DNA of 64,000 nt, taken from NCBI GenBank assembly GCA_963695855.1, contig CAVOHZ010000001.1, positions 22,898-86,897 of the forward strand, given 5' to 3'. The position numbers were made by a program, and so were the translations under genes. Below, piece by piece: positions 1-64,000 of this stretch; the stretch's first letter is position 1; every line of letters begins with the position of its first letter. The notes under the pieces are model-generated. The model was not told where the DNA came from, did not search any database, and was given only the letters and a program-made list of their open reading frames with translations. The DNA comes from an uncultured Nitrososphaerales archaeon. Lineage in GTDB: Archaea; Thermoproteota; Nitrososphaeria; Nitrososphaerales; Nitrososphaeraceae.

Positions 1-85
1 ATATATTCACTTTCTTATGAAGACATCCGTTATATTTTCTTGTCTATAGTTATATAATCAAAATTATACCAGATATTTTTGGTTT

Positions 86-799
86 TTAGAATGGTATATT
101 CCATATAGGATACCATTGAGAATAGTCCTCTTCAAATGGTATTTCCTTTGAAATCTTGTTCATAATTTTCATTTCTGTCTGGTTATCTCTCTTTTTTTTT
201 TCATACTGAGATGTCATACCCGTAGGAACAAAAGGATAGAATTTGTCACGCTTATAATTATAGATAAGATATTGATTACTTTTATTATTAATTTTTATAT
301 CTTCAACGTCACCCGCGGCTTCCTGACCGTTACGATTTTCATATCCACTCGTGAACTCAAAAACGGCAGCTAGTAATTGTCGAGAGAATCCCTTTTCATG
401 AATAGTATCGCCAACAGCATTAATTCCTGCTACTAAATCTTCTATTTTTTGTCCATTTAATATAAACCAGAGATAATTATATTCATCAAGCAAAGAGTTA
501 AAGGAAAAGGACAGATTTTCATTCTTTTTTTCATTAGAAGCTATCCCGAGAAAATTTTCAACATATTTCTTCATATCGGTAAATGACTCTAGATTTACAT
601 CTTTGACACATATTCCACACCTTCCTGTACTTTTTATACCAAGCTCATCCTCTAATTTTAGAGATGCAGAAGATAAGGATGAGATAGAATCACTATCTAT
701 GTAAGAATTACTTATTTTGTCTTTTCTCTGATCGCTATCATACTGGCTACCTTTTATCATCTTTGTAAAAAATATCTTTATTTTGCGGAAAAAATTCAT
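86..799 (-). CDS. PspA-associated protein B (PspAB)-like conserved protein
   Basis: Motifs 'EDLVAGINAVGDTIHEKGFSRQLLAAVFEF', 'YLIYNYKRDKFYPFVP' and C-terminal 'WYPIWNIPF' resemble the archaeal/actinobacterial PspAB family; recognised from memory. Confidence 0.6.
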   Translation of the reverse strand: MNFFRKIKIFFTKMIKGSQYDSDQRKDKISNSYIDSDSISSLSSASLKLEDELGIKSTGRCGICVKDVNLESFTDMKKYVENFLGIASNEKKNENLSFSFNSLLDEYNYLWFILNGQKIEDLVAGINAVGDTIHEKGFSRQLLAAVFEFTSGYENRNGQEAAGDVEDIKINNKSNQYLIYNYKRDKFYPFVPTGMTSQYEKKKRDNQTEMKIMNKISKEIPFEEDYSQWYPIWNIPF

Positions 800-1379
800 T
801 AGTTTTGTATTAACACCTGCTCTATGTGAACTTATCTTTTATTACCTCGATCTCCCAGTATATAAAACTACCGTTGCATTTGTAACCTTAAGGTCTTTCA
901 TCAAACACTAAATCTAGACCATTCTGAAATGTTCAAGGCGTTTAGCGTTCGTGTCAATCTTTATATTTTCGTCAAATCAGCCAAAATAGAAGTTGACATT
1001 GAGATATACAAGATATGCTTTAATTCATTGAGGCGAAACCCAGAATATGAAAAGATCTTTAGATACTCATGAGAAACAAAAATTTCGCTTTCTCTATATC
1101 TGTTTTTAATTTAGGTTAAAACCTTCATTAAATAATCATAATCTAATGGGATTAGAGACTATGCCCAGGGAATTTTTTCGCAAACGTAAATGTGATTGTA
1201 AAATATTTCGTGCAAATCCAAATATTTGTATGGGTTATATGTCGGAAAAAAAATTGTGCGCTGTCAAGGGATTCGATTTTTTAAAGAAAGGTTAAACTCG
1301 TGATTGGCATTTAATAAAAAATTTTTGGGAATTCAAATAACGAGTCCTAACTGAATACCATACGACAGAAGAGTTCAAG

Positions 1380-2687
1380 TTATGAAAGTAGTTCACACAA
1401 ACTCTTAGGCATAATCTTTAAACATTCTGAATACATATCTTTATTTGGAGAAGGTGGTTGTGAATCATCGAACAATTCTATACCAGATGATCTAGAAATA
1501 TCCTGGTGAGTTGGTCTAGCGGTCAGCTGTAACTCGACATTAACAAATTTCTTGTCGCGGATTAAGGTTAAAATAACTTTGTCGCCCACTTTTTTCTCTT
1601 TTTCTAAATGAGTGAGTATATCATCTATTTTTCTAACCGGTTTTCCATCTATTCCAACAATTATATCTCCTTGAGCATCTATAAACTCCCCCCTGTTATT
1701 GTAAGATATAGTACCTTCACGCAGTCCCGACTTTTCTGCTGGACTACCTTGACTTATATCAGTAACTAGAAATCCGATCGTCTTTTCTAATCCAAACAGT
1801 TTTGCTAATTCAGGGGTAACGTCCATACCTATCACTCCAAGATATGGATGAGAATATTTTCCTGTTGCTATTATGGATTGAGTCACTTTCTTGACAATGT
1901 CAGATGGAACTGCAAATCCGATGCCCGAATACGAACCTGTATTTGAAAATATTGCAGAGTTAACTCCAATTACTTCCCCCTTTAAATTCAGAAGAGGTCC
2001 TCCCGAATTACCGGGATTTATGGCAGCATCTGTTTGTATCACATCAGGAATATTGAATGTAGTTTGTTGTGATGGTCCAAAAGGAGGCCCACTGCTATTT
2101 TCTTCCGACGATGGAAGTAATCTACCCAAACCACTTACTACACCTACAGTAAGGGATCCTGAAAGTCCAAACGGATTTCCAATCGCAACGACCGTATTTC
2201 CGACTTTTAGAGTAGATGAATTTCCTAATGGAAGCGGTATTAAATCAGAGGGAGAAGTATTAGAAATCTTTATAACAGCTAGATCGCTAAACTGGTCCTT
2301 TCCTACAATTTCTGCATTATATGTATTTCCGTTCGCGAAGGTGACAATATATTTAGCAAATTTTTGATCAATGGGAACAACGTGATTATTTGTTATTATA
2401 TGTCCTTTTTTGTCGAAAACAAAACCAGAACCTAACCCTTGTTCTAATCCCGAGGATGGATCAATAATTGTAATCTGAACAACAGAGTTGGATGCACGAG
2501 TAAATATCTCTTCAGGAGTTAAATCTAAAATATCTGTTGATTTTTCAAGTGACTTTGATATTTCTTGACCAAAGATTGGTTTATAATAATATATTGGTTC
2601 CAGAAATGCTAGCAAGCTAATTAGAAAAGTAATAGAAAAAATTATCAAGAAAACCCTAATATTCATGTAGTAATAGTTTTTGTACAT
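1380..2687 (-). CDS. htrA: HtrA/DegP-family serine protease with PDZ domain, N-terminal membrane anchor
   Basis: GSGF, TNNHVV, DLAVIK, IQTDAAINPGNSGGPL motifs; C-terminal PDZ (GSPAEKSGLREG...DIIVGIDG). Confidence 0.95.
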   Translation of the reverse strand: MYKNYYYMNIRVFLIIFSITFLISLLAFLEPIYYYKPIFGQEISKSLEKSTDILDLTPEEIFTRASNSVVQITIIDPSSGLEQGLGSGFVFDKKGHIITNNHVVPIDQKFAKYIVTFANGNTYNAEIVGKDQFSDLAVIKISNTSPSDLIPLPLGNSSTLKVGNTVVAIGNPFGLSGSLTVGVVSGLGRLLPSSEENSSGPPFGPSQQTTFNIPDVIQTDAAINPGNSGGPLLNLKGEVIGVNSAIFSNTGSYSGIGFAVPSDIVKKVTQSIIATGKYSHPYLGVIGMDVTPELAKLFGLEKTIGFLVTDISQGSPAEKSGLREGTISYNNRGEFIDAQGDIIVGIDGKPVRKIDDILTHLEKEKKVGDKVILTLIRDKKFVNVELQLTARPTHQDISRSSGIELFDDSQPPSPNKDMYSECLKIMPKSLCELLS

Positions 2688-3371
2688 TTATATATATGTG
2701 TTATGAGAAGGATAGGTGCCTGGAATAGGTACAAAAAATATATTTATTTTTTTCAATATTAAGAACGGCAATATTTTCGTATTGGATATATTTAGAAAAA
2801 GTATAATTTCTTAAGTCGAATAAATTGAGAGGCATATAACATTATGAGCAGTACGTTTTCAGAGACATATCCAGGTTAACTGGTTTTGGTAGGACGATGA
2901 AAACTCTGAAAGTAATAATATATAGCTTCAGAGGAGGTTACTTCTATCCAGAGGTTTTATATAGAATACCATATAAAAAATAAAAAACGTCGAAATGATT
3001 TTAAAATTGTACTGATTGTAAGTAAGGAAAAAATCAGTTCATATTCACGCAATGATAAATGTAGTAAGTATATCAGATGATGGTCAAGATAAAGTATTTT
3101 AAGATGATAGAAATAACGACATAACAAAAATGCGTGAACTAATAGACCAAGAAAAAAAGGATTATGCTGCTAATATTATAGTATTGTTACTTGGAAAAAG
3201 GCTAAGAGGATAAAGACCAAATAAATATCGGTAACAGCATGAGTCTATTGTTAATACCAACTTTGTTTTGGACCAGTGAGAAAAATAAATAAACGAAAAA
3301 ATTGTATTTATTAATTTAGTGAAGTATGATATTTCTAAAGTATAGATTTAAAAAATAAAAATGAAAAAAAA

Positions 3372-3764
3372 TTATCGAGATCTTCTAGACATGTCTCTCA
3401 ATGCTTCAAACAACTCGTTTTCATCTAATCCATCTGCCAGATTAATATTGGTATTTTGTTTGACAGCGTCTAATACTTGATCCGCAAAGTCATCCAATTT
3501 ATCTATATCTTTTATATTAGTTACTTCAGATAACTTTTTTAATAAATCATAACGATTGAAGTTTTCTTGGGTTGTTGTAAATGCTCTTCTCTGATTGTCA
3601 TCAAATTGGTCAGTGATATTCTTGGGCAATGAATGTAACAGTCCTGATGCAGCCTTGGGAGTTGATTTTTGAACGAACATTTTTGATGCTGCATTCACTG
3701 CGAGATTAGCTATCGAGGGATCGATTCCAAATGATTTTGCAAACGTTCCTATTAAACTATCCAT
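3372..3764 (-). CDS. hypothetical helical protein, paralog of the divergent gene at 4024
   Basis: 130-aa ORF sharing QKSTPKAASGLLHSLPKNITDQFDDNQRRAFTTT with its neighbour. Confidence 0.8.
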   Translation of the reverse strand: MDSLIGTFAKSFGIDPSIANLAVNAASKMFVQKSTPKAASGLLHSLPKNITDQFDDNQRRAFTTTQENFNRYDLLKKLSEVTNIKDIDKLDDFADQVLDAVKQNTNINLADGLDENELFEALRDMSRRSR

Positions 3765-4217
3765 ATCAAAATTTTACATTGCTTACTAATGAACTTTACT
3801 AGAATTTGCGTGAATGAAGAGATTTCGTGTATTCAAAATTGCATCAATTAACTAATTTGAATTATTATTATCCTACAAACTCGTTATCCTTCTAATGTCC
3901 AAGAGAAACTGGTCTACATATAGTGAATCCCTCGTGCAACGTGATCATATTCTGATGTATATTGGGTTTAAGCAGTCTTTTCTCCCTCGAAATACTTATT
4001 AATGTATATATTTTTAAAAGTTTATGAACAGTATAATTAGTAATTTAGCAGAATCATTAGGGATCGGCCCTGACGTGGCTAAATTTGCTATAGATGCTAC
4101 AACAAAAATATTCCTTCAAAAATCAACTCCCAAGGCTGCATCAGGACTGTTACATTCATTGCCCAAGAATATCACTGACCAATTTGATGACAATCAGAGA
4201 AGAGCATTTACAACAAC
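3571..4217. repeat. perfect 103-bp inverted repeat (3571-3673 / 4115-4217) inside two divergent paralogs
   Basis: Reverse complement of 3571-3673 equals 4115-4217 (ttcaaaaatcaactcccaaggctgc...gcatttacaacaac); flanking coding sequence is diverged. Confidence 0.95.
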
Positions 4218-4421
4218 TCATGAAGAGATTACGCGTGATGATTTGTTAAGAAAATTGTCTCAACAGGCATTAAAGAAATTGATAAATTGGATGAATTGGC
4301 TGATCAAACGTTAGATGCCTTGAGACAAAATGCCAATACTAATGGAAAGACAGATGATGATCGAGAAGAGTTATTTGCCGCTATCAAGGACCTTTATAGA
4401 GGAAAATCTCATATATCTTAA
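4024..4421 (+). pseudogene. frameshifted paralog of 3372-3764
   Basis: Called ORF stops at 4314, but similarity continues in another frame from ~4263 (TGIKEIDKLDELADQTLDALRQNANTN...EELFAAIKDLYRGKSHIS*) to TAA at 4419-4421. Confidence 0.8.
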
Positions 4422-4551
4422 ATAAATAATTAAATTAATAGAATTTATAGGAGATTTATTTAATTTATTTTTTTTAAAGCGCATCAAATTTTTTTTCAAT
4501 TTTTAAAATTCCTATTTTAAAATATGGAGAATTACGGCTTTGTCTACGGGA

Positions 4552-5343
4552 TCATTTTAAGAATCCAAATATGTTGGAAGAAGGATCTTCTGTTCCATTA
4601 TCCTGATCTTCTCGGCTACCTTGTTTAGCTACTAAATCAGTATTTAGATTTTTCAATTCAGATGTTTTTTGTTGGTCTAGGGTATTGGTGACTTTTGATT
4701 CTGACTTACTGGAATTGTTTATGATTTCACAATCCTTATTCGGGATGACATCACCTTCTGTCTGATTAAAATCAATGATTGTGTCCCCTCCATTATTGCA
4801 AATAAATTTATCTTGTCCTGGACCTCCAATCAATGTATCATTACCGCTGCCTCCCACTAATACGTCATTACCCTTGTCTCCAAATAATTTATCATTTCCT
4901 TTTCCACCATCTAGATGATCGTCACCAGTTTTTCCACGTAAGAAGTCTCTTCCATCTCCTCCATAAATCACATCAGATCCGTTTCCACCACTTACGTCGT
5001 CGCCTGCTTCTATCCCATAGAGAGTATCATTTCCTCCAAGTCCTTTAATAGTATCCTGATTAATGGTACCAGTAATATTATCTGCGTTCTCTGTTCCGTT
5101 TATCTCTTCAGGGAATATCAATCTAAAGAAATCAGTATAACTTTTCGGATGTTTTTGACCATAATCTTCTGTTTCAATATCTGGTAGGAAAAAAAGTGTA
5201 AATGAGATAGAAATCCCAACCAAAATGCTGAAAAAAAATCGTAACTCACCAGTTTGAAATAAATTCGATCTACGTGATCTTGATGTTAAAAAAATTTTAA
5301 AAGAATCTTCACGATTTACTTGTTTCTTTCTTTCTTTTTTCAT
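4552..5343 (-). CDS. membrane-anchored protein with hemolysin-type (RTX) calcium-binding repeats
   Basis: Tandem GGxGxDxLx nonapeptides (GGNGSDVIY, GGDGRDFLR, GGKGNDKLF, GGSGNDTLI, GGPGQDKFI); N-terminal hydrophobic segment. Confidence 0.9.
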   Translation of the reverse strand: MKKERKKQVNREDSFKIFLTSRSRRSNLFQTGELRFFFSILVGISISFTLFFLPDIETEDYGQKHPKSYTDFFRLIFPEEINGTENADNITGTINQDTIKGLGGNDTLYGIEAGDDVSGGNGSDVIYGGDGRDFLRGKTGDDHLDGGKGNDKLFGDKGNDVLVGGSGNDTLIGGPGQDKFICNNGGDTIIDFNQTEGDVIPNKDCEIINNSSKSESKVTNTLDQQKTSELKNLNTDLVAKQGSREDQDNGTEDPSSNIFGFLK

Positions 5344-5454
5344 AAGTTACATCTTTGGGACAACGCTATTTTAATTAAGAGATTATTTCTTTATCTAGAA
5401 AAATACCGGGTAGTGACTTTTAGATTTAAATTATCCTTTTCAAATACATCTACT

Positions 5455-5778
5455 ATGTCTGAAGAAGCACATGAAAATGTTACGGAAACACAACCCAACC
5501 AAGTTCAATTGAGAGATGCAATATACATTGGTAAAAAACCATTAATGGCATACGTTACATCAACATTAATTCAACTCGCGAACCAACCTATAGTAACAAT
5601 AAAGGCAAGAGGATTGAGTATAGGAAGAGCAGTAGACGTATCTCAAATCATACTTAAGAGAATGGAAAACGCTGGTTATGTGATAGGAGATGTGAAGATT
5701 GGTTCTGAAACCGTACAATCTGAAGACGGAAGAACTAGAAATGTCTCAACCATAGAAATAGAAGTCAAAAGGACATAA
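5455..5778 (+). CDS. albA: DNA/RNA-binding protein Alba
   Basis: IYIGKKPLMAYV, IKARGLSIGRAVDV, VSTIEI; start moved to ATG 5455 (MSEEAH). Confidence 0.95.
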   Translation: MSEEAHENVTETQPNQVQLRDAIYIGKKPLMAYVTSTLIQLANQPIVTIKARGLSIGRAVDVSQIILKRMENAGYVIGDVKIGSETVQSEDGRTRNVSTIEIEVKRT

Positions 5779-5889
5779 GATAGCCAATAGTTAGTTAATT
5801 AGTTAGTTAATAAAACTAACATCAATTTTTGGATTTTGGATCAGTCTTTATATCTTTTCAGTTTTTATTGTGATTTGAAAATGATTTAA

Positions 5890-6570
5890 ATGGATAAAAT
5901 TGCAGCACTGTACCTTGCGCATCTTAACCCTTTTACAAAAGCTCATGAGGAAATAATAAACAGGCTGAAAAAAAAATATACGGTATATATCTTCCCCGTG
6001 AGATTTTTATTAAATGGCAAAGAAATCAACACTAGAAGTTTTCCTTTTTCGTATGAGTTAAGAAAATTCATGATCAGGGAGGTATTTCCTAATGATACTA
6101 ATATTGTTATATCTCCAAATTATACTTTTTACTCACCATTCATTAAATATTTTCCACCAATTTTCTCACCCTATTCGTGGAAGATAAGAGAACAAGTAGT
6201 AAATACAATCTCTGAAAAGAACTTTATCTCATATACAGGTGACCCTGTGGAACGATATTTACTTAGAGTATATAGATTCAATCCAATCAAAGCAAAGAGG
6301 CTCCCTATTTCTGCGAGCCATATCAAGGAGCTAATCTATAAAGAAGCTACTGGCGTCAGATCCAGAAACAAGAATACTGCCAGAAACAAGAATACTGAAA
6401 GCAGCAAAAGAGAAAATCTGAACGAACGTGAAATGTGGGAAGAGGAAGTACCAACTAGGGTAGTGAAGATAATCAAAGAAAATTGGAGTGTTATCGACAA
6501 GTATGCAACTGCACAGGATGAAACAATAAAAATATTAGGAGTAAAATTTCCGAGGAGAGGTTTTTTTTAG
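5890..6570 (+). CDS. cytidylyltransferase-like (HIGH-type) nucleotidyltransferase
   Basis: HLNPFTKAH motif and ISASHIKE (ISSTxIR-like) motif. Confidence 0.65.
   Translation: MDKIAALYLAHLNPFTKAHEEIINRLKKKYTVYIFPVRFLLNGKEINTRSFPFSYELRKFMIREVFPNDTNIVISPNYTFYSPFIKYFPPIFSPYSWKIREQVVNTISEKNFISYTGDPVERYLLRVYRFNPIKAKRLPISASHIKELIYKEATGVRSRNKNTARNKNTESSKRENLNEREMWEEEVPTRVVKIIKENWSVIDKYATAQDETIKILGVKFPRRGFF
6362..6397 (+). repeat. 18-bp in-frame tandem duplication
   Basis: ccagaaacaagaatactg x2, encoding RNKNT twice. Confidence 0.9.
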
Positions 6571-6617
6571 CATACTAAATAAACCTTTATTAATTCTCTA
6601 ATTTACGTTTCTTAAAT

Positions 6618-7541
6618 ATGAAAACTAAAGGAGCTCAGTATGTGTGGCTTAATGGAGAGTTTGTTGAATGGGATAAGGCCCAAGTTCCAATAACAACTCA
6701 TGCATTACATTACGGAACTTCCGTTTTTGAGGGGATTAGAGCTTATAGTTCTAAAGACAATCTATATATTTTTAAATTAAAAGAACATGTAGAAAGGGTA
6801 TTTCAGTCTGCTTCAATCTATTCAATCACTATTAATCATTCTATAGAAGAGGTAATGAATGGAATAGTAGAATTACTTCAAAAATGTAACATGAGACAAT
6901 CTTGTTATATTAGACCAATTACGTTTGTAGGAACGCATGGTATAGATCTTAATGTAAACGTGAGATCTCCGACTCATACTGTAATCATAGTTTTTCCATT
7001 TGATAAATACTTTAGTGCTGAAGGGATCAAAGTAGGAATTTCTTCTTGGAGAAGAATCCATGATTCTTCCACACCACCGATAGCAAAGGCAGGAGGAAAT
7101 TATCTGAATTCGGTATTGGCAACACAAGAATGCAAGAGAAATGGATATGACGAAGCAATAATGTTAGATAGAGAAGGAAATGTAAGCGAGGCTCCAGGGG
7201 AGAATATATTTATTCTTAGAAACAACGTCATTCATACTCCCGATATGTCTTCATCAATCTTGGAAGGCATAACAAGGGATACTGTCATAACACTAGCAAG
7301 AGATCTAGGTTATGAAATAGTACAAAGACCTATATCCCGTACTGAACTATATATTGCGGATGAAATCTTTCTCACAGGAACAGCGGCAGAGATAGTAGGC
7401 GTAATAAGCGTAGATGGGAAGGAAATTAGCAAAGGTAAAGAAGGACAGATAACAAGGTCAATACGGGATTTATACCAAAAGATAGTTTCAGCAAGTAGTC
7501 CAAACGAAAAGTACCGTCAATGGGTCACACCAGTATGGTAA
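6618..7541 (+). CDS. ilvE: branched-chain amino acid aminotransferase
   Basis: THALHYGTSVFEGIRAY, YIRP, AKAGGNYLNS, EAPGENIF, ILEGITR, FLTGTAAEI. Confidence 0.95.
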   Translation: MKTKGAQYVWLNGEFVEWDKAQVPITTHALHYGTSVFEGIRAYSSKDNLYIFKLKEHVERVFQSASIYSITINHSIEEVMNGIVELLQKCNMRQSCYIRPITFVGTHGIDLNVNVRSPTHTVIIVFPFDKYFSAEGIKVGISSWRRIHDSSTPPIAKAGGNYLNSVLATQECKRNGYDEAIMLDREGNVSEAPGENIFILRNNVIHTPDMSSSILEGITRDTVITLARDLGYEIVQRPISRTELYIADEIFLTGTAAEIVGVISVDGKEISKGKEGQITRSIRDLYQKIVSASSPNEKYRQWVTPVW

Positions 7542-7610
7542 TAAGATTTACAAATGACAAGATAAAAGGAAGAAAACATATTTCAGAAAAATAAAAAAAT
7601 AGATACCATA

Positions 7611-8624
7611 ATGACACTCACGGAGGAAAAATCAATAGGTCTACCAAAGAAAAAGACAGAAGAGAAAGCAAGGATAGCAATTATAGGAGTTGGAGGATGG
7701 GGAAAAAATCATGTTAGAGTCCTTCATGATATCGGGGTACTAAGAAGTATTTGCGATACCGATATTAATAGAGCAAAGCTTCTCGCTGAAAAATATGATG
7801 TTAATTACTTTGACTCAGTCGAAGATATGATAAATTCTGAAAAATTGGATGGATGTCTTGTCTGCACACCCACAAAAACACATCATATTGTTTCAAAAAA
7901 ATTAATGGAGAATAAGATAAATGTATTCGTTGAAAAACCCCTGTCCTACTCGTTTAAGGAATGTGAAGAGATGATAGAAACTGCAAAAAAAAATAAAGTA
8001 ATTCTGACCTGTGGATATATTGAAAGATTCAATCCCGCAGTACAAGACGTGAAAAAAATACTCGTAGAAAAAACTTATGGTGATTTATTAATGATGGAAT
8101 TTCATAGGGAAAACAGAATGCCATTACATATCAAGGATGTAGGAATAATCTACGACACATCAGTACATGACATCGATACTGCAATATACCTTTTCGGAAT
8201 GAAACCGCATGTTGTCTTCGCTCGTTCTGGAAAAATATTTCATTCATTTGAGGACTTTTCAACAATAATTCTTGGCTTTGGGATTGATAAAGTTGCAGTA
8301 ATATCATCTAACTGGATTACACCCAAAAAAGTTAGAAAATTTAGTGCTGTTTGTACTGATGGGATAATTAATGGCGATTTCATAAAACAGGAGATAACAA
8401 TCGAAGACGAAAGATCCTCCATTACCCCAAGAAGATTAAATCTTGTTGAACCTCTTTCACTGGAATTAAATAGTTTTGTTAATGTAATAGAGGGAAGGAA
8501 AAATGAGCCTGAGGTTTCTCCAATGGAAGCAGCAAATGTAACAAAAATAGCTGAAGCTGCAATTTTATCCAGTAAAACTGGAGCACCAATATATTTGAAT
8601 TTGGAGAATGGTAGACACAGATGA
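7611..8624 (+). CDS. Gfo/Idh/MocA oxidoreductase (WbpB/WlbA-like UDP-sugar 3-dehydrogenase)
   Basis: IGVGGWGKNH, VEKP, GYIERFNPAV, DTSVHDID; near a hexapeptide acetyltransferase. Confidence 0.85.
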   Translation: MTLTEEKSIGLPKKKTEEKARIAIIGVGGWGKNHVRVLHDIGVLRSICDTDINRAKLLAEKYDVNYFDSVEDMINSEKLDGCLVCTPTKTHHIVSKKLMENKINVFVEKPLSYSFKECEEMIETAKKNKVILTCGYIERFNPAVQDVKKILVEKTYGDLLMMEFHRENRMPLHIKDVGIIYDTSVHDIDTAIYLFGMKPHVVFARSGKIFHSFEDFSTIILGFGIDKVAVISSNWITPKKVRKFSAVCTDGIINGDFIKQEITIEDERSSITPRRLNLVEPLSLELNSFVNVIEGRKNEPEVSPMEAANVTKIAEAAILSSKTGAPIYLNLENGRHR

Positions 8625-9028
8625 AAAGAAACATCTTAGATATCTTGGCATGTCCAATCGACAAACATTATCCTCTTGAATTGATAGAGTTGGATACTAA
8701 AGAAGAAATTTACGAAATTAGAGAAAATAAGAAAAAAGGAATAGAAAACGATGAAAAAAATATTCAAAAAAACAATAATAACAATGATGTTGCTTTCAGA
8801 GATAGCCGATTATCTGAGGAGTACACCCGTCAAGATAAGGCTATTGTAATTGTTGATGGTATTTTATACTGTGATAAATGTGTCCGTTTCTATCCTATAA
8901 TAGACGAGATACCTATTATGTTACCCGATGAGTTAAGAGAAAAAGAAAAAGATTTGGAATTTCTATCAAAATGGAAAGACAATATACCTGAAAAGATTCT
9001 AAAATATGCAAATCCTTGGCACCTATAA
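8621..9028 (+). CDS. Trm112-family protein
   Basis: LDILACPIDK...GILYCDKCVRFYPIIDEIPIMLPDE. Confidence 0.9.
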   Translation: MKRNILDILACPIDKHYPLELIELDTKEEIYEIRENKKKGIENDEKNIQKNNNNNDVAFRDSRLSEEYTRQDKAIVIVDGILYCDKCVRFYPIIDEIPIMLPDELREKEKDLEFLSKWKDNIPEKILKYANPWHL

Positions 9029-9098
9029 TAAAGATATAAAAATAATAATACTTACCTAAAAGGTAGGAACAGAGAAGGATAGAGATGAAATATTAAAA

Positions 9099-9701
9099 AT
9101 GAGCAGGAATAATAAAGAAAAGAAAAAGAAAATTGAATCAAAGAAGAGGAACAGTATCTCAGAAAATATTACCGGAAAAAATACAAAAAAGAAGCAGAAA
9201 ATATCTCAAGATGAAAAAAGATTTGTTACTCATTATATTTCTGATACAGCAAAGATTGGAAAGAATGTAAAGATTTGGCATTATTCATATGTTGGAGATA
9301 ATACAGAAATTGGAAAGAATGTTATGATTGGTTCTCTTGTACATATAGATTACAATGTAAAAATAGGCGATAATACTAGGATTGAAGGGTCTGTATATAT
9401 TCCTCCACTCACTGTCATAGGAAAGAATGTATTCATAGGACCTGGAGCTACATTTACTAATGATCCTTATCCAATGAGTCCTAAGATGATTGGAACCGTA
9501 GTGAATGATGGGGCAATAATTGCTGCGAGAGCAGTAATAAAACCGGGAATCCTAATAGGAAAAAATTCTGTTGTAGGAATGGGTTCTGTTGTTACCAAAG
9601 ATGTACTTGAAGAAACTGTGGTGATAGGACATCCCGCTATAGTTGTTTATTCTAGAAAAGAATATGATAAGAAAAAGTCAGAATGGGAATCAAAGAAGTA
9701 A
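9099..9701 (+). CDS. hexapeptide-repeat N-acetyltransferase (WbpD/WlbB-like)
   Basis: IGKNVKIWH, IGPGATFTNDPYP, GMGSVVTKDV...VIGHPA. Confidence 0.9.
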   Translation: MSRNNKEKKKKIESKKRNSISENITGKNTKKKQKISQDEKRFVTHYISDTAKIGKNVKIWHYSYVGDNTEIGKNVMIGSLVHIDYNVKIGDNTRIEGSVYIPPLTVIGKNVFIGPGATFTNDPYPMSPKMIGTVVNDGAIIAARAVIKPGILIGKNSVVGMGSVVTKDVLEETVVIGHPAIVVYSRKEYDKKKSEWESKK

Positions 9702-9836
9702 ATAAAAAGAAAACTAAAGAGTATAAAACAAAAACATCACAATGGATTTTATCATATATTGATATGTTCTTTATTTAAAAATTGCAAGATCTCTTGTTGT
9801 TAATTTTTTAGCATACTTGGGTTGTTAAGTTAATAT

Positions 9837-11054
9837 TCAATATCTCTCAACATTTATCAGATCAGAATTAACCTCACAAATGGGATTTGCCTTTATGACT
9901 ATTGAATCGACATTATTGCCTTTAGTTATGAGATGATAATCCGTTTTAGAACAGGCAATAAAGATTGTAGTCTTGTCACTAGGATAATTGTCCAGACTAT
10001 TCCCTCCGCCATGCTCAACCTCGCCTATATAATCCCTCATTCGAGATTCTAATAATAAAGATATATCGATTTTATCGCCTCGCATTTCAAAAAAATCTAA
10101 TGTCCAAAAAATTGAAATTTTGGTTTTACTTGCTTTCAATTCCTTCTTTTTTAGCAGGTAACGGATTTTATCTATCAAATTTTTCAGGTAGCTTTCTATG
10201 CTCTTAATGGTACCGTTAACCAGATATATCAATGGATTATTTCCTTGCAAGGAATGTTGAATTATCCTTAGATCATGTAATCCATTTGTAATATCATCTA
10301 GATATAGATCTTTGTAAAAATTATCGATTATTTGGTTATCACCTTCGTAGCTACTTGCATATTTACAAACTTCCAATACACTGGCAATACCAGAATAATG
10401 TCTTAGTATCCTGGAAACATAAGTCAATTCGGCAGATACAATATTTGTCAGATGTATCGGTTGATTGTTAATAATCTGGAGTATCTTTTCAAGGAATAAA
10501 TCTTTTCTTGTATTAAAACCTCCTACTACCGTATTAGATGAGAGAATCGGTCCAGAGTTAATTGGCATATAATAATAAGGGATATTATCTCCGACCATCA
10601 TTCCGGTAGTATGTTCCAATATATCGATATTTTCATGATTTCCACCAATCCCAGTTGGAAGTGTATATATAATTGAGGTATCTCTATCGATCGATCTAAT
10701 GGCATCTATAAATTTAGAAGAAATATCGATTTTTACATCTTGACCTATTTTCCTTATTTTTGGAGAAAAGAATAGGTAAGAAGCATTACCTATGATATCG
10801 TTTGAAGGTTGAATTGGAAGTAACGGCTCGTCCTCTATAAGATCACATACTGTAGCATAGGTTCTTGCAATATCATTGTTTAAAGTTATCCCCATCTTTG
10901 ATGCTTCATCTATAATAGAAACTTTATAGCCAGCACTGACAAGCGATGTAGCAAAATTATAGCCCTCAGTACTTAATCCAAATATAGCTAATTCTGGGGA
11001 CGGGGGCAATTTTACAATAAAATATGAAATTTCCTCCTTAGTAAAGTTATTCAT
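9837..11054 (-). CDS. divergent nucleotide-sugar dehydrogenase-like protein (WbpA/WecC-like fold)
   Basis: Rossmann-like AIFGLSTEG, 'SAELTYV' resembling the AELxK motif; gene context. Confidence 0.5.
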   Translation of the reverse strand: MNNFTKEEISYFIVKLPPSPELAIFGLSTEGYNFATSLVSAGYKVSIIDEASKMGITLNNDIARTYATVCDLIEDEPLLPIQPSNDIIGNASYLFFSPKIRKIGQDVKIDISSKFIDAIRSIDRDTSIIYTLPTGIGGNHENIDILEHTTGMMVGDNIPYYYMPINSGPILSSNTVVGGFNTRKDLFLEKILQIINNQPIHLTNIVSAELTYVSRILRHYSGIASVLEVCKYASSYEGDNQIIDNFYKDLYLDDITNGLHDLRIIQHSLQGNNPLIYLVNGTIKSIESYLKNLIDKIRYLLKKKELKASKTKISIFWTLDFFEMRGDKIDISLLLESRMRDYIGEVEHGGGNSLDNYPSDKTTIFIACSKTDYHLITKGNNVDSIVIKANPICEVNSDLINVERY

Positions 11055-11122
11055 TTTTTTTACCTAATTTTTTTATGGCAGAGGATGAATGCATAAACTA
11101 ATTTTCTTTCAGATTCATCTTC

Positions 11123-12307
11123 TTGTTCTCAAGATCAAGAGAAAAGTATTCATTGATAAGTAATGGTAACTATCACAATAACTTGAGAATCTGGTTCGAT
11201 ATTCTTACTCCCAAACAGATAATGTTCTTCAAATATTTTGTTGAAGAACTGGAAGAATCTGGACATGAAATATTCTGTACTGGGCGAGACTACAGAGAGG
11301 CAATAGAGTTAGCAAGAATAAAAAAAGTAAGAATAAAAATAGTTGGCAAACATGGAGGAAATGACAGATATGAAAAATTAGTAGCTAGCAGTGAAAGAAT
11401 TCGAAAACTTGCAGACATTATCAACTCCTTTGAACCTGATCTAACTGTCTCCTTTTCCTCCCCAGAAGCTTCAAGAGTGTCATTTGGATTAGGTGTAAAA
11501 CATTATATCTTCAATGATTCTCCACATGCATTGGCTGTAGCGAAACTAAGTGTCCCAATTTGTGACCGGCTTTTCTGTCCATGGATTATACCATATAAGG
11601 CATGGTTATGTCTAGGAATTAATAGAGAAAAAATTACTAGATATAGAGCAATTGACCCTGTTGTCTGGCTAAAAAGAGAGATGGAAAAAATTAAAGAATG
11701 TGGAGGATGGTCAACTACAAGATCGAAGAAAAATAAAACAGGCCAATTCACTATCTTAATTAGGCCGGAAGAAGTAAAGGCATCCTATATAACAGATAAC
11801 AAGAATCTGAAAAATTCTGTAACATTGATTGATAGTATTGTTAAAAATTTTTCCTTGTACTCTAAGGTATTGATTTTGGGAAGATACCAGGATCAAATAG
11901 ATTTTTTCAAACAGAGATATGAAAATAAAGTTCAAATGCTCGAAAATGTAGTGGATGGAACCTCGTTATTAAGAGAAATAGATCTGTTTATTGGTGCTGG
12001 AGGTACTATGAGTGCGGAGGCAGCATTACTTGGTAAACCAGTCATTTCTATTGCACCTATTAGCTTTTACGTGGAAAACTTTCTTATAAGATGCGGACTT
12101 GTAAAGAAAATCAGAAATGAAAAGGAGTTAACCAGGTATACGCACAACATTTTCTCTAAAATTAAAAACGAGAAAAAATATTTTAAAAATAACGATAGAC
12201 TAAAAAAATACAAAGTACCGGCATTTCAAAAAAGATTGTTTGAAAAATCTTTAAAATTTATAGATAGCATGGAAGATCCAATAATTCAATTTAAGAAATT
12301 TATTTGA
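11123..12307 (+). CDS. DUF354 family glycosyltransferase-like protein
   Basis: IWFDILTPKQ, SFSSPEASRVSFGLG, GAGGTMSAEAALLGKP; true start may lie slightly downstream. Confidence 0.85.
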   Translation: MFSRSREKYSLISNGNYHNNLRIWFDILTPKQIMFFKYFVEELEESGHEIFCTGRDYREAIELARIKKVRIKIVGKHGGNDRYEKLVASSERIRKLADIINSFEPDLTVSFSSPEASRVSFGLGVKHYIFNDSPHALAVAKLSVPICDRLFCPWIIPYKAWLCLGINREKITRYRAIDPVVWLKREMEKIKECGGWSTTRSKKNKTGQFTILIRPEEVKASYITDNKNLKNSVTLIDSIVKNFSLYSKVLILGRYQDQIDFFKQRYENKVQMLENVVDGTSLLREIDLFIGAGGTMSAEAALLGKPVISIAPISFYVENFLIRCGLVKKIRNEKELTRYTHNIFSKIKNEKKYFKNNDRLKKYKVPAFQKRLFEKSLKFIDSMEDPIIQFKKFI

Positions 12308-12355
12308 AATTCATAACATTATAATTCAAGTTATTAATACGAAATAATGCCCGGA

Positions 12356-12453
12356 AGCCCGGTGGAGGGAAAAATAAATTTCCCGTCGAGTGTAGCGGCC
12401 AAGCATAAAGGCCTTTGGAGCCTTTGACCCCAGTTCGAATCTGGGCCGGGCTA
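12356..12453 (+). tRNA. tRNA-Gln(UUG) with 25-nt non-canonical intron at 10/11 (12366-12390)
   Basis: After intron removal: AGCCCGG-TG-GTGT...GCAT-A-AAGGC-CT TTG GA-GCCTT-TGAC-CCCAG TTCGAAT CTGGG-CCGGGCT-A; A1-U72 as in archaeal tRNA-Gln; bulge-helix motif at the junctions. Confidence 0.9.
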
Positions 12454-12576
12454 ATTTTATGTAGTGCAATTAATGTTTCCGTTCATTTAGAACTTAATAT
12501 CTGAATTACCTAATATTAATAAAACCTAAAAAAATATATTTCTTTCTCATTTTAAAGACACTATTAATAAAAAATA

Positions 12577-14085
12577 TTATTTATCGGATTTACATTTTTC
12601 AATTACAAGTTGTCGGAGATTTTTAAAAGCCTCATCTACCATAGTAATTCTTTGAGATAAGATATGTTCTGTATCTATAAGTAAATTTTCTATTGATTCC
12701 AGCATTCTTTTCTGTTCATTCGGATTCGGAGAACCTGTTGATTTTTTTAAGTAAATAGAATTTTCTGAAATTGTGCCTCTAATGATTGTATGTAAATCAT
12801 CTGTATCTATATGTATATTAATAGAATCAAGGATCTTTGAAAGTTCTTCCTTTGGAATGTCCTTTAAACTAATACTATTGTTATTTTTTATCACATATTG
12901 TACAAGATGTCCTACCAATTTGTGAGCTTGCCGAAATGGAATATTGTATTTCATCACCAACTGTTCAGCAATATCTAAAGAGACCGCATAGCTCTTATTA
13001 GCTTGCTCTAATGCGATGTTTTTATTCACTTTAAATGTATCTATTATCCCTACCATTATTATCAAAGAATTTGTTACTATAGCAGTAGATTTCCACAATA
13101 AGGGTTTGAGATCCTGCAGGTCTCTACTATAACCAGTTGGAAGGCTCTTTATTATTGTCAATGCTGAAAGGAGATTGCCGGTAACAATAGATGAATGTGA
13201 ACGTAAAATTTCTAAGGGATCTGGATTTTTCTTTTGTGGCATTACACTCGATGTTGAACTATATTTGTCTGCAAGTTCGATATAATTAAATTCTGAAGTA
13301 GACCAGAGAATAAAATCTTCGGCAATTCGACTTAAGGAAGTCATTAAGATTGCCTGTGAAGATAAAAATTCGATAAGTACATCTCTAGAACTAGTAGCAT
13401 CAATGGAATTGTCTACCAGTCCATCAAATCCTAGCAGAGAAGCGGTGTATTTTCTGTCTATAGGTATGCTAGTACCACCAATTGCACATGCACCCAAAGG
13501 AGATTTATTTATCCTATCAAAAATCATATTAAAGCGTTCGAGATCTCTTAACAGACTGTAAGAATAAGATAGTAGATAGTGAGAATACGTGCCTATTTGT
13601 GCCTGCTGTAAATGAGTATATAGAGAGACAATCGTTGTTTGATATTCTTTTGATCTCGCTATCAAGGATCTTAGTAGGTTAATTATGAGGTTGGATATAA
13701 CTAGGAGGTCATCCCTTGTTTTCATTATAATATCTAATGCCACCTGGTCATTTCTGGAACGTCCTGTATGCATCTTACCACCCACTTCTATGCCTATATT
13801 TTGGGTTACTACTGCTTCAATCTGTTCATGAATATCTTCAGAGGAATCTGATGATAGTATCTTTCTAACCTTCGCCTGATCAATATAATTATCCTTTAGT
13901 TCACTTAAAGAAGAGAGAAGTCTTGATAATTCTTGATGGTCTAAAATTCCAATTTTGTTTAACATGATACAATGTGCTTGAGTTCCAACAATATCGTAAT
14001 AAAATAAGTTAATATCATCATCTAGGGAAGAAAGATAATCAAGAACATTTTTATCTAGATTTTCGGTCTGTCTAGATCTATACAA
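12577..14085 (-). CDS. argH: argininosuccinate lyase
   Basis: EDIH, MHTGRSRNDQV, YTHLQQAQ, SSVMPQKKNPD, PTGYSRDLQ. Confidence 0.96.
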   Translation of the reverse strand: MYRSRQTENLDKNVLDYLSSLDDDINLFYYDIVGTQAHCIMLNKIGILDHQELSRLLSSLSELKDNYIDQAKVRKILSSDSSEDIHEQIEAVVTQNIGIEVGGKMHTGRSRNDQVALDIIMKTRDDLLVISNLIINLLRSLIARSKEYQTTIVSLYTHLQQAQIGTYSHYLLSYSYSLLRDLERFNMIFDRINKSPLGACAIGGTSIPIDRKYTASLLGFDGLVDNSIDATSSRDVLIEFLSSQAILMTSLSRIAEDFILWSTSEFNYIELADKYSSTSSVMPQKKNPDPLEILRSHSSIVTGNLLSALTIIKSLPTGYSRDLQDLKPLLWKSTAIVTNSLIIMVGIIDTFKVNKNIALEQANKSYAVSLDIAEQLVMKYNIPFRQAHKLVGHLVQYVIKNNNSISLKDIPKEELSKILDSINIHIDTDDLHTIIRGTISENSIYLKKSTGSPNPNEQKRMLESIENLLIDTEHILSQRITMVDEAFKNLRQLVIEKCKSDK

Positions 14086-14231
14086 GAATATTTATCAATA
14101 TTAAACAGGATTTCAATATAATATATTTATCTATTCTCACAAGTTGGTATATGCAGTTAATAGTCTAACATCAATTCAGTAATAATCTGTTATTATATTG
14201 GATTATCTTTAATCCACATCAATCATTAAAT

Positions 14232-14591
14232 ATGGTTTTTGATAAAATTTGTATGATGTCTGAAGATATTCAACAGACCCGTAGGTTAATCTTTGATGAA
14301 TTGTCGAAAATAGTAGATCCGGAAATCGGAGTCTCGATAATGGAATTGGAATTGGTTGATAAGGTGGATATTGATGCTAATCAAGTAAACGTTGATTTAC
14401 ATTTAACAAGTCCCTTTTGTCCAGCAGTATTTGGTTTTAAAATTGCTCAGGATGTGAGAGATAACATTTACAAGATAGGAAGCATCGAACAAGTGAAGGT
14501 TAATGTGAGTAATCACTTTATGGCAGAGGCAATAAACAAGCAGGTAAACGAAAGTAAATTGCCTGAAAAGGACAAAGCACAAGAAAAGTAA
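14232..14591 (+). CDS. metal-sulfur cluster assembly factor (DUF59/MIP18/SufT family)
   Basis: IVDPEIGVSIMELELV, LTSPFCP. Confidence 0.9.
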   Translation: MVFDKICMMSEDIQQTRRLIFDELSKIVDPEIGVSIMELELVDKVDIDANQVNVDLHLTSPFCPAVFGFKIAQDVRDNIYKIGSIEQVKVNVSNHFMAEAINKQVNESKLPEKDKAQEK

Positions 14592-15052
14592 TATATTAAA
14601 TTCAAACCTTGTTCAAGTGATATAAATCATGTTGTTAAAAGGAAAGGACGCTCTAAATGCAATATCTTTTTAAGACTTATTTGTTTATTTTATAGAACAT
14701 TTGAATTTAAAGTTTAGAAACATGAAAAAATAGAAATATTCATTTCATTAATATTTTTTATTGCAAAGATGTAGATGGTAAAGTCAATATAAAAAATTTT
14801 TTATTTTTCCATTTTATATCATGTACAAGATTTAATGAGTATATGGTGTATTATCATTCTGATACTGATTCTATAGATTTGAGATCTATACTGAAGCACT
14901 TGCTAAAATCAAGCGTCAAATAGAGAAAATGTGTTGTATTAAATACACTATATTGAAATAACCCGAAACCTAAATCACATGCTTTAAACAAGGAGATAGA
15001 TTAAAAATTTGATAACAGAAGTTTGAAAAAATAAAATATTATTATTCGTATT

Positions 15053-15967
15053 TTATTTATCGTTTTTTGTTTTGTCTTTAGATGATCTATCTTGCAAGGA
15101 AGATATCTTTTTTTCATTTTTTGAAAATCCTAGCATGTGGTTTCTTAGTAGTTGTATTCCTAAAGCTGGATCAACCCCTTTTGGACAGACAACACTGCAG
15201 GAACCTGCAAAATGACATCTCCATATACCATGTCTATCATCAATGACATTCAGTCGATTGGTTTTATCTGAATCCCTCGAATCGGAAAAATACCTATACA
15301 CCTGTGATAGTGATTGCGGCCCAGGAAATTTTGTGTCTGTTGCAACTGTTGGACATGCCGAATAACACAATCCACATTTAATACAATATGAGAATTGTAA
15401 GAATTTGTCTACATCTTCAGGACTCTGTGAATATTCAGATAGTTCGCTATTATCTTTCATGTCTGCATTTTCATTCTGTATGTAAGGCATGATATTTTTA
15501 TGGTGTTGAAAGAACTGCGAAAAATCAGTAACAAGATCCCTGATGTAGGGAAAGTTTGCCAAGGGTTCACAAGTAATAGTATCTCCTTCTAATTCAGATA
15601 TTTTAGTATAACATGCCAGTCTTGGTTTTCCATTTATTTTCATTCCACAAGATCCACATGTAGCCATCCTACAGGAGTACCTTATACCAATGCTACTATC
15701 CTGATAGCTTTTTGCATGCAATAAAGCATCAAGTACAGTTGTCCATCTTTTAACAGGTATTTGGAATTCATCGAAATGTGGATGGTCTTTCTTTGTGTCG
15801 TTGACAGCATTTATCCTGAAAACTTTAAGCTTGATGCTTTCTTTAAAATATTCATCGTCATTTCCCTTATTTTTTATATTTTCTTTCTTATTCTTGAACC
15901 TGATTTCTTCTTCAATATTACTTTTGTTCTCATTATCAAAATTATTTTTGTTTTTAATATTTTTCAT
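15053..15967 (-). CDS. sdhB: succinate dehydrogenase iron-sulfur subunit
   Basis: SCRMATCGSCGM, CIKCGLCYSACP, WRCHFAGSCSVVCPKG. Confidence 0.95.
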   Translation of the reverse strand: MKNIKNKNNFDNENKSNIEEEIRFKNKKENIKNKGNDDEYFKESIKLKVFRINAVNDTKKDHPHFDEFQIPVKRWTTVLDALLHAKSYQDSSIGIRYSCRMATCGSCGMKINGKPRLACYTKISELEGDTITCEPLANFPYIRDLVTDFSQFFQHHKNIMPYIQNENADMKDNSELSEYSQSPEDVDKFLQFSYCIKCGLCYSACPTVATDTKFPGPQSLSQVYRYFSDSRDSDKTNRLNVIDDRHGIWRCHFAGSCSVVCPKGVDPALGIQLLRNHMLGFSKNEKKISSLQDRSSKDKTKNDK

Positions 15968-15995
15968 TCTATTTCATTCCATCTTTCGCATTCTT

Positions 15996-16424
15996 TTAAC
16001 CTAAAGATAAGCCATTTGCAACTATTATCGTTCTAGTTCCAAAGGCGATTATTCCTATCATCGCAATTATTACAATAATGTTTACACTTTTCTCCCATAG
16101 TTCATTCTGCCTAAACTCCAATAATATAATCCTGAGGCCGTTAAAGCCATGTATAGCAATAAGCACTAGAATCGTTTCTAGCAAAATAGCATAAAATATA
16201 TTCTTGTAGTTTAAAATAACATTTTCAAATTCCAAAGACATATTGTATGGCATGATTAAACGCATCATGATATGTATTGCTACAACAAAAAGTGCACAAA
16301 CTCCAGTGATATAATGGATCTTCATAATTTGGCTTTCTTTTAAAAGAGATGTGCTAATTCCACTCCTCCTTCCTGAATCGTTCTTCAATTTTTTATTCCC
16401 CTCCGAACAAGACGCTTGCACCAT
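15996..16424 (-). CDS. sdhD: succinate dehydrogenase membrane anchor
   Basis: Three TM segments, HGFNGLRIIL; operon position; start uncertain. Confidence 0.85.
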   Translation of the reverse strand: MVQASCSEGNKKLKNDSGRRSGISTSLLKESQIMKIHYITGVCALFVVAIHIMMRLIMPYNMSLEFENVILNYKNIFYAILLETILVLIAIHGFNGLRIILLEFRQNELWEKSVNIIVIIAMIGIIAFGTRTIIVANGLSLG

Positions 16425-16893
16425 ACAGCATCGCTACAGCTGCCAATAGAAGAGCTATCCATATTCCAGAACGCTGTTTTTTATTGATAGAAGTAGGATC
16501 GTATGGATAATCTGGTCTACCGGGTTTACCTAAACCCATTCCAACGTGTGCAAAGATAAGTCGTATACCGTTTATAGTATGAAAGGTACTTGAACCTATG
16601 ACAGTCATCAAGAAGAGATGTCCCCATATTGTCTGGGTCATTTCGAGCATTGCAGCCCATGCATCAGGACCACTAACAAGAGAGCTAGTTTCATAAACAT
16701 GACCCACAAAGTATACTAAAAGAAATACGCCTGTCAGACGCTGCAACCAATATGATACTCTTTCCCATCCATATCGCGAAGGGTTTAGCCATCCTTTCAA
16801 CCCCTCCCTGTTTGATCTAAGATTTGCTTCAATGCTCTTTTTGTTCATATTAGAGTCAGACGATGATGAATCTAAATTCTCAGATACAGTCAT
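16393..16893 (-). CDS. sdhC: succinate dehydrogenase cytochrome b subunit
   Basis: LQRLTGVFL, FHTINGIRLIF; operon position. Confidence 0.88.
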   Translation of the reverse strand: MTVSENLDSSSSDSNMNKKSIEANLRSNREGLKGWLNPSRYGWERVSYWLQRLTGVFLLVYFVGHVYETSSLVSGPDAWAAMLEMTQTIWGHLFLMTVIGSSTFHTINGIRLIFAHVGMGLGKPGRPDYPYDPTSINKKQRSGIWIALLLAAVAMLYGASVLFGGE

Positions 16894-18621
16894 TCAGTAT
16901 TTCCTCTCCACAGGGGCATATCTAGTAATTATCACAGGATGCCACGTCATTTTAGGATCCCCATCTGCATTGTAATAGGCAAGAGTATGGTTTAAAAAGT
17001 TAACATCATCACGATGAGGAAAATCTAATCTGGAATGAGCTCCTCTAGATTCTCTTCTATTTATTGCGCCTAATAAGACTACTTCTGCAGTTCTCATCAT
17101 TGCATCAACCTCCATGACGTTTACAAAGTTAGTATTATATTCTTTTGATTTATCATCTACATGCTTCCATGTTTGAGTCTTTAATTCTATTATTTTTTTC
17201 AGTCCTTCAACAAGAGACTCTTCATTTCTAAAAACATAGGATTTTGCATCCATAGTATCAGTTAGTTCTTTTCTGACCTGGTATGGATTTACTTCTCCTC
17301 TTCCTCTGAAAATCCCATCATAGATCCTCTTTTCCTCTGTCTGAATCTGTTCTGTTGAAGAATCATCAGTTCTATTTTTTTCTTTACTATCAAGTGCAAA
17401 ACGTGCAGCATGTTCGCCAGTTATTCGTCCCCATACGATACATTCGGAGGTAGAGTTTGCTCCCAAACGATTGGCACCATGGGTACTGTTACATGCCGCC
17501 TCACCCGCCGCCCACAAACCAGCCAATTCTGTCCTGCCATCGACATCAGTATGAATTCCTCCCATCATGTAGTGACAGACGGGTCTTATCTCTATCGGTT
17601 CATCTATTACATCTACACCAGAAAATTTGATTCCAATTTCTCTTATTCCAGCTAATCGTTCCTTTATCTTTTCATCTCCAAGATGCGTTAGATCCAATTT
17701 CAAACAATCGTAACCTGATTCATGTTTAAATCCACGACCAGCCTCTATCTCCTTTATCATCGATCTAGAGACCACATCTCTTGGCGCGAGTTCCAATTTT
17801 TCTGGAGCATAATTTTTCATGAATCTTTCCCCAGTATTATTTATCAAATAACCGCCCTCTCCTCTAGCGCCTTCTGTTATTAAAATACCTGAAGGAAGGA
17901 TACCGGTAGGATGGAACTGAACAAATTCCATGTCCTTCAAAGCAAGTCCAGCTCGAAATGCCATATCAATTCCATCAGGAGTAGAAGAATATGCATAAGT
18001 GGAGAAACTGTAGATACGACCTGCTCCTCCAGTACAGATAATTCCGGCTGGAGATTTCACCGTGATAAAGTTACCGTTTTTTAGCTCTATTGCAGTAAGA
18101 CCTCTAAATTTACTGGTGTCTTTTAAAATACTTGTACAGAACCATTCATTGTAAAAATGAATATTATCAAACTTAAGACAGGTGTCGTATAGAGTTTGCA
18201 TCAGGTAGAATCCAACCTTGTCTTGCGCAAATGTTGCTCTCGGAAAAGAATATCCTCCAAATTTCCTTTGTCCTATTCTACCATCTTCTCGCCTGGACCA
18301 AGGCATACCCCAATGATCAAGTTGGTATATTTCATGAGGGATATTGCTTGCTAGTCTTTCAGCAACGTCTTGATCTGCGAGAAAGTCACTTCCTTTGATT
18401 GTATCGTAAATATGAGATTCTTGGTTATCTCCTTCGTCTTCAAAGATAACTGCTGCAGTACCTCCCTCCGCAGAAACTGAGTGTGACCGCATGACCTGTA
18501 CCTTTGAAAAGACACCGATGCTAGTCTTGTTTTTTCCTGTAGATGCAGCAGCGATAGCAGCTCTAAGACCTGCTAGTCCCGAACCAATTATAACAACATC
18601 ATGATGAATTGAATCTGTCAC
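16894..18621 (-). CDS. sdhA: succinate dehydrogenase flavoprotein subunit
   Basis: GSGLAGLRAA, RSHSVSAEGG, EFVQFHPTG, LAPRDVVSR, HYMMGGI, HGANRLGANS; start placed at in-frame GTG 18621 rather than 18711. Confidence 0.95.
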   Translation of the reverse strand: MTDSIHHDVVIIGSGLAGLRAAIAAASTGKNKTSIGVFSKVQVMRSHSVSAEGGTAAVIFEDEGDNQESHIYDTIKGSDFLADQDVAERLASNIPHEIYQLDHWGMPWSRREDGRIGQRKFGGYSFPRATFAQDKVGFYLMQTLYDTCLKFDNIHFYNEWFCTSILKDTSKFRGLTAIELKNGNFITVKSPAGIICTGGAGRIYSFSTYAYSSTPDGIDMAFRAGLALKDMEFVQFHPTGILPSGILITEGARGEGGYLINNTGERFMKNYAPEKLELAPRDVVSRSMIKEIEAGRGFKHESGYDCLKLDLTHLGDEKIKERLAGIREIGIKFSGVDVIDEPIEIRPVCHYMMGGIHTDVDGRTELAGLWAAGEAACNSTHGANRLGANSTSECIVWGRITGEHAARFALDSKEKNRTDDSSTEQIQTEEKRIYDGIFRGRGEVNPYQVRKELTDTMDAKSYVFRNEESLVEGLKKIIELKTQTWKHVDDKSKEYNTNFVNVMEVDAMMRTAEVVLLGAINRRESRGAHSRLDFPHRDDVNFLNHTLAYYNADGDPKMTWHPVIITRYAPVERKY

Positions 18622-18968
18622 AGTAAATATTATCCCAAAAACGAATAGATATGTAATACAAATATACCTTTTGCTTGATTGGTAGGTATTTTTAGTGCTT
18701 ATAATGACCAATTATAAAAAAATTTTCATGTAAGAATATGAGAGATTAGCTTATAACATAAAGATAAAAGCATTATTCGAAGAATCAAATGGAAAGCGAG
18801 AAGAGCAATGACTTATAAAAAGAAAAAGATGAAAGGAATAAAACAGATTAGACCACCATGACAAGTCAACGAAAATTTGATTTTACTAATTTCAAAAAAA
18901 AAGACAATTAGATGGATAAAAGAATCTAGTGTTATTTCTTACATTTAATTATTGGTTATTCAAGGATC

Positions 18969-19241
18969 TTGTTGTTAATAATTATGGTATTAAATTATTC
19001 AAAGAGAGTCTTTCTAGCTCCTAACACATCGGATGAAGAGATAATACAAAAGGCCAAAAATTTACTTGTCGACAATGGTATTGATGAGGATGATATCCGG
19101 ATTAGCTATAACACCAATGAGTTAGAGGAAGGAGATTTATTCATAAGTTATGATCCACCTGACCTTGTTATCAGAAATGTATACGAGAAAAAACAAAGTG
19201 GATTCATAAAAATGAAAAGTATTAAAATGTTAAGATTATAA
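18969..19241 (+). CDS. hypothetical protein
   Basis: 90-aa ORF with protein-like composition, convergent with hisS. Confidence 0.6.
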   Translation: MLLIIMVLNYSKRVFLAPNTSDEEIIQKAKNLLVDNGIDEDDIRISYNTNELEEGDLFISYDPPDLVIRNVYEKKQSGFIKMKSIKMLRL

Positions 19242-20525
19242 TAAAAGAAGTTCAGATATCCTTTTTTCTATTCCATTTATTTTCTCGATTGATTCTGAAC
19301 CTGTTTTCATATTACGTAACTTTAAATTTTGACGGCTTATTTCTTCTGGTGCGACTATGATCGCAATTTTTGCATTTTTTGATGAGGCATCACTTAATTG
19401 CTTTTTTAGTGTCCTATTGGAGATATCATATTCTATAATAAACCCTTTTTTTCTCAGAAAATTTACCAGACGCAATAAATGATTGCGAACCTCCTTTCCT
19501 GAATTTGCAAGATAAATTATATTTTTTTCCTCAGATGGGAGGATATTTTCGCGAGATTGCAATGCTAAAATTATCCTTTCTACTCCTCCAGCAGCACCAG
19601 CTGCTCCAATATCTGATCTTCCAAACACGCTTGTAAGTTTGTCGTAACGACCTCCACCAACCAGAGAGCCTACATCAGATTTGGTATCAAATACTTCGAA
19701 AACCATTCCAGAATAATAGTCCAGACCTCTAACTATTCCCAGATTTATTCTAACGTTTGTGACATTTCTGTATTTTAAGGATAAAAGCAGTTCTTCAAGG
19801 TATTTTATACATTCTAGATTATTTATTTTTGGATTGGATTTCAAATCTTCCAGATCTCCTTTAAATGAGAAAACTTGTAAAAGATCTTTTAATAAAGTTT
19901 CATCTATTACTTCTTTGTATTCCTGACAGACTTCTTGTATGCCCTTTTTAGGTACTTTATCTATAGCCCTAAAGATTTCAGATAACAGACTCTCATTTTC
20001 TATATTGAAGTTTAATTTGATATATTCTTCAAGTATCCTTCTATCACTTACCTCCATTATAATACTATTACCAATGCCAAGTTTGTCAAAGAAATTGGAA
20101 ACAAATTCTATTATTTCTGCATCTGAATCGATGTCGAAGCTATCATAAAGCTCAATATCCCATTGATGGAAATATCTATATCGCCCTGCCTGAGGTTCAT
20201 CATATCTCCAGACTCCACCAAAGGATGCTAGCTTTATTGGAAGACGCATATCACGTCTTGAGGTTGCAAACCTTGTCATTCCAACTGTAAGGTCATAGCG
20301 AAGTGCTATACTTCTTCCACCTTTATCAGTAAATCCATAAATCTCATTTATTATCGAAGATCCACTCTTTACCTCGAGTGTAGACAAAAGTTCTAGTGGA
20401 GATGGTTCTAATATCTGAAAATTGTAAGTTGATACAACTTCAAAAAATTTTCTCTTTATGTAATCAACATAGTATGAATCGTTACCGGTTAAATCCCTCA
20501 TTCCTCTTGGAAGATCTACTTTCAA
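19236..20525 (-). CDS. hisS: histidyl-tRNA synthetase
   Basis: PRGMRD, LRYDLT, WRYDEPQAGRYRYFHQ, VRGLDYYSG, GGGRYD. Confidence 0.96.
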   Translation of the reverse strand: MKVDLPRGMRDLTGNDSYYVDYIKRKFFEVVSTYNFQILEPSPLELLSTLEVKSGSSIINEIYGFTDKGGRSIALRYDLTVGMTRFATSRRDMRLPIKLASFGGVWRYDEPQAGRYRYFHQWDIELYDSFDIDSDAEIIEFVSNFFDKLGIGNSIIMEVSDRRILEEYIKLNFNIENESLLSEIFRAIDKVPKKGIQEVCQEYKEVIDETLLKDLLQVFSFKGDLEDLKSNPKINNLECIKYLEELLLSLKYRNVTNVRINLGIVRGLDYYSGMVFEVFDTKSDVGSLVGGGRYDKLTSVFGRSDIGAAGAAGGVERIILALQSRENILPSEEKNIIYLANSGKEVRNHLLRLVNFLRKKGFIIEYDISNRTLKKQLSDASSKNAKIAIIVAPEEISRQNLKLRNMKTGSESIEKINGIEKRISELLLL

Positions 20526-20538
20526 AGTATGATAAGGG

Positions 20539-21366
20539 ATGAAAAGTTTGGGATTTAGATTTTCCGATTTATTAAAATATTATATAGAATATACGGTATC
20601 TTTTTCTGGTATTGATATAATGCTGGTAGAAAGTTATCAAGGATCTTTAGACGATAGCGATAACAGTAATGTATTCAGCAATGATTTAAAAAATGAAAAG
20701 GAAAATGGTATCAATGAAGACCAATACCTAAATGGTAAAAATAATGGGAGAAAATTTGAGAATGAAGGAGGAGGAGAAGAAGAAGAAGATTCGGTTGAGA
20801 AAAAAGGATATAGATATCTAGATCATATGACTGACTTGATAGTCGAAGCATACGACATGACTCTAACAGAAACTTTTCTCAATGCAGCAATAGGTACGTT
20901 GAACGCTATGTTTGATGTAGAAAAGGTTGAATCTAAAACCAGCACAAAAATAGTGGCACAAGGACATGATCTGAAAAGTTTGTTATATGATTGGATCGAA
21001 AAGATACTCTTGGCAATTTATATTGATAAAATAATCATAAATCATTTTGAATATTTGGAACTGCGTATGGTCATAAAAGATGGTAACGGTAACAGAATTA
21101 AGAGTCAGATTGTTTCTACTTTTAAGAACAATCATGAAATTCAATACAAACCAGAAATGAATTTAATTCTCGAAGAACAAAAAATAGAATTGGGGCGAAG
21201 AGGATCTGTCACCTATGAAATTGAATGTGTATGTTCGGGAGAATCTCCTGATATTTCTAAACATAATTATAAATTGGAAATAAAGTCGGTTACTTACCAT
21301 GAGATGGAAATTGATTATGATAAGAATACAAAGAAATATAGAGTAAAATTTTTGCTTGACCTTTAA
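20539..21366 (+). CDS. archease with N-terminal extension and internal insertion
   Basis: YRYLDHMTDL, LLYDW, EIKSVTYHEM, FLLDL; start uncertain. Confidence 0.9.
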   Translation: MKSLGFRFSDLLKYYIEYTVSFSGIDIMLVESYQGSLDDSDNSNVFSNDLKNEKENGINEDQYLNGKNNGRKFENEGGGEEEEDSVEKKGYRYLDHMTDLIVEAYDMTLTETFLNAAIGTLNAMFDVEKVESKTSTKIVAQGHDLKSLLYDWIEKILLAIYIDKIIINHFEYLELRMVIKDGNGNRIKSQIVSTFKNNHEIQYKPEMNLILEEQKIELGRRGSVTYEIECVCSGESPDISKHNYKLEIKSVTYHEMEIDYDKNTKKYRVKFLLDL

Positions 21367-21798
21367 TTTGATATTTCAGTATTATTTACTGAATGTTACA
21401 AATATTTCACTAAATAATGCAGATCAAAAATCTTGATTTTCATAAATAGCAAGTTACTCTAAAAATGTTGCGAAATATTCGAATTATTTTATATGATTTT
21501 CTTTACCTTTACAAGAATAAAGAAATATAAATAGAGATGATATTTTCGAAAAAAGAAAAATTTGAACGAATTAAAAATTTAGAGAATTATCATAAAAAGA
21601 ATGTAATAAAAAATTTCAGAATCAAAAGTAGACCAGCTTTATTATCTTTAATAATAGAGTATAAAAAATAAATATAATTTCTTGATATTCAGTTTTGTAT
21701 TTGAATAATAATCTTTTTGAATATGGTAACAAACAGTAAAAGAGGTGTATTACAATTATTACAATAAATTAATATTTATAAAAATAAAATAATTATAA

Positions 21799-22347
21799 AT
21801 GACATATAACAAAATACGACTGATATCCATTGGATTATTTGCAATAGCTATTTCATCTTCCATTTATTCTCATTCATAAGAAAGTAGTAGGGTCTTGGCT
21901 CAAGCAGCAACTTCTAGTTATAATGCAGTTGTCGGCGAACTAATTTTTGAATCAGAAGGTAAAATTGTAAGTCAAAGGGTTATAGACTATGAATATAGGA
22001 ACGAATTACCAAAAATTGAAACTTCATATTCAGGTAATGGATATCTAAATGGCGTAGGGAATGTGACCGAGATTTGGACCTTTGTTGATACCCAGATCTC
22101 CAGTGGAATTACTCAGGGACTCGGCCATGGCGTCATAACTAGCACAGATGGAAAGGGAATATCAACAGCTACCGAACTCGGTAGAGGATTTCTTGGTGAA
22201 GGTGGTGAAATGAATTATCCTGCAGCTCGTTTTTTTACTACACAATCAAGTGGAAAGATGGCTTTTCTAAATCAAATAGTATGATTAACTCACTGGGAGG
22301 TGGACAATTCTGGAAATTATTTCTTTAAAATGTGGCAATGAAACTAA
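21799..22347 (+). pseudogene. secreted hypothetical protein disrupted by three in-frame stops
   Basis: One frame from ATG 21799 with a signal peptide (MTYNKIRLISIGLFAIAISSS); stops at 21877 (TAA), 22282 (TGA) and 22339 (TGA), with protein-like text continuing (LTHWEVDNSGNYFFKMWQ). Confidence 0.7.
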
Positions 22348-22690
22348 TAACCATAAATCGGTATAATTATTTTCGGTCCTCATTTTTGCAATTTTTTAGA
22401 GAAATATTATGAAAAATATTTAATTTTTATAGGTTATCGATCTACCATTTTTAATGACCTTTAAAATATTTCATAAAATATATGTTTATTGAAACTAATA
22501 TTTACTTTTATTAGATGTACTTTTTCATAAAATGGGTATTTAACTACTTTTTGCAGAACTTTACATCCATTAAATGCTTTTATATCACGAGTTTTTTATT
22601 TTTTGATCAATATTAGTGATTTTAATGTATTTGGTTGAGTTGCTGTTTTTCTACAATAAATTTTAAATATCATTTTTTAAAAAAGAATCT

Positions 22691-23065
22691 ATGTATGAAG
22701 AGAATGAAGATATTGGAAAATACCCTAATGATATGGATGAAAACAAAGCTGAGATTATAGAGTTATCCGAAAAAAATTTTGATTATGCAATAAAAAGTAC
22801 TAAGCCTTTATTAGTTGACTTTTGGGCTACGTGGTGCGGTCCATGTAAATTTATGCTGCCTGTATTTGATAAGCTCTCGAGTAAATATTCAGATAAAATA
22901 AATTTTGGGAGGCTCAATGTGGATGAGCACCAATCAATTGCTGTAAAATATGATGTTTATGCGATTCCAACTTTCATTGTATTTTTAAATGGAGAAGTTG
23001 CCGAAAGGGCCGTAGGTGCAGTTGGTGAAAAAGGATTAGAAGGAATACTAGAAAAATACAAATAA
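22691..23065 (+). CDS. trxA: thioredoxin
   Basis: VDFWATWCGPCK, AIPT. Confidence 0.95.
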   Translation: MYEENEDIGKYPNDMDENKAEIIELSEKNFDYAIKSTKPLLVDFWATWCGPCKFMLPVFDKLSSKYSDKINFGRLNVDEHQSIAVKYDVYAIPTFIVFLNGEVAERAVGAVGEKGLEGILEKYK

Positions 23066-23321
23066 AGAGTATTAGAATTTGAAAGAGGTTAGAAACTCAT
23101 CTTTCACATAGTGGAAAATGAAATTCATGTATCATAATTAGAGTCGCAAGATACTATAGGAGAAGTTACTTGCATTGTTATTTAGATATCATGATTTCAG
23201 GGATCTTCAGTTTCTATTAGAAAGGATATCAAATTCTATAAATTTTATGGTAGAATAAATTTTAACTTTACACACAAGAGAGTACTAACCACTGTTAGAA
23301 GAAAAAGAGAAAGTATTAAAG

Positions 23322-23630
23322 CTAAATTTCGTTATTTAATCCAAAATATTTCTTTATTTCGCATACTCGGTCAACGGCACCATTATTTTTTAATAAATCA
23401 GAAAATGTCGGATCTCCTTCTATTTTTTGCAAAAATGAAATAACTTCATGGCTTGTTACACCGTGAACAATATCATGATTTATTTGTCTTCGAATATTAT
23501 AAATAGTACCATATTTTCTATGCATTCTCCTTTCGTAATTAGTGGAGTTTTCAGACAGTCCCTTTACAAATTTGACTACTGTTTTTTCCATATGTTTGAG
23601 ATGCCAATCTCTAAGCGGAAAAAATGACAT
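23322..23630 (-). CDS. hypothetical protein
   Basis: 102-aa ORF with an upstream TATA-like element. Confidence 0.6.
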   Translation of the reverse strand: MSFFPLRDWHLKHMEKTVVKFVKGLSENSTNYERRMHRKYGTIYNIRRQINHDIVHGVTSHEVISFLQKIEGDPTFSDLLKNNGAVDRVCEIKKYFGLNNEI

Positions 23631-23982
23631 TTTTTATCCTAAATCTAGTAATATATTATATGCTAAACTGATATATATAATGATCTAATTTTTTCAAAGT
23701 CATTAAATTCATGAATGTTTTAATTTTCAAAAAAATCCATTATACAATTATAAAATCTTACTAAAATTGAAAATGAATTTAGAAAGTGAAATAGGCATCT
23801 AGGTTTCTTCTTTAAATTAACAAGAATAATAATGAATAAGATATCAAATTCCATATAATATACTAATATTTAGAAAATAACAATATTCAACACTCAATAC
23901 CCTAAGATTAAAATGATTTTCTAATTCTTTATTTTATTACTAGAACTAAATTGATCAATAAAATCTAACCTAATAGTTATCT

Positions 23983-25166
23983 GAGGCCGGGTCATAATTA
24001 TTCCATTTTCATAACGAATAAAGCTAGTTTATTGGTGTATGATGTTTTGGTGAAAAACTATCATTCAATCCAACAAACTAGCACAGAAAAGATCTACATC
24101 TATTCTAATTAGTATTTTGTATTTGATTGGTTTGATTCGTTGGCCACATAATAATAATAATAATAGAGGAGGAGGAGGGCGTGGTAGACCATATGTCTAT
24201 CCTCCTACTGTTATACTACGATGTTTTATAGTACGTGTATGGTTCCGATTGGATTCGAACAGAGCATTACATGAATACCTTGCAATGGACCTATCATATA
24301 ACAGAAAGGTAATGAAGGGATGTGGACTATCCAGAATACCAAGCAGAAGAACATTTGATAGACGTCTTGCTACACTATCTATCTGATGATATCAAAAACA
24401 GGATTACTACAATGGGTGAAGTTTTTGTTCATGAAAAAATAATCGATACATCTATCCTCTCAGCAGACAGTACCCTTATCAAGGCTAGAGGTTATGTCTG
24501 GCACAAATCATCTATGGAAGAGGGAGTAGTACCACATTCTGGTATTGATATAGATGCAATGTGGGGATTCAGCCATACAAAGGAGGGTTGGATATTTGGA
24601 TACAAATTACATTTGATATCAAGTACTGGGTCTATCATTGTACCTTTGGCAGCAGATTTTACAACTGCTAACATACCTGACAATCAAATGTACAGTATAT
24701 TGACAGCAAGTCTACCTGTTACAATCATTAGAGAAATATTATTCATGTCTGCAGATCCTGGATACGATGATCATGAATTGTATGATCTCAGTACAGATAT
24801 GGGATTTAGATTGGTATGTCCAGTAAAGAGATATAAAAATACACATGCTGATAGGATAAAACTGATAGAATTTTATGAATCTAATGTTGGACAGGCTATC
24901 TATTCCTTGAGAAGTATATCAATTGAACTGTTGATAGGGCATATCAAACCTGTGTTCAGGATAGATCCATTACCTGTCAGGGGATATGTCAAGAGTTGTG
25001 CATCAGTATTATTGTCAGTACTGTTATACCAGATACTTGTCTATTATAACTGTAAAACTAACAAAAAGAATCCCAGAGCAATCAAATACATACTAGGAAC
25101 ATAACGATTGACTATATGCTATTGTTAACATTACCATATTTATTTTATGAATTATGACCCAGTCTC
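23983..25166 (+). mobile_element. insertion sequence, DDE transposase (DDE_Tnp_1, IS982/IS5-like), 1184 bp
   Basis: TIRs gaggccgggtcataatt / aattatgacccagtctc (15/17 match); 8-bp direct repeat AGTTATCT at 23975-23982 and 25167-25174. Confidence 0.9.
24117..25104 (+). pseudogene. frameshifted DDE transposase
   Basis: GRPYVYPP...PSRRTFDRRL then DSTLIK, GWIFGYKLH, ADPGYD, RSISIE; frameshift at ~24380 at a 4-bp tandem duplication (tatctatc). Confidence 0.88.
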
Positions 25167-25221
25167 AGTTATCTATTCTCTTTATAAATATCTTTATTTA
25201 TTTGTAAATGCTAATAAATTT

Positions 25222-26196
25222 ATGGTAGATTTAATCTATGGCCGTGGAATAACTGATTTAATACACGAGATGCCATTTTATCTTAATTTCATAAAAAAAA
25301 TTATAGGAATAAAGGTATTTCATTCTAAACAGACATTATATGGTTCGGTAGATATCAATAATGTCTGCAATTTACATTGTTCTCATTGCTACTGGTGGCT
25401 TAATAGAAAGGAAGAACATGATCTAGGTCTTGAAGATTGGAAAAAGATAATTGATAATACATTTAAAAAGCAAAATATCTTTGTGGTTACCCTCGTTGGA
25501 GGTGAACCATTGTTAAGGCCCGATATCATACAATTGTTCTGTAATGAAATGCCTAGAAGGGTTTGCGTGGTCACAAATGGTACGTTTCCTTTAAAGAGGT
25601 TTGAGAATCTATATTTTTATTGGGTCTCACTCGATGGAACAGAAGAAGTTCATGATAGTATCAGGGGAAAAGGATCCTATTCAAAGACAAGAAATAACAT
25701 ATTAGAATATATCGAAAAAGAAGGAGACAGGAAAGGAAAACCTGCTTGGAAGGACATATGGATTACTATGACCATCAATTCTCTTAATTATACAACGGCA
25801 ATTCCTTTAGCACAAGAATGGAGGGGAAAAGTGAACAAAATAGGATTTCAATTTCATACTCCATTTATAAAAGATGATCCTCTTTGGCTGCCTTTTGGGG
25901 ATATTCGTGACAGTGTGGTAGATGAAATTATATCAATGAAACGACTATATCCTGATTATATAGTGAATTCTGAGAAACAAATATCTTTGATGAAAGGTAA
26001 CTGGGGAGGGGTCGAAACCACCCCTGTTCAATGTCCTTCATGGGCTATTATTTCTCTGGATCACATGGGAAGAGTCAAACAGCCCTGTTGTATAGGAAGT
26101 GCAGATAATAAAGGATTAAAACCCATATGCGAAAAATGCGGTCTTGGTTGTTATTCCATCCTAGTTGCACAAGGAATCAAAGGCCTTCAAAAGTAA
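25222..26196 (+). CDS. radical SAM protein with C-terminal SPASM/twitch-like Cys cluster
   Basis: CNLHCSHC, GGEPLL, TNG, SLDG; C-terminal C...PCC...CEKCGLGC; the called start at 25147 lies inside the IS end, so ATG 25222 is preferred. Confidence 0.9.
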   Translation: MVDLIYGRGITDLIHEMPFYLNFIKKIIGIKVFHSKQTLYGSVDINNVCNLHCSHCYWWLNRKEEHDLGLEDWKKIIDNTFKKQNIFVVTLVGGEPLLRPDIIQLFCNEMPRRVCVVTNGTFPLKRFENLYFYWVSLDGTEEVHDSIRGKGSYSKTRNNILEYIEKEGDRKGKPAWKDIWITMTINSLNYTTAIPLAQEWRGKVNKIGFQFHTPFIKDDPLWLPFGDIRDSVVDEIISMKRLYPDYIVNSEKQISLMKGNWGGVETTPVQCPSWAIISLDHMGRVKQPCCIGSADNKGLKPICEKCGLGCYSILVAQGIKGLQK

Positions 26197-26317
26197 TAAA
26201 TTTGATTTACATTAGTATACTGAATTCTAGCCAATGTCTTAATTCTATGAATTGTGTTCTAAATATTCACCAAACTCGTAGAAACATATAGATTAAAGGA
26301 AATGTATTATATATATT

Positions 26318-26506
26318 ATGTACACAGAAAAAACAGAGAAAATATTTGAAGATAAAGATGGAAAGAACGAAATCTTAGCAATATACGAAGGAGACTTTGT
26401 AAGATTTTATAAAAAAGATGGAGACCAGTTGTTGGATGAAGATGTTCTTATAGTTGCAGATTTTGAAATGATGACTAAAGAAGAAGGATGGAAGGAATTA
26501 AAATAA
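26318..26506 (+). CDS. small hypothetical protein
   Basis: 62-aa acidic ORF with a TATA-like element upstream. Confidence 0.55.
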   Translation: MYTEKTEKIFEDKDGKNEILAIYEGDFVRFYKKDGDQLLDEDVLIVADFEMMTKEEGWKELK

Positions 26507-26965
26507 TGATGAACTGTTTCAATAAATTCAATATTCAATAATTCTATAATCTTGACAAGGCAAGATTAATAAAGATTCGTATAAAAGGCCTGGCATATAA
26601 TTATGCTGTAACGTTCTTATCTTATGTCACATTACTTTTCTAGTGTCTAAAAATAATACTTCATAACATTACTTTAATAGGTAATTTTATTTTGTTGAAG
26701 AATGGACTGATCTTTGATATACTCTTTACACAATTTCTACTATAATTCAAGAATTCAACAAGATCAAAATTTATAAAAACTCGATGAAAAACTGAAAATA
26801 TAACACTTTTTTAATTTAATTTAATTTAATTTAATTTTTATAATTGAACATAGCATCTGTAGGATTTCAAATGACTGTTAACTAAGAATTAATCTTTTAA
26901 TAGATCAGATTTTTCATACCAAAGTGATTATGGTTGTTTGAATTAAATTTTTAATCTAAATGACG

Positions 26966-27259
26966 TTATTGTAATTTGATTATCTCATCCCATGTCCCAG
27001 TTAGAGAGAGCATGTAATATTTGCTTTCATTTTCACATTCCAAATGTATTATATCACCAGTTGTTATGTGAATTTGAAATAATTTGTTCAAGAACATCAA
27101 AAAACTAGGACCCGCTACTATGCTTTTGGCTTCCCTTTCAAGTGGTTTATCGTAATACTTCTTCAGAGTATCACCAAGTCCGGAACTGCTAATATCTCCA
27201 ACCAGATCGGACAAATCTACAAACTTTAAGTTTCTTTTGTATACTTTAAGTAAGGCCAT
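26966..27259 (-). CDS. hypothetical protein
   Basis: 97-aa ORF with globular composition. Confidence 0.6.
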   Translation of the reverse strand: MALLKVYKRNLKFVDLSDLVGDISSSGLGDTLKKYYDKPLEREAKSIVAGPSFLMFLNKLFQIHITTGDIIHLECENESKYYMLSLTGTWDEIIKLQ

Positions 27260-27387
27260 GTTAAATGATTCCTATCACTGTACTGTTATACTAACATATA
27301 TTGTTTACCAACATAAAAAAGTATTTTGTATTTAAAATTGTTCAAATCCAAACATGATATTTATTTAAATCGTTGTTTTGAATTGCC

Positions 27388-28480
27388 ATGTTTCTATTGG
27401 AAAAACTCGTACAGTACTATTACCATTATCCCACAGAAAATAGTGATAATAATCTGGATGAACAAATAATAGAATGTGAGCAATCTTTCTTGTCTGAGTT
27501 AAAGAAATTATATGACAAGAAATTGGCAAGTCTGGTGCTTGATTCTATAAAAAAGGAGTTTGGAGACTTTACAAAACTTTGTAAGTAGATAGCAAATGGT
27601 CATGTAAACAGACAACAACTCGAACATATTTTAGACAGTCTGTTTTTTGATAGTGTGAAGAACAAAAATAAATCCACGGAATCACCAAAATATAATATTA
27701 AAGAAAACGATTTTTCATCATATTCGGACTATCAAGATGGCAAACAATCATCATCATTATCAGTAGATGATGAAGAAAAGGAATATTCTCCATCATATCA
27801 TCAAAAATAAAAACTAGACTATGATAATGAATACGGTTACCAATCTAATGGACACTCTTACGATAAAAATTCAGGTTATGAAGAAACCTATAAGGTGAAA
27901 GACGACAAAGACGACAGGCAGAAGAGCTACGAGAAAGAGGACAACAGAGAGAAGAGCTATGACAACGATAAGAGGTACAACAAATACTCCTATCAAAAAA
28001 ATGCATATGTTGATAATAGTGATGGTGTGTATGATGGGAAGTCATATTCATATAATGAAATGCAATACAAACCAATCATATATGAAGGTGGTTATCATGA
28101 AGATAAATAATCCAAATACGATCTATATAACAATAACGAAAATAACTATAATACAATAAATATCACCATTCAAAAGATACTAACATAAATGATAATTATA
28201 CTTACAGTAATACTAATAAGAACACACAGCATGGTAATAATTACAACTACTATAATAAAGATGTAAATGGAAAAGAGAAAATTGAATTCATTTAGAATGT
28301 TTTAAAATGTTTGTTTAAACCACCGATTATATACGTTGTATGGCGAGACGATATACCCGGTAACAATGATATCTTCTTTTCAAGGAGTACAGACAATGGT
28401 GCACCATCAACGTTCAGCCAGCCTGATAATATAAGTGATAACGCGGATGCATCATTCGGCCTACTGATAGCCCTATCTTA
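27388..28480 (+). pseudogene. decayed gene(s): Tyr/Asn/Asp-rich region and a BNR/Asp-box (sialidase-like) repeat remnant
   Basis: Broken ORFs; 28329-28480 reads IYVVWRDDIPGNNDIFFSRSTDNGAPSTFSQPDNISDN (SxDxG Asp-box repeat). Confidence 0.5.
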
Positions 28481-29234
28481 ATTCATTTTTATTAATTTTT
28501 TTCAAGAAAAAAATAAAATGCAAATGCAAATTTAAAAGTTTAAATAAAAATACCTAGCAAAATAATAATTGTCCAAATCTTAATTATTAAATAATCAATT
28601 CCTAAAATATAAAGCAATGAGGTTAAACATATGGAATATTTTTGTCACCGAGCATTTTATTTATCTTCTAGTTGCATTGTAGTGTATTATATATAAATTC
28701 CTTTAATACGAACAAACGTTTTGCATACAGAATCATTTAATCAAATTATTAAATTCCCCAAAAAATAAAAGAAATTAAAATGATCTCAAATGAATAATGA
28801 ATAAACTCAACGGGTGTAAACATAAAATTGCTTCAAAGTAGAAAAATATTCAAACATAGCTATTGGATAGACCGAAGGCATTGTCTTTAGTTAAATGATA
28901 TTCTACTGGTACTATATTAATTATCCAGAAAGAATCTCGACTAAAATAGTGATGTTCAACATCTTTTCAGTCTTCTACAATTTGTTCTATTTCTTTTTTG
29001 TTAAATTTTCTGATGAGATTTTTGGCTAATTCTACTTCGCTTTTCTTTATCAACTTTATCAATTTATGCTAAGGATTACCAGACAGAGTCAGCTTATGAT
29101 AGTCAGTTCTTTGCTACATAAAATCTTTTTGAATAAATACTGAAATAATAATTATTGAACTAAAATTTAAGAAAAGTATTTTTTAGTAATTTTTTTAAAT
29201 TATCTCTATTTTATTCAGGATATCAATTAAGAAC

Positions 29235-30449
29235 CTATCTCTGAATTATTACCTGTTCGTCCTTTTCTTCAATAGGTGAATGTGTTCTCATTATTGTATC
29301 AACATAGATTTTCATATGTTGATTGGCAATACTATTCCAATCTAATCTCACTTTAAATTTCCCTATAGCAGATATATAAGATAAATAATTTTCATCCATC
29401 TGTTTTAATGCTTTTACAAATTCATCTGGTTTTCTTTTTACTACTATTCCCAAGTTCATTTCTTTGAATTCTTTAAAAAAATCCAAGTCAGAGGCAATAA
29501 ATGGCGTACCATGTGCTAATGCATCAAACATTACTCCTGAACCAGAACATACTATATACGGCAAAATAACAACATCTGATGCATAGAATAATAATGATAG
29601 TTCAGATTCAGAAAGATACTTTTTGTCGAGATTGATTATTCTGTTCTTATTTTTACTGTTAACAATATCTATATCAAAATTCTGTTGACTATAATGATTT
29701 TTTGAATGATTTAAAACTATCACCCAATCATCCGGAATTTTCATCTTGTTAATAATATCCCATCCCTTAGTAGAAGTAAAAAATCCTTGCGCTAAAGCGA
29801 TTTTTGAACTGGTGGGTAAAGACAATTTCGTCCTTGCTTCTTGTTTAGAAACATTTTGAGACAAATACGAATTTGCACCATGATATATCACTTTACATCC
29901 TGGTATCAACTTTGATAAATAATCAGAACATACTATATTGGCCCTACTTTGACGGAAAATTCGCTTATTTAAATCATGAAATGCTTTATAGTTTATAACT
30001 CGTTGCCAATATTCAGTTATTTTTTTGATATTGAATTTATGTTGGTTAATAGACACTAAATTTAACCATTGTTTAAAGTCATATGAAGAATGGAAAGTAG
30101 TAATTATGGGTTGAGCATATTTGGAATAAAAATAATCTAGCGAAGTAGTTATGCGACCTGGTAGCAAAGAATTAAGTTCCAATCCATATAGTCCATGTTC
30201 CATTTGAATATGTACAATATCTGGGTGCAATTGATCTACAACTTTAAGTAAAAATTGAGAATTATTTGTATTGTGTGGAGATAGTCCTTTGTATTCTCCA
30301 TTTCCTTCACTTCCAGAACACACATAGACATCAATGTCAATATTTCTTAGGGCATTTACTAAATTATTTGTATATCTTCCTATTCCTCCCTGCATCGGAG
30401 GATATTCGGTGGAAACCATCAGTACTTTTAAATTATTTTCATTTTTCAT
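29235..30449 (-). CDS. GT4-family glycosyltransferase
   Basis: STEYPPMQGGIGRYT, ASDVVILPY, SGVMFDALAHGTPFIASD. Confidence 0.9.
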   Translation of the reverse strand: MKNENNLKVLMVSTEYPPMQGGIGRYTNNLVNALRNIDIDVYVCSGSEGNGEYKGLSPHNTNNSQFLLKVVDQLHPDIVHIQMEHGLYGLELNSLLPGRITTSLDYFYSKYAQPIITTFHSSYDFKQWLNLVSINQHKFNIKKITEYWQRVINYKAFHDLNKRIFRQSRANIVCSDYLSKLIPGCKVIYHGANSYLSQNVSKQEARTKLSLPTSSKIALAQGFFTSTKGWDIINKMKIPDDWVIVLNHSKNHYSQQNFDIDIVNSKNKNRIINLDKKYLSESELSLLFYASDVVILPYIVCSGSGVMFDALAHGTPFIASDLDFFKEFKEMNLGIVVKRKPDEFVKALKQMDENYLSYISAIGKFKVRLDWNSIANQHMKIYVDTIMRTHSPIEEKDEQVIIQR

Positions 30450-30933
30450 TTTTTCTTCTCTTCATTAATTTTATAGGTAACAAGCAATAAATTAATTACA
30501 AATATTTGGAATTTTTCTATTTCTAATTACTACGTTTATATATTATTCAATCAAATATATTAATATTTTATACTGGCCCTATCAAATTGGTTGAGTTTGA
30601 TACTAGATAACAATTATTGAAAGGAAAAGATAGTTGATGGGCCCTAATTTTGATTTTTGCGACTATTGATAATACTTTCTTGTTGATATTTTTCCTTACA
30701 ACGATTTTATCAGAGACAGATTCAAAGCTAGTTTTTAATGCATGGCCAATTACATTATATGTAAATGAAATCGACTTACCAATTAGAGTGTTTCTTCATG
30801 TTCTGATTCTAAAACCATGCCAAGAATGCGAGGACTCGGTTCTAAAGCAATCAGAAACTCCTACAATTTCTTCTAATACTTTTTTTTAAAAGTATATTTT
30901 AAAATCTAAATATAAAAATTAATAGGAATATTG

Positions 30934-32013
30934 TTACTTTCCGTGGTTATTTGAATACGTGTCTATTATTGTCTTTAATTTATGTATTCCATATCCACTC
31001 ATCGAAGATATTGCTATTGGATTTGAAATTCTTAAATCTTTTATAATCTCCTCAATTTTATCTGTATTAACCCTGTCTAATTTAGTTAATAGTATTAGAA
31101 CTTTTGATTTATCCACATTTAGCTCATTTAGAACTTCACGACAGCTATTATACTTTATTCTGATATCTTCTATTTTCTCTGACGAATCAATTAAAAGTAA
31201 AATCAGATCCGCGGCAATGGATTCCTCTAATGTTGATTTAAACGCGTCGATCATATAATGAGGTAATCTGCTAATAAAGCCAATTGTGTCTGTAAGCAAC
31301 AATCCTTTATCGTTTATTTTAAATGATCTTGTCGTAGTTGTTAGTGTTGTGAATAAATTATTTGATATTTCCTTGTTTTGATCTGTTAACAGATTGAATA
31401 ATGAAGTTTTTCCAGAACTTGTATATCCTACCAGAGAAATAACTGGCATTTTACTTTTCAATCTTTGTTGATGATAAAGTTCTCTTTTTCGTTTTGCATT
31501 ATCTAATTTTTCTTTGATAAACGAAGCCCGTCTTTTTAGATCTCTAAACTTTACATCGACTACGTACTCACCCATTCCGCCTTTTCCCGCTCGTTCAGTT
31601 CCTGAAGAAATCCTTGCGCTTTCTCGGACTCGAGGCATTTCGTATTTAATTTCAGCAAGTTGAATCTGCAATTTTGATTCATTCGTAGTAGCTTTAGAAT
31701 AAAATATGTTAAGTATTAATCGCTCTCTATCGATTACATTTGTATTTGTATGATCCTCTAGATTGTATGTCTGTTTAGAAGTCAATCGCTCATCAACAAT
31801 TATTTGATCCGCTCCTGATTCTTTGACTAAATTTTTAATTTCATCTGCTTTACCAGAACCCAGACCAAATTTAGAGTGGTTTAAAAATTTATGAGTAACC
31901 ACTTTCACAATTTTATATTTTTTTTCTGCAAATGAAGATTCTATTAGACTTTTAGCTTCTTGTAATCTAAAATTATCTGGATACGATACTAGTACTACTT
32001 TGGTAAGGCTCAA
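30934..32013 (-). CDS. hflX: GTPase HflX
   Basis: GLGSGK, LQIQLAEIKY, GYTSSGKTSLFN, LFTTL, DTIGFI, AFKSTLEE. Confidence 0.95.
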   Translation of the reverse strand: MSLTKVVLVSYPDNFRLQEAKSLIESSFAEKKYKIVKVVTHKFLNHSKFGLGSGKADEIKNLVKESGADQIIVDERLTSKQTYNLEDHTNTNVIDRERLILNIFYSKATTNESKLQIQLAEIKYEMPRVRESARISSGTERAGKGGMGEYVVDVKFRDLKRRASFIKEKLDNAKRKRELYHQQRLKSKMPVISLVGYTSSGKTSLFNLLTDQNKEISNNLFTTLTTTTRSFKINDKGLLLTDTIGFISRLPHYMIDAFKSTLEESIAADLILLLIDSSEKIEDIRIKYNSCREVLNELNVDKSKVLILLTKLDRVNTDKIEEIIKDLRISNPIAISSMSGYGIHKLKTIIDTYSNNHGK

Positions 32014-32016
32014 AAA

Positions 32017-32193
32017 TTATGACAAATCCGTATAATCTGGGGAATTATATTTATTCTCATGTCCCCTTGAACAGGTATAAAGAGTATCAGTATTTGTATT
32101 AGCTGATTTGTAAGAATCAGTACTACCTTCAGGGACATAAAGTCCTGGAAAAACCTGGCCACAGGTTTTGCATTTTAACATAAGCATCGGCAT
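32017..32193 (-). CDS. 58-aa zinc-ribbon microprotein (not in ORF track)
   Basis: MPMLMLKCKTCGQVFPG...YTCSRGHENKY...DLS*; CxxC and CxxxH; stop is 3 nt before the hflX start. Confidence 0.7.
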   Translation of the reverse strand: MPMLMLKCKTCGQVFPGLYVPEGSTDSYKSANTNTDTLYTCSRGHENKYNSPDYTDLS

Positions 32194-33323
32194 TTTTTTT
32201 CGTTATCCTATACCTTATAATAGGCGTTCCACATTATTATACTTATATCAAAATACATTACCTGAAAATAGGAAATTAAATACACTAGAGCTGAATTTAA
32301 ATAAATGCATCAATTAACCATGTTTTCTGATAAAATGTCCGCAACAGTCAGACCTGACTGCTAGAAGAAGATTTTTCTAGATATATTTTCTGGTTTGTTT
32401 ATTTGAAATAATATTCCAAAAATGAATTTTTTAGATTAAATAAGAGAATTGAATTCATAAGTAAAGGTCTCGTTTCAAATGCTATACCTGATGGCTTATT
32501 CTAGATTATAAACCATACGGATTTACAATATCATATTTTAGTTTGCCATATTCGATGACCGTGAAGGAATAAGTTCACTATATAACAAAATAAATAGTAT
32601 ATGACAGATATGCAAAATTGATATTATATTACTTCCTATAAATAACAAATTGCCTATCAATATAAATATACTTTCTATCTGCTTGAATGCCCCAAAGGTA
32701 GAGAATTATTTAATATTCAATTTATAAGGAACATTTTAAGAGTAAATAATGATTGATACCAACATGATGTTATCTGGGTATGAATCCTTTGTAATTAGAA
32801 CTCTTTGAAATAGGTTGTTTTCACTACTGTTACTGCAATTATAGTAGGTTGTACAAGCATCAGAAGGCAAGAAAAGGATTGTGACTAAATCATTTACTAT
32901 AAATATTACAAGTATTGAACCATGCAGAAAATACAAACTCAATCCAGATGAATCTCATAATTGCAAGCACTAATTTATGGAATGTTTTAAGATAATACTG
33001 CCAGGTTCCGGTCAGGAGAACACAATAAACAAGAACAAGGAAGAAGAGATTGAATTTCGAAAGATGATGCGTAGATAAAAAACAATATAATAGATAACAA
33101 ATAATAGCAAAACGTCAAAAGGATTACTTATAATGGTTTCCAGTTCACTCTGTTGTAAAGAACGGTGTTGCAGGGCACTCTATAGCTAAAGAAGGCTAAA
33201 CGGAAATGAAAGTAACACTATACAGATAGATTTTCATATATTTAGAGATAATATCTTTTCTGGTATTCAATTATTTCTATAACAGTTATAAGGATAATAC
33301 AAAACAATCTTAGTGTTGGACAT

Positions 33324-33482
33324 TTGATTAAGTGGAGTTATATCATTACGTGTAAAAAATGTGGCCATATTTCTATGGAAAAGCTATCTAAGGAAAAAGC
33401 AAAGGAACTTTTACATGCTCACATTGGGGGTTCACATAACTGTACATCAGGTGACATTGAACTAATGAAGGTACGAACCTAA
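33324..33482 (+). CDS. 52-aa putative zinc-finger microprotein (not in ORF track)
   Basis: TTG start: LIKWSYIITCKKCGHISMEKLSKEKAKELLHAHIGGSHNCTSGDIELMKVRT*; stop overlaps the stop of the convergent ORF. Confidence 0.55.
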   Translation: MIKWSYIITCKKCGHISMEKLSKEKAKELLHAHIGGSHNCTSGDIELMKVRT

Positions 33483-33682
33483 ATTTCCTGCAGATCTTGT
33501 ACTTTTTTATACAACATTTTTACACATTCAGAGTAGGTCCTATACTTAAATTTGATTTCTTGAATAGATGCATCTTTGCTTAGTCGATCTTTTGAAGTAT
33601 CAATGGTGTATTTTTTAGCAATGTCATCGAGAATTGTGTTTACAGTTGAATTTTGATACGATTCTATGATAAGACTTGACAT
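33479..33682 (-). CDS. small hypothetical protein
   Basis: 67-aa ORF, ggagg upstream. Confidence 0.55.
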   Translation of the reverse strand: MSSLIIESYQNSTVNTILDDIAKKYTIDTSKDRLSKDASIQEIKFKYRTYSECVKMLYKKVQDLQEI

Positions 33683-34281
33683 AATATATAATTTCCTCCA
33701 TTGTAGATATATTACTGTATTTATTTCAATTTCTCTTTATATTTTTAATCATATCCTTGGAATGACTAGGTTAATGAAATAATAGACAAGATATTATTCT
33801 TTAAATATGTTTATTACTCGATTTTAAGCGAATTTTTTATTTTTAGTTAGTAGATTCCCTTAAGTAAACACAGCTATGGTAATATTCAAATGGTCGAATC
33901 AGCAGATTTAATGCTTGTTTCATACAATCAATTTAGGTTGTATATAAAGAAAAATTATATTCGTCGAACAGCTTGATAATATTAATAGTATCCGGATGCC
34001 AATTTGACATATTATTAATAAATCACTAGACAAATTGTAACAACTCTATTATGATTTAGATAGATAATTACTTTTATAACTGCGATTATAATCAATTGGG
34101 GAAATATAATACAGATAAGTAAAATAAAAATAAAAAATAGTAATAGAAGAACCGAATCAAAAGTTAAAATTGAATTATTTACAAACACGTTTGTAAATAT
34201 TATAAGATTAAACAAGCTAAATTAAATAAATTTCTAAAAGATAGATACTATAAATATAGTATCAAATATAATATATATATT

Positions 34282-34491
34282 ATGTCAGACAATTCAGACG
34301 AAATAAAAGAAGAAGAATTTAGAATATTGTATATTAACGAATTACGTAGCAAACACTCTTTGTATGAAGATAAATTAGAAGAAGAATTTAGAAGGGTTAA
34401 ACAACAAATTATGAAAACTCCAGGACGAAAGGGTGAACAAATAAAACTGGAAGAAATAAATAATGAGATTCTTAGAAGGTTGTCTAAATAA
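34282..34491 (+). CDS. small helical hypothetical protein
   Basis: 69-aa charged ORF. Confidence 0.5.
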   Translation: MSDNSDEIKEEEFRILYINELRSKHSLYEDKLEEEFRRVKQQIMKTPGRKGEQIKLEEINNEILRRLSK

Positions 34492-35744
34492 TTAAGCGGG
34501 CAAAATCTAACATTAACATCTACGTGTAAATAAAACAACAAAATACCAGTATACCAATGGTATTTGATTCTCTGGTATAACATAATGAAATAATGCCAAA
34601 AAGTGGCTATAATTAAATCTAATTATATGGGTTAGTGGCCTCTATTTTATAGATTGAGTAATGCTGGCATTACAATTTCGGAATCAACCATAAAAGTAAA
34701 ATGGTCACAAAGTATCTATAAACATCGTATAAAAATTTATTTTTATAGCCATTTTCTTTTTTTATTTTATTTATTTACAAACTAACCTATTCACAGAAAG
34801 AAAATGTTGCGATTTGATAAAAATGAATAATAAATAAGATTTTTCTTATGTTAAGAGCATAAAATATATTTAGATTTCACATATTATCATTTAAAATATG
34901 AATCTATCAAGATAGGATCGAAATTACGTTTAAAATTTGAATTATTTCAACATATAAATCATTATACATCTTCATGAATAAATTTTGTTTCATATAGTTA
35001 TTTATTACCTACTGTAATAAGTTATGATCGAATTCGGGTGGGCCTGTAATGCGTTAATTCCTAATTTGTAACCCATAAGATATCAAATACATATCAAGTC
35101 TTGATTGTAATACAATGTTCTTATTTGCTGGATTCTATTTTGGAAAATAATTTCTTTGAAGAGATATTTTCGTGTTATAACAGAATTTACAAAAGTAACA
35201 TGCTGTAATTAAATCGTCACAATAGTTTTCATGACGATGAATTAAAGAAACAGATATATTTGTAAAATGCATTTAAAACATACAAATTATACCACTTAGC
35301 ATATATTTTCTAATCAATTCGTTTTTGGAATACTTTATAGTAGTTTAACATTACTATAATTAAATACGATAGCAAATATTTTTTCCTGCTTATATGATAT
35401 TATAAGTAAATAGGATTAGAGAATATAGGCTAATTGGTATAATAGATAATTAATAATTCTAATTTTAAATTTAATCCTCAGGTGGGTTTCCAGGGTGTTA
35501 GAAGTTCTGTCAATAACATTTAAAATTTTTTTTAACATTCTAGTGAATTACTGGATCTTTTGTTCCTTCAACTATTCAGCAAATGATGTCTTTTTTGGTT
35601 TCTCTTAATATTTATTTGGACATTGATAATAATAGTGATATCAGGAATATTACCGGTGTACAAAATTCAATTTAATTTATATAAACATTAAATAAATATA
35701 GCATTTACAGCAGTCAAATATATCGTGCGGGGTTAGTCATTATA

Positions 35745-37598
35745 TTAAAGATAACCAAAAGCTTGATCTTTTGCTCTTTTGAGTCGAAGAATAGTTTCAA
35801 AGATCTCCTTTTCCTCTTCGTTCAATCTGTGTTCAAACCTCTCTAACAAAAGTTTGGCCTGTTTACTTGAAAGATCAGTTAAAAATATTTCACCTTCGTT
35901 TATCTGTCTTCCTATGGTAGGTCCTCGAATCGAAACCGCAACCTGCATTCCCTTTGTAGCTTCGTCAAGATTCTTGCCCTTATCTTGAATTTGGTGAATC
36001 GTCCCTATTTTTGCACCATCCTCATTTATAACGTTAATTTTTTGTCTTAATTTCCCCACAAGAATTTCAGCTCCAAATACTGCAGGATCGTTTCGTCGGA
36101 ACACAAATCCTTTCATGAACTGGAATTTACATATTGGAGGTATTTCATTAAATATTATTGAATCAGCATGACCTCTCTGGTACTGAACCCAGTCAGTATA
36201 CGATCTAACTAGATTATATATTATATTTTCATTAAAAATGGTAACATTTCTTTCAAAAGCCTCTTTAGTCGCATCTTCCAGAACTTTAACATTGAACCCC
36301 AAGATCACACCTAGATATCGATCCTTTTCTTTAACCGCATAGGATGAAAGAACATCTCTCCTTGTAATATTACCGATATCCGCAGTCTGGATTGGAATAT
36401 GTTCCTTTTTAAGCATATCAATTATAGCTTCAAGAGAACCAAGTGTATCGCATTTTAAAATCACGCCGTTAGAGTCTGTATTGCTAATGAATGTTCCCTT
36501 TACCTCAGATTCTATTAATAACCTTATTGTTTCCTCCTCGCTTTTACTATTTACAACATAGATAGGAGTACCTGCAAGAACTCCATCAAGGTCTGGAGAG
36601 ACAATTTTCAATCCTGCCGCAGAGACAACTTCGTCGACGGATCTAAATTTATCGCGGGGATCCCTCATTTCATCGAGTGGTTTTGGAAGAAGTAATGCTT
36701 TTAATTTTGTTACTACAATCTCATCTCGTTTAGAAACCATAACCATGTCACCCTGTCTTAAAGTACCATCCAACAGAATTATGTTGGCAGATGGTCCTAA
36801 GCCTGTTTCCTCTTTGACTTCAAGAACTATTCCCCTTACTTGATCAGATCGTCGTTCTAATCTTTTTTTCATATATTGCTGGGTTAGTCCAACCAATACC
36901 GTCAAGAGTTCTGGTATCCCAACACCAGTAACAGCACTCATAGGAACTATTGCAAGTTCCTTATCAAACTCTTTTACTCTCCAGAATGCCTCAGAAGTAT
37001 ATCCTAACCTCGAAAGAGATCCTACAACTGTGTAAATTTTTTCATCTAATTGTGTAAGAATATTCGCGTCTTGATCTTTTATCTCTTCAGTAATGAATGG
37101 TAATTTGATATCTTTATTACCATAACGGGCGCTAGCGGCTGTTTTTTTTGAAATTTTTTTTCTTACTCCTCCTAATGCTCTCCATCCTGATATCATGTCG
37201 ATTTTATTTAGCGCTACAACGAACGGAACTTTTCTTTTCTTTAAAATCTCGATACTTTCCAGCGTTTGAGGTTCAAAACCTTTATTCACATCTGCTACGA
37301 CAATAGCTATATCTGCAGCGGAACCCCCTCTGCTTCGAAGATTTGCAAAGACCTCATGTCCAGGAGTATCGATAAATAAAAGACCAGGAATCTTTTCATC
37401 GGCTTTGGCAATTTTCTCATATAGAATTCCTGTTATTTTTTTTATCGTTTCAATTGGAAAAAAACTGGCGCCAATGTGTTGTGTGATTCCCCCTGCCTCT
37501 CTAGCTTGGACTCCTGTTCCTCTAATTTTATCTAGCAATGAGGTCTTTCCTGAGTCGACGTGACCCAAAACTACAACAACGGGCTGTCTTAAATTCAC
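35745..37598 (-). CDS. infB: translation initiation factor IF-2 (aIF5B)
   Basis: GHVDSGKT, EAGGITQHIGA, DTPGHE, NKID, LDEMRD. Confidence 0.97.
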   Translation of the reverse strand: MNLRQPVVVVLGHVDSGKTSLLDKIRGTGVQAREAGGITQHIGASFFPIETIKKITGILYEKIAKADEKIPGLLFIDTPGHEVFANLRSRGGSAADIAIVVADVNKGFEPQTLESIEILKKRKVPFVVALNKIDMISGWRALGGVRKKISKKTAASARYGNKDIKLPFITEEIKDQDANILTQLDEKIYTVVGSLSRLGYTSEAFWRVKEFDKELAIVPMSAVTGVGIPELLTVLVGLTQQYMKKRLERRSDQVRGIVLEVKEETGLGPSANIILLDGTLRQGDMVMVSKRDEIVVTKLKALLLPKPLDEMRDPRDKFRSVDEVVSAAGLKIVSPDLDGVLAGTPIYVVNSKSEEETIRLLIESEVKGTFISNTDSNGVILKCDTLGSLEAIIDMLKKEHIPIQTADIGNITRRDVLSSYAVKEKDRYLGVILGFNVKVLEDATKEAFERNVTIFNENIIYNLVRSYTDWVQYQRGHADSIIFNEIPPICKFQFMKGFVFRRNDPAVFGAEILVGKLRQKINVINEDGAKIGTIHQIQDKGKNLDEATKGMQVAVSIRGPTIGRQINEGEIFLTDLSSKQAKLLLERFEHRLNEEEKEIFETILRLKRAKDQAFGYL

Positions 37599-38020
37599 TT
37601 AGGTATACTACTATCAAAAATGACTTGCGACTCTTTTATGAAGCTTTCATAAGAGTCTGACGCGTGTATAATATTATCAGTTACTCCCAGACCATAATCA
37701 CCACGAATAGTACCTGGTTGGGCATCAAAAGATCTAGTAGAACCGATCATAAGTCTAACAGTGTTTATAGCGTTTTCACCTTCCAAAATGCAAGATACCA
37801 CTGTGGATGATGAAATAAAAGCGACAAGGTCGCCGAAAAATGGTTTATTTTTGTGTGCAGAATAAAACTCTTCTGCTCTCTCCTTTGTAAAATTGAAAGT
37901 TTTTAGTTCCTTTATAACAAAACCCTTATCTTCAAATCGTGACAGGATTTTTCCAGTCAATTTTCTGGAAAAGGCATCTGGTTTAATAACAATTAAGGTC
38001 TGTTCAGACATCAAATTCAT
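37595..38020 (-). CDS. ndk: nucleoside diphosphate kinase
   Basis: IKPDA, PGTIRGDYG, NIIHASDS. Confidence 0.96.
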   Translation of the reverse strand: MNLMSEQTLIVIKPDAFSRKLTGKILSRFEDKGFVIKELKTFNFTKERAEEFYSAHKNKPFFGDLVAFISSSTVVSCILEGENAINTVRLMIGSTRSFDAQPGTIRGDYGLGVTDNIIHASDSYESFIKESQVIFDSSIPK

Positions 38021-38105
38021 CTCTCTATTTTGATCATTATTATTTTTTTGAAACTCTGCTTTATTTTTTCCTTTAATGATAATAGATATTTGTTTAGCTA
38101 TTCGG

Positions 38106-38321
38106 TTATCCTTTAGCGGCTTTTAACCCGCCTTTTACGTATTTCTTTGTCCATTTGAATTTCCTAGGATCTCTTTTTAGGATTCTAAGATTTTTTTTAC
38201 ATTTATTTGAACAGGTCCATTGAATCGAGCCATCATTTTTGACTAGCATAATACCAGTTCCAGACTGAATACGTTCACCACAGAAGAAGCAATTACGTAA
38301 AGATGCAGCTGTTCTACTCAT
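38106..38321 (-). CDS. rpl24e: 50S ribosomal protein L24e
   Basis: CFFCGERIQSGTG...CSNKC...PRKFKWT. Confidence 0.95.
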   Translation of the reverse strand: MSRTAASLRNCFFCGERIQSGTGIMLVKNDGSIQWTCSNKCKKNLRILKRDPRKFKWTKKYVKGGLKAAKG

Positions 38322-38390
38322 TTTTAGTTACCTAAAACACAATGTAGCTGTTTATAATTTAATAACGTTACGTTTCCACCGCTTTTCTTA

Positions 38391-38606
38391 TTACTTGATC
38401 TTTCTTGCCTCGCGTTCGGTTTCTCGGAGTATAAGAACGTCGTTCATGCGAACTGCGCCTTTTACATTTCTCGTCAGTATCCTTCCCTTGTCTTTTCCGT
38501 CTAATACCTTTACTCTGACCTGAATTACCTCTCCAGCAATTCCAGTCCTACCAACAATCTGAATAACTTCGGCAGGAACAATCCTTTCTTCCATAGTCTT
38601 ACTCAT
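38391..38606 (-). CDS. rps28e: 30S ribosomal protein S28e
   Basis: [29 protein letters not shown]. Confidence 0.96.
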
Positions 38607-38631
38607 AGATCATTTTTCACCTCAGAACTAA

Positions 38632-39030
38632 CTATGGTTGTTGCTGTTCTTTATCTGATTTGGGATTCTGATTCTTTAAAGCGTTAATTATTTCGTCAAC
38701 AATATGTTGAGAATCACCCGCATCTATTATCGTTGCCGCAGCAGAGCCTACAGAAATTCCAAGAGATTCACCCAGTTGCTGTTTACTTGGCACAAAAACA
38801 TAAGGTGTATTTCTTTCTTCACATATAATTGGAAGATGAGCAACAACTTCCGGTGGTTCGACATCCTCTGCTATGACGGCCAATTTGCTTACTCCACGTT
38901 CGATAGCTTTAGTTGTTTCATTTGTTCCTTTTCTCACTTTTCCACTTTCCTTAGAAACTCTAACTGCCTCGTAAATAGCCGTTACCAAATCCTTTGGAAC
39001 TTGAAATTTAACATAATACGGTTTACTCAT
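38632..39030 (-). CDS. rpl7ae: 50S ribosomal protein L7Ae
   Basis: KGTNETTKAIERG, IAEDVEPPEVVAHLP. Confidence 0.96.
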   Translation of the reverse strand: MSKPYYVKFQVPKDLVTAIYEAVRVSKESGKVRKGTNETTKAIERGVSKLAVIAEDVEPPEVVAHLPIICEERNTPYVFVPSKQQLGESLGISVGSAAATIIDAGDSQHIVDEIINALKNQNPKSDKEQQQP

Positions 39031-39489
39031 TAGTTAATATCACCCTTTGGGATCATCCATCTTTCTACAAAATATAGCATATTAAAACGTTACCTCAATC
39101 GGAATTCTTTTGAATATTCGTTTATAGATACAAAAGTTTTGATAATTTTTAAATCATTCATTCCATTTCCTATAAAAAAGATTCTTTTCCGGCACACATT
39201 AATTCCTTTTTTACAAACTAATTCTAAATAATAATATGCTGATCAAAAATTGATATATAGTTAAAAATAAAATTTCAATGCACATTATAAAATAAGAATA
39301 TTTTTTGTATACGATCATTGAAGCTAAAACTAATATAATAGATTGATTAATATTTAAAGAAATTTGAAACAAACTATAAAGTTGTATCCAGAATATGGAA
39401 AACCCTCGAAATATTCTCAAGTATAAACAAGGATGTGTATTATTTGAAACCACAATCGGTTATTCATATTGAGTAAGGAGAAGATTTAG

Positions 39490-39687
39490 ATGAAACGTGG
39501 ATCAACCGGTCATAGCACTAAACTAAAGCCGGGTCCAAAAAAGGGCAGAAAAGATTACGACCATAACAATCCAGTTAGAAGATGTAGTGTTTGTTATACT
39601 TTGTCAGGTTGGCATTGTTATGACTGCGATAAAGATTATTGTGGTCAACATTATCAGGCACACAAAAATAACAATCAATGCAAATAG
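39490..39687 (+). CDS. small basic zinc-finger protein (B-box-like)
   Basis: CSVC-x6-CYDC-x4-CGQH-x3-H; basic N-terminus. Confidence 0.7.
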   Translation: MKRGSTGHSTKLKPGPKKGRKDYDHNNPVRRCSVCYTLSGWHCYDCDKDYCGQHYQAHKNNNQCK

Positions 39688-39784
39688 AGAGAAATTTTGA
39701 TATTACTGAAGTCAGATATTGTATTGTAATTTAGCAGAGTTACCCTTAAAAGAAAATGATTACCAATAAAAGAACATCTTTCAG

Positions 39785-40065
39785 AAAATAAATGCACAGA
39801 TTAATGAATACATTTGATGTTTGGACAGGATTAGTTTGATTCTATTTACCGCCACCAGAAACCTGTATCAAAATCTTTGTACCTCTCTAAAATGGATACA
39901 CCTTCCAGACTGTTGTCCGTAAGAAGTAAATCCTTCTCTCCTCTTCAGAGCATTGATCGTTTTATCTCCAACAGACCCAACAATAGTAGTAAGTTTGATT
40001 GCCTCCATCCTATCTCTTAACAGTTCATAGACAATTTTTGTTGTTGTTTTGTTGTCGGTCCAAGC
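39785..40065 (-). pseudogene. possible transposase remnant (IS1634-like)
   Basis: Frame-broken text NALKRREG / LLLTDNSLEGVSILERYKD / YSLICAF resembles the IS1634 C-terminal region; no ends found. Confidence 0.3.
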
Positions 40066-40114
40066 ATTTTATAACACAAGTCTAACTACATGAAATATAT
40101 ATTGACAATATCTC

Positions 40115-40540
40115 TTGGCAATTTATTTAAATACTACAAATAATAAACTGACATCGTTGAAAATATTTTTGTGGCTAATTTTTTTGGTTATTAATATCCT
40201 CTTGATTACTTTACAAGTGCCTGTATATGGAGAACTTAATGCTACTGTTACTCCTAATTGTGGACCAATAGAAGGTTTTAATATTGTTTTGGAAACTGGA
40301 GGATTTTTGCCTAATAGCAATGTACACTGGGATTTGATTAATGCAGAAGACAATTCTACTGGTCTTTCTGGATATTTTAATACAAATGGCACAGGAGGTT
40401 TTGAAGAACCTACTTTTGCTGATGACCTTCCTCCTGGAAAATATATAATAAATTTCTTCAATGATATTAATAATGATGAGAAAGTTGATTCTGGAAGAGC
40501 AGTAATATTCACAAATCTATCTATACCATGTGTTAATTGA
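40115..40540 (+). CDS. secreted hypothetical protein
   Basis: Signal-like hydrophobic stretch; Cys near both ends of the mature domain; GGFLPNS...G.F.TN.TGGF. Confidence 0.7.
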   Translation: MAIYLNTTNNKLTSLKIFLWLIFLVINILLITLQVPVYGELNATVTPNCGPIEGFNIVLETGGFLPNSNVHWDLINAEDNSTGLSGYFNTNGTGGFEEPTFADDLPPGKYIINFFNDINNDEKVDSGRAVIFTNLSIPCVN

Positions 40541-40564
40541 ATACAATGGAGATAATAAATTCAG

Positions 40565-41551
40565 ATGATGAGAAAAATGAAAGTTAGAAATTTTAAATTT
40601 ATCATTGAAAGCAATATCATCATGATAACAATGGCATCATCGTTGTTATTCATTTTTGGAATTTTGGTAAACATTCCTCAATCTTATTCAGTTACGCCTG
40701 ATTTTAACTTTGCAGCAGTCGGTGACTGGGGTTGTAATTCAAATACTGATGCAACCGCAAAGGGAATAGCAAGTGAAAGTAATAAAAACAAACTAGGCTC
40801 TCCAGAACTAGTGTTAGGTTTGGGAGATTATTCCTATCAACCTACAGCCGGCTGTTGGTTGACCAAAGTAGGAAATATTGATGATAACATGAAAATTGCT
40901 GTTGGCAATCATGAAAGTACTACCAAGTTAGGATTTAATCAATACATGCAAAAATTCCATTTTCCATCTAATGCATATTATTCATTCGATTATCAGAATG
41001 TTCATTTCATTGTCATGAATACGGAAACATCTTACTCGCCAAATTCATCTCAATATAAATTTGTAAAAAGTGATCTAGCAAAGGCGATTAATGGGAAAAA
41101 TACTGATTGGATAATTGTACTCTTGCATAAACCTCTTTATACTTCACCTACCAGTTGTAAAATTGCATCATGCCAAGGAAGTGCAAGTTTAAGAGATGTG
41201 TATCATCCAATTTTCGATAAAAACAATGTAGATTTAATACTGGAGGGTCACCTACACGATTATCAAAGATCATTTCCATTAAAATACAACTTTAAAAGTG
41301 TCACTAATCCTATTGTTACTACAACTTCTACTTCAAAATATAATAACCCCGATGGAGGAATATATGTGATTGTAGGTACAGGAGGTATTAACTTTCATAA
41401 ACTTAATAGTCAGCAACCATTTAATGCAAAACAACAAAGCTCCTCTTTTGGTCATCTAAATATTGACATAACTAACAGCGGCCAAGTTCTTACAGCAAAA
41501 TTTATTCAAAACAATGGAAAAATATTTGATTCGTTTACAATTACAAAATAA
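40565..41551 (+). CDS. secreted metallophosphoesterase (purple acid phosphatase-like)
   Basis: GDWG, GDYSY, GNHE, HKP, GHLHDYQR, GTGG. Confidence 0.92.
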   Translation: MMRKMKVRNFKFIIESNIIMITMASSLLFIFGILVNIPQSYSVTPDFNFAAVGDWGCNSNTDATAKGIASESNKNKLGSPELVLGLGDYSYQPTAGCWLTKVGNIDDNMKIAVGNHESTTKLGFNQYMQKFHFPSNAYYSFDYQNVHFIVMNTETSYSPNSSQYKFVKSDLAKAINGKNTDWIIVLLHKPLYTSPTSCKIASCQGSASLRDVYHPIFDKNNVDLILEGHLHDYQRSFPLKYNFKSVTNPIVTTTSTSKYNNPDGGIYVIVGTGGINFHKLNSQQPFNAKQQSSSFGHLNIDITNSGQVLTAKFIQNNGKIFDSFTITK

Positions 41552-41647
41552 TTGCCATTATTCAGATAAGGTACTAACTAACATAAATTCATACTATTAC
41601 CTATTATTTTTACCATAATTAATTTAGCTTCTTAATACATAATCAGT

Positions 41648-41745
41648 TTGACTCACAGTCAATTAATACCGTTCTAAAAAATACAAGAAAGAAAGATATT
41701 GACTCAGTCAATTATACCGTCTAAAGACATACAAAAGGAAAGATA
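41648..41745. repeat. imperfect ~50-bp tandem duplication containing a palindrome
   Basis: 41648-41698 and 41699-41745 both read ttgactca(ca)gtcaatta(a)taccg...atacaa...gaaagata. Confidence 0.8.
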
Positions 41746-41812
41746 TGCAAAATACAGAAATTTGTCTAATTCTGAAATATAATGAACAGATCATATGTAT
41801 CCACGAATATAG

Positions 41813-41971
41813 TGCGGGGAGTGGGATTTGAACCCACGAATCCCTGAGGAACAGGGTTATAGGATATGATCATTGATAATAGACTGACCAATTCATTCTA
41901 AGCTTCGCACCATCAACCATCGAATGACGGTTGATAGACCTGCGCCGTTGGCCAGGCTTGGCAATCCCCGC
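41813..41971 (-). tRNA. tRNA-Leu(UAG) with two introns (41904-41938 at 30/31; ~41857-41895 in the anticodon loop)
   Basis: GCGGGGA/TCCCCGC acceptor, CAGGG/CCCTG anticodon stem, long variable arm, GTTCAAATC T-loop; 85 nt after removing 35 and 39 nt. Confidence 0.9.
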
Positions 41972-42040
41972 AGCAATTAAATTTCAATTTAAAACAGCCA
42001 AATTTATCTATTCTTAAATTAATTAGATATTGGAATTTAA

Positions 42041-43473
42041 TTGACAGAAGACGTCCCTAGAAAAAGGCTATTTGGAACAAATGGAGTTAGAGGAATCTAT
42101 GGAAAGGAACTGACATTTGAACTGGCAGTCGATTTGACCTATGCACTATCTACCTATTTTGCAAAGGGACCAATAATAGTTGGATATGATGGAAGAAATT
42201 CAGGCCACATCCTTTCAAATATTGTTACGGCCACTTTAAATTCAGGAGGGTTAGATGTCATCTTTGCAGGACAGGTTCCAACCCCATGTCTTCAATATGC
42301 CATAAAGAGCAAGAATTGTAACGGTGGAATAATGATTACAGCTTCTCACAATCCTCCACAGTACAATGGGATTAAACCCTGTTCGAAAGAAGGTGTAGAA
42401 ATATCAAGGGAGGATGAATTAAAAGTTGAAGAAATTTTTTATTCAAAGGAATTTGCAAAGATTAATGGTATACAAAAGACTTACGTAGACAATAACGTTA
42501 CAAAAGAGTATACGGACGCAGTTCTGGCATTGGTTGATGCTGAAAAAATACGATCTAGATTATTTAAAGTTGTTCTTGACCTAGGAAATGGAGTACAGTC
42601 TCTCGTAGCGCCATATCTTTTGGAAAACCTTGGCTGTGAGGTTACTACCATTCATAGTGATATCGATGGAAATTTTCCAGGAAGAGGCCCCGAACCTACA
42701 GTTGAAAATCTAGGTAGTCTATCGAATATGGTAAGAGATACAAATGCCGACTTCGGAGTGGCGTATGATGGTGATGGAGACAGAAGTATCTTCTGCGATG
42801 AGAAAGGAATCGTTCATCCTGGTGACAGAACCGCTGCTATATTAATAAAATATCTTTTAAGTAGTAAGCACCAAGGAGCAGAAATAATCTGTCCAATAAA
42901 TACTACAATGAATGTTTCCTTTGTAGCTGAAGAACTTGGATCCAAAGTTATATACACAAAGGTTGGAAGTGTAGAGGTATCAAGAGAGATGTTAAAAAGA
43001 AATGCTATAATCGGGTTGGAAGAAAATGGAGGTTTCATGTACGGAAAAATGAATCAAGTAAGAGACGGCGCAATGACAACTACATTGATTCTAGAGATGC
43101 TAGCAAACAATAATTCTTTCGATTCTCAACCCTATACCTCTGGTAGTGGTGGACAAAATAACAAGAAAATAAATCTCAAAACATTTTCTGATCTAATAGG
43201 TTCTTTGAGAAACATTTCACAATATAAAACAAAGTTCAACTGTGCTCAAGGGAGGTTGCAGATAAAATAGTTACCAAATGTATAGAACATGGAAATCCCA
43301 TGAAAATTGATACATTGGACGGGGCCAAGTTATGGATCGATGAAGAAACATGGATAATGATAAGGGCTAGTGGGACTGAACCACTGGTTAGAATGTATGG
43401 TGAGTCAACCTCAGAAACTTTACTGAATTCAAAGATAAGAGAATATACTCGCATCATCGAAACTTTTTTGTAA
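42041..43473 (+). CDS. glmM: phosphoglucosamine mutase / phosphomannomutase, apparent frameshift at ~43245
   Basis: LFGTNGVRG, TASHNPPQYNG, DGDGDR, EENGG; domain IV (DGAKL...IRASGTEPLVRMYGE) is in another frame ending at 43473. Confidence 0.88.
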
Positions 43474-43671
43474 ATAAGAGAAAGAAAATACAGGAAAATG
43501 GCAGCATAAAACAAGGAAAATAACAGTAATAATAATTCTTTCTTTTAGACCTGTTTGGTATCTTGTCCTTTCTATCTGTAGCCCTAAAAAATTTCAGATA
43601 CTTTTAAAACCTTAAACTCTCAAGATCTAAAGGTAGAATTTAATTTAGGGACGTACTGAAATTTCATAAAT

Positions 43672-44757
43672 TTGGATATCCAAAGAAAAAAGGTCGATAA
43701 AGATGTAGATATAGATTTACATATCTCACCAACATCATCTTCTTTACCATCGTCGTCGTCGTCTTCAAAATCAGATGATGATGTTTCGCGAATACATTCT
43801 TCCGCTAACAGTTCGGATGAAAAAAAGGCGAAACCATCACCAATATCTGTTGACAAGAAAAGTCCATCTAGTCACAAATTAGACCAAAGTAAAAAAAGGA
43901 ACAAAAAAACAATCATAGAAATCACAGTTGTAGGAAAAGATAGAAAAGGAGTAGTTGCAGAGATTACGAATTTTATCTTTAAAAATGGAGCAAATATAGA
44001 AAAAATAAATCAGAACGTTGTGAAGGGTCTTTTTGGTATGCAGATGGAGGCCTCTGTTAATAATGTTATGCAAGACAAACTAAATTCTGGTTTACAGACA
44101 CTTGCAAAAGAGTTAAAGATGGAGATCAAAGTCCACTACCAAGAACCAAATAGACCTACAAACATTGCAATATTAGTCAGCAATGAAGATCATTGTTTAC
44201 TTAAAATTTTAGATTCGTATAGAAAAAATGAACTGAAGGCAAAGATTACAATCATAATAGGAAGCTCTGGAATTCTAGAATCTATTGGAAAAAAATACAA
44301 TATACCATTTGCTGTAATAGAACACAAAGACCAAACAGAAGCTGAAAGAGCGATACTCAAACTTTTTGAAGATTACAATATTGACCTTGTGGTATTGGCT
44401 CGATATATGCGAATTTTGACTCCGAATTTTGTCTGGAGATATCCCAACAAAATAATAAACATTCATCCTTCACTATTGCCTGCTTTTCCTGGGGCATTTG
44501 CTTATACACAAGCTTATGAAAGAGGGGCAAAAATTGTGGGATGTACCGCACATTTCGTCACTGAAGACCTTGACCAAGGGCCAATAATCTGTCAGAATTC
44601 TTTTAAAGTTCTTGAAAATGACGATATCGATTCTATTAAAAGTAAAGGAAGAAGACTAGAAAGTTCGGTACTTTTACAGGCTTTAAAACTATCCCTACAA
44701 GGGAAACTGGAAGTATATTGGGGAAAAGTTCACATCAAGAAGGAAGGAAAAAAATAG
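43672..44757 (+). CDS. purU: formyltetrahydrofolate deformylase with Ser-rich N-terminal extension
   Basis: ACT domain (GKDRKGVVA), LARYMRIL, INIHPSLLPAFPGA, TAHFVTEDLDQGPII. Confidence 0.93.
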   Translation: MDIQRKKVDKDVDIDLHISPTSSSLPSSSSSSKSDDDVSRIHSSANSSDEKKAKPSPISVDKKSPSSHKLDQSKKRNKKTIIEITVVGKDRKGVVAEITNFIFKNGANIEKINQNVVKGLFGMQMEASVNNVMQDKLNSGLQTLAKELKMEIKVHYQEPNRPTNIAILVSNEDHCLLKILDSYRKNELKAKITIIIGSSGILESIGKKYNIPFAVIEHKDQTEAERAILKLFEDYNIDLVVLARYMRILTPNFVWRYPNKIINIHPSLLPAFPGAFAYTQAYERGAKIVGCTAHFVTEDLDQGPIICQNSFKVLENDDIDSIKSKGRRLESSVLLQALKLSLQGKLEVYWGKVHIKKEGKK

Positions 44758-44905
44758 AAAAAATCATAAAAAACATAAAAAGAAAACCTAGCATATTTCT
44801 TGGTTTTAATGACAGATAGCATATCAGAGTTAGCTGACAAAAGGAAGAAATAAAATATCTCAAGTTTTTTATTCGATTAGAATATACTAAATCTAAATAA
44901 TACAA

Positions 44906-45739
44906 ATGTCAGATAACAATTACAAAATGGTTAGAATCGACATTATGACAAATCATGACTTGGAGAAATTTAAGAACGATTCAAAATTTGCCATCATTCC
45001 TGTAGGATCGCTTGAACAGCATGGAGACCACCTTCCAGTATCAACTGATTCCATCATAGCAGAATACCTTGCACAAAATGTATCACAGAATGTTCATGCA
45101 ATATGTCTCCCTGTCTTAACTTTTGGTATATCTTTTGAACATGAACCCCTGTTCAATGTTTCACTCACACATCAGACTTTTTCACGGGTACTTAAGGAGA
45201 TCTGCATTTCATTGATAAAATTTGGAATAAAAGACGTCATAATATTGAATGGGCACCATGGAAATATGGGTGCACTTCACTATGTATCCCAAGACGTTTT
45301 CAATGAAATAAATCATGCTAGCAAATTTTCACAAGATAGAGATATTTTCGAGCATGTATCAATAAATTTCATCAATTATTGGCATTTGATGCAAGTATTG
45401 GACCATGCAGGAGAGATAGAGACATCACTTATAATGGCTATAAATCCAGATCTTGTACATTTGAATAGTCATATTATTTCTCAACGATCACAGCTATCGA
45501 ATAAAGTGCACAGTAGCAACGACAATAATAACACAAGTGCAAAAGGAAACAAAATCGTCGAGAAATCAAAAATAGCTTATGCAAGTATTACTAATACTCC
45601 AGGTTCCTTTCTAAAAATAACTGGAAATGGTGTGTGGGGAGATCCCACGAAGGCATCGGCAGAGAAAGGAAAAGAGATATTAAGAGATCTCGTTTTCAAG
45701 ATAGAAGAAACAATTAATGATTTTAAAAAAAAGACATAA
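44906..45739 (+). CDS. creatininase-family amidohydrolase
   Basis: PVGSLEQHGDHLP..TD, NGHHGN, HAGEIETS, GVWGDPTKASAEKG. Confidence 0.92.
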   Translation: MSDNNYKMVRIDIMTNHDLEKFKNDSKFAIIPVGSLEQHGDHLPVSTDSIIAEYLAQNVSQNVHAICLPVLTFGISFEHEPLFNVSLTHQTFSRVLKEICISLIKFGIKDVIILNGHHGNMGALHYVSQDVFNEINHASKFSQDRDIFEHVSINFINYWHLMQVLDHAGEIETSLIMAINPDLVHLNSHIISQRSQLSNKVHSSNDNNNTSAKGNKIVEKSKIAYASITNTPGSFLKITGNGVWGDPTKASAEKGKEILRDLVFKIEETINDFKKKT

Positions 45740-45886
45740 TCTTGCGAAAAACTAAATAATATTACTTATGAATTTCACTATTTTTGAAAAAAATAAGATT
45801 TCATGATTGATTTAAAGTAACAAGCAACTTAGTGAAATTTTAATATATAACTATGATTCATTCCTTAGTAACAGGTAGATTTAGTA

Positions 45887-46117
45887 TTGTCAATTGATAT
45901 GGCCGTAAAGGTTTTGGATGAAAGTTTTGGAAAGATTGTATTGATAAAATTAAAGGGAGGAAAGGTTATTAGAGGAGTCCTTCATGGATTCGATCAACAT
46001 ATGAATTTGTTGCTAGATAACTCCGTGGAGATTTTAGACGAAGGAAAATCGGTAGATTTAGGTACTATAGTTGTAAGAGGAGATAATGTAGTCATTATTT
46101 CTCCGCCACCATCATAA
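45887..46117 (+). CDS. Sm-like (Lsm/SmAP1) protein
   Basis: GVLHGFDQHMNLLL, IVVRGDNVVIISP; upstream of L37e as is usual in archaea. Confidence 0.95.
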   Translation: MSIDMAVKVLDESFGKIVLIKLKGGKVIRGVLHGFDQHMNLLLDNSVEILDEGKSVDLGTIVVRGDNVVIISPPPS

Positions 46118-46176
46118 TAGAGTGGTATAAATATTATAAATTATATTTTAAAAAATAAAGGGGGTAAAATTAAGGA

Positions 46177-46347
46177 ATGACAAAAGGAACAACTTCAATG
46201 GGAAAATATACCCGAAAGAAAGTCCATATCAGGTGTAGAAGATGCGGTCATAACTCATTTCATAAACGAGGAAAAGAATGTTCAAAGTGTGGGTATCCTG
46301 ATCCAAAAATGAGAAAGTATAACTGGATTAAAAGACAGGTTCTTTAA
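46177..46347 (+). CDS. rpl37e: 50S ribosomal protein L37e (not in ORF track)
   Basis: [50 protein letters not shown]. Confidence 0.96.
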
Positions 46348-46471
46348 TATAATCATTTTATAATTTTTAACTATAAATTTTAGTAAATACTTGAATTAGA
46401 GAAATGCTATAACAAATGGATTATTTTAAATAAACATGTCATCATAGATCTGTAAGAGTAGTATCGGTATT

Positions 46472-47714
46472 ATGTTAAATGCAGATGATCTATATCTCAT
46501 AATCATAGCCGGATTATCAATTGTTTTTGGAATCGTTTTTGGAATTTTTTTTAACCAGATAAAAGAAAGATTGAGAATCTCTAGATCATTTACTCATGTT
46601 TTTTCTGAGGCTGGTAACACATTCAGTAACAAAAAGCAATTACAACATTTAGAAAATAATGCTAATGATGATGGGCAAACCATATTGAAGAAGAACGAAC
46701 AGGTATTAGAAGATGAGATAAAATTGTATCAGTTTGAAAAAGACCTTGTTACACGCGCTATTGAAAATATTTTGGTTTCATCTAGAGAGAACAATATAGA
46801 TCATTTTGAAAGAGATAGGTTGCTTATAAAATACAAAGATCAATTAAGATCCCTTAATGAAAACATGGAAAGGATGCAATCGGAGATAGACATCACAAAA
46901 TTAGTCAACCTGAGAAACGATTTTATGAACTTGCTAGAAACAAAAATCGATCAGATAGACGACAAGATAATAGAGATCAATAAAAAATTTGGACCTGTAG
47001 ACTGGTATAAAGATCGATGGAAAGAACCAGTTTAACATCACAAAAAACAACAACAACTACAACACATCATCAACTGACAAAACCTCACAAAATTCAAAAT
47101 ATCCAAACGACCGAATCGATGATAGTACATTAGAATCCAGAGAATTTGTCGATTACAAATCAGATAAAACAAATAGAACCAGATATGATGGCAGCAACAT
47201 CGAGGACCCTGACGACAAAAAAAGAATTGAGGAAATAAAAGAGAAGGTTATGGTTGCGTTAGATCGCCTTGATTATACAAAACCAATAGAAGAGGAAATG
47301 GATAATAACATAGAATCTTATACCAAGATCAATAATAGAAACAATAACATACAAGAAATCCATGAACAAAAAAAAGAGCATTATGCACTGTTCAATATTG
47401 ATGTCAACAGATTAAAGGATGATAAAAATGATGAGGATGTTTTATTGCATACATATGAAAATACCAAAAATCAAGATACTACAGTATCAACTGAAGTGGG
47501 AAGTAAAAATGGACCTGATAGGGAAGACCATAAAAGAGACCAAGATAGTGGCAAAAACAGATTTCCTTTAGCAGCGTTTTTCTCAACACGAGAAGCAGAA
47601 AGTGTAAAGGATTTGAAAAACGAGATCAATCAACAGATAAAACTGAAAGAGAAAGAGACGAAAGAAAGTCGAAATCCATTGGGAAATATATTAAAAATAC
47701 TTCATAAAAAGTAA
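46472..47714 (+). CDS. membrane-anchored coiled-coil protein, apparently split by a frameshift at ~47030
   Basis: N-terminal TM segment and coiled coil (46472-47035); the frame of ORF 47250-47714 is open back to ~47030. Confidence 0.6.
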
Positions 47715-47860
47715 TGTTTTAAAAAAATCTGTCAGATAAAGAGAAGATACAGAAAGAAAGGAGAACATAAGATGTAACGTTTTGTTCTATCTGATGACAA
47801 AAATTAGATAACTAGTAAATACCTTATTAGTCTAAATAGAAAAAGAGTGGTGTACTTTTT

Positions 47861-47954
47861 ATTTATTATTTATTATTTATTATTTATTATTTATTATTTA
47901 TTATTTATTATTTATTATTTATTATTTATTATTTATTATTTATTATTTATTATT
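47861..47954. repeat. (ATTTATT)x13 heptamer microsatellite
   Basis: 13 perfect copies at 47861-47951 plus a partial copy; overlaps the stop of the VOC gene. Confidence 0.95.
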
Positions 47955-48361
47955 CTGCACCTAAGAAACCTATCAAGTCAAATTCTTCGGTTGTTTCTTT
48001 GGACGTTATTTCGGCAATAGAAATCAAATGCCCATCAGGATCAGTTATAATGGTATGCTTACCGAATGGTTCTTGTTTGGGTTCTTTGAAAAACTTTACG
48101 TTTTTTCTCCGAAGATCTGCTACCAGATTGTCTAGGTCACCCACGATAACTCCCACCAAGATATTAATATTAGAATATTGATAATTTTCCTTTTCCAGCT
48201 TTCTTTTTCTTGGATGCAAAGTCAGAGTAGTTCCTTTATCAAACAATTCGATCCAATCTGGGCACTTTCTTTGTTTTTAACCCCAGTACTTTAGAATAGA
48301 ATTCAAAGGAATGTTCCATGTCTTCCACCAATAAAATAACAGAACCAATTTTACTGAACAT
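47950..48361 (-). CDS. VOC/glyoxalase-family protein, apparent frameshift at ~48270
   Basis: N-part MFSKIGSVILLVEDMEHSFEFYSKVLGLK from ATG 48361; C-part PDWIELF...EPFGKHTIITDPDGHLISI. Confidence 0.85.
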
Positions 48362-48497
48362 TATCTTAGAAAATAGTATAAAAATGTTAGTTATTAAAAG
48401 AATCGGTTATTTTGACTATTAACGACTTAAATCAGATTACATGGATAATCTATAAAACGTTATATATCTAATGACAATTTAGCGAATCTTAAAGATA

Positions 48498-49379
48498 TTG
48501 AAAGATAGTTATGAGAAAATCAAAGAGGATAACAATAAAGAGGGTGATATTGATTGTACTATTGACAATTCTGGTAACGATATTAACCGTTTAAACAGCA
48601 GTCGAACGGAGACCAATATCAAAAATAGTTACTATAATTTAGTATTAGATGATATCATAGAAAAGTTTTTCATCAATTTATTAAAACGAAATGAATATCT
48701 CAAATCTAAAGAAAAAGACAATTACCAAAATGATGATCATAACGATAAAGATATAGTCATTGGTTTAGGAAGCGGGAGTACGGTAGCATTACTTGTTGAA
48801 AAGATAGGCGAGCTTGAAGGAAAAGAGGTATTTGGATTCATACCTACCTCCTATCAAATAAAAATTCTTTCGGAACGATGCGGTTTAAGGTTTTTAGACG
48901 AATCGAGAATCAATGAAATAGACCTTGTAATTGATGGCGCAGATCAGATAGACCAAAAACTAAACATGATAAAGGGTGGAGGTGGAGCATTGTTTAAAGA
49001 AAAGATACTAATGTATTCTGCTAAACAAAAAGTAATACTTGCAGATTCACAAAAATTTGTTCCCTTTTTTTCCCTACCAATCCCAATAGAGATCCATCCG
49101 TTTGGCAGGGTAGCGGTTACAAAAAAACTCGAGGATATTGGTGGACATCCAAAAATAAGATTTTTGAAAAAAGGATATCCATTTATCACAGAGAATGGAA
49201 ATTTGATACTAGACACAGAATTTGACAATTTGACAAAAGAATATGATATAGCAGTACTTGAAAATAAAATTAAGAGTATCCCCGGAGTGATTGAGGTCGG
49301 AATATTTTCTAGTACTAAAAATATTACATATTACTGTGTAAACTCTGATGGATCTTTTTCTACGACAATTTCAAGTTGA
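48498..49379 (+). CDS. rpiA: ribose-5-phosphate isomerase A
   Basis: IGLGSGST, IDGADQID, IKGGGGALFKEK, TENGNLILD, IPGVIEVGIF. Confidence 0.95.
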   Translation: MKDSYEKIKEDNNKEGDIDCTIDNSGNDINRLNSSRTETNIKNSYYNLVLDDIIEKFFINLLKRNEYLKSKEKDNYQNDDHNDKDIVIGLGSGSTVALLVEKIGELEGKEVFGFIPTSYQIKILSERCGLRFLDESRINEIDLVIDGADQIDQKLNMIKGGGGALFKEKILMYSAKQKVILADSQKFVPFFSLPIPIEIHPFGRVAVTKKLEDIGGHPKIRFLKKGYPFITENGNLILDTEFDNLTKEYDIAVLENKIKSIPGVIEVGIFSSTKNITYYCVNSDGSFSTTISS

Positions 49380-49479
49380 TCTAGAATAAATAAATGCGTT
49401 GCAACGACATACAATAAAAAAAATTGAATATCAAATTAGTAAACAATTAAAGCAAGCTACTGAGTGAATTTAAAAATAG

Positions 49480-50982
49480 TCACATAAAACGTGGTAGGAA
49501 CTTTCCATATCCATGATATTCATCATTCACAACAGAATTTTCTGCAATAACTTTTCCTCTACATATTGTGGCTACTGGCCATCCTTGAAATTCCCATCCA
49601 TCATATATTGTATAGTCAGAGTATGACTGTAACAGTTCAGGAGTAACCTTCTTTCTTAGATCCAGATCAACTATCACAAGGTCAGCATCAGAGCCAGCTT
49701 GAAGTGACCCTTTCTGTGGAAAAATATTGAAGATCCTTGAGGTATTATAGCTTGTTACTTCACAAACCTTTTCCAAATTAATCCTTCCCTTATTTACACC
49801 TTCACTTAACAATACAGGAAGCATTGTAGCAAGTCCTGGGAACCCTGCTAGCGAGTTTAACAAGTCATCGTCAACGATTTTAAGTGATAATCTGTTTGCA
49901 ACATGATCGGTTCCTATTGTGTCTATAATTCCATTTCTTAATGCATACCATACACTTTGAACGTCATGTTTGGATCTCAGTGGTGGTACAACCTTTCCCT
50001 TTAAATTGGCATAATCATAACTATGTGTTAAATAATGAGGACAGGTTTCAATGTAAAGATTACAGCCACCCAACTCTCTTTCCTCTATTATAGCATCGAT
50101 TGCTGTACTGGAACCAATATGAACAAAATATATGTTCGATTTATATTTTCTAGCAAGGGCTGATATCTTTTTTATACTCTTTACCTCAGATTCATAAGGT
50201 CTACATTTAGACCAGATCTCAAGAAGATTTGGTTTTTTATTGTCTTTTATACTACTAGTTAAATTTTCATTAGTTTTGTTAGTATAATTTTTTGTTTCCT
50301 TCTTCTTTTTTCTACCCTGATTTTTCTTGACTATATTGTTCTTTATAGAATCATAACATATCTGTGGATCTTCTGCATGCACCAATAAAGTCCCGTTGAA
50401 ATCATGTGTTGTAGTTTTCACGATCTTCTCAAGAAATTCGTCTGTTATATTTACGTGTCCACTTCTAACATTTTTTTCGTTAGGATTCAAATCCATGTGA
50501 ATATGATTAAGACCAGATCCCAAATTCATATATAATTTAAAGGAATTTACTCCAACTTTTTTGTACAGATACGAGACGTCATCAAGATGATCGGTCATTA
50601 GAATCGATGGATGTACTGTATAATCTATGTAATGACTTTTAGCACTCGCTTCTAACTGTTCTGATATGCTCTCACGATATTGCGAATCTAATCTAAGCAT
50701 CCTGATAACAGTAGTAATTCCACCAATTGCTGCTGACCTTGACTCAGTTGTTGCAGCATTTTCAATAGGCGTGTATACCCCGTAATGGACATGAGGGTCT
50801 ATCAATCCTGGAAGGATGAATTTCTTTGATGCGTCGAGAATTTTGTCACTAGAAATATTATCAATATTTTTTGAAAGATTCTTTATCTTTCCATTTTCAA
50901 TAAGTATATTTGTTTGAATAACCCCAACTTTTGGTATAACAACATTCCCATTTTTTACCAATAGATCACAAGAATTTTGCAT
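49480..50982 (-). CDS. cyclic amidohydrolase (dihydroorotase/dihydropyrimidinase/allantoinase family)
   Basis: PGLIDPHVH, SFKLYM, HAED, ETCPHYL, PPLR, GTDH, KGSLQAGSDADLV. Confidence 0.9.
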   Translation of the reverse strand: MQNSCDLLVKNGNVVIPKVGVIQTNILIENGKIKNLSKNIDNISSDKILDASKKFILPGLIDPHVHYGVYTPIENAATTESRSAAIGGITTVIRMLRLDSQYRESISEQLEASAKSHYIDYTVHPSILMTDHLDDVSYLYKKVGVNSFKLYMNLGSGLNHIHMDLNPNEKNVRSGHVNITDEFLEKIVKTTTHDFNGTLLVHAEDPQICYDSIKNNIVKKNQGRKKKKETKNYTNKTNENLTSSIKDNKKPNLLEIWSKCRPYESEVKSIKKISALARKYKSNIYFVHIGSSTAIDAIIEERELGGCNLYIETCPHYLTHSYDYANLKGKVVPPLRSKHDVQSVWYALRNGIIDTIGTDHVANRLSLKIVDDDLLNSLAGFPGLATMLPVLLSEGVNKGRINLEKVCEVTSYNTSRIFNIFPQKGSLQAGSDADLVIVDLDLRKKVTPELLQSYSDYTIYDGWEFQGWPVATICRGKVIAENSVVNDEYHGYGKFLPRFM

Positions 50983-51211
50983 TTAGTATCTATGAAATGC
51001 ATGAGATTCAAATAACAATAATTATGTTACTATCTTTTATTTGAAATTACGTTAAGAAATAAGAATAATTTTGCGGTGTTTTTAATATCAAATAGAAAAT
51101 TTATTTAGGGCAAAAAATCTTGTTTGTTTATTGTTAGGAAACGTTATTTATTATTTTATTTTATTTTATTTTATTTTATTTTTTGTTTATTTTTAAAAAA
51201 AAAGAAAAAAG

Positions 51212-52753
51212 TTAGGCTACTTTCACTGTACCCTTCATGAAGGGATGCAGAGAACAGTAGTAGTCAAATGTGCCTGCCTTGTCAAATTTATGTTCCCACG
51301 TGCTTCCTGAACTTATGATTGAAGAATCAAATCCTCCTTCTACTGGAGCCTCAGCGCTACCTTGTACGACAGTATGAATAGTTGCATCGTCATTTGTCCA
51401 TGTTACTTCTGTTCCCGGACTTACCGTTACAGAGCTTGGAGAAAAGAATTCTGCATTACTTGGATTAGAAGCACCTGAGGCAATGGATACTGCTTCTTGT
51501 GCAAATGCAAGAGTTGCATTCATCTTCATTGTAGTATCGTTTCCCATCATATCTTGTGCAAATGCAAGAGTTGCATTCATCTTCATTGTAGTATCATTTC
51601 CCATCATATCTTGTGCACTAACTTGTGTAAGTTTTGCTGCTTCTTTCATTACGTATGGTTGATTCCACGATGCAACTGCACTCTCACTTCCCTTTGGAGC
51701 AACTGCTGTTCCAACTGGCTGATCATTGTCTGTTGAATTTAGATCTGCTATGACCGCAAATGCACCACCTCTTACTACATGATTCATGTTGTGATCAACA
51801 GCTACATAAGTACCTGCTTCTGGGAATGTTGCCTCAAATGCAGATGCAGAACCTGGTGGTACCCACCATGTTTCATCCATTATATCTTGTGTTCCATAGT
51901 CGTCAGCTCCTTCATTTTGACCATCTCTGACAGTCATCTGACCTGCAATAAAGTGGAAAGCTACTCCCCCATTTGGACCTGGATTCAAGATATACCATCT
52001 AGTTAGATCTCCTGGTTTGACTTTAAATAATTCAGGATGTTCGTTAAGTGTTATTTTTGCTGTATCACCTATACCTGGTACATATTTGTGAGCCATTCCG
52101 TTTGTCAATATAAGGTCTGGCTGTTCAGTAGCAAATTTACCAAGGTCGAATGTGCCAACTTTTCCGCCAGTTCCTTTAAATAAACCTTGATCTGCGGAAT
52201 TATAGTTTTCACCAAATGATACATAGAATTCTTTCGCTTTCTCTTCGTTCTCTGGATGTACAACTACAGCACCATACATTCCATTAGCAATGTGTTCCCA
52301 CACACCATTCAATGCATCAGCACCACAATGGTACATGAATACACCTGGAGTATTGGCATGTATGGTTACATGTTTAGTTTCACCTGGTTTAATATTTCCT
52401 GACAAAACGTTGCTTGGTCCTATTCCTGCATGAAAGTCTAGACTATGTATAACTTTACCGTCATTTCTTATAGTAATATTTAAAATATCTCCTACGTCAC
52501 CAGCAATCATTGGTGCTGGAATTGTTCCGTTGAACGTCATTGCGGCATATTCAATTCCGCCTGGATGTAATATGTTATCTGGAGCAATTTTGAGCGGATG
52601 TTCACTTGCAACCAATAATACTTGTTTTACTGGTCCCTGATCCTCATCCTGAGCCATCGCTTTTTGAACTAATGGTATCCCAATAGACATTGGGCCTATT
52701 AAAAGCCCAGCTACTAGAACAACCATCAGTATCCCGGTTAAGAGTAGTTTCAT
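51212..52753 (-). CDS. nirK: copper nitrite reductase (NirK-type multicopper oxidase) fused to a C-terminal cupredoxin domain
   Basis: HSLDFH, YHC, EHIANGM, FHFIAG, VDH; C-terminal HTV...YYCSLHPFM type-1 Cu site; signal peptide. Confidence 0.88.
   Translation of the reverse strand: MKLLLTGILMVVLVAGLLIGPMSIGIPLVQKAMAQDEDQGPVKQVLLVASEHPLKIAPDNILHPGGIEYAAMTFNGTIPAPMIAGDVGDILNITIRNDGKVIHSLDFHAGIGPSNVLSGNIKPGETKHVTIHANTPGVFMYHCGADALNGVWEHIANGMYGAVVVHPENEEKAKEFYVSFGENYNSADQGLFKGTGGKVGTFDLGKFATEQPDLILTNGMAHKYVPGIGDTAKITLNEHPELFKVKPGDLTRWYILNPGPNGGVAFHFIAGQMTVRDGQNEGADDYGTQDIMDETWWVPPGSASAFEATFPEAGTYVAVDHNMNHVVRGGAFAVIADLNSTDNDQPVGTAVAPKGSESAVASWNQPYVMKEAAKLTQVSAQDMMGNDTTMKMNATLAFAQDMMGNDTTMKMNATLAFAQEAVSIASGASNPSNAEFFSPSSVTVSPGTEVTWTNDDATIHTVVQGSAEAPVEGGFDSSIISSGSTWEHKFDKAGTFDYYCSLHPFMKGTVKVA
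51495..51617 (-). repeat. 57-bp in-frame tandem repeat in the NirK linker
   Basis: AQDMMGNDTTMKMNATLAF x2, with one synonymous difference. Confidence 0.95.
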
Positions 52754-52756
52754 TGT

Positions 52757-52790
52757 TTGACAAGTTCAATTATTCCTATATAATGTTTTT
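52757..52790 (-). promoter_or_regulatory. putative nirK promoter (BRE + TATA)
   Basis: On the minus strand gaaaaacaTTATATAG lies 23-30 nt upstream of the ATG, consistent with a leaderless or short-leader archaeal transcript. Confidence 0.55.
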
Positions 52791-53011
52791 CCCAGATTTT
52801 GTTATTGAAGAAATATCACTATATAGATACAATAAATAAAAGGATTTTATTTGCTATAATAAATTTATAAAAAAAATATAAAGATTCTTTTATTATAAAT
52901 GTTTATTTTATGTTTTTACGGAATAAAATAAAATTTAACTTTTATTTAAACTTTATTTAGCTCTGGTAATACTTATTATTCTTTAAAAAATAAAAATAAT
53001 AATGAATCCTA

Positions 53012-53084
53012 GGGCTGGTAGTTCAGTGGTAGTAATGTTCGGTTCGCATCCGAAAGGTCGCGGGTTCAAATCCCGCCCAGTCCA
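53012..53084 (+). tRNA. tRNA-Ala(CGC)
   Basis: GGGCTGG/CCAGTCC acceptor with G3:U70, TTCGG-TT CGC AT-CCGAA, GGTTCAAATCC. Confidence 0.95.
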
Positions 53085-53139
53085 AAAAATTGTAGCGGTA
53101 TAAATGCCCACTAGTTTTTATATTTAATTCGAATTAAAT

Positions 53140-53287
53140 GTTGACCAAAATAGAATAAAATTTTTTAAATAATACAATAAAAAGTTGACCATTATGTTGA
53201 CCATTTTATGGTTGACATGAATGCTATTATTGCATCCATGGTCAACTTAATGTGAAGTTTGTTGACCATTTATTTGTGATGGTCAAC
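53140..53287. repeat. array of GTTGACCAT motifs in both orientations
   Basis: Forward at 53140 (8/9), 53184, 53196, 53211 (variant) and 53261; reverse (ATGGTCAAC) at 53238 and 53279. Confidence 0.92.
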
Positions 53288-53334
53288 TTTAATATTATTA
53301 TATGTTAACTCTTAGGTTTTCCCTATAACTTTAT

Positions 53335-54516
53335 ATGAAAGTTAGATTTATCATAAACATATTGAGCAGATCTGTCCAAAAAATAAATAATAAAATAGAT
53401 AACGAGAATTCAAAATCAAAAGTCCTAGAAAAAGTAAATAAAGACAATAGGAAAAGTTTAACTGCTAGAGTAAAACCAGAAGATCTTATTGTTTTTAATC
53501 AGAGATTAAAGTTATTTGGTTTTAATAGCATTAATGAGTTAGTACATGAGTTCATAGCAGGGAGATTTCCTCAAATTACAGAAGACAAACAAATAGATAA
53601 TTTGATAGCGAATACTCATTCAAATGGACAAAGAACAATATTAAAAGAAGGAAATACAATAGATTTTTATAAAAATGTGGACCTTAATGATATGTACAAT
53701 TATTATCAAATTATGAGACAATTACATCCAAATACATGTCGAGATCTGATAAGCTATTTTAAAAGATTTAGAGATTTATTTTTTAATGAAAAGGCAGAAG
53801 AATTGAGAATACTTTCTCCACGAATACGTTCTAAAATAATGGATGCATTTCGAAAATTTGGACAATATTATCTTTACAAATACAATGATGATAGTTGTAT
53901 TGATCTTGTATCAAAAATTATAAGAAGATATAATTTGAATGCAGGAAATAATGATCACAGCAAACTCTACATTGTAGATGATAATTATCTATCTGAAAAA
54001 ATAAAAACTATATTTCAACTACAAGGAGAAATTGGTCTAATCGTCAAATTTGCAGTATTTACAGGTTTGAGAGAAGATGAATTAGTTTATACATATAGAA
54101 AAGACATTTGTTCAAATCTTGGAGGATGTTCTTGTGAAAAATTACATGTCATAGAGAAACCAAACGGTACCTCCATTATATTAATCCAATGGTATAGAGG
54201 ACACAAGAAATGTTACTTCACAATTACACCAACTGCATTATGGAAGTCTTTTCGTTGCTTGACATTTTTTGATTACAATCCTCACATAAAATCTGCGCAT
54301 TCATATTTAAAGGCTAAGGATAAAGATTTCCATTTTATGTGGTTAAGAAAAGCACATTATAATATAATGTGTAGAGTTATGAAGCCCTTTGAAGCAAACA
54401 TACTAGCGGGAAGAGCTAAAACTGTTGATGCCAAGCATTATGCAATGTATGAATTAGATATGATGACAAAGAGTTATACTGAAGCTTGGAAAAAATTTGG
54501 CATCACTATTTCTTAA
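53335..54516 (+). CDS. tyrosine recombinase/integrase with N-terminal RHH-like domain
   Basis: FTGLREDE (R), RGHKK (K), LRK (R), LAGR, KHY (Y): archaeal SSV-integrase-like catalytic pattern; SLTARVKPED..FNQRL...SINELVHEFI resembles RHH. Confidence 0.85.
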   Translation: MKVRFIINILSRSVQKINNKIDNENSKSKVLEKVNKDNRKSLTARVKPEDLIVFNQRLKLFGFNSINELVHEFIAGRFPQITEDKQIDNLIANTHSNGQRTILKEGNTIDFYKNVDLNDMYNYYQIMRQLHPNTCRDLISYFKRFRDLFFNEKAEELRILSPRIRSKIMDAFRKFGQYYLYKYNDDSCIDLVSKIIRRYNLNAGNNDHSKLYIVDDNYLSEKIKTIFQLQGEIGLIVKFAVFTGLREDELVYTYRKDICSNLGGCSCEKLHVIEKPNGTSIILIQWYRGHKKCYFTITPTALWKSFRCLTFFDYNPHIKSAHSYLKAKDKDFHFMWLRKAHYNIMCRVMKPFEANILAGRAKTVDAKHYAMYELDMMTKSYTEAWKKFGITIS

Positions 54517-54562
54517 AATTAAAGTGTGCTATATATAAGGATAAATATTTGTTCTCAAAATA

Positions 54563-54943
54563 GTGAATTCACCCAAGATATCAATCGATCAAAATACTTG
54601 GACTTCAATAGTTAAAAATTATGAAATGATAGAAGGAGCACAATTTTCAAATAGTTTTATAATTTTAATGGCGTTAAATGAATCAAATAAACCTTTAAAT
54701 TCTACAGAAATTTCAGGAATAATTGCTCTCAAAACATCTGGTAAAATATTCAAAGTCTCAGCTACATTAAAGGATTCATTAGAACACAGACTAAAGCGTC
54801 GAGGATATGTTGACAGTACAGATATTCCATCAAAAAAAGGGACTATGAAGCCTATCAAAAAGAGCTTATATTCTATTACACCTAAGGGAAGAGATTTATT
54901 GAAAGGTTGGATCTCGTTTCTAAATGCATATAAAAGTGACTAA
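54563..54943 (+). CDS. winged-helix (PadR/MarR-like) DNA-binding protein
   Basis: LNSTEIS...LEHRLKRRGYV...YSITPKGRDLL. Confidence 0.8.
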   Translation: MNSPKISIDQNTWTSIVKNYEMIEGAQFSNSFIILMALNESNKPLNSTEISGIIALKTSGKIFKVSATLKDSLEHRLKRRGYVDSTDIPSKKGTMKPIKKSLYSITPKGRDLLKGWISFLNAYKSD

Positions 54944-55003
54944 TAATAGTCAAGTCTATTAATAAAAAAAATTGAAAGAGATAACTTTAGTAACCAGACA
55001 GAT

Positions 55004-55591
55004 ATGAAAGATAAGTTTTACGTTATAAATCCTAATTTTATTGAAGAAAAAGTAAAAAAGATTTTTGAAATGCCTGGTGAAATTGGTTTTATAGCTAGAT
55101 TTGGCTTATTGTCTGGTCTAAGAGAACAAGAAATAATTTACATTAAAGAAAAAGAAATATATAGTAATGGGTATGGTTGTGACTGTGATAAATTACATAC
55201 ATTTGATTGTAAAAATGGATTAACAATAATATCTATAGGTTGGACAAGAGGAAATAAAAAGGCATTAGCAACCATTATTCCAACAAAATATTGGAAAAAG
55301 TTTAGATCATTGCAAAAATTTGATTATACAGATGTTGCTGCAACACATAAAATAATGAAAAGAGATATTGGAATAGCATACATTGCAGTGAGAAAAATCC
55401 ATTATAATGTAATGCGATTTAAAGAGACATTAAGTGTAGATGAAGCAGAAGTATTAGCTGGAACATTTAGTTCTATAAGTGCATAACATTATGTTTTAAA
55501 TGATCCTGAAAAACTTTCTGCAAAGTATATTTCAGGATGGCAAAATTTTGGGGTTACAAACTTTTATCTTGTACAATATTTTAATAGTTAA
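55004..55591 (+). pseudogene. second tyrosine recombinase (catalytic domain only) with a stop just before the catalytic HY
   Basis: LSGLREQE, RGNKK, VRKIHYN, LAGT; after TAA 55484-55486 the frame continues HYVLNDPEKLSAKYISGWQNFGV, matching HYAMYELDMMTKSYTEAWKKFGI of the first copy. Confidence 0.85.
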
Positions 55592-55653
55592 ACATTTCAA
55601 AAAAATGATAGTAAATTATAGTAGTCAGCTTCTCTACCATACTTTATTAGACT

Positions 55654-56043
55654 TTGGATAAGAACAAAGAATATGAGAATAGCAAAAAAGACAAATGGTT
55701 ACAAATTGCGAAATACTATGACTTTATACAAGCAGCTGAATTGTCAAATAGTTTTATAGTATTAATGGCGTTAGACGAATCAAATCAACCTCAAAGTTCT
55801 ACACGGATATCTCAAATGATTTCTTCTAAATCTAATGGTAAGATTTTCAAAGTCTCAGGCACTATTAAAGATACCCTTGAAAAAAGATTGAGGAAACTTG
55901 GATATGTAGAAGGAAAAGATGTTCCAAATATCAAAGGAGATCGCAAGCCAATTAGAATGACATTGTATACTATAACTCCAAAAGGCAAGAAATTGCTTGC
56001 TGGATGGCTAAGTTTTCTTTCAGCTATTCAAAATGATAAATAG
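55654..56043 (+). CDS. winged-helix protein, paralog of 54563-54943
   Basis: SNSFIVLMALDES, GKIFKVSGTIKDTLEKRL, YTITPKGKKLLAGWLSFL. Confidence 0.85.
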   Translation: MDKNKEYENSKKDKWLQIAKYYDFIQAAELSNSFIVLMALDESNQPQSSTRISQMISSKSNGKIFKVSGTIKDTLEKRLRKLGYVEGKDVPNIKGDRKPIRMTLYTITPKGKKLLAGWLSFLSAIQNDK

Positions 56044-56094
56044 GTATATAATTAATTTCAGTAATTATAAAAATATTTGTAATTTTTAAAAACA

Positions 56095-56287
56095 GTAAAA
56101 AGATTTGGAAAACTTCGTATTACTAATTCTCTTGTAATTAAGATCGAAATGGAGGTTTCCTAATTCAAAGGCTCTATATATAGAAGAGATAGTTCCATAT
56201 AATACAACTTATTATAAAATAACATCAAAAGGTAAAAAATTATTGAAAGGTTGGATATCATTTCTATCTGCATTCCAAAGTAATTAA
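56095..56287 (+). pseudogene. remnant of a third winged-helix paralog
   Basis: ITNSLVI (cf. FSNSFII) and TYYKITSKGKKLLKGWISFLSAFQSN*. Confidence 0.75.
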
Positions 56288-56476
56288 CTTATTAAAAATA
56301 TCAATTAATAAGACAATAACTGATTGTTATGTTAATAGAAATTTTGAAAATCAATGAGTTAAGTTAAAAATTGAATAACATTATTTTTTATAGATAGAAA
56401 AAAATATTGTTTTGTTTCCAAATAAAAAAACTCTCCTCATTGTTAATTATTAATTGATTGGACTAATTTCTTAATA

Positions 56477-57470
56477 CGCTCTTATTTCTGAATGTTTCAG
56501 CTACTAATTACAAAGGATTTCCATAAACCTTTCCTCTCTTGTCTTTTTTCTATTGTTATGAATAAACTGGAATGTTTTGGAATATGTCTGTAAATTGTAC
56601 TTGTTTACACCCATGAACTTTCTTATCCATATCTGATACAGGTTGCTTCTGCATTCACAGTTATTTACATGGATAGTACCAGTTGCATATTCTTTCTGCG
56701 AATGGATTACACTTTAGTGTATGAAACCATGTGCTTCCAGCTGGTGATATACTCTATATTCATCTGTAAATATGGTGGAACCATACTCCACGTTTTTACA
56801 TACAATATCAAGAAGTGACTGATGTACAGGAACATCAAAATACGTCATTCCATTTCTCTGCTGAATACACGTAATCATCGGATGATCCTTGTAAAATGTA
56901 CATCTACCTCTCCATGGCTTTAGCCCTCTTTTTCTGGGTTTTCTTCCTGCTGATTTTAGTATCTCATCATGATATGGTCTTCCTTTCAATCCTGCCTTGA
57001 TATAGAATTCATCACCTTCTGCTGCAGGACCATCAAGTTTAGTAGAGGGTAATGATGACAATAACTTTTCCATAACTGTTCTGATGAATCTATAGCATCT
57101 TGGATATGGTACAACTACCTCAAATGATACCTCTCTTATAGAACATCCAGGCCAAAGTATAAAGTACAGGTACATTGCCAAAAACCATATTTTCAATGGT
57201 GTATGTGAATAATGAAATACAGTACCTGTTTTGTCATTGAACCATCTTTCACACTGTTTACAAAAGTACTTTTGGTATGACCGGTAGTGACCATCCTTAT
57301 TTATGTTATAAGACTGACAACGTGGACATATTACACAGTCATTCCATCTCATCTTTGTAAGTAAACTGGTACACCAACTTTCATCAGGAAGTGAGGTAGT
57401 TAATGTAAACACATCTTTGATGTGTGTTATATAGCTTTAAGCTTGGCTGAAACATTTGTCAATAAGAGCG
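56477..57470 (-). mobile_element. IS1595-family element, 994 bp
   Basis: 25-bp TIRs cgctcttatt-NNNN-aatgtttcagc (21/25); 8-bp TSD TCTTAATA at 56469-56476 and 57471-57478. Confidence 0.93.
56504..57412 (-). pseudogene. IS1595 transposase with a nonsense mutation
   Basis: RW...CPRC...CKQC..F...TGTVFH, DEFY, TDEYRVY; TAA at 56714, frame continues SVIHSQKEYATGTIHVNNCE to TAG at 56504. Confidence 0.9.
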
Positions 57471-57505
57471 TCTTAATAATTTTCAATCTATTTATTTCAT
57501 CTTTA

Positions 57506-57721
57506 TTACTCATCGCTATCAACATTTTTTTCATTATCATCTTCATCTTTCTCCTCGCTTTTTTCACCATCATCTTCTTCATTCTCCTCCTCATTTTCAT
57601 CGCCATCACCATCATCAGTATTGTTAAGGAGATCTGATGATTGTACTGTAATAGATACAGTAGCTTTATCTGAATTATCATTTCCATCATTTACAGTAAA
57701 TGTGAAACTATCTTCTCCCAC
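57506..57721 (-). pseudogene. C-terminal fragment of a surface protein (tandem-95/Ig-like repeat plus acidic tail)
   Basis: GEDSFTFTVNDG...ATVSITV followed by a D/E-rich tail; no N-terminus. Confidence 0.65.
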
Positions 57722-57930
57722 ATAGTAGGCTCTAGTTGAATCATTTCAAATTTCTCCTTGTAACATTGCATAATCAAATTAATAGTCTTCATCTTTTCTC
57801 TTTTTTAGCTGTTTTTGATGAATTTATGATGATCATAGATTTTTTACGATTTTAATTAATCCCAGCAATGAATTTTGATAGAAGAAACTTAAATAGTGTT
57901 TTTTATAACTTCAAAGGTGATTAGATATAT

Positions 57931-58270
57931 TTAAAACACGGCATTAGGGTCAGTTTCAAAATCTATTTCCTCTTGTGTTAGTTTTCTTCCCTTTAAAAAT
58001 GCTTTCAATGCATTTTCTCTTCTTGTTAGTTCTTTCTCCTTTACAAGCATTTGCTGATACAAAGTATTCATCTGGTTTAACGTTCTTTCTGTTCCCAGCA
58101 TTTCTGTTTTATATTTGTAGCACTCTTTTATTACACTCATTGCTTTCAATCTACTTCTAACATTTGTCCTGTTATCATCAACAATTTTCCAAGAATTCTT
58201 TATCATTTCATCTATACCTAGTGAAATATTGATATATTCTTCTGATAATTTTTTAATAGTGTTTTTTAAA
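57931..58270 (-). pseudogene. 5'-truncated hypothetical protein of a mobile-element-associated family
   Basis: Frame open upstream of the called start (KKLSEEYINISLGIDEMIKNSWKIV...RLKAMSVIKECYKYK). Confidence 0.5.
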
Positions 58271-59592
58271 TTTGTTTAGAGCAATTTCAGGCATAGATGA
58301 CTATACTATTAGTTAACAAAAGAAGAACTTAAATGGTAGCATGTTTCCATTTAGTTTCTACTGTTATCATCTACATTTCATCATTCGTGGAAAATTTCAT
58401 GAATAGGTACTACATATAAAAATTATTTTACAACCCGTTTGACAAGGCCCATCTTAAAAATAAATATGATGTTTATTGTTCGCCTAATTATAAAGGCAAA
58501 ATATTAAAAAGAACTAATTAATAACTAAAGAGGGAGAAAGAGGTACTATACTGTATAGGAGGAGGTGCTCTAACTATAATTACTGGCCATCCCGAATTGT
58601 TATCAATGGGGCCAGCCGTTGGCTGCGGTGGTAGTGGTAGTTCATCTAATTCTGAGCAAAGATATGAATCAAATTCAAAACCTTTGAATGATATTTTAAA
58701 GAATTTTTTGGCTAAATAGTATTTTGATAAATAAAAAATAAATCATATTTTTTTCGGCGCCAAAAGTTTTATCCAATATTCTCTATTGATGATTTAAATT
58801 AATTGTATTAGGATAAACCTTTTTTAATGGGGTGGTTATCGTGGAATACAATGATGAAGATAGCATAATCTCTATAATAACACTAATGATGGGGATAATG
58901 ATACTTTATCCAACAGGCTATGCTGAAAAAGATAATGATTTATCAAAACACGATGTAGAATGTTTTGACAATCCACCATTGAGACCTTAAACCCTATTTT
59001 TTTTACTTTTTATCGTAATAACAGACATTTATTATAAGTATTAATTTCAGAAAATAAAAGAGAATTTGTAAAACTGATAAATATTATTTTTTTCTATAAT
59101 TATTACAATATACTCTATCCAATCTTCTCCCAGACAGACAGATAGATAGGCAAATCGTCAGAATCTGAATCATCAGGGAGATTATCTTCTAGCAGTTCAG
59201 GCTATGACAATTAATTTATCTCAAATCGTTAAATATTATAGCTAACAAAGATTTATTTACATTTCAACCAAAAAAGTCGTCCAAAGAACTTGTGGCATAC
59301 CATAGCCTTCTATATGCATCCTTGGCTTCAGGGAAGGTTATGGCTTTTTAAAAAAAATAAATGATAGCACTGTATTTAAAATTCTACATCAGTCCACCGA
59401 ACCCGAATGAAAATGAGCCTATTATTATATACTGATTTGATTTAATAGTAAATAAGTTTCTAACAATAAAAGCTAAATACAAGATACTACTATCTCTCCA
59501 TTGGACTCCCTTTTTAGAACCGCTATCGGTATTACTCCCGACGGGCCCGTGCTGATATAAGTGCTAAAATTATGTTCTTTACAATTTACTAT

Positions 59593-60144
59593 TTAGTATT
59601 TTTTTATTATATAAACTAAAGAATTTCTATAGCTATTTGAGATAGGATGGTATTCATTTACTTCCTTTGTCTTTACAAAACCATTTTTTTCCAAAACTCT
59701 TATCGAAGTTTTATTTTCTGGAAAAACATAAGCTGAAATCTCTTTTAATTCCAATAGGTCAAATGCATACTTAACAACTAGTTCAACGCATTCTGTTGTT
59801 ATGCCTTTGCCCTGGTATTGTTGACCAATCCAGTATCCTATATTTGCTTTTTTATTAACATAATCGATATCTTTAATAGCTACAATTCCAACTAGTAGAT
59901 GAACTGATTGAGATTTATTTTTATAGTCTATAGCAAAAGTTATTGATTTATATAGCCTAAAATCATCACAACTAGATTTAATAAATTTTAAAGCATCATC
60001 TATCTTATAAGGATATGGAACTTCATAAAGATATTTAGCTATATCATAACTCATAAGATTTATTATATTTGTAGCATCATCCATCGAAGGTTCTCTTAAA
60101 TTGATTAGCTCACCAGATAATTGTTGGAAAGATAAATCAGTCAT
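59593..60144 (-). CDS. GNAT N-acetyltransferase, RimJ/RimL family
   Basis: ANIGYWIGQQYQGKGITTE, ENKTSIRVLEKNGF. Confidence 0.93.
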   Translation of the reverse strand: MTDLSFQQLSGELINLREPSMDDATNIINLMSYDIAKYLYEVPYPYKIDDALKFIKSSCDDFRLYKSITFAIDYKNKSQSVHLLVGIVAIKDIDYVNKKANIGYWIGQQYQGKGITTECVELVVKYAFDLLELKEISAYVFPENKTSIRVLEKNGFVKTKEVNEYHPISNSYRNSLVYIIKKY

Positions 60145-60607
60145 TTACCACTTGTTTTATTATACCACAAAATGCTATATTTAACTAAATTCTATTTTGT
60201 ACCGAATTATCGCAGATATAAAGTTGTCATCTAAAAACGCCCCTCATAGTTAATGAATGTTAAAGACGATTTCAATTTTTTTGATAAAACGTATGATTAA
60301 ATTGCTAGTAATATAAAACTTTGTAAAGAATATCTATTTTATATATATTTTTTATAGTTTTATCTAATTTTTACTTTTAATATAGTCAAGTTACAGAAAT
60401 TCCTGAATCAATATACTAGAAAACAAGAATTGATAAATTGCATTACGCATAGTTCAGTACTTATATCATCTCCTTTACTTGTAATTATGGTAATTGTAAA
60501 TATATTACCTTCAATTATACAAATATGTAGGTCCTACAAAAACACATATGACTATGCACTGGACATCATGACCTACGTTTATATACCTTAGTAGCGGATA
60601 TATAATT

Positions 60608-60994
60608 ATGACAACAAAAGAAGAAATAAAACGAAATGAAAATATAACTGTAAATAAACCCAAATATCAAGAACAAAATATTAACACAATCCAATCAATC
60701 TCTAACAACTATGGCGATTTACAAAAAAATATTCTTAATACTTATCAATCAGTATTTTCCAAATTTATAGATAATATATATAACAGCAAATCTTATTGGA
60801 ATAAATTTATTTATCCACAAGAATATACAGATGTTTATAGTAATACCAACCAAAATATTAAAGATGATGCAATAAATGCTACACGAAGAATAAATGACTG
60901 TGTATTTGGATATACAGAAACCGTTAACAAATCTATGGAAATTGCACAAAAATACTATAACGATTCAGTTCAAGACTTGTGTGAAATACTATGA
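60608..60994 (+). CDS. Asn/Gln-rich helical hypothetical protein (possibly phasin-like)
   Basis: 128-aa amphipathic helical ORF; ATGA overlap with the next gene. Confidence 0.55.
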   Translation: MTTKEEIKRNENITVNKPKYQEQNINTIQSISNNYGDLQKNILNTYQSVFSKFIDNIYNSKSYWNKFIYPQEYTDVYSNTNQNIKDDAINATRRINDCVFGYTETVNKSMEIAQKYYNDSVQDLCEIL

Positions 60995-62070
60995 AAAATT
61001 TTTCTTCACAAGAAATTAGATTTTCTGGTGATTCAATAAAGAGTTGTGTAGTTTTTATTGATTTGGTAGATTCTACTCAAAATACTATTACAATGGACAA
61101 ATTAGAACATATTAGAATCTATTATTCTAAATTTATGAATTCAATATCAGAAATAGTTAAAAATTATGGTGGGAAAGTTATTAAAAATATTGGTGATTGT
61201 TTATTATTATATTTTCCAAAGGCATCTGATACTAAAAACGAAAAGGCTTTTAGAGAAGTGATTGAATGCGGGTTGAAAATCTTAGATTCCCGCTTTACTC
61301 TTAATCAAGAATTATCCAAGCAGCATCTTCCCCCATTCAGCTATAGAATTAGCATGGATTTTGGTGTTTTGGATTTAGCTTTAGTTGGTGAGTATAGCCA
61401 GATAGATTTATTCGGGGCAACAGTAAACCGCTGTTCAAAGATAAATTCATCACTGTCTATTGTAAATCAAATAATTATTGGAGATAATTTTTATAGAATT
61501 TTAAAATCGTTTTGTAATATTGCTAACAATTATAATTTTATAAATAACGGTGAATGTATGATAACCGAAACAATTGGATACCCTACATATAGTATAAAAA
61601 AAATTAATGAATTGTATCTTGATAATAGTAGTACTACCTCTACTGACGATTTTACAGAAACTAAAAGAGAAAAAGATTTATTTTTTACTCAAAGAAGCAA
61701 TAACAAAAGAATAATTTTAGTCGATGATGACCCAGATATACTTTTTACTTATGAATCATTTTTAAAGGAAAATGGTTATGAAACAATTTCTTTCACAGAC
61801 CCCTGCAAGGCATTGAATTTTATTAAAGCCCTTTCAAATTTTGATGATTTACTAGTAACACTCGATATCAAAATGATAGAATTGAATGGATTTCAATTAC
61901 ACCAACAAATAAAAGCTATAGACCCAACAATTAAGATTCTTTTTATAACTGTTTTAGATATATCAGATGAAATATTAACTATAGTTCCAGGTTTATCCAA
62001 GGAACAAATATTGATAAAACCAGTTGAGAAAAAGGTATTATTAATAACTATTAAAAAATTGTCAAAGTAG
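60991..62070 (+). CDS. class III adenylate/guanylate cyclase fused to a C-terminal receiver domain
   Basis: FIDLVDST, IKNIGDC, DLFGATVNRCSKI; receiver IILVDDD, LDIKM..NG, IKP. Confidence 0.9.
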   Translation: MKNFSSQEIRFSGDSIKSCVVFIDLVDSTQNTITMDKLEHIRIYYSKFMNSISEIVKNYGGKVIKNIGDCLLLYFPKASDTKNEKAFREVIECGLKILDSRFTLNQELSKQHLPPFSYRISMDFGVLDLALVGEYSQIDLFGATVNRCSKINSSLSIVNQIIIGDNFYRILKSFCNIANNYNFINNGECMITETIGYPTYSIKKINELYLDNSSTTSTDDFTETKREKDLFFTQRSNNKRIILVDDDPDILFTYESFLKENGYETISFTDPCKALNFIKALSNFDDLLVTLDIKMIELNGFQLHQQIKAIDPTIKILFITVLDISDEILTIVPGLSKEQILIKPVEKKVLLITIKKLSK

Positions 62071-62212
62071 TACTTTTTTAATTGGTTTGCCAAAACAGTC
62101 ATAAATTTTTCAATTTTTTTAAAATAATTCAGCTCTAATAAATTGGAAATTTTTTCTAACTATTAAATTGTATATTAGTTTGACTTTATCAAAATTACAG
62201 TACAAAGATGAC

Positions 62213-62847
62213 TTAATAGTAGATATTTCTTCTAATCCAAGGTAGAGTTTTCATTGGTGGTAGAGGTCTCATTGGCGGAATCCTCAAATTATCATAATTT
62301 AGCCAGTAATTCTTATGTTTTTTCAGTTTTTCCACTTCTGCCAGAAGAGTTGAACGGGTTTGATATAATTTAGTGACATCATATGCAACTCTCAAAACAT
62401 TTTCAAAATTCTTAAAATCTATTTTATTCCGTAATAGAAAATAATATATTTTAAGTACATAATCTAGATGGCATTCATTATCAACATACAGATTATACAA
62501 TTTTTTCATACGTTGCAATTTCAAAAATTCAGTCCAATATTTTCTTGCCTCTTCAAAACCTAAATTCAATTCGATTGCAACTTGTACTAGCGTCTTTCCT
62601 TCTAACAATAGTTGATAGTCTTGCTGCTTTTAGAGATTTTATTAATGGGTTTGACTTGATTATCCCTTCTTTTTATTTTTGATTTTAAACTTCTCTCGTA
62701 TTTCTTTATTACCCAATTTATATCTCTAAATGACATATGAACTTCCATCGCTATCTGTTTCATTGTCTTTCCCTCTTTATGTAAATCAACAACCCGTTTC
62801 TCTTTTTCAAATTTATTTAAAGCTGGAACTTCCATTTCGAGATTCAA
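62213..62847 (-). pseudogene. frameshifted tandem-HTH protein
   Basis: HKEGKTMKQIAMEVHMSFRDI joins (Y)QLLLEGKTLVQVAIELNL across a frameshift at ~62620. Confidence 0.7.
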
Positions 62848-63109
62848 TTAAAAAAGTGGTTAATAAACAGTATGGTAGTATATTTTGATTTACCTATCTT
62901 TTATTACCATTTGATACCTATTAATACCTACTATATTGTCTTAAATTCATTATAATAAAGTAATATCATCCCTTTTACTACTACATTTTTTTGCATTTTT
63001 AAATCAGAATATCAATGTCATTATTTCTTCCAAATTCCTTTGTTGTTAGTAATTACTATAATTAGAATATGATTTAAAGTAGTATTCAGTAATTTTTTTT
63101 GTGGAACAA

Positions 63110-63352
63110 TATGCACTCTCGAACGAAGAAATAACCATATTGAAAAAGCATGCAGAAGAATTCCAAAAATGGAGAGAAACTGAAGCTGGGATAGAAAAAA
63201 TTAAAGAACATATAGAGCACGCAAGCTCTATTTCAAATTAAGGCTAGCACCACAAAATCTCCCTAAAATAACCAAACCAGAACTAATAGAAATTTATAAG
63301 CATTTATGGGCAAGCGGATTTTGGGAGAATAAAGATTGGAAAATTAATAATA
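63110..63352 (+). pseudogene. gene fragment interrupted by IS630
   Basis: LSNEEITILKKHAEEFQKWRET / YFKLRLAPQNL...IYKHLWASGFWENKDWKINN ends at a TA immediately before the IS. Confidence 0.45.
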
Positions 63353-64000
63353 AGTCAAGTGGCTTGGTTAATGTCATATCCTTTTAACTAACAGGTCTAA
63401 ATTATTGAATAGGTAAAGCTTAAGGTATCCTGAATATCATAATTCTATGTACCATGGTTCTACTACCAAACTCAACCTCACCACAGGACAGAAGAACAGT
63501 CTAAAGTCGTTGATGGAATACTAAGGTACCGACAAGAAGCATTATCGCAGATTAATGGCAATACTTCAGAAGAGCAACGGTAGAACTTTTGCAGATATAG
63601 CAAAGGAAGGAACATGGTGTCAGTATCAGGTCAGTTCAAAGATGGATATCGGCATATCTCCAGATAGGAACAAAAGGATTGGAGATAAGGAAACCAGGTG
63701 GTACAAAATTCCGTATAACAGATGAGGATAGAGAGACTATACTTTCTGTACTTTTTAACGATCCCAATATTTTTGGTTACATCAGAAACACCTGGAGTCT
63801 GAGGTCACTGGCAAAGTGTCTTACAGAAGAACTTGACATTCCAATCAGTTTCAAACACCTTCAAAGGATACTGAAGGACATGGGTATCAGATGTAAGAGA
63901 CCCAAGCTTGAACTTGAACATGGAGCTGATTATGAAGAGGGAAAGAAACAGATAAAGAACTACAAACAAGTAGCATCGAGCTCTCAAAAAAAGAAAGTGA
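63353..64000 (+). mobile_element. IS630-family element, degenerate transposase N-terminal HTH region (runs off window)
   Basis: From ATG 63447: RRLMAILQKSNGRTFADIAKE / HGVSIRSVQRWISAY...G..GL..RKPGG, P..FG...WSLRSLA..L, RILKDMG...KRP; internal stop and 4-bp duplication; left end placed after a TA (approximate). Confidence 0.8.

What the first reader, a model, noticed from the sequence alone, without database searches (positions are those of the whole stretch)
12348..12453. tRNA-Gln with a position-10/11 intron and a 5' leader that duplicates the acceptor strand
Seen in sequence: a 25-nt intron (12366-12390) with inner hairpin GGGAAA/TTTCCC, central helix CGGT/GTCG and 3-nt bulges GG|A and AG|T. 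Cutting at those bulges restores a normal cloverleaf. The central helix uses tRNA nt 5-8, so it competes with the acceptor stem. Just upstream, GCCCGG (12349-12354) repeats tRNA nt 2-7 and can pair with the 3' acceptor strand CCGGGC (12446-12451). A TATA-like TTATAATT at 12319-12326 would put the start near 12349. Inference: the leader acts as a placeholder strand that frees nt 5-8 for the splicing motif and forces splicing before RNase P cleavage, i.e. a pre-tRNA folding switch. Intron position 10/11 is far from the canonical 37/38 and could be missed by standard tRNA finders.
Basis: partly seen in the sequence, partly recalled or inferred. Interest (0 to 1): 0.7.

Follow-up and report, generated by a model that had tools for sequence, protein, structure and literature searches.

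The report
Decoy acceptor strand aids tRNA-Gln splicing
A glutamine tRNA gene of a Nitrososphaera-type archaeon carries a small intron whose cutting signal borrows part of the tRNA's first strand, and a conserved spare copy of that strand just upstream most likely holds the tRNA's 3' end in the meantime.

Summary
tRNA-Gln(UUG) is 12356-12453, with a 25-nt intron (12366-12390) between nt 10 and 11. Its motif is a relaxed HBh' bulge-helix-bulge whose 4-bp central helix uses acceptor nt 5-8. GCCCGG at 12349-12354 copies nt 2-7.

Among 126 tRNA-Gln genes (UUG and CUG) from 77 genomes in 31 families, 89 carry the 10/11 intron. Of these, 87 have a leader stretch that pairs over at least 6 contiguous bases with the 3' acceptor strand; the other 2 have an interrupted copy. 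Only 3 of 37 intron-less genes have one.

Nine genomes have one Gln gene with the intron and one without. In all nine, the copy lies within 16 nt upstream of the intron-bearing gene only. Leader changes are C-to-U opposite G. Where acceptor pair 6:67 flips, the leader and the intron strand flip with it.

Folding models say the copy lowers the cost of forming the splice helix in 83 of 83 genes. They do not predict a switch back to the native stem after splicing.

The transcription start and the order of processing are inferred. I found no published description. Earlier notes of this scan report similar decoy strands in other archaeal tRNA genes.

The parts
12319..12326 (+). TATA-like box of the tRNA promoter (inferred)
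   Evidence: The sequence is. Among relatives that have an exact TTATAA within 30 nt upstream, its 3' edge lies 23-24 nt before the first base of the leader copy in 27 of 33 occurrences. In M. jannaschii the spacing from the TATA 3' edge to the start site is 23 +/- 2 nt in 126 of 134 mapped promoters (PMC2699501, passage read). No RNA data for this locus.
12349..12354 (+). Leader copy (decoy) of acceptor nt 2-7, GCCCGG. It is complementary to the 3' acceptor strand at 12446-12451 and probably sits at the 5' end of the primary transcript.
   Evidence: It is conserved next to the 10/11 intron in 87 of 89 genes.
12355..12355 (+). Spacer (A) between the decoy and tRNA nt 1, i.e. leader position -1
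   Evidence: Spacer length among 83 intron-bearing genes: 1 nt in 37, 3 nt in 27, and 0-8 nt in all but one, which has 38 nt.
12356..12365 (+). 5' exon, tRNA nt 1-10 (AGCCCGG U G G)
12360..12363 (+). 5' strand of the BHB central helix (tRNA nt 5-8, CGGU). It is shared with the acceptor stem.
   Evidence: Pair counts in 83 genes: nt 5 is C-G in 78 and C.A in 5; nt 6 is G-C in 79, C-G in 2 and G.U in 2; nt 7 is G-C in 82 and G.U in 1; nt 8 is U.G in 78 and U-A in 5.
12364..12366 (+). 5' bulge GG|A, holding the 5' splice site after 12365
   Evidence: Bulge sequences in 83 genes are NGA in 79, AGT in 3 and AGG in 1. The cut after the second bulge base is taken from the published BHB rule. It was recalled, and it is consistent with the motif definition quoted.
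12366..12390 (+). Intron, 25 nt, between tRNA nt 10 and 11
   Evidence: Intron length among 83 intron-bearing relatives is 15-59 nt.
12367..12384 (+). Inner hairpin h' (GGGAAA / loop AATAAA / TTTCCC)
   Evidence: At least 3 contiguous pairs adjoin the bulge in 82 of 87 distinct introns, against 6.6% of shuffled inner sequences. There are 42 different arm combinations.
12385..12388 (+). 3' strand of the central helix (GUCG; GCCG in most relatives)
12389..12391 (+). 3' bulge AG|U, holding the 3' splice site after 12390
   Evidence: In 83 genes the bulge is A-N-U, with N = A in 40, G in 27, T in 10 and C in 6.
12391..12453 (+). 3' exon, tRNA nt 11-73, with anticodon TTG at 12415-12417
12446..12452 (+). 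3' acceptor strand CCGGGCU (nt 66-72). It can pair either with nt 1-7 or with the decoy.
12455..12458 (+). T-run just after the discriminator; probable transcription stop (inferred)
   Evidence: That archaeal polymerases terminate at oligo-T is established knowledge, recalled here.

Best explanation
This is the tRNA-Gln(UUG) gene, interrupted between nt 10 and 11 by a protein-spliced intron with a relaxed (HBh') bulge-helix-bulge motif. The 4-bp central helix of that motif pairs tRNA nt 5-8 with the intron's 3' part, so it cannot exist together with the 7-bp acceptor stem.

The primary transcript most likely begins at or next to G12349. Its first six bases are then a decoy copy of acceptor nt 2-7. 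The decoy pairs with the 3' acceptor strand (nt 66-71). That leaves the real 5' strand free to hold the central helix, so the (alpha-beta)2-type splicing endonuclease can cut at GG|A and AG|U.

Once the exons are joined the central helix is gone. The real 5' strand, with 7 pairs plus tertiary contacts, can then take back the 3' strand, and RNase P removes the 7-nt leader. By implication, splicing has to come before 5' trimming: a trimmed but unspliced molecule would have lost its helper.

Shown here: the anatomy, the conservation, the co-occurrence, the pairing-preserving substitutions, and the predicted energetic effect. Inferred: the transcription start, the actual pairing in the cell, the enzyme's dependence on the decoy, and the order of processing steps.
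For: 1. Anatomy. Removing 12366-12390 in silico restores a standard 73-nt tRNA.

2. Co-occurrence. Among 126 Gln tRNA genes in 77 genomes of 31 families, a contiguous leader helix of at least 6 pairs with the 3' strand lies within 45 nt upstream in 87 of 89 intron-bearing genes and 3 of 37 intron-less genes. Within 16 nt the figures are 85 of 89 and 1 of 37.

3. Paralogue contrasts. Nine genomes from 7 families have one Gln gene with the intron and one without. In 9 of 9, the copy lies within 16 nt of the intron-bearing gene only. In eight of them that gene is UUG; in G042 it is CUG.

4. Background. None of 32 other tRNA genes of this genome has such a helix within 14 nt upstream.

5. Pairing is what is conserved. 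In 83 genes the leader base opposite C71 is always G. Opposite G70, G69 and G68 it is C or U only (80/3, 48/35 and 82/1), never A or G.

6. Compensatory change. In the two G050 genes the acceptor pair 6:67 is C-G instead of G-C. There the leader copy (AGCCCCG) and the intron strand (GCGG) have changed with it.

7. Motif support. The h' helix covaries across introns.

8. Folding. With the leader, the MFE of the window transcript pairs the leader with the 3' strand; without it, the native stem forms. The central helix has probability of at least 0.8 in 32 of 44 UUG genes with the leader and in 0 of 44 without it or with the copy replaced by A's. The median cost of forcing the central helix is 0.06 kcal/mol with the leader and 4.93 without (UUG, n=44). 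For CUG (n=39) it is 2.74 and 5.09. The saving is positive in 83 of 83 genes.

9. Promoter spacing places the start at the copy.

10. The machinery is present. The genome has an RNase P RNA (162.6 bits) and two splicing-endonuclease paralogues (101.2 and 73.3 bits).

11. Breadth. The same design occurs in records titled Nitrososphaera, Nitrosopumilaceae, Thaumarchaeota, Bathyarchaeota/Bathyarchaeia and Brockarchaeota.
Against: - There are no RNA data. The transcription start, the splice junction and the order of processing are unobserved.
- In this window's own gene the central helix is weak (GUCG, two G-U pairs). Its modelled probability is 0.00 even with the leader, and forcing it costs 4.2 kcal/mol (11.9 without the leader).
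- In 38 of 39 CUG genes the model gives the central helix a probability below 0.8 even with the leader. The native stem is favoured over the decoy helix by a median of 2.2 kcal/mol.
- After in-silico splicing the decoy helix is still favoured in 45 of 47 UUG genes, by a median of -1.98 kcal/mol. The return to the native stem is therefore not explained by secondary-structure energy alone.
- RNAfold prefers a slipped register (G9 and G10 paired, a 1-nt bulge) over the 3-nt bulge register.
- Three intron-less genes have a leader helix of 6-7 pairs: L095 AGTCTGG with a 1-nt spacer, L092 AGCCCGG with a 21-nt spacer, and L041 GGTTCG with a 26-nt spacer.
- The acceptor stem is almost invariant, so true double-sided covariation rests on one genome, G050.
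- Relatives are not independent, and the phylum-level loci were hand-picked: 20 of more than 150 listed matches.
Confidence: 0.65

Rival explanations
1. The leader copy does pair with the 3' acceptor strand, but its main job is not to present the splice motif. Instead it delays RNase P, or shields or pre-organises the 3' end (a pseudo-acceptor minihelix for 3' trimming or CCA addition, or protection from exonucleases) while a slow-maturing, intron-bearing precursor waits.
For: The same pairing evidence applies. In most CUG genes the decoy does not make the central helix dominant in the model. An intron-less gene (L095) keeps a 7-pair copy with two G-U pairs. The decoy sits flush at the predicted 5' end of the transcript, like a mature 5' end.
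Against: The copy tracks only the 10/11 intron, whose motif competes with the acceptor stem. Other intron-bearing tRNAs of this genome (D-loop introns in Arg, Glu and Asp) show no copy. Gln genes that keep only other introns lack it too (L051, L104, L100, L101). The saving in central-helix cost is positive in 83 of 83 genes.
Confidence: 0.15
2. The copy is a scar with no function: a short tandem duplication or insertion footprint left when the intron, or the gene's 5' end, was acquired.
For: It is a direct repeat 8 nt apart. Earlier scan notes describe insertion scars that duplicate tRNA-Gln 5' ends in another genome (e1-2754213; unchecked).
Against: It is kept across 15 families and, by record titles, several classes, while the flanks and the intron interior are free to vary. 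Its substitutions are only those that keep pairing. It changed together with acceptor pair 6:67 in G050. It is missing beside 34 of 37 intron-less genes.
Confidence: 0.07
3. The GCCCGG block is a DNA-level promoter element (initiator or initially transcribed sequence) needed for transcription of these genes, not an RNA pairing partner.
For: It lies at the constant TATA-to-start distance, 23-24 nt. In the few intron-less genes with a recognisable TATA-like hexamer, the tRNA's own AGCCCGG sits 22-28 nt from it in 10 of 11 cases.
Against: A promoter element has no reason to follow the acceptor's 6:67 flip (G050). It has no reason to allow only C-to-U changes opposite G. It has no reason to be present only when the 10/11 intron is present, including within single genomes. 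The spacer to the tRNA varies from 0 to 8 nt, and up to 38.
Confidence: 0.05
4. The upstream copy is itself an exon or an endonuclease cutting site. Either the mature tRNA uses it as its 5' strand, or the splicing endonuclease rather than RNase P removes the leader.
For: None beyond the sequence identity.
Against: Using the copy as the 5' strand would leave no nt 8-10, and U8 follows the downstream copy only. The first base of the copy varies (A in 50, T in 25, G in 5, C in 3), whereas A1 is fixed. I see no 3-nt bulge / 4-bp helix geometry at the -1/+1 junction (by inspection). RNase P RNA is present.
Confidence: 0.03

Closest known systems
Non-canonical BHB introns of archaeal tRNA genes (relaxed HBh' class; Marck and Grosjean 2003, recalled; reviews PMC4090602 and PMC6379350, passages read; Thaumarchaeota intron model of tRNAscan-SE 2.0, PMC8450103, passages read)
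   Same: It has a 4-bp central helix made of four exon bases and four intron bases, two 3-nt bulges that hold the cut sites, and an inner helix h'. The host has two endonuclease paralogues, as expected for the broad-specificity (alpha-beta)2 enzyme. The intron itself belongs to this class.
   Different: The reviews I read list positions such as 3/4, 20/21, 22/23 and 25/26 but not 10/11. More important, none of the passages I read mentions a leader copy of the acceptor strand that accompanies an intron.
[quoted passage not shown] 2009, recalled, not held)
   Same: The precursor must pass through conformations other than the cloverleaf, and structure enforces an order of processing steps.
   Different: There the competing element is another intron. 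Here it is the acceptor stem, and a dedicated leader strand that is later discarded resolves the conflict.
Leader/trailer pairing in split and permuted tRNAs and in rRNA processing stems (PMC4090602, PMC4033280, PMC3218864; passages read)
   Same: Sequences outside the mature tRNA pair to give the precursor a shape that can be spliced, and are then thrown away.
   Different: In those systems the flanking sequences pair with each other and themselves form the BHB that is cut. Here the leader forms a plain helix with a mature-tRNA strand, carries no bulge and is not cut by the endonuclease. It acts as a competitor strand.
Placeholder or alternative-helix devices in RNA folding (attenuator and riboswitch anti-terminators, snoRNA placeholders in ribosome assembly; recalled)
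   Same: Two mutually exclusive helices share one strand, and a temporary partner decides which one forms.
   Different: There is no ligand, no ribosome and no trans-acting RNA. The event that releases the switch would be excision of the intron.
Earlier notes of this scan: spare acceptor strands in leaders of Asgard tRNA-His, Ile, Ser and Leu, of an archaeal tRNA-Pro, and of a three-intron tRNA-Gln (AI notes, unchecked)
   Same: The same design: an intron at or near the acceptor/D junction plus a leader copy of the 5' strand.
   Different: They concern other genomes, other tRNAs and other intron positions (4/5, 7/8, 8/9). I did not re-test them.

Membership tests
Archaeal BHB tRNA intron (hBHBh' / relaxed HBh') | [quoted passage not shown] | tested here: met
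   Window: CGGU with GUCG, including two G-U pairs. In 83 genes, 78 to 83 are paired at each of the four positions. The definition is as quoted.
Archaeal BHB tRNA intron (hBHBh' / relaxed HBh') | Two 3-nt bulges whose cut sites, once joined, restore the mature tRNA | tested here: met
   The bulges are GG|A and AG|U. In-silico removal gives a standard 73-nt tRNA-Gln. The last intron base varies in relatives while G10 is fixed. Real cleavage was not observed.
Archaeal BHB tRNA intron (hBHBh' / relaxed HBh') | Inner helix h' of at least 2 pairs formed by intron sequence | tested here: met
   GGGAAA/UUUCCC in the window. At least 2 pairs in 86 of 87 distinct introns and at least 3 in 82 of 87.
Archaeal BHB tRNA intron (hBHBh' / relaxed HBh') | Outer helix h of at least 2 pairs formed by exon sequence (needed for the strict hBHBh' form) | tested here: not met
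   Only C4-G12 can pair. C3/U13, G2/A14 and A1/G15 cannot. The motif is therefore the relaxed HBh' class, not the strict form.
Archaeal BHB tRNA intron (hBHBh' / relaxed HBh') | Host encodes a splicing endonuclease able to cut relaxed motifs ((alpha-beta)2 or epsilon2 type) | tested here: inconclusive
   There are two PF01974 matches in open frames of 188 and 132 aa. That fits a two-subunit enzyme. Subunit assembly and the specificity loop were not examined.
tRNA-Gln | Cloverleaf with anticodon UUG and a 7-bp acceptor stem after intron removal | tested here: met
   ARAGORN on the in-silico spliced string calls tRNA-Gln(ttg), 73 nt. Orthologues were found in 55 of 61 related genomes.
Leader/trailer processing stem that builds a BHB (split tRNA, permuted tRNA, rRNA) | The flanking sequences themselves form the bulge-helix-bulge that is cut | tested here: not met
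   The leader/3'-strand helix is a plain 6-7 bp duplex without bulges, and the BHB lies elsewhere.
Two-state RNA folding switch | Two mutually exclusive helices share a strand, and the population shifts when a defined event occurs | tested here: inconclusive
   The exclusive helices are shown, and the leader shifts the model towards the splice helix. Modelled intron removal shifts the balance back by a median of only 1.75 kcal/mol in UUG genes and not at all in CUG genes.

The most novel reading that the evidence does not exclude
Pre-tRNA leaders in several archaeal lineages encode a dedicated decoy acceptor strand. By record titles these are Nitrososphaeria, Bathyarchaeia and Brockarchaeota here. 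By earlier unchecked notes of this scan they also include Asgard and other archaea. The decoy would be a selected cis-acting RNA chaperone that occupies the tRNA's 3' strand so that an intron whose splice motif overlaps the acceptor stem can be presented to the endonuclease. It would impose the order: transcription, decoy pairing, splicing, strand exchange, RNase P. That would explain how introns can persist at positions that seem incompatible with the cloverleaf, and why leader and intron are gained and lost together.
Probability: 0.6. Interest if true: 0.8.

Novelty: new variant of a known kind. Interest (0 to 1): 0.72.

Why it matters
Archaeal tRNA introns at odd positions are usually explained by the splice motif alone. 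How that motif forms when it has to compete with a stable GC-rich acceptor stem has not been addressed in the papers I could read.

A conserved leader strand that co-evolves with the intron gives a concrete answer that can be tested by mutation. It predicts an obligatory processing order, with splicing before 5' trimming. It also ties leader sequence to intron gain and loss.

It has a practical use too. A leader copy of the acceptor strand flags hidden introns near the 5' end, which ARAGORN and the Rfam model misread here.

Tried and rejected
RNA evidence. The run search found only small shares (0.28 at most) held as contigs. The start site and splice junction therefore stay unobserved, and I draw nothing about habitat.

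Column-based covariation. In the MAFFT alignment of 41 precursors the leader copy is misaligned wherever spacers differ. I did not run the count of structure pairs on it. I counted pairs by position in a script instead.

Whole-collection pattern scan. I used it only to name ten archaeal records with the design, not for any count.

The sigma-70 and terminator scan does not apply to an archaeon and was ignored.

Readings considered and dropped:
- The copy as the real 5' exon. This fails because no nt 8-10 would remain.
- Endonuclease removal of the leader. This fails because there is no bulge geometry at -1/+1.
- The leader pairing with the intron's GCCG instead of the 3' strand. Leader positions 2'-4' have no complement there, yet they are constrained to G, C/U and C/U.

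Other tRNAs of the genome with partial Rfam hits have D-loop introns and no copy.

Literature. Seven searches and passages from eight papers gave no description of a leader decoy. Sugahara 2008 was not looked up. Supplements, such as the intron tables of PMC8450103, were closed. An earlier description cannot be excluded.

Rows left out of the counts:
- L086, L109 and L110: cut by contig ends or nothing parsed.
- L002: a duplicate of L052.
- L044 was kept as intron-less, although only 7 nt of its leader exist.

Full report
THE LOCUS. The window sequence reads, from 12319:
- TTATAATT at 12319-12326;
- 22 bases, 12327-12348;
- GCCCGG at 12349-12354;
- A at 12355;
- AGCCCGGTGG at 12356-12365;
- A GGGAAA AATAAA TTTCCC GTCG AG at 12366-12390;
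- TGTAGCGGCC... through the anticodon TTG (12415-12417) and the T arm;
- CCGGGCT at 12446-12452, A at 12453, then ATTTT.

ARAGORN calls tRNA-Gln(ttg) at 12381-12452 with a mismatched acceptor stem. Rfam's tRNA model matches only 12389-12445, model positions 9-63, at 35 bits. When 12366-12390 is removed in a script, ARAGORN calls a normal 73-nt tRNA-Gln that maps to 12356-12453. GCCCGG occurs three times on both strands of the 64-kb window, and all three lie in this locus (shuffles average 1.84 for the whole window).

THE INTRON. The motif geometry follows the published definition (quoted in the preprint read). Four exon bases upstream of the 5' bulge pair with four intron bases upstream of the 3' bulge. 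Here nt 5-8 (CGGU) pair with GUCG. The bulges are G9 G10 | A and A G | U11. The inner helix h' is GGGAAA/UUUCCC. An outer helix h is missing, because only C4-G12 can pair, so this is the relaxed HBh' class.

Counts across 83 intron-bearing relatives:
- The central helix is paired at each position in 78 to 83 genes.
- The last intron base varies: A in 40, G in 27, T in 10, C in 6. This fixes the 10/11 boundary.

In 82 of 87 distinct introns h' has at least 3 contiguous pairs, against 6.6% of shuffles, in 42 different arm combinations.

The genome has two splicing-endonuclease paralogues and an RNase P RNA.

THE COMPARATIVE TEST. I collected tRNA-Gln genes in four steps:
- A DNA search of 61 related genomes with the UUG locus; 55 matched.
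- A DNA search of the same 61 genomes with the second Gln gene of this genome, anticodon CUG; 54 matched.
- Fetches of the flanks.
- A phylum-level search of 251 genomes; 126 matched.

From the phylum-level search I fetched 20 regions. Ten were all the matches whose alignment began before query position 37. The other ten I picked among the rest, so this part is not a random sample.

Parsing gave 126 genes in 77 genomes of 31 families. Of these, 89 have the 10/11 intron and 37 do not.

| Contiguous leader helix of at least 6 pairs (G-U allowed) with the 3' acceptor strand | Intron-bearing | Intron-less |
|---|---|---|
| within 45 nt upstream | 87 of 89 | 3 of 37 |
| within 16 nt upstream | 85 of 89 | 1 of 37 |

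The two intron-bearing misses have an interrupted copy: L026 GCCCG-U-GG and L115 AGCC-GG. In L084 the copy lies 38 nt upstream, behind an insertion. The three intron-less hits are L095 (AGTCTGG, spacer 1), L092 (AGCCCGG, spacer 21) and L041 (GGTTCG, spacer 26).

Because relatives are not independent, the cleanest comparison is within genomes. Nine genomes from seven families have one Gln gene with the intron and one without. In all nine, the copy lies within 16 nt of the intron-bearing gene only. In eight of them that gene is UUG, and in G042 it is CUG. In this genome, none of 32 other tRNA genes has such a helix within 14 nt upstream.

WHAT THE LEADER PAIRS WITH. By position in 83 genes:
- Opposite C71 the leader base is G in 83.
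- Opposite G70 it is C in 80 and U in 3.
- Opposite G69 it is C in 48 and U in 35.
- Opposite G68 it is C in 82 and U in 1.
- Opposite nt 67 it is G (with C67) in 81 and C (with G67) in 2.
- Positions opposite nt 72 and nt 66 are paired in 55 and 50 genes.

So the only changes tolerated are those that keep a pair with the G-rich 3' strand. In the two genes of G050 the acceptor is AGCCCCG/CGGGGCU. There the leader copy is AGCCCCG and the intron strand is GCGG instead of GCCG. Leader positions 2'-4' have no complement in the intron. The partner is therefore the 3' acceptor strand.

ENERGETICS (ViennaRNA, 37 C, secondary structure only).
- For the window transcript starting at 12349, the MFE pairs the leader with the 3' strand. 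Starting at 12356, the native acceptor stem forms and the central helix does not.
- Across 44 UUG genes the central helix has a mean pair probability of at least 0.8 in 32 with the leader. It reaches that in none without the leader or with the copy replaced by A's.
- The median cost of forcing the central helix is 0.06 kcal/mol with the leader and 4.93 without (UUG). For CUG (n=39) it is 2.74 and 5.09. The saving is positive in 83 of 83 genes.

Three results run against a clean switch:
- In the window's own gene the weak GUCG helix has probability 0.00 even with the leader, and forcing it costs 4.2 kcal/mol (11.9 without the leader).
- Only 1 of 39 CUG genes reaches 0.8.
- After in-silico splicing the decoy helix is still favoured in 45 of 47 UUG genes, by a median of -1.98 kcal/mol, and the balance does not move in CUG genes.

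The return to the native stem would need tertiary contacts, or capture of the minor native form by RNase P. Neither is modelled.

TRANSCRIPTION START. No RNA data could be used. Among relatives with an exact TTATAA within 30 nt upstream, its 3' edge lies 23-24 nt before the first base of the copy in 27 of 33 occurrences. The window has 24 nt. In M. jannaschii the spacing from the TATA 3' edge to the start site is 23 +/- 2 nt in 126 of 134 promoters (PMC2699501, passage read). This places the start at about 12349, but it is an inference from another archaeon.

MECHANISM PROPOSED. The decoy is transcribed first and the 3' strand last. The decoy takes the 3' strand, nt 5-8 keep the central helix, and the endonuclease cuts. 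After ligation the real 5' strand displaces the decoy and RNase P removes the 7-nt leader. The rival explanations section sets out the alternatives: protecting the 3' end or delaying RNase P, a neutral scar, a promoter element, and an alternative exon. The pairing-only substitution pattern, the G050 change and the within-genome contrasts argue against the last three.

DISTRIBUTION. Ten public records with the same design are titled Nitrososphaera sp., Nitrososphaeraceae, Nitrososphaerales, Thaumarchaeota, Nitrosopumilaceae, Candidatus Bathyarchaeota/Bathyarchaeia and Candidatus Brockarchaeota. That scan required an exact copy, so it says nothing about co-occurrence.

PRIOR WORK. The intron class is known. 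Reviews and the tRNAscan-SE 2.0 paper describe non-canonical introns in Thaumarchaeota and a dedicated model for them. In seven full-text searches and passages from eight papers I found no mention of a leader copy of the acceptor strand. Earlier notes of this scan report similar spare strands in other archaeal tRNA genes. They are unchecked AI notes and do not count as support, but they suggest the device is general.

VERDICT. The intron is a new member of a known class. The co-evolving decoy strand is a new variant of how such introns are handled, and it awaits RNA-level proof.

Noticed in passing
own genome G000:C10:631144-631339 (-), locus L052: The second Gln gene, tRNA-Gln(CUG), has three introns (10/11, D-loop, 37/38). 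Its leader copy is AGCTCG, with one G-U pair, followed by a 3-nt spacer. Rfam scores the gene at only 18.9 bits, so standard finders would miss it.
   Followed up: yes
L092 (G054, CUG gene) and L095 (G047, CUG gene): Two intron-less Gln genes still carry a leader copy: AGCCCGG 21 nt upstream in L092 and AGTCTGG 1 nt upstream in L095. In L092 the copy can fold back on a GGGCT in its own spacer. They may be relics of recent intron loss, or a sign that the copy has a second role.
   Followed up: partly
L084 (G035, CUG gene): The leader copy (AGTTCG) lies 38 nt from the tRNA instead of 3-6 nt. The flanking bases match those of relatives, so about 33 nt seem to have been inserted into the leader.
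   Followed up: partly
L182 and L197 (records titled Bathyarchaeota / Bathyarchaeia): Here the copy is followed by a 12-nt spacer that can itself pair with part of the copy (CCGGG...CUCGG and CCGG...CCGG). This would add a further layer of leader structure.
   Followed up: no
intron-less Gln genes of relatives: Only 11 of 35 intron-less genes tested have a recognisable TATA-like hexamer. In 10 of those 11 it ends 22-28 nt before tRNA position +1, so these tRNAs may be transcribed with almost no leader.
   Followed up: no
own genome C10:640864-640922 (+), C3:92655-92729 (+), C8:1-56 (-): Three further tRNA genes (Arg-CCU, Glu-UUC, Asp-GUC) match the Rfam model only partly because of D-loop introns. 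None has a leader copy of its acceptor strand.
   Followed up: partly
window 12364-12372: The exon-intron junction reads GGA GGG A (GGAGGA in most relatives). RNAfold therefore prefers a slipped register in which G9 and G10 pair with the CC of the inner arm, leaving a 1-nt bulge instead of the 3-nt bulge. The enzyme would have to select the BHB register.
   Followed up: partly
window 53012-53084 (+): An ordinary intron-less tRNA-Ala(CGC) scoring 61.4 bits. It served as one of the background genes.
   Followed up: yes
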